A stretch of 64,000 bases of DNA from Staphylococcus phage LY01, in sequence record OR836606.1; one strand, given 5' to 3'. Below, one piece after another: positions 1 through 64,000 of this stretch. A program made the translations under genes and the position numbers. Below the pieces are notes generated by a model. That model did no database searches, was not told where the DNA came from, and was given only the letters and a program-made list of their open reading frames with translations. How positions within the stretch are numbered: the first letter of the stretch is position 1; the number at the start of each line of letters is the position of its first letter.

Positions 1-238
1 ATGAATAATTAGCATTATTTAATCTTATAGTATCATTATATAATACATTTAAATCTAATTGATTATTAATTTGATTGAAAATATTTTTATCATAATCTAT
101 GAAAAGTACGATTGTATTTAAATTTTTCTTATAACTATTCATAGACCTTTTTTGAAAGTTTATTAAATGCAATTGTATCAATAAATTCACCAACTTTCAA
201 TTGAGATATAATAAAAATTAGTTGTATTCACTTTTAAA

Positions 239-712
239 TTATTTAAAGTTATTTTTAACTAATATTCTTTTATAATCTTTTTCAGATAATAAGTCTTTTA
301 TAGCTTTAATTACATATTCATCTTTTTTATAAATTTTGTAATTATTTTTATTATCTTTAATCAAAGCGCATATATTCGAATTAGAACTTTTAATTAAACT
401 GAATACCACTTTTTCATTAAGTTTACCTTCTTCATCGAATATAATATCCTTAATACTTTCTAATATAATATCATTATAATAATCTTCTATATTATCTATT
501 TTATGATACATATTATAATGGTCTTTGTAATCTAAATGACTGAAAAATATTTGTCTTATAACCATATAGCCGCTTACATCTAGATTATTTTTAATTCTTT
601 TTCTTGTTTCTGAAATACTTGATTGTAATATATAGTAATCAAAATTAGAAGCCATTATCTTTTCATCTCTCTTTAAATAAATATTTTGGAAAGATGTATA
701 AGTATCATACAT
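239..712 (-). CDS. hypothetical protein (157 aa)
   Basis: ORF track; part of the co-directional minus-strand gene series; no recognisable motif. Confidence 0.5.
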   Translation of the reverse strand: MYDTYTSFQNIYLKRDEKIMASNFDYYILQSSISETRKRIKNNLDVSGYMVIRQIFFSHLDYKDHYNMYHKIDNIEDYYNDIILESIKDIIFDEEGKLNEKVVFSLIKSSNSNICALIKDNKNNYKIYKKDEYVIKAIKDLLSEKDYKRILVKNNFK

Positions 713-748
713 CTTTCACAATTTTATAATATATATTTAGATTGAAGT

Positions 749-2746
749 TTACTTAAATGTTAACTCTTTCTTAGCATCTTCAATGTTGATAATTCTAATA
801 CCTTTTTCTTTAGCTTTCTTAATTTTAGATGAATCTGAATTTGGATCTGGTGTAACTAACAAATCAGTCTTACCTGAAACTGATGATGTTACTTTATGAC
901 CTCTAAGTTCTAATTGTTCTTTAAATTCAGCATCTCTAAAACCACTAAATACAATATTCATTGGATCGACTGAATCATCGTTATTAGCTTCCATTTCTTT
1001 TTTAAGTGATTTAACATTCAATTCATTGAATAAGAATTCAATTAAACCTTTGTTTTGTTTATATCCATTTAAAATAATCTCAGCAGTAATATTAGCAATT
1101 CCTTTAATAGAAGTTAAATCTTTAATACTTAAATCTAGATAATCTATTTCTTGTGGATCATAGACTTTAGTAACTAATTTAAATGTAGTTCTACCTACAC
1201 CATTTAATCCTAATGAACCCAATACATCATAGTCATAATATTCTTTATTTTTATGAATTGTATTAATAATATTCTGCGCTGATTTCTCTTTAAATGTATC
1301 TACTTGCATAATATCATTTTTATCAATTTCATATAAACTTTGAATTCCTTTAGGTAGTTTATTGCCTTTATAAAGTTTATTAATAGTAGAGTATTCAATT
1401 CCTTTAATATTCATTTTATCTACATAGTTATTAATAATTCCTAATACTCTACACTCACAATCATTATTGATACATGATACAAATGTTTCATTTTCATTAA
1501 CTTCAAGTTCTTCGCCGCAATATACACACTTTTTAATGAAAGGTATAGGATCGCCATCAATTTCGTTAGTAGGAGATGGAGTTAAATAACTTAATACATC
1601 ATTACGATATTCAATAATAACTTCTTGTCCTTTAACTAATTGAAGTTCTTTAAAACGTTTATAATTAGCGATGGATACTCTTTCACATTTAGCTCCATTA
1701 AAATAAATAGGTTCAAATCTAACCACTGGTGTATAACGTCCGGTACCGTTTTCAGATACATCAAATTCAATATCAATAACATTAGTCTTTTTAGTCATAT
1801 ATGGGAATTTCAAGGCTACATCAAACTTATTACGGTCATTTAATCTACCTAAACGATTTCTATCATCTTCATCAAGAGCTTCAATAACTAATCCATCAAT
1901 CATGTATTCATAATACTCTCTTTCATCAGCTATTTGATGATATAATTCATTAAATTCTTTATAATCGTGTTCATCTTCCATAACAAAATTATACTGTGGA
2001 TCAAGTTGATCAAATACAGTACTATGACTAGTAATTGCTGAAATTAAATTCAATTCTTCTTGTCTAGTTAACTCTTTATTACTAATATTGATTCTCAATG
2101 GTAATAAATTAATTAATTTACGTTTTTTATAACCATCATCTGAGTTTAATAATCCTGCAACAATCGATCTAGGATTAGCATATTCCTCATCAATCTTATC
2201 AAAGTTACTGTAACTCATTACTGCTTCACACTTAATAGCGATGTCAATATTATCTTTAGATAAATCAATTGCGTTAATATCTACATCCGATTTTTTAATT
2301 TTAATATGACTGAAGAAATCAGTTAAGTCAGCCCCTTTACCATCTTTTCCTCTAGTTAAAGCTGATTTAGTTACTAAATAATCTCCTTTAGTAGTTAAAA
2401 TAACTAATACTGAATTACCATCATATTTCTGCGTAATTAATAATTCTCTATTAATTAGACCTTTCTCTTCGATCCATTCAGCTAATTCCTCAACTGAATT
2501 AACTTTAGCAACAGTTCCTACTAGTTCAGGATATTCATGTGAAACATCCACTAATTTTTTACCTTTAGAGGGTAAAGCTCCGCCATTAAATGGACGGAAC
2601 TTTTCGTATTCTCTCAATAACTTATCAAATTCTTCATCAGTTAATTCTGGTTGATCTGATGTATTATAGTATACATAAGATTGTTCTTCTAAATATTTTT
2701 GTACTTCATCTAAATTGCTTTTATTAATTTCATTAAATTTTAACAT
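749..2746 (-). CDS. ligA: NAD-dependent DNA ligase (LigA family)
   Basis: 665 aa; adenylation KxDG motif (KYDGNS); four-Cys zinc finger (CVYCGEE...CINNDCEC); C-terminal BRCT-like tail; SD AAAGGAG upstream of ATG. Confidence 0.85.
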   Translation of the reverse strand: MLKFNEINKSNLDEVQKYLEEQSYVYYNTSDQPELTDEEFDKLLREYEKFRPFNGGALPSKGKKLVDVSHEYPELVGTVAKVNSVEELAEWIEEKGLINRELLITQKYDGNSVLVILTTKGDYLVTKSALTRGKDGKGADLTDFFSHIKIKKSDVDINAIDLSKDNIDIAIKCEAVMSYSNFDKIDEEYANPRSIVAGLLNSDDGYKKRKLINLLPLRINISNKELTRQEELNLISAITSHSTVFDQLDPQYNFVMEDEHDYKEFNELYHQIADEREYYEYMIDGLVIEALDEDDRNRLGRLNDRNKFDVALKFPYMTKKTNVIDIEFDVSENGTGRYTPVVRFEPIYFNGAKCERVSIANYKRFKELQLVKGQEVIIEYRNDVLSYLTPSPTNEIDGDPIPFIKKCVYCGEELEVNENETFVSCINNDCECRVLGIINNYVDKMNIKGIEYSTINKLYKGNKLPKGIQSLYEIDKNDIMQVDTFKEKSAQNIINTIHKNKEYYDYDVLGSLGLNGVGRTTFKLVTKVYDPQEIDYLDLSIKDLTSIKGIANITAEIILNGYKQNKGLIEFLFNELNVKSLKKEMEANNDDSVDPMNIVFSGFRDAEFKEQLELRGHKVTSSVSGKTDLLVTPDPNSDSSKIKKAKEKGIRIINIEDAKKELTFK

Positions 2747-2800
2747 AAAAATTCTGCTCCTTTTTATCTAAATGATTTCATATTTTCTCTTTAAATAAAT

Positions 2801-3973
2801 TTAAAAAGCTTGTAACCACTGTCTTTCTTTGTTTTCTTCATTTATTTTTTTAATCAATTCTTCAAAGTAATTTAATTCATCTTTTTTACTATCACTTAGC
2901 ATTTTCAACGTAAAAGAATAATTTTCATCAATTTCGCTAAAATATTCTATATATTCATAAGAATCATAATAATGATTAACAAAACTATTTAAAGCAAAAG
3001 ACTTCATAGCAGTTAGATAATTATAATATTTTTTATTTTTTGATGAATTTTCGTTATTATAGATATATAAAGGTACACTTAAATCATAAAACATACTTAT
3101 ACGATTTAAAATTTTTAAAAATTTATCCTCTTCTAAGTTTTTGTACTCATATTCTTCAGAAATATAATAAGTATTGAAAATATCATTATCTATTTCTTTA
3201 TAATATTTTTCATAATATTTACTGATATTACTATTCATCATTAAATTAAATATTAAACCATCTGTATAATCTATATCTAAAGATATAAATTGATCAAAAA
3301 ATTTGTGAAATGTATTTTTATTAAAATTAAAAATGGATTCATATTTTTCACTATTTATGGATTCATTAATAGAACTACCAATCTCTTTATTCTCAATGCC
3401 TTCAAAATATATATTAGACATCTGAATTGCATTTGATTTTTCTTCATCGCTTAGTTTTTTCCAAAATGCATTGTCTTTTTTATATTCACTTATTAATCTT
3501 TTATTGAAATCATAAGGATGAACCGTAAGAGAACCCATATCACTCATCAATTCTTCATTTCTCATCATGTGTATATAGAAGTTCAAAGCTTTTATATATG
3601 ATATAGATACGACTAATTTTTCTTTATTATAACTTTCTGAAATTCTTTTCATGTTGTTATAGAATTCATCTTTATCAGTATCATTAATAATTTTATTTAA
3701 ATACGTTAGTACTAAATCATCTTCCACTTTAGATATTTCATTTAACTCCATTTTATAATTTTCTAACATTTCATCGTACTCTCTATAAAATACTGTATCC
3801 GATTTAAAGAATTTATTATACCCAAAATGTACAATAAAGTCCATTAATTCTTCAAATACAATTTTAATAAAGTTTGATTCCTCATTCATTATCTTTTCTT
3901 TTTTATCTAAAAATTTATTATACTTATTTTCAATCATAATTAAATCTTTCTCTTGCATATTTAAGCTTGACAT
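2801..3973 (-). CDS. hypothetical protein (390 aa)
   Basis: ORF track; SD TAGGAGTG before ATG. Confidence 0.55.
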   Translation of the reverse strand: MSSLNMQEKDLIMIENKYNKFLDKKEKIMNEESNFIKIVFEELMDFIVHFGYNKFFKSDTVFYREYDEMLENYKMELNEISKVEDDLVLTYLNKIINDTDKDEFYNNMKRISESYNKEKLVVSISYIKALNFYIHMMRNEELMSDMGSLTVHPYDFNKRLISEYKKDNAFWKKLSDEEKSNAIQMSNIYFEGIENKEIGSSINESINSEKYESIFNFNKNTFHKFFDQFISLDIDYTDGLIFNLMMNSNISKYYEKYYKEIDNDIFNTYYISEEYEYKNLEEDKFLKILNRISMFYDLSVPLYIYNNENSSKNKKYYNYLTAMKSFALNSFVNHYYDSYEYIEYFSEIDENYSFTLKMLSDSKKDELNYFEELIKKINEENKERQWLQAF

Positions 3974-3990
3974 ATCACATTCACTCCTAT

Positions 3991-4725
3991 TTATTTAAAA
4001 TATCTTGAAATATATTTATTTTTTACTTTCTTAGATAAAAATTCTAAAATTTCTTTATCGTTATCTTTATATATATCGTTAAATAAAATATCATTTATAT
4101 TTTCTATAAGTTCTATTTGGTCATCTTGAAACAAATAATCGCCACTATAAGATAATATTTCTTTTTTATATTTACTCGACAAGTTAAAGATATTATATAA
4201 CGATTTTTCGTTTAAGTCAAGTGTGTCAATCATTATTTCTTCTGAATTTAAAATTAACTTAAAAGAGAAATTATTTTTTTCATTATTTTTGACAAAATTT
4301 ATAATAGTTTCTACAATTAAAAATATTTTAGTTTTCAAAGACAATAAAAGGTAATCTTTACTAGGAGAGTTTACATTAAATGTATAATTAAAATTTGAAT
4401 ATACTATATTGAAAAGATTTTTTTCTTCATAATAGTCTAATATTTCTTTTAATTGATACAATTCTAATTTTCCATTAAGAGCGTATTCAAATGTTTTAGC
4501 TAAAAGAAGTTCATATCTTCTAGCATTTTCAAATATTTTTTCATCATCTTGTTTATTTTCTTCCTGTTTAATTAAAGGTATTAACCGATCAATTTTTTCT
4601 TGATCGGTTATATTTCTATTATATCTATTTTTCATTTGTTTAGTATCCATATAGTCCATTAAAATTATTTCAGATTTGTTATATATTATATCAAAATCTT
4701 TTTTAACTCTATTATAATCATACAT
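3991..4725 (-). CDS. hypothetical protein (244 aa)
   Basis: ORF track; SD GTGAGG before ATG. Confidence 0.55.
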   Translation of the reverse strand: MYDYNRVKKDFDIIYNKSEIILMDYMDTKQMKNRYNRNITDQEKIDRLIPLIKQEENKQDDEKIFENARRYELLLAKTFEYALNGKLELYQLKEILDYYEEKNLFNIVYSNFNYTFNVNSPSKDYLLLSLKTKIFLIVETIINFVKNNEKNNFSFKLILNSEEIMIDTLDLNEKSLYNIFNLSSKYKKEILSYSGDYLFQDDQIELIENINDILFNDIYKDNDKEILEFLSKKVKNKYISRYFK

Positions 4726-4739
4726 TATGATAACCTCAC

Positions 4740-5294
4740 TTATTTAAAGTTCTTTTCAACTAAATATTTTTTAACAGCTTTTTCAAATTCTATAGATAAA
4801 TCCCCATAGAATTCTTTTTCTTCTTTAACATACTCCATCAAAGATTTTAAATACATAACAGGATCAACTTTTACTATTTTATTTAGTGTTGTATTATAAT
4901 ATAAATATATTATGTCATCTTTTGAAGAAAATTGTCTTAAAGTTTCTTGTTTAGGTTTAAATAACTTCTCTTCTAATATTTCAACAAATCCTTCAATATG
5001 GAACCCAGCTGGAGATGAAATATTTCTTAACAACACAAATAAATGATAATCAACAACTGAATGTCTAATAAGTTCTTTTAAATTTTCTGATGTAACGATT
5101 ATACTACTACTATTCTGACCATATAATTCATTTTTGTAGTTATTAAATATATATGTTAAAACTTCGTTGTCATCATTAACTTCATTATACAACTTTCTTT
5201 TATCATGAAAAGACATAATATTGCTAATTATATAATTAAAATCTTTTTCATTATTTTCCATCATTTCTACATTAAACGTTGTTTCAACATTCAT
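4740..5294 (-). CDS. hypothetical protein (184 aa)
   Basis: ORF track; tight spacing with neighbours. Confidence 0.5.
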   Translation of the reverse strand: MNVETTFNVEMMENNEKDFNYIISNIMSFHDKRKLYNEVNDDNEVLTYIFNNYKNELYGQNSSSIIVTSENLKELIRHSVVDYHLFVLLRNISSPAGFHIEGFVEILEEKLFKPKQETLRQFSSKDDIIYLYYNTTLNKIVKVDPVMYLKSLMEYVKEEKEFYGDLSIEFEKAVKKYLVEKNFK

Positions 5295-5309
5295 TTTAAA
5301 TTCCCCTTT

Positions 5310-7247
5310 TTATTTAAACATTGTATTTACAATTTCAGCTCTAAAGCTCTTATTTAATTTTTTAGCTTCTTCTGGAAAGTATTTACTTAAATATTCACAT
5401 AAACCATTACAAAAATCTGTAGATGTTAAACGAGTGATATTCATTTTATCATAAGTGATAATAAATTCATTCTTTTCAAAATGATATTTTCCTCCTCTAA
5501 GTTTATCTTTAATGTTATTTACAATAGTTTTTGCAACTTTATTATAATTAATATTAATGACAATATCTATATTTGATTCTTTTAAAAGACCTAAGTTCAA
5601 TCTAGTTTCAAAATATTCATCTAAATCTTTATAATGGTATTTATCAAAATCGATGTCTATATCATAAGTAAAATTTTTAAATATTGAATTAATGATTTCT
5701 GTTTGTTCTTCATAATTATTTGCTTTATTATATAACAAAGGATTTACAATATTTCCCACAGTTAAATCAACTGTATTAATTTTACTTAAACCTTTTTTAT
5801 TGAATATAGTATTAATATTCATTTCTATACCGATTTTAATTACATTATTAATTTCTGTTTCAGATAAAAGATTATTCAGTATAGAATTGTTTTTAGCACT
5901 TTCCATAATTTTCTTTAATTGATTACTAGTTTTGCAAGTTATTAATTTAATTAATAATGTAGATACTTCAAACTCTTTTCTAGTTAGGTTACTTGGATCA
6001 AATAAATATTTATATAAGTATTTATAATATGATTTACCACTAATAATACATCTTTGATTAGTTAAATAAATAAGAGATTTAAAACTTCTAACTTTATTGA
6101 GTCTTTTAAATTTATTTATTTTATTTTTATTTATATATAGATCATCAATATAATGACCTAATAAGATATTTCGATAGTAATTCTTGTTAGATAAATCTGT
6201 AAATCTAATATTTTCATTATTTTCTATTAAAAGTGCATTATCAAGGTTACTCTGTCTATAGCTTTCTACTTCATCATTCATTAAACTTACTAATAGTACA
6301 TTATATTTATATATGCTGTAATTCATTTCCTCTTGTAATTCTTTTTTCAGATTATTATTCATTATAATATATATCATTTCATATAATATATCTTCAAATT
6401 CATTGAAATTCATATCTATTAGTAATTCGAATAAATTTCCATCATTGCCTTTTTTGTAATCTGTATATCTTGGAAATCTTAGATATTCATGCTCATTTGT
6501 TAATTTATCTAATAATTCTTTTAATGTATTTAAATTTTTGTTATCTATTAAATTTTTAATATAATCTCTTATTATATTAATAAAATAATCATGAAGATTT
6601 ATATCTGTATTCTTTATATAAATATTTCTTAAATTATCTTTAGATAAATATAAAAGTTGATAGTACGGAAATATTATGAATTTAGTAAAATCAGTTAATT
6701 TGAGAGGTCTATAAGATTCTTTATTAAATTCAATTCCATTAGCAATATTGTAAGGGGCTATTAAACTATAATAAGATATCGATATATTCTTACTTTTGAA
6801 TAGTTCATTTATAATACTACCTTCTGAATTAATACTATATTTTTTCAAATCAGATTCTAAGGTCATTAAAAGATCTTTATAAAGTTTTTTAGTTTCTTCA
6901 TCTAATTTTCTATTTTCCAATTTATTATTTAAATAATTTATAGAATTTTCGATATTATCTTGACGAGTATCTTTCTTTTCAATTGATTTATTATAAATTT
7001 CAAATACTTCACCATAACTTAAATTTTTCAATGTATATATGACTTCATTAAAAAACATTTCAAATTTTTCTTTAGTTTTATCATCTTTAAAATCAAATAT
7101 TTTATCAATTTTTAATTTATCATTTTTAAAATACTTAAAGTTATCTTTTATATAAAAATTTAATTTATAATTTTCCATTATCCAATTCATCTCCTTATTT
7201 ATAAAAAATAAAACAATATATGAGACAATGATCATTAACTTGAACAT
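5310..7247 (-). CDS. hypothetical protein (645 aa)
   Basis: long uninterrupted ORF; no recognisable catalytic motif. Confidence 0.55.
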   Translation of the reverse strand: MFKLMIIVSYIVLFFINKEMNWIMENYKLNFYIKDNFKYFKNDKLKIDKIFDFKDDKTKEKFEMFFNEVIYTLKNLSYGEVFEIYNKSIEKKDTRQDNIENSINYLNNKLENRKLDEETKKLYKDLLMTLESDLKKYSINSEGSIINELFKSKNISISYYSLIAPYNIANGIEFNKESYRPLKLTDFTKFIIFPYYQLLYLSKDNLRNIYIKNTDINLHDYFINIIRDYIKNLIDNKNLNTLKELLDKLTNEHEYLRFPRYTDYKKGNDGNLFELLIDMNFNEFEDILYEMIYIIMNNNLKKELQEEMNYSIYKYNVLLVSLMNDEVESYRQSNLDNALLIENNENIRFTDLSNKNYYRNILLGHYIDDLYINKNKINKFKRLNKVRSFKSLIYLTNQRCIISGKSYYKYLYKYLFDPSNLTRKEFEVSTLLIKLITCKTSNQLKKIMESAKNNSILNNLLSETEINNVIKIGIEMNINTIFNKKGLSKINTVDLTVGNIVNPLLYNKANNYEEQTEIINSIFKNFTYDIDIDFDKYHYKDLDEYFETRLNLGLLKESNIDIVININYNKVAKTIVNNIKDKLRGGKYHFEKNEFIITYDKMNITRLTSTDFCNGLCEYLSKYFPEEAKKLNKSFRAEIVNTMFK

Positions 7248-7297
7248 TGTCTCATATTTATAATATATACTTATTACTGATTTTAACTTAAGAATAA

Positions 7298-7888
7298 TTA
7301 TGAAAAATTATCTTTTACAAATAAATTATTTAACTCTTTAAATAATTTATCAATATTACTTTCTTTATGTGAAGTTAATAAAACTTCTTTTAAAGATTCT
7401 TTAAATTGATTTAATGATAACTGTTTCCATTCCCCTTTAATATTTATATAAGCTGAATGATTTCCAGTATTATACCTTTTATATTCTTCATAGAATGAAT
7501 TAGCTGCCTTTTTATAAGTTAATATATTAATCATAGGAAGAGAATCAATTTTATCCATAAAGAAATAATATAAAGGCGTAACTTCATTTTCTGTATATAT
7601 CAAGTGATCAATAGTATTTACTAATTCTTTTATAGTTATAACTTCACTTGTCTCTTTTGTATTTAAAGATATATCTTCTAAGTTTAAATAATCAATTTCC
7701 ACTTCTTCATCTTCCTTTTCAATTGACATTAGCGTTTCTTTACTATAATGATAGTTAAAACCAGAGTTATGGGATGTGTTATTTTTATTAATTTCAAATT
7801 GATCAAATCTTTTCTTTAAATATTCATTACCCTTTAAATATTCATTAGCCTTTAAATATTCATTATAATCAGAATAAATTTTAAACAC
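7298..7888 (-). CDS. hypothetical protein (196 aa)
   Basis: ORF track. Confidence 0.5.
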   Translation of the reverse strand: MFKIYSDYNEYLKANEYLKGNEYLKKRFDQFEINKNNTSHNSGFNYHYSKETLMSIEKEDEEVEIDYLNLEDISLNTKETSEVITIKELVNTIDHLIYTENEVTPLYYFFMDKIDSLPMINILTYKKAANSFYEEYKRYNTGNHSAYINIKGEWKQLSLNQFKESLKEVLLTSHKESNIDKLFKELNNLFVKDNFS

Positions 7889-7942
7889 AACCTTTAAATG
7901 TAGGAGTAACGATCAAAATAATAATCATTACTCCAATTTAAT

Positions 7943-8392
7943 TTATTTACTTTCTTCAATAATTTCTTTAACTAAATTATTTATTTCTTGAGGTTTTAAA
8001 TCATTGATATCATCTACATTTTCATATTTTTCCATTAAGAATTCTAATTGATCTTCATTTAAATCCATAATACCTAGTAATTCATCTTCTTCAGGTTCAT
8101 CAAATGTCATACTAACATTTAATGGGCTGAAGTAAGCATTAAGTACTTTAGTATTATTATTTTGAGTTCTTTTTTGTATATCTTTTGTATTGATCTTAAA
8201 TGGATTACCTGTATATAATTCAACTAATAAACGTTTACGCATATCTGGATTATTTGAGTACATATTCGTTAATTGATTGATTGCTTTGATAGAGCCACCG
8301 ATCATCATATTAGTTGTTTCCATTTCACCGATGCGGAGCGGATTGTTGTTAATTCTTGACAAATATTTCTTGGACATGTGTATTAGCTTCAT
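7943..8392 (-). CDS. hypothetical protein (149 aa); possibly the downstream segment of a gene interrupted by the 4-copy repeat array
   Basis: ATG at 8390-8392 lies inside hairpin H0 of repeat copy E1 and has no Shine-Dalgarno; an in-frame TAG sits in the conserved GATATAGTCT box just upstream. Confidence 0.45.
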   Translation of the reverse strand: MKLIHMSKKYLSRINNNPLRIGEMETTNMMIGGSIKAINQLTNMYSNNPDMRKRLLVELYTGNPFKINTKDIQKRTQNNNTKVLNAYFSPLNVSMTFDEPEEDELLGIMDLNEDQLEFLMEKYENVDDINDLKPQEINNLVKEIIEESK

Positions 8393-8523
8393 GCATTTTG
8401 CATAAAGATTAGACTATATCATTACCATTTAAGGTAGAATATATTTAGTCGTTGAACAAGCCTTACCGACTTGATGCTGATTTAATTAATAAATTATTCC
8501 AGCAATTAATATTACTTTTTTAT
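8391..8523 (+). repeat. structured intervening repeat element, copy E1 (first of 4 tandem copies)
   Basis: boxes as read on + strand: palindrome H0 (atgcattttgcat) - AGACTATATC - hairpin H1 - ATATATTTAGTCGTTGAAC - hairpin H2 (CAAG..CTTG) - GATGCTGAT - TTCCAGCAATTAATATT. Confidence 0.8.
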
Positions 8524-8588
8524 ATTATTCTTTCGAATAATACCGGACACAAGAAATTTATCCGGAGTTCTAGTAGGTCGTTTATCTT

Positions 8589-8720
8589 ATATTAATTTTA
8601 ATACAAGACAGACTATATCATACTCATTATTATGAGTGAATATATTTAGTCGTTGAACAATTTTCATTGATGCTGATTATTCTTAATAGAACTTTCCAGC
8701 AATTAATATTCTTTTACTGA
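8589..8720 (+). repeat. structured intervening repeat element, copy E2
   Basis: TTTATCTTAT - H0 (tattaattttaata) - CAGACTATATC - H1 (ACTCAT/ATGAGT) - ATATATTTAGTCGTTGAAC - H2 (CAAT/ATTG) - GATGCTGAT - TTCCAGCAATTAATATT. Confidence 0.8.
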
Positions 8721-8786
8721 GACATCTACATATCCCACTGTAATTGTTAAAGTCTAATGATTTTGCACTGATTTTCTTTACGTTAA

Positions 8787-8921
8787 TCTATATAATTTAT
8801 TATATAGAACAGACTATATCTTATACTTTTGAAGCATTAATATATTTAGTCGTTGAACAGTATTTAACTGATGCTAATCAATTTTATTAAATCGTCCTAG
8901 CAATTAATATTATAATTATAA
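8787..8921 (+). repeat. structured intervening repeat element, copy E3
   Basis: TTTACGTTAATCTATA - H0 - CAGACTATATC - H1 - ATATATTTAGTCGTTGAAC - H2 (CAGT/ACTG) - GATGCTAAT ... CCTAGCAATTAATATT; H3 shows a compensatory change (TGCTA/TAGCA instead of TGCTG/CAGCA). Confidence 0.8.
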
Positions 8922-8963
8922 ATTATATTTCTATAATAAACGGCAAATTTTTACCTGATGGCG

Positions 8964-9097
8964 TTATTCATATAATACATTTATTATATGACAGACTATA
9001 TCATAATCTATTAATATAATAGATAATCTTTATTTAGTCGTTGAACACTTAATTGTGATGCTGATTATTCTGATAAGAATTTTCCAGCAATTAAAAG
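8964..9097 (+). repeat. structured intervening repeat element, copy E4 (overlaps the 3' end of ORF 9065..9655)
   Basis: H0 (catataata/tattatatg) - CAGACTATATC - H1 (ATCTATTA/TAATAGAT) - TTTATTTAGTCGTTGAAC - H2 (CAC/GTG) - GATGCTGAT - TTCCAGCAATTAAAAG; the last 11 codons of ORF 9065..9655 are read from the conserved 3' box. Confidence 0.75.
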
Positions 9098-9655
9098 ATT
9101 TTCGAATGAATCTTTGCAGATACATAGGAGACATCTAATTTGATTCTCATGTTTTAATTTAAGGTGATACAAATCTCCAACCATAAATGTTCTATTACTT
9201 ACGTCTAATCTATTTTTCTTAATATTATATTTATTAAATACGTATCTTAATTGTTCTGAATCAATATTACCAAAAAATGGTGCTTGGTGTAGCACAATAC
9301 CTTCTTTAATAATTTCATCAATAGCTTCTTTAGTTTCAGATAAATCTAATTGATTAAATAATTTAACATAATTGTCATATGAAATTTTATCTACATCTTT
9401 AATATATCCTAATAGATATTCTTTCTGTTGATTAATATCATCTAATTTACTTATACGATGTCTTATTACATTTGACACATGATTTAACTCTAATTCAATT
9501 AAAGCTGATGGATTACCACGGTTAATGATACCCATATTATTATGAATTAAATCTACTCGTTTACTAATTGGTGTTTTAGTAGAATCTTTAGTGAAATCTT
9601 CTCCATCGAACTCTGTGATCATTGGCATTTGATCATCAGGTACAATTTCAGCCAC
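9065..9655 (-). CDS. hypothetical protein (196 aa); C-terminus encoded by repeat copy E4
   Basis: GTG start with AAAGG SD; C-terminal ...LLIAGKFLSE is the reverse complement of the conserved TTCCAGCAATTAA box. Confidence 0.5.
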   Translation of the reverse strand: MAEIVPDDQMPMITEFDGEDFTKDSTKTPISKRVDLIHNNMGIINRGNPSALIELELNHVSNVIRHRISKLDDINQQKEYLLGYIKDVDKISYDNYVKLFNQLDLSETKEAIDEIIKEGIVLHQAPFFGNIDSEQLRYVFNKYNIKKNRLDVSNRTFMVGDLYHLKLKHENQIRCLLCICKDSFENLLIAGKFLSE

Positions 9656-9725
9656 AACGCCTTTGCCGCCATCGAGTCTTCAGCAAAGATCGCTAATCTT
9701 TGCCCGTTCTCTTATGAACTGCTCT
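9656..9725 (-). promoter_or_regulatory. GC-rich structured 5' leader upstream of ORF 9065..9655
   Basis: gcaaagat-tagcg-atctttgc 8-bp hairpin inside a locally GC-rich segment (ggcggcaaaggcg) about 20-50 nt upstream of the GTG start. Confidence 0.3.
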
Positions 9726-9790
9726 AGATTTTCTCTAGAAGACGAGACTATATCTTCACCCTAAAATTTAGGAGAACTATGTTTCCATTT
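9725..9790 (+). repeat. partial or degenerate copy of the intervening element (E5: H0-box1-H1 only)
   Basis: tctagattttctctaga palindrome - AGACGAGACTATATC - CCTAAAATTTAGG hairpin; the GTTGAAC, GATGCTGAT and TTCCAGCAATT boxes are absent. Confidence 0.45.
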
Positions 9791-9824
9791 AATAGAATTA
9801 CATTAAGCTAATATCACTTAAAAA

Positions 9825-10937
9825 CTAACCGCTTGGCTGTACTCTACTCATATAGTAATTTTCTTCATTATAATATATACCATTTTGTATATACATTATA
9901 TTTTCACCATACTTATCGATAGTCGTTGAACTAATTAAATTATTGTCTAATATTTCATTCATTAATTTTCTTAATGTATCTAAATATATAGTTCCTTTTA
10001 TTCTTATCATATTATAATTTTTATTTTTTATAATTAAATTTTTAGTATCATCTATTAATACACATCTATTATAATGATCCCAACCTTTTTTAACTTTACT
10101 GTTTTTCCCACCCCAAGGTCGAAAATGTTGATTTCCATCAACTTCAATTATTAAATTTAATTCAGGGATATAAAAATCATATTTATAATACTTAGATTTA
10201 GATACATTTAGATTATTGTTTATTTTAAAATCATATTCATATTTTAGATTATTTGTTTTTAATATTTTAATAATTTCTCTTTCTGCTTTAGAAAAACTTC
10301 TTTCTTTATAACAAAAAGGACATCTTATTCCACCATTAACAAAATTTTTCCTCGTTGTTGTACTATATACTTTTCCACATTTTTTATGTTTTAAAGTTAT
10401 AGGAATTGTCTCTTTTACATATTCACCAAACATCTCATATTCACCATTAGAAACTTTTTCAATATCTTTTTTACAAGATTCCGTTGTCACTTCATAACCT
10501 GAGCATCGTTTACATATTGTTTTTACTCCATCTTTTCTTTTTCTTTTTAAAAGAGTTGTAGGAGATATATTTACAATATGTCCACATTTATGTTTAAATT
10601 TCATAGACTTACTGAATCCTTTATAATCTTCTTTATTAAATGTATATTCTCCTGGTAAAAATTTATTTAGTTTGTATTCAAGATTTTCTGGTGTTTGATT
10701 TTTAGTATAGAAACAATTGGGACAATAACCATGTTCATTATCTCTTTTAAATGTATGAGGTTTGGTTTTAAATTCTAAACCACAATCTAAATGTTTAATT
10801 AATGTAGATGTATCTCCGTTAATGTATTCTCCAAGAAGTACATAATTTTTATTATTTAAAATATTTTCAAAAATTCTTTTATTTTCTTCTCTTTTCATTT
10901 TAATCATTCCTTTCAAAAAGAAATGAATATTAGACAA
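9825..10937 (-). CDS. multi-zinc-finger protein with a C-terminal Vsr/DUF559-like (PD-(D/E)xK) endonuclease domain; possible homing-type nuclease
   Basis: repeated CxxC pairs (CPNCFY, CKRCSGY, CPFCYKE) and C-terminal DFYIPELNLIIEVDGNQHF resembling the (I/F)VDGxxH nuclease motif. Confidence 0.45.
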   Translation of the reverse strand: MSNIHFFLKGMIKMKREENKRIFENILNNKNYVLLGEYINGDTSTLIKHLDCGLEFKTKPHTFKRDNEHGYCPNCFYTKNQTPENLEYKLNKFLPGEYTFNKEDYKGFSKSMKFKHKCGHIVNISPTTLLKRKRKDGVKTICKRCSGYEVTTESCKKDIEKVSNGEYEMFGEYVKETIPITLKHKKCGKVYSTTTRKNFVNGGIRCPFCYKERSFSKAEREIIKILKTNNLKYEYDFKINNNLNVSKSKYYKYDFYIPELNLIIEVDGNQHFRPWGGKNSKVKKGWDHYNRCVLIDDTKNLIIKNKNYNMIRIKGTIYLDTLRKLMNEILDNNLISSTTIDKYGENIMYIQNGIYYNEENYYMSRVQPSG

Positions 10938-11075
10938 TTTTAATTAGCTGCTGATTAACCATTGCAAAAATACTTAGGTTTTTCAACCATATATTATCTC
11001 ATTTATTATCTTCAACTTTTCAGTAACCATAGAGGTTAAATGAGCTTTAGGCAGTCCCAGCAATTAATAGTTTTT
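10938..11075 (+). repeat. degenerate copy of the intervening element (E6)
   Basis: retains GCTGCTGATTAACC ... CCCAGCAATTAATAG (H3 arms) with about 100 nt inserted between them; the other boxes are degenerate. Confidence 0.35.
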
Positions 11076-11102
11076 TAATAGCATGTTACCATACTATGAG
11101 AC

Positions 11103-12221
11103 CTAGTTTGATCTCGTTGTGATTTTCGATCCATGAACTAAAGGTTTCTTTTCTAAAACTTTAACTCTGAAAATAATCTTATCAAATTGATTGTTATCGT
11201 AAACTAATTTAGCGTTATCATCAATATATCCTTTGAATTTATTATGGATTCTAATTAAGTCATTACTAAATTTCTTTTTACGTACAATATCATCTGTAAC
11301 AGTTACAAATGTTTTATAGAAGTGTCTCAATTCTTTAATATATTTAACAAATTGCTCTGAATATTTTTGATTTTCTAATTTTTCAATATCTTCATTATTA
11401 AGAACATCAATATCAATAACTTTACCGTGAACTTTATAAGCATTATCGTCTTCTAATGTTTTAGTAAGCATTTCATTTTTGAATTTATGAATAATCTCAT
11501 CATAATTCAATCTACGAGTTGCACACAATATTCCATTTTGAACTTCTTCTCCTACATCTGGAAATGATTTATATTCTTCTTCATTACCATATAAATTTAA
11601 TGGAATATCGTTTGTATTAATAGTAATATTGATTACATTCACAAAATAACTTGACATTTTCTCTGCCAATGATTCTGATACTACAATTCCGTCTTCATTC
11701 GTCATACCTTTGAACGGTAAGAATACGGAAGTTGCATTAGCTCCATATTGAAAGTTATTATCTTCATCATAGTTCTGGTCTTTAAATAATACAGTTTCTT
11801 TACTAACCGTATCTCCAACTTTCAATTTATCAATTTCTTCATTATTATATTTATTTCCAAACTTCTCTGCTAAATGGTTAGCTTCTTCTCTAATAATTAC
11901 ATCATATTCATCATTATCTTTGTACTTAATTAAATAATATTTAACATACTTATTTTTTTCAAACTTATAAATAACTTCAAAATCTCTATCAGCTTTCTTA
12001 TATCCAGTTGAATATTTACCCACTTGATTTTCAAAACCAGTCTGAATTAAAGGCGGTTCAGCACCAGTTAATTGAATACATTGACCGATATGAGACGTGA
12101 ACATTTGAGATCTGTTACCATTAGTTCTATTAACATTAGGCATTAATAGAGGTTCTGATAAAAACTCATGACTTCGATTAGCTTCAATTTCTACCATTCT
12201 TTGTGTCTTCTCTTTTGTCAT
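11103..12221 (-). CDS. hypothetical protein (372 aa)
   Basis: long ORF; no recognisable motif. Confidence 0.55.
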   Translation of the reverse strand: MTKEKTQRMVEIEANRSHEFLSEPLLMPNVNRTNGNRSQMFTSHIGQCIQLTGAEPPLIQTGFENQVGKYSTGYKKADRDFEVIYKFEKNKYVKYYLIKYKDNDEYDVIIREEANHLAEKFGNKYNNEEIDKLKVGDTVSKETVLFKDQNYDEDNNFQYGANATSVFLPFKGMTNEDGIVVSESLAEKMSSYFVNVINITINTNDIPLNLYGNEEEYKSFPDVGEEVQNGILCATRRLNYDEIIHKFKNEMLTKTLEDDNAYKVHGKVIDIDVLNNEDIEKLENQKYSEQFVKYIKELRHFYKTFVTVTDDIVRKKKFSNDLIRIHNKFKGYIDDNAKLVYDNNQFDKIIFRVKVLEKKPLVHGSKITTRSN

Positions 12222-12375
12222 ATCTTAATACACACTCCTATAATAATGAATATATTTGTGGAATAATATGCTCTTACTATTCCACATTTTTATAATATAT
12301 ATCTTAACCAAAATTTGAATTAAGGGATTCCAATGAAGTATATTATCTTCATTGGAAATATCCCTCTTTTAAAAA

Positions 12376-13677
12376 TTAATCTTTATCTACTTCTATAGCA
12401 TTCTTATCAGAATCATAATAATTGCCATCTGAACCTAGCCAAATATCTTCTTCTTTATTAACTAGTTCAACTAATTCTAATTCTTCATTATCTAAACTAG
12501 ATTCATGTTCAATATTAGCTAAGAATTTTTCTTTATAGATACCTTTAATATAATTATCAAAGTATTCTTTAAAATCTTTATTTTCATTATATTTGTCTAA
12601 GAAAGTTTTAAGAGTGAAACTAACATCTTCATAGCCATCAATACGATAAGCTCTTGGGTTACCTTTAAGCATTTTTTCACTTTGTAAAAATAATAGATTT
12701 GATAAAGCATTATTAAAACCATTCTTTTGTTCAAAGATTAAATCAAATTTAGCACCAGCTGCATTTGAACGTGATTTAATAACTTCAACTGTATTGATAA
12801 AACCTTTAACTCCGTATTTAGCTTGATTAGAATTACCTTCTGGATCTAAAGCTTGTGATGGACTAATCTTAAACATATTATTTGCCATATAGTTGATTGC
12901 TTTACCACCTGGTAATGCTTCACCTTGTTTAAGATAATTTAATTCTTTAGGTGTAGCTGCATAAGGATTAATATCAATTTTAGTTGTAATGTGATTAATT
13001 AGAATAAGCATAATATTAGCTGAATTCAATGTAGATGAACCGATAATACGTTTAATGAATGTTGTATTATCTTTAGCTTGTTTGGTCGCATTCATTTGAC
13101 CACCCTCACCATCTTTATCATCAATCTCTTTAGAAGCCATTGTGGCAACAGAGTCAATAATAACTACTGTTGGAGCCATGAATGAAACTTTCTCTCCAGT
13201 TTCCGGATCAATTTTATCTGTATGGATAGTGAATTCTTCTTCATTTTCCAGTTTAGTATCACGTATACCACGAATTAACTGATCCACTGAATCTAAACTA
13301 ATCTTTTTATTTAATTTAATGTATTTTTCTTGTTTCATTTCCTTAGACCAACCTGTTACTTGATAAATACGTTCATCAGTAGTCGCATCTTCAAAGTCAT
13401 AATGAATAACACTTGAATTTTCATATTTTTCAACAATTCTTGCTGCCGCTTGAATGGCAAGCGTTGTTTTACCTGAACCTGATCCACCAATAAAGGTAGT
13501 TACTTTACCGCCCATTAATCCAATACGTTCATCGTCTGTAACAGTGTTCAAGAAACCATTTCTATAATCTAATAAATTAATCCCTGATTCATACATAGGC
13601 GTATAATTATCTTCTTTCCCATATACTGATGGATTTGATTTAATCAAATCATTAATTTTGCTCGTTAATTTTGACAT
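12376..13677 (-). CDS. RecA-superfamily ATPase (RecA/UvsX-like recombinase)
   Basis: Walker A GGSGSGKTT at about residue 65, in the same position and context as RecA (LDxxLG..GGxPxGRxxEIxGPESSGKTT); 433 aa. Confidence 0.6.
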   Translation of the reverse strand: MSKLTSKINDLIKSNPSVYGKEDNYTPMYESGINLLDYRNGFLNTVTDDERIGLMGGKVTTFIGGSGSGKTTLAIQAAARIVEKYENSSVIHYDFEDATTDERIYQVTGWSKEMKQEKYIKLNKKISLDSVDQLIRGIRDTKLENEEEFTIHTDKIDPETGEKVSFMAPTVVIIDSVATMASKEIDDKDGEGGQMNATKQAKDNTTFIKRIIGSSTLNSANIMLILINHITTKIDINPYAATPKELNYLKQGEALPGGKAINYMANNMFKISPSQALDPEGNSNQAKYGVKGFINTVEVIKSRSNAAGAKFDLIFEQKNGFNNALSNLLFLQSEKMLKGNPRAYRIDGYEDVSFTLKTFLDKYNENKDFKEYFDNYIKGIYKEKFLANIEHESSLDNEELELVELVNKEEDIWLGSDGNYYDSDKNAIEVDKD

Positions 13678-13873
13678 TTAACATTCACACTCCAAAAAAT
13701 ATTTAATACTATAACGTTATTTATTATACCAAATTTTTTATAAAAAAGCTAGAAATTTTCCTTAGAAATTAAAAGTTTTTTCTAAGTACATAAAGTCAAT
13801 ATTCACTTATAAAATAAAGAAATTAAATTTAAATAAAAAGATGCAGTAAGTGATATCATTAATATAGTCATAA

Positions 13874-14197
13874 TCATCTTCTCCGATCTTTAATCAATTT
13901 AAAATTATTATCTCTACTTTCATGTACAATATTTCCATTCCAATCAACTTTATCAATTTCATATCCATAATCTTTAAATCTCTTATCATTTTTAAATCTT
14001 TTAATTTGATAATTTAAATAACTTTTAGAATCAGCTTTAATGTAAATCAATTTAGCATTTTTGTTTGCCATAGTATATCTAGGTAGATTTTCTGTTGTAT
14101 TGATATTTTTATCTTTATTTTCTTTATTTAATTTACGAATATAAAATGGTAGCACTGTTAGTAGTGCTACCATTAATGTTATAGTTATTAAAAACAT
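13874..14197 (-). CDS. small membrane protein (107 aa)
   Basis: N-terminal hydrophobic segment MFLITITLMVALLTVLPFYI. Confidence 0.45.
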   Translation of the reverse strand: MFLITITLMVALLTVLPFYIRKLNKENKDKNINTTENLPRYTMANKNAKLIYIKADSKSYLNYQIKRFKNDKRFKDYGYEIDKVDWNGNIVHESRDNNFKLIKDRRR

Positions 14198-14276
14198 TTA
14201 AATTTCCTCCATATTAATAATAAATTTTACTCTGTTCTTTATCAATTTTCTTATTTAAAAGTACTTTAAATATTTA

Positions 14277-14666
14277 TTAAATTTTCAAATCATATAATTT
14301 TTCTATTATATTTTTATTATTTCTTAATAATTCTTTTTCTTCATTACTTAATTCAAGATAATTATCCTTAAAAATTTCTTTAATATTATCAATACAAATA
14401 TCAATATTTTTGTTAATTTTTATTTTCTTTAAATTAGTTGAATATAAATAAATACCTCTATCAATATTTACAACTCTTTCATTTTCTTTAAGAAGATCTC
14501 TCATTGCTGAACTAATTATAGTATGCTTAAATTCTAATCCATATTTTTCTTTAATTTTATATTTTATTAAAATTAAAGGAATTTCTTTATTTTTATTGTC
14601 TTTTAATATTTCTAATGCCAAATCTTTAAATTCGTTAGTTGGAAATTTTTTATCTATATTTAACAT
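14277..14666 (-). CDS. hypothetical protein (129 aa)
   Basis: ORF track. Confidence 0.45.
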   Translation of the reverse strand: MLNIDKKFPTNEFKDLALEILKDNKNKEIPLILIKYKIKEKYGLEFKHTIISSAMRDLLKENERVVNIDRGIYLYSTNLKKIKINKNIDICIDNIKEIFKDNYLELSNEEKELLRNNKNIIEKLYDLKI

Positions 14667-14884
14667 GAATGATCATTCCTTTTATTATTTTATTCTTCTA
14701 AATCAGCTACTCTTTCTTCTAATTATTCATACTCAATATCAGAAACATCTCTTTTTACATGTTCCCAATAATATTACAGTACTTAACAATAATCTTTTCA
14801 TTTTAAACCCCCCTTATAATAAGAGTAATGACATATAATTTGTCATTGCCTCATCTTTATTTAACTTATATATTTTTTAACCTT

Positions 14885-15274
14885 TTATAGATTATAAAAT
14901 GCTAGTAAAACATCTATCGTTGCTAAAAATAAACTTAACATGTAAATTACATTGTAAAATTTATTACTCTTACTAAAATACTGATTATCTCTCATCAATT
15001 TAAATAGAAAGAATACAAATGTTCCTCCAAATATAATTATCGATAATAATGATACTTGAGCCGATATAATATTTTTAGATAATAATATTAATGATGATAG
15101 AAATAGAATAAAATTAATAGCCATTAAGAATTTCATTCTATTTCTTATTTCTTTTTCAATTGGAATCCAAAAACTATTTTTAAATTTACCCATTCTTCCT
15201 AAGTTACTAAAAATAAAAACTAATACTAATAGTAAATCTACCATTAATATAATTAAAACCATTAAACTTTCCAT
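14885..15274 (-). CDS. integral membrane protein (129 aa, about 4 TM segments)
   Basis: strongly hydrophobic throughout. Confidence 0.5.
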   Translation of the reverse strand: MESLMVLIILMVDLLLVLVFIFSNLGRMGKFKNSFWIPIEKEIRNRMKFLMAINFILFLSSLILLSKNIISAQVSLLSIIIFGGTFVFFLFKLMRDNQYFSKSNKFYNVIYMLSLFLATIDVLLAFYNL

Positions 15275-15293
15275 ATCTTCTTCACGCTCCTAA

Positions 15294-15971
15294 TTAAAAT
15301 ACTTCAAGATCATAATCTTTTATTAAAAAATTAGATTCAATGCTGTGGATTGAATAAGTTGTTGGTAAAAATTTTTCTTCAACATTACCTCTTAAAAACC
15401 ATATAGCTCGATAGAATATTGAAGAGAAGTATCTTATATTATCGTCATTACCTAGAATTTTATCTTTTTCAATCTTCATTTCTTTCACATCAAAATAAGC
15501 ATTTATTATATCATCTTTAGTGAATTCAGGAATAAACTTACAAATTGTTAAATATAATATAGCTGAAACTTCAACAGTGTATCTTTCTCTATTTTTGCTA
15601 GTTATTTTTTTATTTCTTATTTCATCTAATCTATCCATTAATTCTTGTTCGTAAGTTTTTGTATCCGTAATCTGTATATTTCCATGCTGTCTTCTATTTA
15701 TTGCTTCTTCATCCAATTCTTTATAATGACTATGACTTGCAGGAGCTATTGAACCAAGATTATATATGCCATTATAAACATCACTCAATCTTTCCTTCAT
15801 TGCACTCTTTTCATTAAAATTCAATTCATTATAAAGTTTATCAAATTTCTCTTTGACTTCATTAACATCCTTATTAACAAATCCTACGTGACCATAATGG
15901 TTAACATCCATAGATTGTTGACTGTAAATTTTATCTAGAACATCATCAAGTTTATCTAAATCTTTACTCAA
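15294..15971 (-). CDS. hypothetical protein (225 aa)
   Basis: ORF track. Confidence 0.5.
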   Translation of the reverse strand: MSKDLDKLDDVLDKIYSQQSMDVNHYGHVGFVNKDVNEVKEKFDKLYNELNFNEKSAMKERLSDVYNGIYNLGSIAPASHSHYKELDEEAINRRQHGNIQITDTKTYEQELMDRLDEIRNKKITSKNRERYTVEVSAILYLTICKFIPEFTKDDIINAYFDVKEMKIEKDKILGNDDNIRYFSSIFYRAIWFLRGNVEEKFLPTTYSIHSIESNFLIKDYDLEVF

Positions 15972-15978
15972 AGAACTT

Positions 15979-17142
15979 TCACTCCTTTCTTCCTATTTCA
16001 GAATAATTTTTATATTCTTCAATATACTCCATTCTTTTTTCTTCCGCTAATTTATTACGAATACTTTTCATAAATTTCTTTTTATCTCTATAATTCATCA
16101 TATAATTAGTTTCTATTAAATTCGACCAATGATTCTTATCTATATTTCTTTCCACTTTATTTCCTTCAAGGTAAATAAAATCATCATTTTCCCTTTTAAC
16201 ATCATTGTTTAAATAATTTAATAATCCTTCAGTATTAAAAGGTACTTTTTCAACTCTTGTGTCTTCAAAATGTAATCCTATACGCTTATCTTCTATAGGT
16301 CCCGAATTGTAAGATTTAAAGTCAAATATTATTTTTTTATTTCTACCATATGAATTTGAATTTAATATTTGTAATTCTCCGTCATCTAATATATAGAAAT
16401 CTAATGGATGATATAAAAACCTTCTTCCGTCAAAATATTGTAAAGCATCCAACTCTTCACCAAGTTCCATATCTTTAATATAAACGTTTTCTTTTTCATC
16501 TATAATAGTTATATAATAATCACCATGTAAATTAATTAATCCAATTAATATTTTAGTTCCCAAAAATGAATATTTATAAAATACATTTAAATCATCTTTT
16601 GTATACTTGAAACCATCTCTCTCTAATCTTTTTAAATCCTCTATGTTAGTTTCAAGTAAATCTTTAAAATCTTCTATGATTCCATTCTCTTTGTTAATTT
16701 TAAATTTATCATCTTTTTTGTACACTAAAGAGAATGACAATAAATCTAAGGTTTTATCATAAGACTTTTCTCTAGTAAATAAATCCACAGCATATTTATC
16801 TTTAATATCATTTCTTTTATCTAAAACAGCTGAATAAACATCTGTAACAATCTCTTTATAGAATTCCATTTCAGGATGACTTAATAAATAATGTAAAGCA
16901 TAGTATCTCTCTTTACCATCAAAAGTATTTTCTAATTTATAAGAATCATTTAATTTTTCCATTATTTTAGTTTCATTGATTTCAATTAATTCTTCTGTAT
17001 CTTTAAGTTTTAATTCATTTTGTGAAACTCTTTTTTTCTTTGTAATTAACTTATTTCCATTATAAATCGCCATTGCAGAACCTCCTACAATGGCGATACC
17101 AGAAAATGAATAAAGTAAAATATCTAACATGTAATAATACAC
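15979..17142 (-). CDS. membrane-anchored hypothetical protein (387 aa)
   Basis: N-terminal TM segment LLYSFSGIAIVGGSAMAIY. Confidence 0.5.
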   Translation of the reverse strand: MYYYMLDILLYSFSGIAIVGGSAMAIYNGNKLITKKKRVSQNELKLKDTEELIEINETKIMEKLNDSYKLENTFDGKERYYALHYLLSHPEMEFYKEIVTDVYSAVLDKRNDIKDKYAVDLFTREKSYDKTLDLLSFSLVYKKDDKFKINKENGIIEDFKDLLETNIEDLKRLERDGFKYTKDDLNVFYKYSFLGTKILIGLINLHGDYYITIIDEKENVYIKDMELGEELDALQYFDGRRFLYHPLDFYILDDGELQILNSNSYGRNKKIIFDFKSYNSGPIEDKRIGLHFEDTRVEKVPFNTEGLLNYLNNDVKRENDDFIYLEGNKVERNIDKNHWSNLIETNYMMNYRDKKKFMKSIRNKLAEEKRMEYIEEYKNYSEIGRKE

Positions 17143-17146
17143 CTTC

Positions 17147-18247
17147 TTACATTTCTATTTTCTTATTTTCTAATTCTTTTTTATCTTCCTTAATTTCTTT
17201 AAGTTCTTCATAACCACGTAATCTTTCGTTATAAGCTTCTTCAGACATACGTTTTAAATCTTCTGTCATCTCAATCATATTATTTTGAGTTTGTTTAAGA
17301 ACATCAATGTCAATAAATGATTTATTAGATTCATTATACATTTGAACTGCATTATCTTTAAGGATATTGGAGTTACTTAATAAAATATCAGAAGTCGCTT
17401 CTCTAATAGCTTTGTTAGTTTTAATTGATTGTTGTTGCTGAATCAATACTACTGCTTTAGTTAATTGAGATTTCCAGATAGGGATACTATTTACTAAAGA
17501 ATTATTAATATTCTCTTTAAGACTATAATTAATATTCTTAATCATTTCTAATTCAAATACATTTTGCTCAGCTAAAGCTAATGAAGTACTTAAGTCATAA
17601 ATACGTTTATCAAGATTATCTAAACCTTGTTCTTTATCAGATACTAATTGAATTTGATTTTGTCTTTTATCATTTTCTTCAATATTTTCAACTTCATCAA
17701 TATCTTTTTGAATTTCATCTTTCAATTCTAGTTTTTTATATTTAGCGGCTTCAATATATTCACTCAAGCTCTCATAGTAATCTTTATTGGATTGAATTAA
17801 ATTATCTAAATTTTTATTTGCAGTATCAACTGAAGAACTGCTTTCTTTTAATTGTCTTTCAATGAAAGTCATATTATTTGAAGCTGAATCAACTTTAGAT
17901 AATTCTTTACCGATTAAATTTTCTTTACCTTTATTAAACATAGATTTAATTTTATCCATGAAACCTTTTTCTTCTTGTTTCATATTTTCATCAATCTTTT
18001 GTGGGTCATATGAGTTAAATACTTCTAACATATCATCTAGTACTTTATTAATCTTTTCATTAGAATCGTTCTCTTTAATATTCTTTAATACTTTATCTGA
18101 TTCTTTAGATAATTTATCTTGTACTTCATGTCCATACTCAATAATAGTTTTCTTATCAAGTATATTAATTTCATCAACCTTTTTAAAAACCTCCGGTGAA
18201 ATGTTCTCTCTGCTCATTAATTCATTTTTATTATTTTCCATATCCAA
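17147..18247 (-). CDS. coiled-coil protein, possibly TelA/KlaA-like
   Basis: 366 aa, coiled-coil-rich; resemblance to TelA is weak and cannot be verified without a search. Confidence 0.4.
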   Translation of the reverse strand: MDMENNKNELMSRENISPEVFKKVDEINILDKKTIIEYGHEVQDKLSKESDKVLKNIKENDSNEKINKVLDDMLEVFNSYDPQKIDENMKQEEKGFMDKIKSMFNKGKENLIGKELSKVDSASNNMTFIERQLKESSSSVDTANKNLDNLIQSNKDYYESLSEYIEAAKYKKLELKDEIQKDIDEVENIEENDKRQNQIQLVSDKEQGLDNLDKRIYDLSTSLALAEQNVFELEMIKNINYSLKENINNSLVNSIPIWKSQLTKAVVLIQQQQSIKTNKAIREATSDILLSNSNILKDNAVQMYNESNKSFIDIDVLKQTQNNMIEMTEDLKRMSEEAYNERLRGYEELKEIKEDKKELENKKIEM

Positions 18248-18325
18248 TTCATCTCCTATTATTTAAATATATTAGAGGTAATGACATATAATATGCCATT
18301 ACCTCATTTTTATAATATATATTTA

Positions 18326-18634
18326 TTATTCTTCTTGCCCGTAATCAGGTCTATTGTCTTTAAGTAGATCGGATTCGATGCCAGCACCAAGTAAATAATA
18401 GAAAGTAGTATTTAATGTAGTTTTATCAGAAAGATCATCCGGCAAATCTTCTAAACGAGAATAACCATACATTGAAATATTTTTATTTAATTCTTGCTTA
18501 GCATTCATAGAGTCTGAACGTGGACCCATTAATTCCCTTAAAATATCTTGAGCTCCGATAGCTTTTAATGCTGAAGCTTCCATATTGGAAACGCTTGCAA
18601 CTTTATCAGAACCTGTCAATTGTGATGTCTTCAT
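18326..18634 (-). CDS. hypothetical protein (102 aa); possibly the downstream segment of a gene interrupted by repeat copies E7 and E8
   Basis: ATG has no SD (acaagatcaATG); the reading frame stays open upstream into copy E7 until the in-frame TAG of the GATATAGTCT box. Confidence 0.4.
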   Translation of the reverse strand: MKTSQLTGSDKVASVSNMEASALKAIGAQDILRELMGPRSDSMNAKQELNKNISMYGYSRLEDLPDDLSDKTTLNTTFYYLLGAGIESDLLKDNRPDYGQEE

Positions 18635-18685
18635 TGATCTTGTAGACGCATCTAAGCTATACGCATTTTTCTTTGAAAGTAATTG

Positions 18686-18810
18686 TTGTACATTTAATAA
18701 TATACAATTAGACTATATTTTCATCCTATAAAGGAGATTTCTATTTAGTCGTTGAACAGTTATTTTAATCTGATGCTGATTATCTTAATAAAGACTTTCC
18801 AGCAATTAAG
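18686..18810 (+). repeat. structured intervening repeat element, copy E7
   Basis: H0 (ttgta...tacaa) - TTAGACTATATT - H1 (TCCT/AGGA) - CTATTTAGTCGTTGAAC - H2 (CAG/CTG) - GATGCTGAT - TTCCAGCAATTAAG. Confidence 0.75.
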
Positions 18811-18874
18811 AAAGATTTTTCTTTCACATTTCTGTAAAAGGAGGCTACAACAATTAACCTCTTAACGTGTAAAT

Positions 18875-19000
18875 CATTTATGTTAATCTATATAAAATTC
18901 ATATAGATCAGACTATATCTTCTTATTCATATATTTAGTCGTTGAACATTAATTTTAATGATGCTGATTAAGATAATAATCTATTCCAGCAATTAATATG
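18875..19000 (+). repeat. structured intervening repeat element, copy E8
   Basis: ATTTATGTTAATCTATA - H0 (atctatat/atatagat) - CAGACTATATC - ATATATTTAGTCGTTGAAC - H2 (CATTAA/TTAATG) - GATGCTGAT - TTCCAGCAATTAATATG; ends 18 nt after the stop of ORF 19019..20680. Confidence 0.8.
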
Positions 19001-19018
19001 ATTTTAGTTGAACAAAAA

Positions 19019-20680
19019 TTATCCAACTGGAACTTTATATCTAGTTCTCAATGGATCTTCTTTATTTCCATCATGTCTATAATAAACGAATTCATTCATA
19101 GGCACATCAAGTTTGTTTAAAGCTTCTTCAACTTCTTTAAATCCGGCCTCAGATTTATTAGGTAATACTTCAATGTAGAAGTTTTCATCACTATTAACAA
19201 ATCGCTTAATATATCTCATGAATTCTTCATCGTTCATTTCATCAAAGAATACTTTATATTTATTCATATTAGATTGATCTTTATCTAATGAAGAAATAAC
19301 ATCTAATATTTTATTTTGAATTTCTTGACGTTTCTTTTTATTATCATCAACAGCTTCATTTAAAATTGATTCTGGCTCTAATACAGTTTCATTTAAAGTC
19401 TTCTCATTGAACTTCATAAAGAATCTTTCAATTATTTCCATATTACTTGAAATAGCTTTTTGGAAATTAAATTCAGCAGGTATTTCTTTAACTGAGAATT
19501 TAAATATACCTTTATCTTCTTCATTTTCTTGATCATATCCAAATTGATATGCACAATATTTATTAACATCATCCATACTTTTAAAAACTATAGGGCTATC
19601 TAATTTAAAATCAGCTAATACATATCCTTGACCGTTATAAGAAACAGGAAATAACATTATATCATCTTTATTAGGATTTACATAAGTTACTAATTCAATC
19701 GATCTAATACCTAATTTCTTTTCTAATATTTTAAAGTATAATAGAGATAAAACGTTTGGATTAATCCTACCGTGATCTTCCGACATTCTAAAATCATCAG
19801 ATAAAAATACAGATGGAGTCACTGTAGCATATACTTCTTTTCTATCTTCGGTGAATTTAGGTTTATTATCTTTATTTTTATTATATAAGAAATTAAATAC
19901 TTCAATTTCATTTTCTAATTGATATTCATATATAACATCTTCTAGTCTTTTCTCTAATTCATAATCTCCATAATCTTTATAAAGATTAGACTCATTATAA
20001 TACATTACTTCTAGATTATTAAATAAGGGTGAATTGAGCACATTATGTTCAGTGAATATTTTATTCCATATAATATCATTTTTACTATCTAAAAATAATG
20101 TGTTACCCATTGATTCTAGAACTTTAACTAAAGTTCTTAATTTAGCATCATTATAAAAATTATACTTATCTTTATTAGATGAAACGTATTCTTCTGAATC
20201 TAAATCAAAATCTTCTTTACCTTTTCTCTTAGTTGATTCTTTACTTAAGAATCTAACTTTAACAACTTCAGATAAATTATCAACATTATTTAATACAGTT
20301 TTAATACTTCCTGTATCGTTCATTACAATAGGGTTGCCACCTTTATCGTCTCCAGCGTAATCAATTAGTAAATCTTCTTCTCTTCCTTTTTGATTCTGTA
20401 ATACGATATACTTAATTTGAGTATTGTCTTTAGGATACTTAATTAAGTATATATCAAACCAACAGGATTTGCCTTTTTTATCATATTCTTGAGAATCATT
20501 ATAATCTAATAAGAAATCCATTTCGGATTCTGTAACTAATATTTCAGCTTCATTGATTAAATCAATAGGAGATTTAATTACCGAAATATTTTCAGAATTA
20601 CATTCCGGACAAGATGTAATATTTTCATTATATTCTTGTACTAAGCTACATGAATTACATCTAATATATTTCTTTTCCAA
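19019..20680 (-). CDS. hypothetical protein with N-terminal zinc ribbon (553 aa)
   Basis: CNSC...CPEC zinc ribbon at the N-terminus; function unknown. Confidence 0.55.
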   Translation of the reverse strand: MEKKYIRCNSCSLVQEYNENITSCPECNSENISVIKSPIDLINEAEILVTESEMDFLLDYNDSQEYDKKGKSCWFDIYLIKYPKDNTQIKYIVLQNQKGREEDLLIDYAGDDKGGNPIVMNDTGSIKTVLNNVDNLSEVVKVRFLSKESTKRKGKEDFDLDSEEYVSSNKDKYNFYNDAKLRTLVKVLESMGNTLFLDSKNDIIWNKIFTEHNVLNSPLFNNLEVMYYNESNLYKDYGDYELEKRLEDVIYEYQLENEIEVFNFLYNKNKDNKPKFTEDRKEVYATVTPSVFLSDDFRMSEDHGRINPNVLSLLYFKILEKKLGIRSIELVTYVNPNKDDIMLFPVSYNGQGYVLADFKLDSPIVFKSMDDVNKYCAYQFGYDQENEEDKGIFKFSVKEIPAEFNFQKAISSNMEIIERFFMKFNEKTLNETVLEPESILNEAVDDNKKKRQEIQNKILDVISSLDKDQSNMNKYKVFFDEMNDEEFMRYIKRFVNSDENFYIEVLPNKSEAGFKEVEEALNKLDVPMNEFVYYRHDGNKEDPLRTRYKVPVG

Positions 20681-20795
20681 TATATTTCACATCCAATTCT
20701 TTTTATTTAACAATATTTGGTTGTTTCAATAGAATTTACCAAAAAATTAATAATATGAGGGAGATGACAAACTAATGTCATCTCCCAATTAATTT

Positions 20796-63598: not shown

Positions 63599-64000
63599 AT
63601 GGCATTTTTAGACAATTCAAAGGGAAAAAACAATGAAAGTTTTTACATTAATGAAAATAATCAACTTATAAATTACGCTAATATAAGTATACCTTATAAT
63701 ACATTAATACAAATTGTTAAATATACTATTACAGAAAATAGATTAATTAATGCAACTAATTTAAAAAGGTTAAATAAATTTTTAGAGAATATTAATGAAG
63801 AGTATGTATATGATGAAGGGCAGCAACATCAAAAAGATACAATTAAAGTTCTTAAAGAATTAGTTAAAATAAGAATTGAAGAATCTATTGAATCACCTGA
63901 AATTCTTATTGAACACTTAATTGATAAATTTAAAAATCAAATGTCAGAAAGTCATTTATATGAAACACTTAAAACAATTGATAACTATTATAAAAATGAA
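63599..64000 (+). CDS. hypothetical protein, 5' portion (runs off the window end)
   Basis: ATG at 63599 open to the end of the window; no SbcC-like Walker A in the visible part. Confidence 0.4.
   Translation, partial: MAFLDNSKGKNNESFYINENNQLINYANISIPYNTLIQIVKYTITENRLINATNLKRLNKFLENINEEYVYDEGQQHQKDTIKVLKELVKIRIEESIESPEILIEHLIDKFKNQMSESHLYETLKTIDNYYKNE

What the first reader, a model, noticed from the sequence alone, without database searches (positions are those of the whole stretch)
7943..9655. Tandem array of four elements between two ORFs; the upstream ORF ends inside an element and the downstream ORF starts without an RBS
Seen in sequence: ORF 9065..9655 runs into copy E4, and its last residues (LLIAGKFLSE*) are translated from the conserved TTCCAGCAATTAA box. 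ORF 7943..8392 begins at an ATG embedded in hairpin H0 of copy E1 with no SD (ctttatgcaaaatgcATG), immediately after an in-frame TAG inside the conserved GATATAGTCT box. Other genes in the window carry clear AGGAG-type SDs. By analogy with the gyrB junctions, these may be two halves of one gene separated by roughly 700 nt of element array, or the array has truncated one gene and displaced the next. Inference.
Basis: partly seen in the sequence, partly recalled or inferred. Interest (0 to 1): 0.7.

Follow-up and report, generated by a model that had tools for sequence, protein, structure and literature searches.

The report
Four tiny self-splicing introns in one gene
The four repeated elements are four very small group I (self-splicing) introns packed into 72 bases of coding sequence of a Staphylococcus jumbo-phage RNA polymerase gene; the two "ORFs" are exons of that one gene, an extreme example of something already reported for related phages.

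Summary
All features lie on the minus strand of a Staphylococcus jumbo phage about 91-93% identical to S6, Madawaska and MarsHill. ORFs 11103-12221, 9065-9655 and 7943-8392 are pieces of one gene, the C-terminal half of the non-virion RNA polymerase beta subunit, which is uninterrupted in phages S6 and SA1. The 700-nt "array" is four separate ORF-less group I introns (185, 153, 177 and 181/184 nt). They are separated by three micro-exons of 9, 44 and 19 nt that encode the 24 residues missing from both ORFs. A fifth, 1438-nt intron carrying an HNH homing endonuclease lies upstream. Evidence: sub-threshold but significant Rfam RF00028 hits; P/Q/R/S boxes; strong covariation in P3-P8; a U·G 5' splice site (three of four) and a terminal G (all). 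The spliced product is 713 aa, 97% identical to S6, and aligns without gaps to the solved AR9 subunit. Only the first intron's 5' splice site is ambiguous (one Asn more or less). Intron-split versions of this gene are already annotated in related phages, so this is a new member of a known kind.

The parts
11111..12221 (-). Exon 1 of the nvRNAP beta C-terminal-half gene (ATG at 12221, TAGGAG upstream)
   Evidence: Spliced alignment to the intronless SA1 and S6 genes. The exon ends ...ACGAGAU, whose U pairs with the G of the guide sequence GUCUC. The SD is visible.
9673..11110 (-). Intron I0, 1438 nt, group I-like, carrying HNH homing-endonuclease ORF 10937-9825 in its P6 region
   Evidence: The 5' end reads GAGAU|CAAACUAGGUCUC. 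The P and Q boxes are TTAATTGCTGGG and TAATCAGCAGC. The S box GATATAGTC lies at 9746-9754 and the intron ends ...ACUCG|. The ORF matches PHROG 559 'HNH endonuclease', E = 1.1e-48. Model R1 gives a weak hit at 9708-9799, E = 0.002.
9143..9672 (-). Exon 2 (AUGGCGGCAAAGG...CAUGAG[AAU]); its end is 9143 if AAU is exonic, or 9146 if not
   Evidence: The ORF-finder 'start' GTG at 9655 is an internal Val codon of ...GKGVVAEIVPDDQ.
8962..9142 (-). Intron E4, 181 nt (184 nt if it starts at 9145): P1, P2 with a GCAA loop, P3-P9, terminal G at 8962
   Evidence: Rfam RF00028 scores 45.0 bits, E = 3.8e-10, full-length model match. Helices. The 5' splice site is ambiguous (see report).
8953..8961 (-). Exon 3, a 9-nt micro-exon CCAUCAGGU (Pro-Ser-Gly)
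   Evidence: Identical to the contiguous exon sequence CATGAACCATCAGGT of AH12 and Machias. It completes the protein alignment.
8776..8952 (-). Intron E3, 177 nt: 5' GGU|AAAAAUUUGCC, P2 with a GAAA loop, P4 with a compensatory G-C to A-U change, 3' ...GUAAAG|
   Evidence: Rfam RF00028 scores 16.2 bits, E = 0.16. AH12 and Machias carry an intron at the same site. Helices.
8732..8775 (-). Exon 4, a 44-nt micro-exon (K-I-SAKSLDFNNYSG-I codons)
   Evidence: A 23-nt exact match to the SA1 gene.
8579..8731 (-). Intron E2, 153 nt, no P2: 5' GGGAU|AUGUAGAUGUCUC, 3' ...AAACG|
   Evidence: Rfam RF00028 scores 26.5 bits, E = 1.3e-4. Lengths; helices.
8560..8578 (-). Exon 5, a 19-nt micro-exon ACCUACUAGAACUCCGGAU (completes the Ile codon begun in exon 4, then P-T-R-T-P-D)
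8375..8559 (-). Intron E1, 185 nt: P1 CCGGAU/GUCCGG, P2 with a GAAA loop, P9 hairpin containing the spurious ATG 8392, 3' ...ACAUG|; an 8-bp P10 forms between AUUUCUUG and the 3'-exon CAAGAAAU
   Evidence: Rfam RF00028 scores 34.4 bits, E = 5.9e-7. Machias and AH12 carry an intron at the same site.
7943..8374 (-). Exon 6 (UCCAAGAAAUAUUUG... to the stop), containing the GEME motif region

Best explanation
The region is one gene, the C-terminal half of the beta subunit of the phage's non-virion multisubunit RNA polymerase. It is transcribed from the minus strand and interrupted by five group I introns. Four of them (E4, E3, E2, E1; 181/184, 177, 153 and 185 nt) have no ORF. They sit within 72 nt of coding sequence in the most conserved part of beta, between the KLKHE and GEME motifs, and leave micro-exons of 9, 44 and 19 nt. 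Each intron is predicted to fold on its own into the group I core: P1 formed with its own 5' exon, P3-P9, and the P3/P7 pseudoknot. Each is predicted to excise itself by the two-step guanosine-initiated transesterification, cutting after the U of a U·G pair and ligating after its terminal G. That would give an mRNA for a continuous 713- or 714-aa protein. Shown here: the sequence anatomy, the covariation-supported structure, the splice-site signatures, and restoration of an intact conserved reading frame. Inferred, not shown: that splicing actually occurs, its order, whether it needs no protein, and the exact 5' splice site of E4. These ORF-less introns probably spread during co-infection. The likely route is recombination or gene conversion that drags flanking exon sequence along, possibly helped in trans by the many homing endonucleases of these phages (inference).
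For: 1. One gene. SA1 and S6 encode the protein without interruption. The joined exons are 93.2% (nt) and 97.2% (aa) identical to S6 with no gap. A single phmmer stretch covers residues 15-665 against AR9 nvRNAP chain 7S00_C, E = 2.5e-141, running ungapped through the micro-exon region. Pfam RNA_pol_Rpb2_6 is detected only in the joined product, not in the separate ORFs.

2. Group I identity. Rfam RF00028 matches all four elements full-length on the minus strand, at 45.0, 34.4, 26.5 and 16.2 bits. RNAalifold on a plain MAFFT alignment recovers P4, P6 and P7. On an alignment of 24 family cores anchored only by the conserved boxes, the P3/P4/P5/P6/P7/P8 structure has 93.2% of cells paired, against 30-53% when partners are slid. 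Seventeen of 32 pairs show changes on both sides, and the covariation score is 0.315 against 0.105 in shuffles, 0/500. Twenty-four distinct independent relatives from metagenomic viral contigs, mostly jumbo-phage-sized (>200 kb), show 95.3% paired cells and 18 of 20 pairs with changes on both sides.

3. Splice sites. E1, E2, E3 and I0 have a U·G pair followed by 2-5 further base pairs with a guide sequence 8-11 nt downstream. All five introns end in G. E1 has an 8-bp P10.

4. Presence/absence polymorphism. Across nine related phages the gene carries 0 to 6 introns, and insertion sites b, d and e are shared between phages. GenBank already annotates the gene as joined from 3, 4 and 6 pieces in Madawaska, MarsHill and Machias, as described by Korn et al..
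Against: No RNA or protein data exist for this phage. All four Rfam scores fall below the curated gathering score of 50 bits, and scans of the whole window and of a 3.3-kb stretch found nothing. E3 alone is not significant (E = 0.16). E4 lacks a clean U·G splice site at the position the protein alignment requires. A U at -1 is obtained only if an extra AAU (Asn) codon, absent from S6, SA1, Madawaska, AH12 and AR9, is counted as exon, and P1 then needs a bulged A. P1 of E3 has only about 5 bp, mostly A-U. The covariation alignments were anchored or fitted with the structure in mind.
Confidence: 0.9

Rival explanations
1. The introns, or at least E4, are decayed and no longer splice. On this reading the gene is inactivated or produces a truncated beta fragment in this genome, which would be a defective variant or an assembly of one.
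For: E4's 5' splice site is non-canonical under the protein-conserving reading. Rfam scores are sub-threshold. The source genome is not in the phage collection; the best matches are about 91-93% identical, so its viability is unknown.
Against: All core helices of all four introns are intact, with compensatory changes. All micro-exons stay in frame with only one conservative substitution (L to I) relative to S6. Both candidate E4 junctions are in frame. Cultured relatives carry 2-6 introns of the same family in this essential gene.
Confidence: 0.06
2. The gene is genuinely split into separately translated polypeptides that assemble after translation, as jumbo-phage RNAP subunits are naturally split into N- and C-terminal genes. 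The elements would then be intergenic repeats.
For: Jumbo-phage beta and beta' subunits are encoded by several genes (Korn et al.). The ORF finder does give two ORFs with start codons.
Against: Twenty-four conserved residues, PSGKISAKSLDFNNYSGIPTRTPD, would be lost, yet they are encoded in frame-consistent pieces of 9, 44 and 19 nt between the elements. There is no RBS before ATG 8392. The ORF tails (ENQIRCLLCICKDSFENLLIAGKFLSE, MKLIHM) have no counterpart in homologues. The elements have ribozyme structure.
Confidence: 0.02
3. The elements are non-catalytic repeats (MITE/REP-like) or inteins.
For: They form a tandem array of similar ~190-nt units with hairpins.
Against: There are in-frame stop codons in every frame, which excludes inteins. 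There are no terminal inverted repeats or target-site duplications. The group I covariance-model hits and the pseudoknotted core with covariation are not expected of MITEs.
Confidence: 0.01

Closest known systems
Intron-interrupted nvRNAP beta-C genes of Staphylococcus jumbo phages Madawaska, MarsHill and Machias (Korn et al., bioRxiv 10.1101/2020.12.14.422802; GenBank CDS joins)
   Same: The same gene and the same intron family. Sites b and d of the window are also occupied in Machias and AH12. Micro-exons also occur there: 20 nt in AH12 and Machias, 23 nt in MarsHill.
   Different: The paper inferred 'introns' only from protein alignment and did not classify or fold them. The window has introns at two sites (a = E4, c = E2) that are unoccupied in all nine relatives examined. 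It has the tightest packing found among those nine relatives: four introns in 72 nt of coding sequence, with a 9-nt exon.
Staphylococcus phage Twort orf142, one gene with three self-splicing group I introns and exon skipping (Landthaler & Shub 1999; recalled from my own knowledge, cited indirectly results)
   Same: Several ORF-less group I introns lie close together in one phage protein-coding gene of a Staphylococcus phage.
   Different: The Twort ribozymes are about 250 nt (my own knowledge) and were shown experimentally to splice. Here the introns are 153-185 nt, there are five per gene, and they are untested.
Group I introns in RNA polymerase genes of Bacillus jumbo phages AR9/PBS1 (Lavysh et al. 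2016, cited; the paper was not readable here) and in nucleus-forming jumbo phages (review PMC12908238)
   Same: Mobile group I introns, some with homing endonucleases, target conserved sites of jumbo-phage multisubunit RNAP genes.
   Different: Intron positions and numbers differ. The solved AR9 chain corresponds to the spliced product.
Classical phage group I introns with P/Q/R/S boxes: T4 td/nrdB/sunY (recalled from my own knowledge, not searched here) and the SPbeta/phi3T family of Bacillus phages; Rfam RF00028
   Same: The same conserved core sequences and helices. There are short blastn matches of the P-box region to phi3T/SPbeta-type phages. The R-box 14-mer is found in more than 120 viral contigs.
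   Different: The introns here are much smaller. There is no nucleotide-level similarity outside the core boxes, and Rfam scores fall below the gathering threshold.
Azoarcus pre-tRNA-Ile intron (about 205 nt), commonly cited as the smallest self-splicing group I intron (my own knowledge; I could not confirm the statement in the library)
   Same: A minimal group I architecture without peripheral domains.
   Different: E2 is 153 nt and lacks P2. Family members in gyrB are 156 and 171 nt and lack P8. These are in mRNA, not tRNA, and their activity is unknown.

Membership tests
Group I intron (Rfam RF00028 Intron_gpI) | Match to the family covariance model at or above the curated gathering score (50 bits) | tested here: inconclusive
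   There were no hits when the whole window or 3.3 kb was scanned. When only 8370-9150 was scanned, full-length matches appeared on the minus strand: E4 45.0 bits (E = 3.8e-10), E1 34.4 (5.9e-7), E2 26.5 (1.3e-4), E3 16.2 (0.16). All are below 50 bits.
Group I intron | Conserved core helices P3, P4, P5, P6, P7 and P8, including the P3/P7 pseudoknot, supported by covariation | tested here: met
   In one search, 93.2% of cells are paired against 30-53% when partners are slid, 17 of 32 pairs changed on both sides, and 0/500 shuffles reach the observed score. P3 has 4 of 6, P6 has 3 of 4 and P8 has 6 of 6 pairs with compensatory changes. The independent metagenomic set gives 18 of 20 pairs. RNAalifold finds P4, P6 and P7 unaided.
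Group I intron | Conserved P, Q, R and S sequence elements in the correct order | tested here: met
   UUAAUUGCUGG, AAUCAGCAUC, GUUCAACGACUAAAU and GAUAUAGUCU are present in all four, in that order. The R 14-mer occurs in more than 120 viral contigs.
Group I intron | 5' splice site after a U that forms a U·G wobble with an internal guide sequence (P1) | tested here: inconclusive
   Met for E1 (CCGGAU/GUCCGG), E2 (GGGAU/GUCUC), E3 (GGU/GCC, extended by A-U pairs) and I0 (GAGAU/GUCUC). It is also met in 8 further junctions of relatives. For E4 it is met only if AAU is exonic, which adds an Asn and requires a bulged A. Otherwise position -1 is a G.
Group I intron | Terminal guanosine (omega-G) at the 3' splice site | tested here: met
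   The intron ends are E4 ...AUAACG|, E3 ...GUAAAG|, E2 ...AAACG|, E1 ...ACAUG| and I0 ...ACUCG|. These positions are exactly those that restore the reading frame.
Group I intron | Guanosine-binding G-C pair in P7 | tested here: met
   P7 GACUA/UAGUC, with its first pair G-C, is invariant in 23 of 23 distinct sequences. This is a sequence feature only; binding was not tested.
Group I intron | Guanosine-dependent self-splicing with exon ligation | not testable with these tools
   This needs in vitro transcription and GTP-labelling, or RT-PCR from infected cells.
Mobile (homing-endonuclease-encoding) group I intron | An intron-encoded homing endonuclease ORF in a peripheral loop | tested here: not met
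   E1-E4 are 153-185 nt and have stop codons in all frames, so they are ORF-less. Only the upstream intron I0 carries an HNH endonuclease ORF (PHROG 559, E = 1.1e-48).
Intein | An in-frame insertion translated together with the host protein | tested here: not met
   Every frame of each element contains stop codons.
Naturally split jumbo-phage RNAP subunit genes (separate polypeptides) | Each piece has its own translation start signals, and homologues are split at the same place | tested here: not met
   There is no RBS before ATG 8392. Micro-exons of 9-44 nt cannot be genes. Homologues are continuous across this region.

The most novel reading that the evidence does not exclude
The array may be the densest packing of self-splicing ribozymes described in a protein-coding gene: four ribozymes within 72 nt of coding sequence, with a 9-nt exon whose bases appear shared out between the P10 of the upstream intron (CAUC) and the P1 of the downstream intron (GGU). 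It is built from a family of natural group I introns of 153-185 nt. That is smaller than the ~205-nt Azoarcus intron usually cited as the minimum. Members of the family lack P2 (E2) or lack P8 altogether (the gyrB introns, which are conserved in the cultured phages Madawaska and MarsHill). If these RNAs self-splice, they would redefine the minimal natural group I core. They would also give a system for studying how neighbouring, nearly identical ribozyme cores avoid mis-pairing and exon skipping.
Probability: 0.3. Interest if true: 0.65.

Novelty: new member of a known kind. Interest (0 to 1): 0.4.

Why it matters
For annotation, three "hypothetical" ORFs, none of which hits any Pfam family on its own, collapse into one essential RNA polymerase subunit. 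Two apparent start codons and two ORF tails turn out to be intron sequence. Standard pipelines miss this: Rfam at default settings reports nothing in the window.

For biology, the case shows how far selfish introns can saturate the most conserved segment of an essential phage gene. Five insertion sites lie within about 120 nt across the family, four of them occupied at once here.

For RNA biochemistry, the family offers unusually small natural group I cores and a 9-nt exon flanked by two ribozymes. It could serve as a test bed for the minimal ribozyme and for ordered or cooperative splicing.

It is not a new kind of element. Multi-intron versions of this very gene are already annotated in related phages.

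Tried and rejected
- Rfam at gathering threshold on the whole window, and at E <= 10 on 7900-11200, found no group I hit. Only the 781-nt scan did.
- Pfam on the individual ORFs found nothing relevant.
- blastn-short of the SA1 gene against the region was too noisy for the micro-exons. I replaced it with my own spliced-alignment dynamic programme plus manual adjustment by the U|...G| rule. The programme placed junctions a few nt off and missed the 9-nt exon.
- I searched viral contigs for the E4 5' end (CAAATTAGATGTCTC) to find an orthologue with an unambiguous exon context. All 27 hits were chance matches with no intron boxes.
- Literature searches for 'smallest group I intron' returned nothing usable. 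The AR9 genome paper could not be read.
I did not pursue it, because the core is pseudoknotted.
- Model R1 found no further family members in the window beyond the ten used to build it, apart from a weak hit in I0.
- Considered and rejected: intein, MITE/REP repeat, separately translated split subunits, and one gene truncated with the next displaced.
Full report
**What is in the sequence**

The window comes from a Staphylococcus jumbo phage of the S6/Madawaska/MarsHill/PALS_2/DC4 group. The best matches are 91-93% identical and no record is closer. These phages are AR9-like (Korn et al.). Every gene in the region of the finding is on the minus strand.

The repeat is real. There are four copies spaced 188-201 nt apart. 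Each carries, on the minus strand, the boxes UUAAUUGCUGG, AAUCAGCAUC, GUUCAACGACUAAAU and GAUAUAGUCU. The 14-mer of the third box, allowing up to 2 mismatches, occurs 12 times in the window against 1.2 expected, and 0 of 100 shuffles reach 12. Ten of the 12 matches are exact and all ten are on the minus strand.
- The upstream ORF stops inside the first box of copy E4.
- The downstream ATG lies in a hairpin of copy E1. It follows an in-frame TAG in GAUAUAGUC and has no Shine-Dalgarno sequence.
- The true gene start at 12221 does have TAGGAG upstream.

**One gene**

In phage vB_StaM_SA1 a single 2136-nt gene annotated "RNA polymerase beta subunit" covers the sequences of three window ORFs: 11103-12221, 9065-9655 and 7943-8392. 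Phage S6 likewise has an uninterrupted 2142-nt gene. In Madawaska, MarsHill and Machias, GenBank annotates the same gene ("non-viral RNA polymerase beta subunit, C-terminal") as joined from 3, 4 and 6 pieces.

Neither window ORF contains the 24 residues PSGKLSAKSLDFNNYSGIPTRTPD that link them in the homologues. A three-frame translation of the array shows these residues encoded between the elements. CCAUCAGGU lies between E4 and E3. A 44-nt piece lies between E3 and E2. A 19-nt piece lies between E2 and E1.

I combined my own spliced alignment with the rule that the 5' exon ends in U and the intron ends in G. The resulting map, in minus-strand coordinates, is:

| Feature | Coordinates | Length |
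|---|---|---|
| Exon 1 | 12221-11111 | 1111 nt |
| Intron I0 | 11110-9673 | 1438 nt |
| Exon 2 | 9672-9143 (or -9146) | 530 (527) nt |
| Intron E4 | 9142 (9145)-8962 | 181 (184) nt |
| Exon 3 | 8961-8953 | 9 nt |
| Intron E3 | 8952-8776 | 177 nt |
| Exon 4 | 8775-8732 | 44 nt |
| Intron E2 | 8731-8579 | 153 nt |
| Exon 5 | 8578-8560 | 19 nt |
| Intron E1 | 8559-8375 | 185 nt |
| Exon 6 | 8374-7943 | 432 nt |

The joined exons encode 713 aa, 97.2% identical to S6 with no gap. The product matches the solved AR9 non-virion RNAP chain 7S00_C in one stretch, residues 15-665, E = 2.5e-141. That alignment runs ungapped through "lklkhepsgkisaksldfnnysgiptrtpdskkylsrinnnplrigemet". Pfam RNA_pol_Rpb2_6 is found in the joined product but in none of the fragments.

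**What the elements are**

The four boxes are the classical P, Q, R and S elements of group I introns (established knowledge). Rfam found nothing in the whole window or in a 3.3-kb stretch at E <= 10. With only 8370-9150 submitted, RF00028 (Group I catalytic intron) matched all four elements full-length on the minus strand. The scores were 45.0 bits (E = 3.8e-10), 34.4 (5.9e-7), 26.5 (1.3e-4) and 16.2 (0.16), all below the 50-bit gathering score.

Because these scores are sub-threshold, I tested the structure directly. I collected 24 distinct family cores: ten from the window and the rest from the same gene in Madawaska, MarsHill, Machias, AH12 and PB50.
- RNAalifold on a plain MAFFT alignment recovered P4, P6 and P7 by itself.
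- I then built an alignment anchored only by the invariant boxes, padding the loops with N. On it the full core (P3, P4, P5, P6, P7, P8, including the P3/P7 pseudoknot) has 93.2% of cells paired, against 30-53% when partners are slid by 1-3 columns.
- In that alignment 17 of 32 pairs changed on both sides, and the covariation score is 0.315 against 0.105 in shuffles (0/500).
- P3 alone occurs as GAAUAU/AUAUUC, AAUCUUU/AAAGAUU, UCAUAU/AUAUGA, UAAUAU/AUAUUA and other variants.
- A covariance model built from the family found 35 further matches (24 distinct) in metagenomic viral contigs fetched only through the R-box 14-mer. Most are on contigs of 220-400 kb and they are often clustered.
- In those independent sequences 95.3% of cells are paired and 18 of 20 pairs have compensatory changes. 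One caveat applies: that alignment is fitted to the model.

**Splice sites**

- E1: CCGGAU|AAAUUUCUUGU-GUCCGG, a 6-bp P1 with U·G. The first bases of the 3' exon, CAAGAAAU, are perfectly complementary to AUUUCUUG just 5' of the guide sequence, giving an 8-bp P10. The intron ends ...ACAUG|.
- E2: GGGAU|AUGUAGAU-GUCUC. It ends ...AAACG| and has no P2.
- E3: GGU|AAAAAUUU-GCC. It ends ...GUAAAG|. Its P4 carries a G-C to A-U compensatory change.
- I0: GAGAU|CAAACUAG-GUCUC. It ends ...ACUCG|.

Eight further junctions in relatives follow the same U|...G| pattern.

E4 is the exception. The protein alignment to S6, SA1, Madawaska, AH12 and AR9 requires ...CAUGAG|...|CCAUCAGG. That gives G at -1 and a 184-nt intron. 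By homology with I0 and the AH12 and MarsHill introns, which all begin U|CAAAYU.., and with a U·G pair to GUCUC, the site would be GAGAAU|CAAAUUAG. That gives a 181-nt intron, an extra Asn (HENPSGK) and a bulged A in P1. Both readings are in frame. I rate the U-ending site at about 55-60%. Only cDNA or peptide data can settle it.

**Comparative picture**

Across nine relatives the gene carries 0 introns (S6, SA1, and by coverage PALS_2 and DC4), 2 (Madawaska), 3 (MarsHill, PB50), 5 (Machias, per its six-piece GenBank join) or 6 (AH12). Within about 120 nt there are five insertion sites:
- a: HE|PSG
- b: G|K
- c: within the Ile codon of SG-I-PT (GGGAU|A, after its second base)
- d: D|S
- e: within the Ile codon of R-I-GEME (AGAAU|C, after its second base)

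The window occupies a, b, c and d at once. Sites a and c are empty in all nine relatives. Sites b and d are occupied in Machias and AH12 by diverged orthologues.

Exon sequence next to the introns differs more from S6 than the gene average does: 78%, 86% and 89% identity in the three micro-exons, against 93% overall. Exon 3 is identical to the AH12/Machias allele. Both facts fit co-conversion of flanking exon sequence during intron acquisition (inference).

I0 carries an HNH homing endonuclease (PHROG 559, E = 1.1e-48). It sits 5 nt from the site where Madawaska, MarsHill and Machias have a different, ORF-less intron.

**Mechanism (inferred)**

Each intron folds co-transcriptionally. It uses its own guide sequence to select its 5' exon, is attacked by free guanosine after the U, and ligates the exons after its terminal G.

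The 9-nt exon 3 appears fully used. CAUC can pair with GAUG of E4 (P10) and GGU pairs with GCC of E3 (P1).

The four cores share identical P4 and P7 strands but have different P3, P5, P6, P8 and P9 helices. That may help each ribozyme fold with its own partners and limit exon skipping.

**Known or new**

Group I introns in phage genes, and specifically in jumbo-phage RNAP genes, are well known. Korn et al. reported intron-disrupted RNAP, gyrB and other genes in the MarsHill-like phages from protein alignments. The finding is therefore a new member of a known kind.

Three things go beyond the literature I could read: the demonstration that these are group I ribozymes with a covariation-supported core, their very small size, and the extreme packing with a 9-nt exon.

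**Verdict**

- Confidence is 0.9 that this is a five-intron group I-interrupted nvRNAP beta-C gene.
- Interest is 0.4.

Noticed in passing
window 49102-50516 (-): A group I core of the same family (50374-50516) is followed directly by a 402-aa TnpB-type ORF (50310-49102) with Pfam OrfB_IS605, Cas12f1-like TNB and HTH_OrfB_IS605 domains. It lies just downstream of a 1529-aa ORF. The layout resembles an IStron, a group I intron fused to an IS605-type element.
   Followed up: partly
window 32204-32374 (-) and 32966-33121 (-): There are two introns of the family in gyrB, 171 and 156 nt. One splits the Toprim motif DAD|DDG and the other splits FKG|LGE. Both have no P8 hairpin, with only about 7 nt between P3' and J8/7. 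The 156-nt one is 95-96% identical in the cultured phages Madawaska and MarsHill, whereas AH12, Machias and PB50 have a version 21 nt longer at the same site.
   Followed up: partly
window 18669-19003 (-): A second tandem pair of family introns is separated by a micro-exon of about 18 nt (AUUUACACGUUAAGAGGU). The pair lies between ORFs 19019-20680 and 18326-18634, which have no Pfam hit and are presumably two exons of one gene. The upstream copy (18872-19003) also lacks P8.
   Followed up: partly
window 28006-28147 (-): A family intron follows ORF 28168-28530, which has NUMOD4 and HNH_3 domains and ends ...NLCWVDFQPL. A staphylococcal-nuclease-like ORF (27368-27799) lies downstream. A homing-endonuclease-like gene may itself be interrupted by an intron.
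   Followed up: no
window 9673-11110 (-): The HEG-containing intron I0 is inserted at AGAU|AUGG, 5 nt upstream of the site (UAUGGU|GG) where Madawaska, MarsHill and Machias carry an unrelated ORF-less intron. The two adjacent sites lie in the conserved R-Y-G-G-K-G motif. I0's R/P7 region differs from the mini-intron family.
   Followed up: partly
whole window; 8370-9150: Rfam detection of these AT-rich mini-introns depends on how much sequence is submitted. There were no hits for 64 kb or for 3.3 kb, but there were four hits for 781 nt. Standard annotation would miss all eleven introns found in this window.
   Followed up: yes
L019 7133-8663 (IMG/VR contig 3300035283_000157); also L046, L047, L055, L060, L081: Metagenomic viral contigs, mostly jumbo-phage-sized (>200 kb), carry clusters of related mini group I introns. 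L019 has three in tandem (7801-7961, 8107-8247, 8394-8536) just downstream of an RNAP beta' exon with the NADFDGD motif, next to HNH-like ORFs. Tandem mini-intron arrays in RNAP genes therefore recur beyond the Staphylococcus phages.
   Followed up: partly
window 8953-8961, 8732-8775, 8560-8578 vs L007: Identity of the micro-exons to intronless S6 is 78-89%, against 93% for the whole gene. The substitutions cluster at splice junctions (GGA to GGU, CCAGAU to CCGGAU), where they create the U at -1 and the P1 pairing. This looks like a co-conversion or adaptation footprint.
   Followed up: partly

Follow-up and report, generated by a model that had tools for sequence, protein, structure and literature searches.

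Two tandem ORF-less group I introns flank an 18-nt micro-exon in a probable virion RNA polymerase subunit gene of a Staphylococcus jumbo phage

RNA polymerase (RNAP) genes are disrupted by introns in the clade of Staphylococcus jumbo phages that includes Madawaska and Machias, as described in passages of Korn et al. (bioRxiv 10.1101/2020.12.14.422802) that give no intron class or structure. Both carry a gene for a 'viral RNA polymerase beta subunit' (CPT_Madawaska_233 and CPT_Machias_239) for which the GenBank annotation gives three joined exons, predicted by protein alignment only. A homologous virion RNAP subunit of Bacillus phage AR9, gp077 (YP_009282982), is also annotated as three joined pieces, and one of its introns, labelled 'group I intron', bears an HNH/Vsr endonuclease gene. 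IStrons, in which a group I intron is fused to an IS200/IS605/IS607 element (CdISt1, BcISt1 and CboIStron), splice scarlessly at the element ends, so that transposon ends and splice sites are the same; ORF-less BcISt1 variants are documented, and described IStrons measure 482-2582 nt. Small group I introns include that of the Azoarcus tRNA-Ile gene, at about 205 nt, and orf142 of Staphylococcus phage Twort is a single gene interrupted by three group I introns that shows exon skipping. Our search of the literature on the smallest group I introns, on introns lacking P8 and on phage micro-exons returned nothing usable.

We analysed the orthologous gene in a 64,000-nt stretch of phage LY01 (OR836606.1; the whole stretch is called the window below), a Staphylococcus jumbo phage of the S6/Madawaska/MarsHill group. 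A preliminary description had proposed that a 553-aa ORF (19019..20680) and a 102-aa ORF (18326..18634), both on the minus strand, are one gene split by two repeat elements, E8 and E7; it mentioned neither group I splicing as a mechanism nor an 18-nt micro-exon. The two ORFs are one gene, for which exact junctions could be set, and E7 and E8 are group I introns whose architecture is backed by covariation (Table 1). Homology supports identification of the product as a virion RNAP beta-like subunit homologous to AR9 gp077, with the 553-aa ORF as exon 1 and the 102-aa ORF within exon 3. We conclude that this gene very probably contains two tandem ORF-less group I introns that are removed by splicing.

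Table 1. Parts of the interrupted gene and its flanking hairpins, listed 5' to 3' along the coding strand.
Feature	Coordinates	Strand	Description
Terminator-like hairpin	20759..20786	-	Upstream of exon 1; marks the end of the preceding unit
Exon 1	19021..20680	-	TTG start at 20680; last base U19021 is base 1 of a Tyr codon; from ORF list and DC4/SA1 alignment
Intron E8	18875..19020	-	146 nt; ORF-less group I intron; terminal G 18875
Micro-exon	18857..18874	-	18 nt, AT TTA CAC GTT AAG AGG T; YLHVKR with flanking exon bases
Intron E7	18691..18856	-	166 nt; ORF-less group I intron; terminal G 18691
Exon 3	18326..18690	-	TA CAA CAA TTA ... to stop codon 18328..18326; from DC4 alignment
Intrinsic-terminator-like hairpin	18275..18305	-	Directly 3' of exon 3; repeat family D1

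The split of this gene is not itself new, since Madawaska and Machias are already annotated with three exons. The E8 site, after VPVG, is shared with both phages, and the E7 site is common to the window, Machias, AH12 and PB50, whereas the second intron of Madawaska lies six codons further downstream, after S562, and a third intron, at G579/Q580, is found in Machias, AH12 and PB50. The copy at the E7 site is 194 nt in Machias compared to 166 nt in the window. In AR9 gp077 the same C-terminal region is an intron-insertion hot spot, but the AR9 introns are inserted at other positions (579/580 and about 615-620) and one intron encodes an endonuclease, whereas E7 and E8 are ORF-less; one AR9 intron core scores 37.8 bits with our model R1. 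As in Twort orf142, a single Staphylococcus phage gene holds several closely spaced ORF-less group I introns, and as in the Twort and Azoarcus ribozymes they are compact with few peripheral elements. However, E8 and E7 are smaller than the Twort and Azoarcus introns, E8 lacks P8 and the intervening exon is only 18 nt. In the literature searched, we found no description of such tiny introns, of a P8-less copy like E8, of kinship with a TnpB IStron, or of tandem arrays in uncultured jumbo phages.

Because UFV_DC4 (DC4) and SA1 carry the same gene uninterrupted, the exon/intron junctions are fixed. Their proteins (UFVDC4_00134, 677 aa; QPI16945, 679 aa) read ...YKVPVG-YLHVKR-LQQLLSKKNAYSLDASTRSMKT... 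continuously, and the Goe21 orthologue is likewise uninterrupted at both sites. E8 is exactly missing from DC4 and SA1, and the intronless orthologues yield no match to our covariance model. Excising 19020..18875 and 18856..18691 from the window yields a sequence of the DC4/SA1 type in frame: the spliced coding sequence (1660 + 18 + 365 nt = 2043 nt, 680 aa) has 621 identities to the DC4 protein and reads VPVGYLHVKRLQQLLSK over the junctions. By tblastn, exon 1 matches DC4 residues 1-550 at 91% identity and exon 3 matches residues 557-677 at 95.9% identity. The spliced C-terminus also aligns contiguously over both junctions with residues 1158-1317 of E. coli RpoB, where the micro-exon segment (VPVG-YLHVKR-LQQLL in intact homologues) corresponds to GYMYMLKL, and exon 3 gives a weak match to Rpb2 domain 7. 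The same 18-nt micro-exon is found in Madawaska, Machias, AH12 and PB50.

These alignments also account for the ends of the two ORFs. The 553-aa ORF ends in GGA TAA, and this TAA consists of the exon T and the first two bases of E8, AA. The 102-aa ORF is the last 102 codons of exon 3; the ATG at 18634 is the codon of an internal Met (RSMKT) and, as first described, lacks a Shine-Dalgarno sequence (preceding bases acaagatca). The count of 26 open codons 5' of this ATG, back to a TAG inside GATATAGTCT, was correct, although only the last 19 (18690..18635), which encode LQQLLSKKNAYSLDASTRS in frame, are exon and the other seven are intron. Two independent genes parted by REP/MITE-type repeats with no role in RNA processing would agree with the separate annotation of ORFs of such sizes in S6 and PALS_2, and it is normal for jumbo phages to have split RNAP subunits. 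We nevertheless consider this extremely unlikely, given that the six residues YLHVKR of intact orthologues are exactly those specified by the 18 nt separating the repeats, that coding sequence continues upstream of an ATG without a ribosome-binding site, that the stop codon draws on intron bases and that the repeats show a covarying group I fold. Consistent with a single gene, the homologues show neither a complete 553-aa protein nor an independent small gene. No terminator-like site was found between exon 1 and exon 3.

The assignment of E7 and E8 to group I rests on the P, Q, R and S boxes present in both, on a U.G pair at both 5' splice sites and a G at both 3' ends at the junctions set by the DC4/SA1 alignment, and on covariation. 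Across 19 distinct family members, 94.8% of cells are paired compared to 31-52% with partners slid, in an alignment fitted to the model's own structure, which inflates the paired-cell percentage; 17 of 27 pairs are changed on both sides, and the observed values were reached by none of 500 shuffles. P4 is 100% paired, with one compensatory change from G-C to A-U; both sides change in four pairs of P5, in five pairs of P6 and in four of the six pairs of P3 (for example AUAUU/AAUAU, UUUCU/AGAAA in E7, and AUCUUU/AAAGAU). P7 (GACUA/UAGUC) can form in every copy and is invariant, and hence uninformative for covariation. Standard annotation misses these introns: an Rfam scan of the whole window at the gathering threshold found no intron (none of the 10 family copies), and no intron matched at E<5 over 7800..24000. 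Matches to RF00028 appeared only in a 411-nt search with lax filters, in which E7 (48.0 bits, E 2.6e-11, a full-length model match) and E8 (20.6 bits, E 0.0041) did not reach the gathering score of 50 bits. With model R1, E7 and E8 score 100.1 and 90.1 bits, respectively. Within 18691..19020 the minus strand has no ORF of at least 40 aa and no intron-encoded endonuclease ORF.

In E8, P1 pairs the exon sequence AGUUGGAU (19028..19021) with the guide GUUCAACU (19013..19006), placing U.G at the splice site. The P3-P7 core spans 19002..18909, P2 and P8 are absent, a 12-bp hairpin forms P9 and no P10 is evident. The preliminary placement of E8 18 nt after the stop codon agrees with its conserved core, which starts 16-18 nt after the stop, with the covariance match beginning at 19002 and the P box TTAATTGC at 18996. 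The minimum-free-energy fold contains P1, P4/P5, P7 and P9 (z = -3.5). Only about 8 nt (AUAAGAAG) occupy the position of P8, and the whole P8 segment is deleted in the Rfam alignment. P8 is part of the conserved group I catalytic core, and therefore autonomous catalysis by E8 is not assured.

The low RF00028 score of E8 and its lack of P8, P2 and an obvious P10 could instead mean that the introns, especially E8, are decayed, leaving the gene broken or splicing wholly dependent on a phage or host protein or a trans-acting ribozyme. Several observations make this improbable. P8-less copies occupy the E8 site in five phages that share only about 75% identity in exon 1, and P1 is kept through compensatory change, covarying with the copies in Machias, AH12 and PB50 (UUGGAU/GUUCAA in the window versus UUGGGU/GCUCAA in Machias). 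P8-less copies also interrupt gyrB twice in the window and the RNAP gene twice in Madawaska, an isolated, propagating phage, and their P5, P6 and P9 helices diverge in sequence yet remain paired. The high identity of exon 3 to DC4 is unlike that of a pseudogene, and the DC4 orthologue was detected in virions in published work. Functional introns remain the favoured reading, with splicing presumably autocatalytic and presumably free of helpers even for the P8-less E8, although some dependence on a helper protein is conceivable.

In E7, the first 11 nt (UAAUUGUUGUA, 18856..18846) form the guide of a perfect 11-bp P10 that covaries with Machias and PB50 (A-U pair to G-C), followed by the P1 guide GCCUCCUU (18845..18838), which pairs with exon AAGAGGU with one bulge, by P2 (UUACA-GAAA-UGUGA, 18837..18824) and by a P3-P8 core (18815..18709) in which P8 is present (UCUCC...GGAUGA). 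The short 3' tail of E7 lacks a clear P9 and can pair with the 3' exon instead. Two small hairpins reported between E7 and E8 do exist, but they are not additional elements: AAGAGG(U)...(G)CCUCCUU (18863..18838, minus strand) is P1 of E7, and GAAAGA-aaaa-UCUUUC (18825..18810, minus strand) is a pairing that overlaps its P3. The latter was considered as P2 and is probably non-native: the 5' strand of P3 covaries with AGAAA and overlaps this hairpin's 3' strand; the UUACA-GAAA-UGUGA hairpin agrees with P2 of the Machias copy and with the Rfam alignment. The 3' splice site at 18691 is set by the DC4/SA1 alignment. Splicing after 18671 (CAAAG) was rejected because it gives an immediate stop, and splicing after 18664 (AAAAATG) because nine residues are lost; a 9-nt micro-exon (splicing after ACACG) stays in frame but gives GFKR, present in no orthologue.

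The architecture predicts the following pathway at each intron. The upstream exon end would pair with the internal guide to form P1, in which a U.G wobble marks the cleavage site, and a free guanosine held in P7 would attack after U19021 for E8 or U18857 for E7. The terminal G of the intron (18875 or 18691) would next occupy the G site, and the released exon 3'-OH would be joined to the next exon, a step that P10 would align for E7. Double splicing would restore VPVG-YLHVKR-LQQLLSKKNAYSLD, a conserved C-terminal motif of RNAP beta, whereas translation of unspliced RNA would halt at the TAA at the exon 1/E8 boundary. A stop codon at the take-off position of a split phage gene also recalls translational hopping as in T4 gene 60, where the gap is 50 nt. 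Hopping has a negligible probability here, as there are two gaps, of 146 and 166 nt, each about three times that of T4, a group I core is present and matching take-off and landing codons are not evident.

E7 and E8 belong to a larger family in the window. The R box has 13 matches versus 0.43 expected, and the covariance model finds 10 copies at 90-114 bits (E 1e-17 to 1e-23). As the preliminary description suspected, the pieces of gyrB and the 7943/9065 pair have the same arrangement: removal of the sister introns, which also end in G, restores intact Toprim and GyrB_C domains in gyrB and likewise restores the nvRNAP beta sequence. The highest-scoring member forms the 5' portion of a TnpB-carrying IStron (50557..48914), whose ribozyme core is of the same family as E7 and E8. 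This element is exactly absent from DC4, where blastn places the empty site in UFVDC4_00107 (UFVDC4_00067, considered as the host gene, was therefore rejected), and it has a different location in Machias.

This kinship raises the possibility that E7 and E8 are PATE-like DNA transposons, non-autonomous and descended from the window's IS200/IS605-type element, with conservation reflecting transposition signals rather than RNA catalysis; that this element is missing from DC4 and placed differently in Machias, and that ORF-less IStron derivatives are known, would suit such an origin. We regard it as very unlikely. The conserved boxes are those of group I introns, the covarying pairings are ribozyme helices and each guide matches its local exon, a match that splicing requires and transposition does not; the ORFs examined included no tnpA. 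Since IStron ends coincide with splice sites, both roles are in any case compatible. E7 and E8 lack any IS part, and hence the tnpA and/or tnpB module that defines an IStron, and are much shorter than described IStrons, so that as group I introns they are at most ORF-less relatives of IStrons. In IMG/VR and GTDB genomes an exact P-Q-R pattern gave no match. A looser R...S pattern matched more than 120 viral loci and four genomes, because it is near the general group I consensus; the model identifies many of these matches as compact relatives. Similar tandem arrays are present in contigs of uncultured jumbo phages, one example being six consecutive candidate introns over the beta' NADFDGD motif.

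We tentatively propose, as a possibility still less probable than its alternatives, that E7 and E8 represent a previously undescribed class of group I introns, ultra-compact (about 146-185 nt) and without ORFs, with a sublineage (including E8 and both gyrB introns) that has lost P8 and still splices. Such a class would share its ribozyme with TnpB IStrons, would spread as tandem arrays with micro-exons of 9-50 nt in the most conserved polymerase and gyrase motifs of jumbo phages, including many uncultured contigs, and would be missed by standard Rfam annotation. In annotation, one 680-aa RNAP subunit should replace the 553-aa and 102-aa ORFs, and similar pairs in S6, PALS_2, AH12 and PB50, deposited as separate hypothetical proteins, merit the same treatment. 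The intron content of jumbo phages is probably under-counted, because default Rfam misses all 10 copies in the window and the published analysis of the UFV_DC4 genome reported no Rfam-detected introns. If a natural 146-nt intron without P8 does splice, it would reduce the known minimum size of this ribozyme class and offer a minimal scaffold for study, and the core shared with the TnpB IStron suggests how such introns may multiply within a phage genome.

The split is real, and the preliminary description was right to read the 553-aa and 102-aa ORFs (exons 1 and 3) as one gene: uninterrupted homologues in phages UFV_DC4 (DC4) and SA1 restore the frame through both of the repeat copies, E8 and E7, that separate them. 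The gene is intact in DC4 (UFVDC4_00134, 677 aa), SA1 (QPI16945, 679 aa) and Bacillus phage Goe21, where the site reads ...RTRYKVPVG YLHVKR LQQLLSKKNAYSLDASTRSMKTGQL.... Exon 1 of the window terminates in VPVG (GGA T), the 18 nt between the repeats (AT TTA CAC GTT AAG AGG T) code for YLHVKR, and the 19 codons immediately 5' of the "start" ATG code for LQQLLSKKNAYSLDASTRS, the ATG at 18634 being an internal Met within RSMKT. Excising 19020..18875 (146 nt) and 18856..18691 (166 nt) yields an in-frame 2043-nt CDS whose 680-aa product shares 621 identities with the 677-aa DC4 protein, and whose C-terminal 207 aa align contiguously with E. coli RpoB 1158-1317 across both junctions (VTVGYMYMLKLNHLVDDK... 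versus KVPVGYLHVKRLQQLLSKK...). The first candidate positions for the E7 3' splice site were ruled out by alignment to the intact orthologues.

The underlying observations (ORFs, repeat copies, open frame and hairpins) are all borne out in this AT-rich locus, where every gene lies on the minus strand. Upstream of the ATG of the 102-aa ORF the frame is open for 26 codons, as far as the TAG within GATATAGTCT, and both hairpins described between E7 and E8 are present. The repeat copies carry minus-strand conserved boxes TTAATTGCTGGA, ATCAGCATC, GTTCAACGACTAAAT and GATATAGTCTG, and for the R box alone the window holds 13 occurrences versus 0.43 expected. Terminator-like hairpins flank the split-gene unit (20786..20759 and 18305..18275) with none inside it, which fits a single transcript. 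A terminator-like hairpin family, GAGGTAATGACATATAATATGCCATTACCTC and variants, recurs in the window at 664..738, 14797..14871, 18250..18324, 31929..32003 and 44037..44111, 3' of several minus-strand transcription units including the virion RNA polymerase (vRNAP) beta-like gene.

By blastn, the region belongs with Staphylococcus jumbo phages related to Bacillus phage AR9 (77-93% identity; S6, PALS_2, Madawaska, MarsHill, Machias, UFV_DC4, SA1, AH12 and PB50). The Madawaska and Machias orthologues are deposited as three-piece joined CDSs, "viral RNA polymerase beta subunit", with "exon junctions predicted based on alignment to YP_009282982". This accession denotes AR9 gp077, a subunit of the virion RNAP that is likewise annotated as a three-piece join. 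Korn et al. (10.1101/2020.12.14.422802) describe introns, predicted from protein alignments, that disrupt RNAP subunit genes, DNA polymerase, terminase and gyrase B in these phages. Annotations and published work on sister phages already present the vRNAP beta-like gene as split by introns.

Both elements are group I introns, the four conserved boxes being the classical P, Q, R and S elements. At each 5' splice site the last exon base is a U, paired with a G in the internal guide (P1 of E8, exon AGUUGGAU with GUUCAACU at 19013..19006; P1 of E7, exon AAGAGGU with GCCUCCUU at 18845..18838), and each intron terminates in G (18875 in E8, 18691 in E7). Searched over a 411-nt stretch with lax filters, the full RF00028 model matched E7 at 48.0 bits (E 2.6e-11) and E8 at 20.6 bits (E 0.0041); default Rfam scans reported neither intron because both score under the 50-bit gathering score. 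E7 comprises P1, a P2 with GAAA cap (18837..18824), P3-P8 and a long P10, and has no clear P9, its tail being able to pair with exon 3 instead. An unconstrained fold of E8 recovered P1, P4/P5, P7 and P9 (z = -3.5); here P1 leads directly to P3 with P2 absent, P9 spans 12 bp, and P8 is missing, since only ~8 nt (AUAAGAAG) run from P3' to J8/7. This P8-less form occupies the E8 site in five phages and recurs at a second Madawaska site and at both gyrB sites in the window. Of the two hairpins that had been called extra, the second is P1 of E7, and the GAAAGA/UCUUUC hairpin is probably an alternative pairing outside the active fold, because it overlaps the 5' strand of E7 P3, which covaries with AGAAA.

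A covariance model trained on ten window copies scored these at 90-114 bits, found two to three matches in the same gene of each of Madawaska, Machias, AH12 and PB50 and a single weaker match in AR9, and had no match in the intronless DC4, SA1 and Goe21 loci. Among 19 distinct sequences, 94.8% of cells were paired versus 31-52% with slid partners (a somewhat inflated figure, the alignment having been fitted to the model), 17 of 27 pairs had changes on both sides, and none of 500 shuffles reached the observed values; P3, P5, P6, P8 and P9 vary in sequence among copies with pairing kept. P1 at the E8 site joins exon UUGGAU to guide GUUCAA in the window and Madawaska, and UUGGGU to GCUCAA in Machias, AH12 and PB50. 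The E7 intron opens with 11 nt (UAAUUGUUGUA) whose reverse complement is identical to the 11 nt with which exon 3 starts (UACAACAAUUA), a P10 adjoining the P1 guide; the corresponding stretches of Machias and PB50 are UACAACAG (exon) and CUGUUGUA (intron), turning an A-U pair into G-C.

In the best-supported mechanism a single pre-mRNA undergoes two group I splicing reactions, each independent of the other, and we infer both catalysis and the autonomy of E8, which lacks P8. A ribosome on unspliced RNA would halt at a TAA made of exon T and intron AA. Joining the E8 5' splice site to the E7 3' splice site would remove YLHVKR without shifting the frame, which makes skipping of this micro-exon conceivable.

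Features of the split gene and related elements (slash, junction)
Feature	Coordinates	Strand	Details
553-aa ORF	19019..20680	-	TTG start; 3' end ...GTT CCA GTT GGA TAA
102-aa ORF	18326..18634	-	ATG start, acaagatca just 5' of it
gyrB mini-introns, both P8-less	33121..32966 (156 nt); 32374..32204 (171 nt)	-	removal restores SDAD/DDGLHI, YFKG/LGEVN
Non-virion RNAP (nvRNAP) beta-like gene	12221..7943	-	DC4 orthologue: rpoB UFVDC4_00159 (713 aa); includes 7943/9065 pair
ORF within endonuclease-bearing intron	9825..10937	-	370 aa, DUF559/Vsr-like
Four nvRNAP mini-introns	9145..8962; 8952..8776; 8731..8579; 8559..8375	-	184, 177, 153, 185 nt
TnpB-carrying element	50557..48914	-	1644 nt; family core in 5' part, then TnpB ORF 49102..50310 (402 aa)
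Second TnpB-carrying element	21618..23599	-	between GyrA N-terminal part (23600..26362) and C-terminal beta-propeller part (20796..21617)
Further family copy	28009..28186, core 28044..28146	-	93.7 bits; between ORFs 28168..28530 and 27368..27799
Contigs with tandem compact-core arrays: L063, L045, L030, L037, L016	L063, 12384..13542		L063 = IMGVR_UViG_3300045988_181237

The gyrB pieces and the 7943/9065 pair, to which the locus had been likened, share its arrangement. Removal of two family introns from gyrB rejoins the Toprim and GyrB C-terminal domains, giving a product that matches Pfam Toprim and DNA_gyraseB_C contiguously; ORF 31584..31931, downstream, is a separate gene. Comparison with UFVDC4_00159 shows the nvRNAP beta-like gene to be cut by one endonuclease-bearing intron and four tandem mini-introns, with micro-exons of 9 nt (PSG), 44 nt and 19 nt. 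For the first mini-intron, the predicted 5' splice site has to follow G (CATGAG/AAT, 9145/9146), not U, for the DC4 sequence HE/PSG to be reproduced; either P1 is atypical here or the predicted boundary is imprecise.

The longer relatives carry TnpB. The core of the 1644-nt element is the top model match (113.6 bits). The element is flanked by U/ and G/, the DC4 orthologue (UFVDC4_00107) lacks precisely this segment, and an 87%-identical copy, annotated 'transposase', sits elsewhere in Machias; together these findings identify it as an IStron (group I intron plus IS element). The gyrA element is apparently another IStron, whose ribozyme is distinct and larger (RF00028 at 23141..23532, 29.9 bits, E 1e-5, 5' of TnpB ORF 21824..23044). 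An intein with a LAGLIDADG domain (Pfam Intein_splicing 1.1e-16) lies within the GyrA N-terminal ORF, and sister phages likewise carry one. A position after TGGGT is at best a tentative 5' splice site for the further copy.

Among sister phages the vRNAP gene is interrupted at varying positions (after G550, R556, ~L558, S562 and G579), a pattern characteristic of mobile introns aimed at a conserved motif. At codon 558/559, PALS_2 (L133, 752..1334) and S6 (L132, 752..2671) carry a different intervening sequence, without a model match, of 580 nt in PALS_2 and ~1.9 kb with a 436-aa ORF in S6; both records enter the two vRNAP exons as separate hypothetical proteins. Scanning uncultured jumbo-phage contigs with an R...S pattern and the model revealed many compact cores of the same type, often in tandem. 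In L063, six cores ~200 nt apart cut up an RNAP beta'-like gene, leaving micro-exons, and NAD is carried by one exon and FDGD by another. P8-less cores recur in these contigs, and L063:13439 compared with its sibling L030:4676 shows exact loss of the P8 hairpin. We found no description of compact tandem cores with P8-less versions in the literature that our searches covered. Judged from sequence, the structural features that may come as a surprise to specialists are introns of only 146-166 nt, the missing P8, a micro-exon of 18 nt, a relationship to an IStron and invisibility to default Rfam scans.
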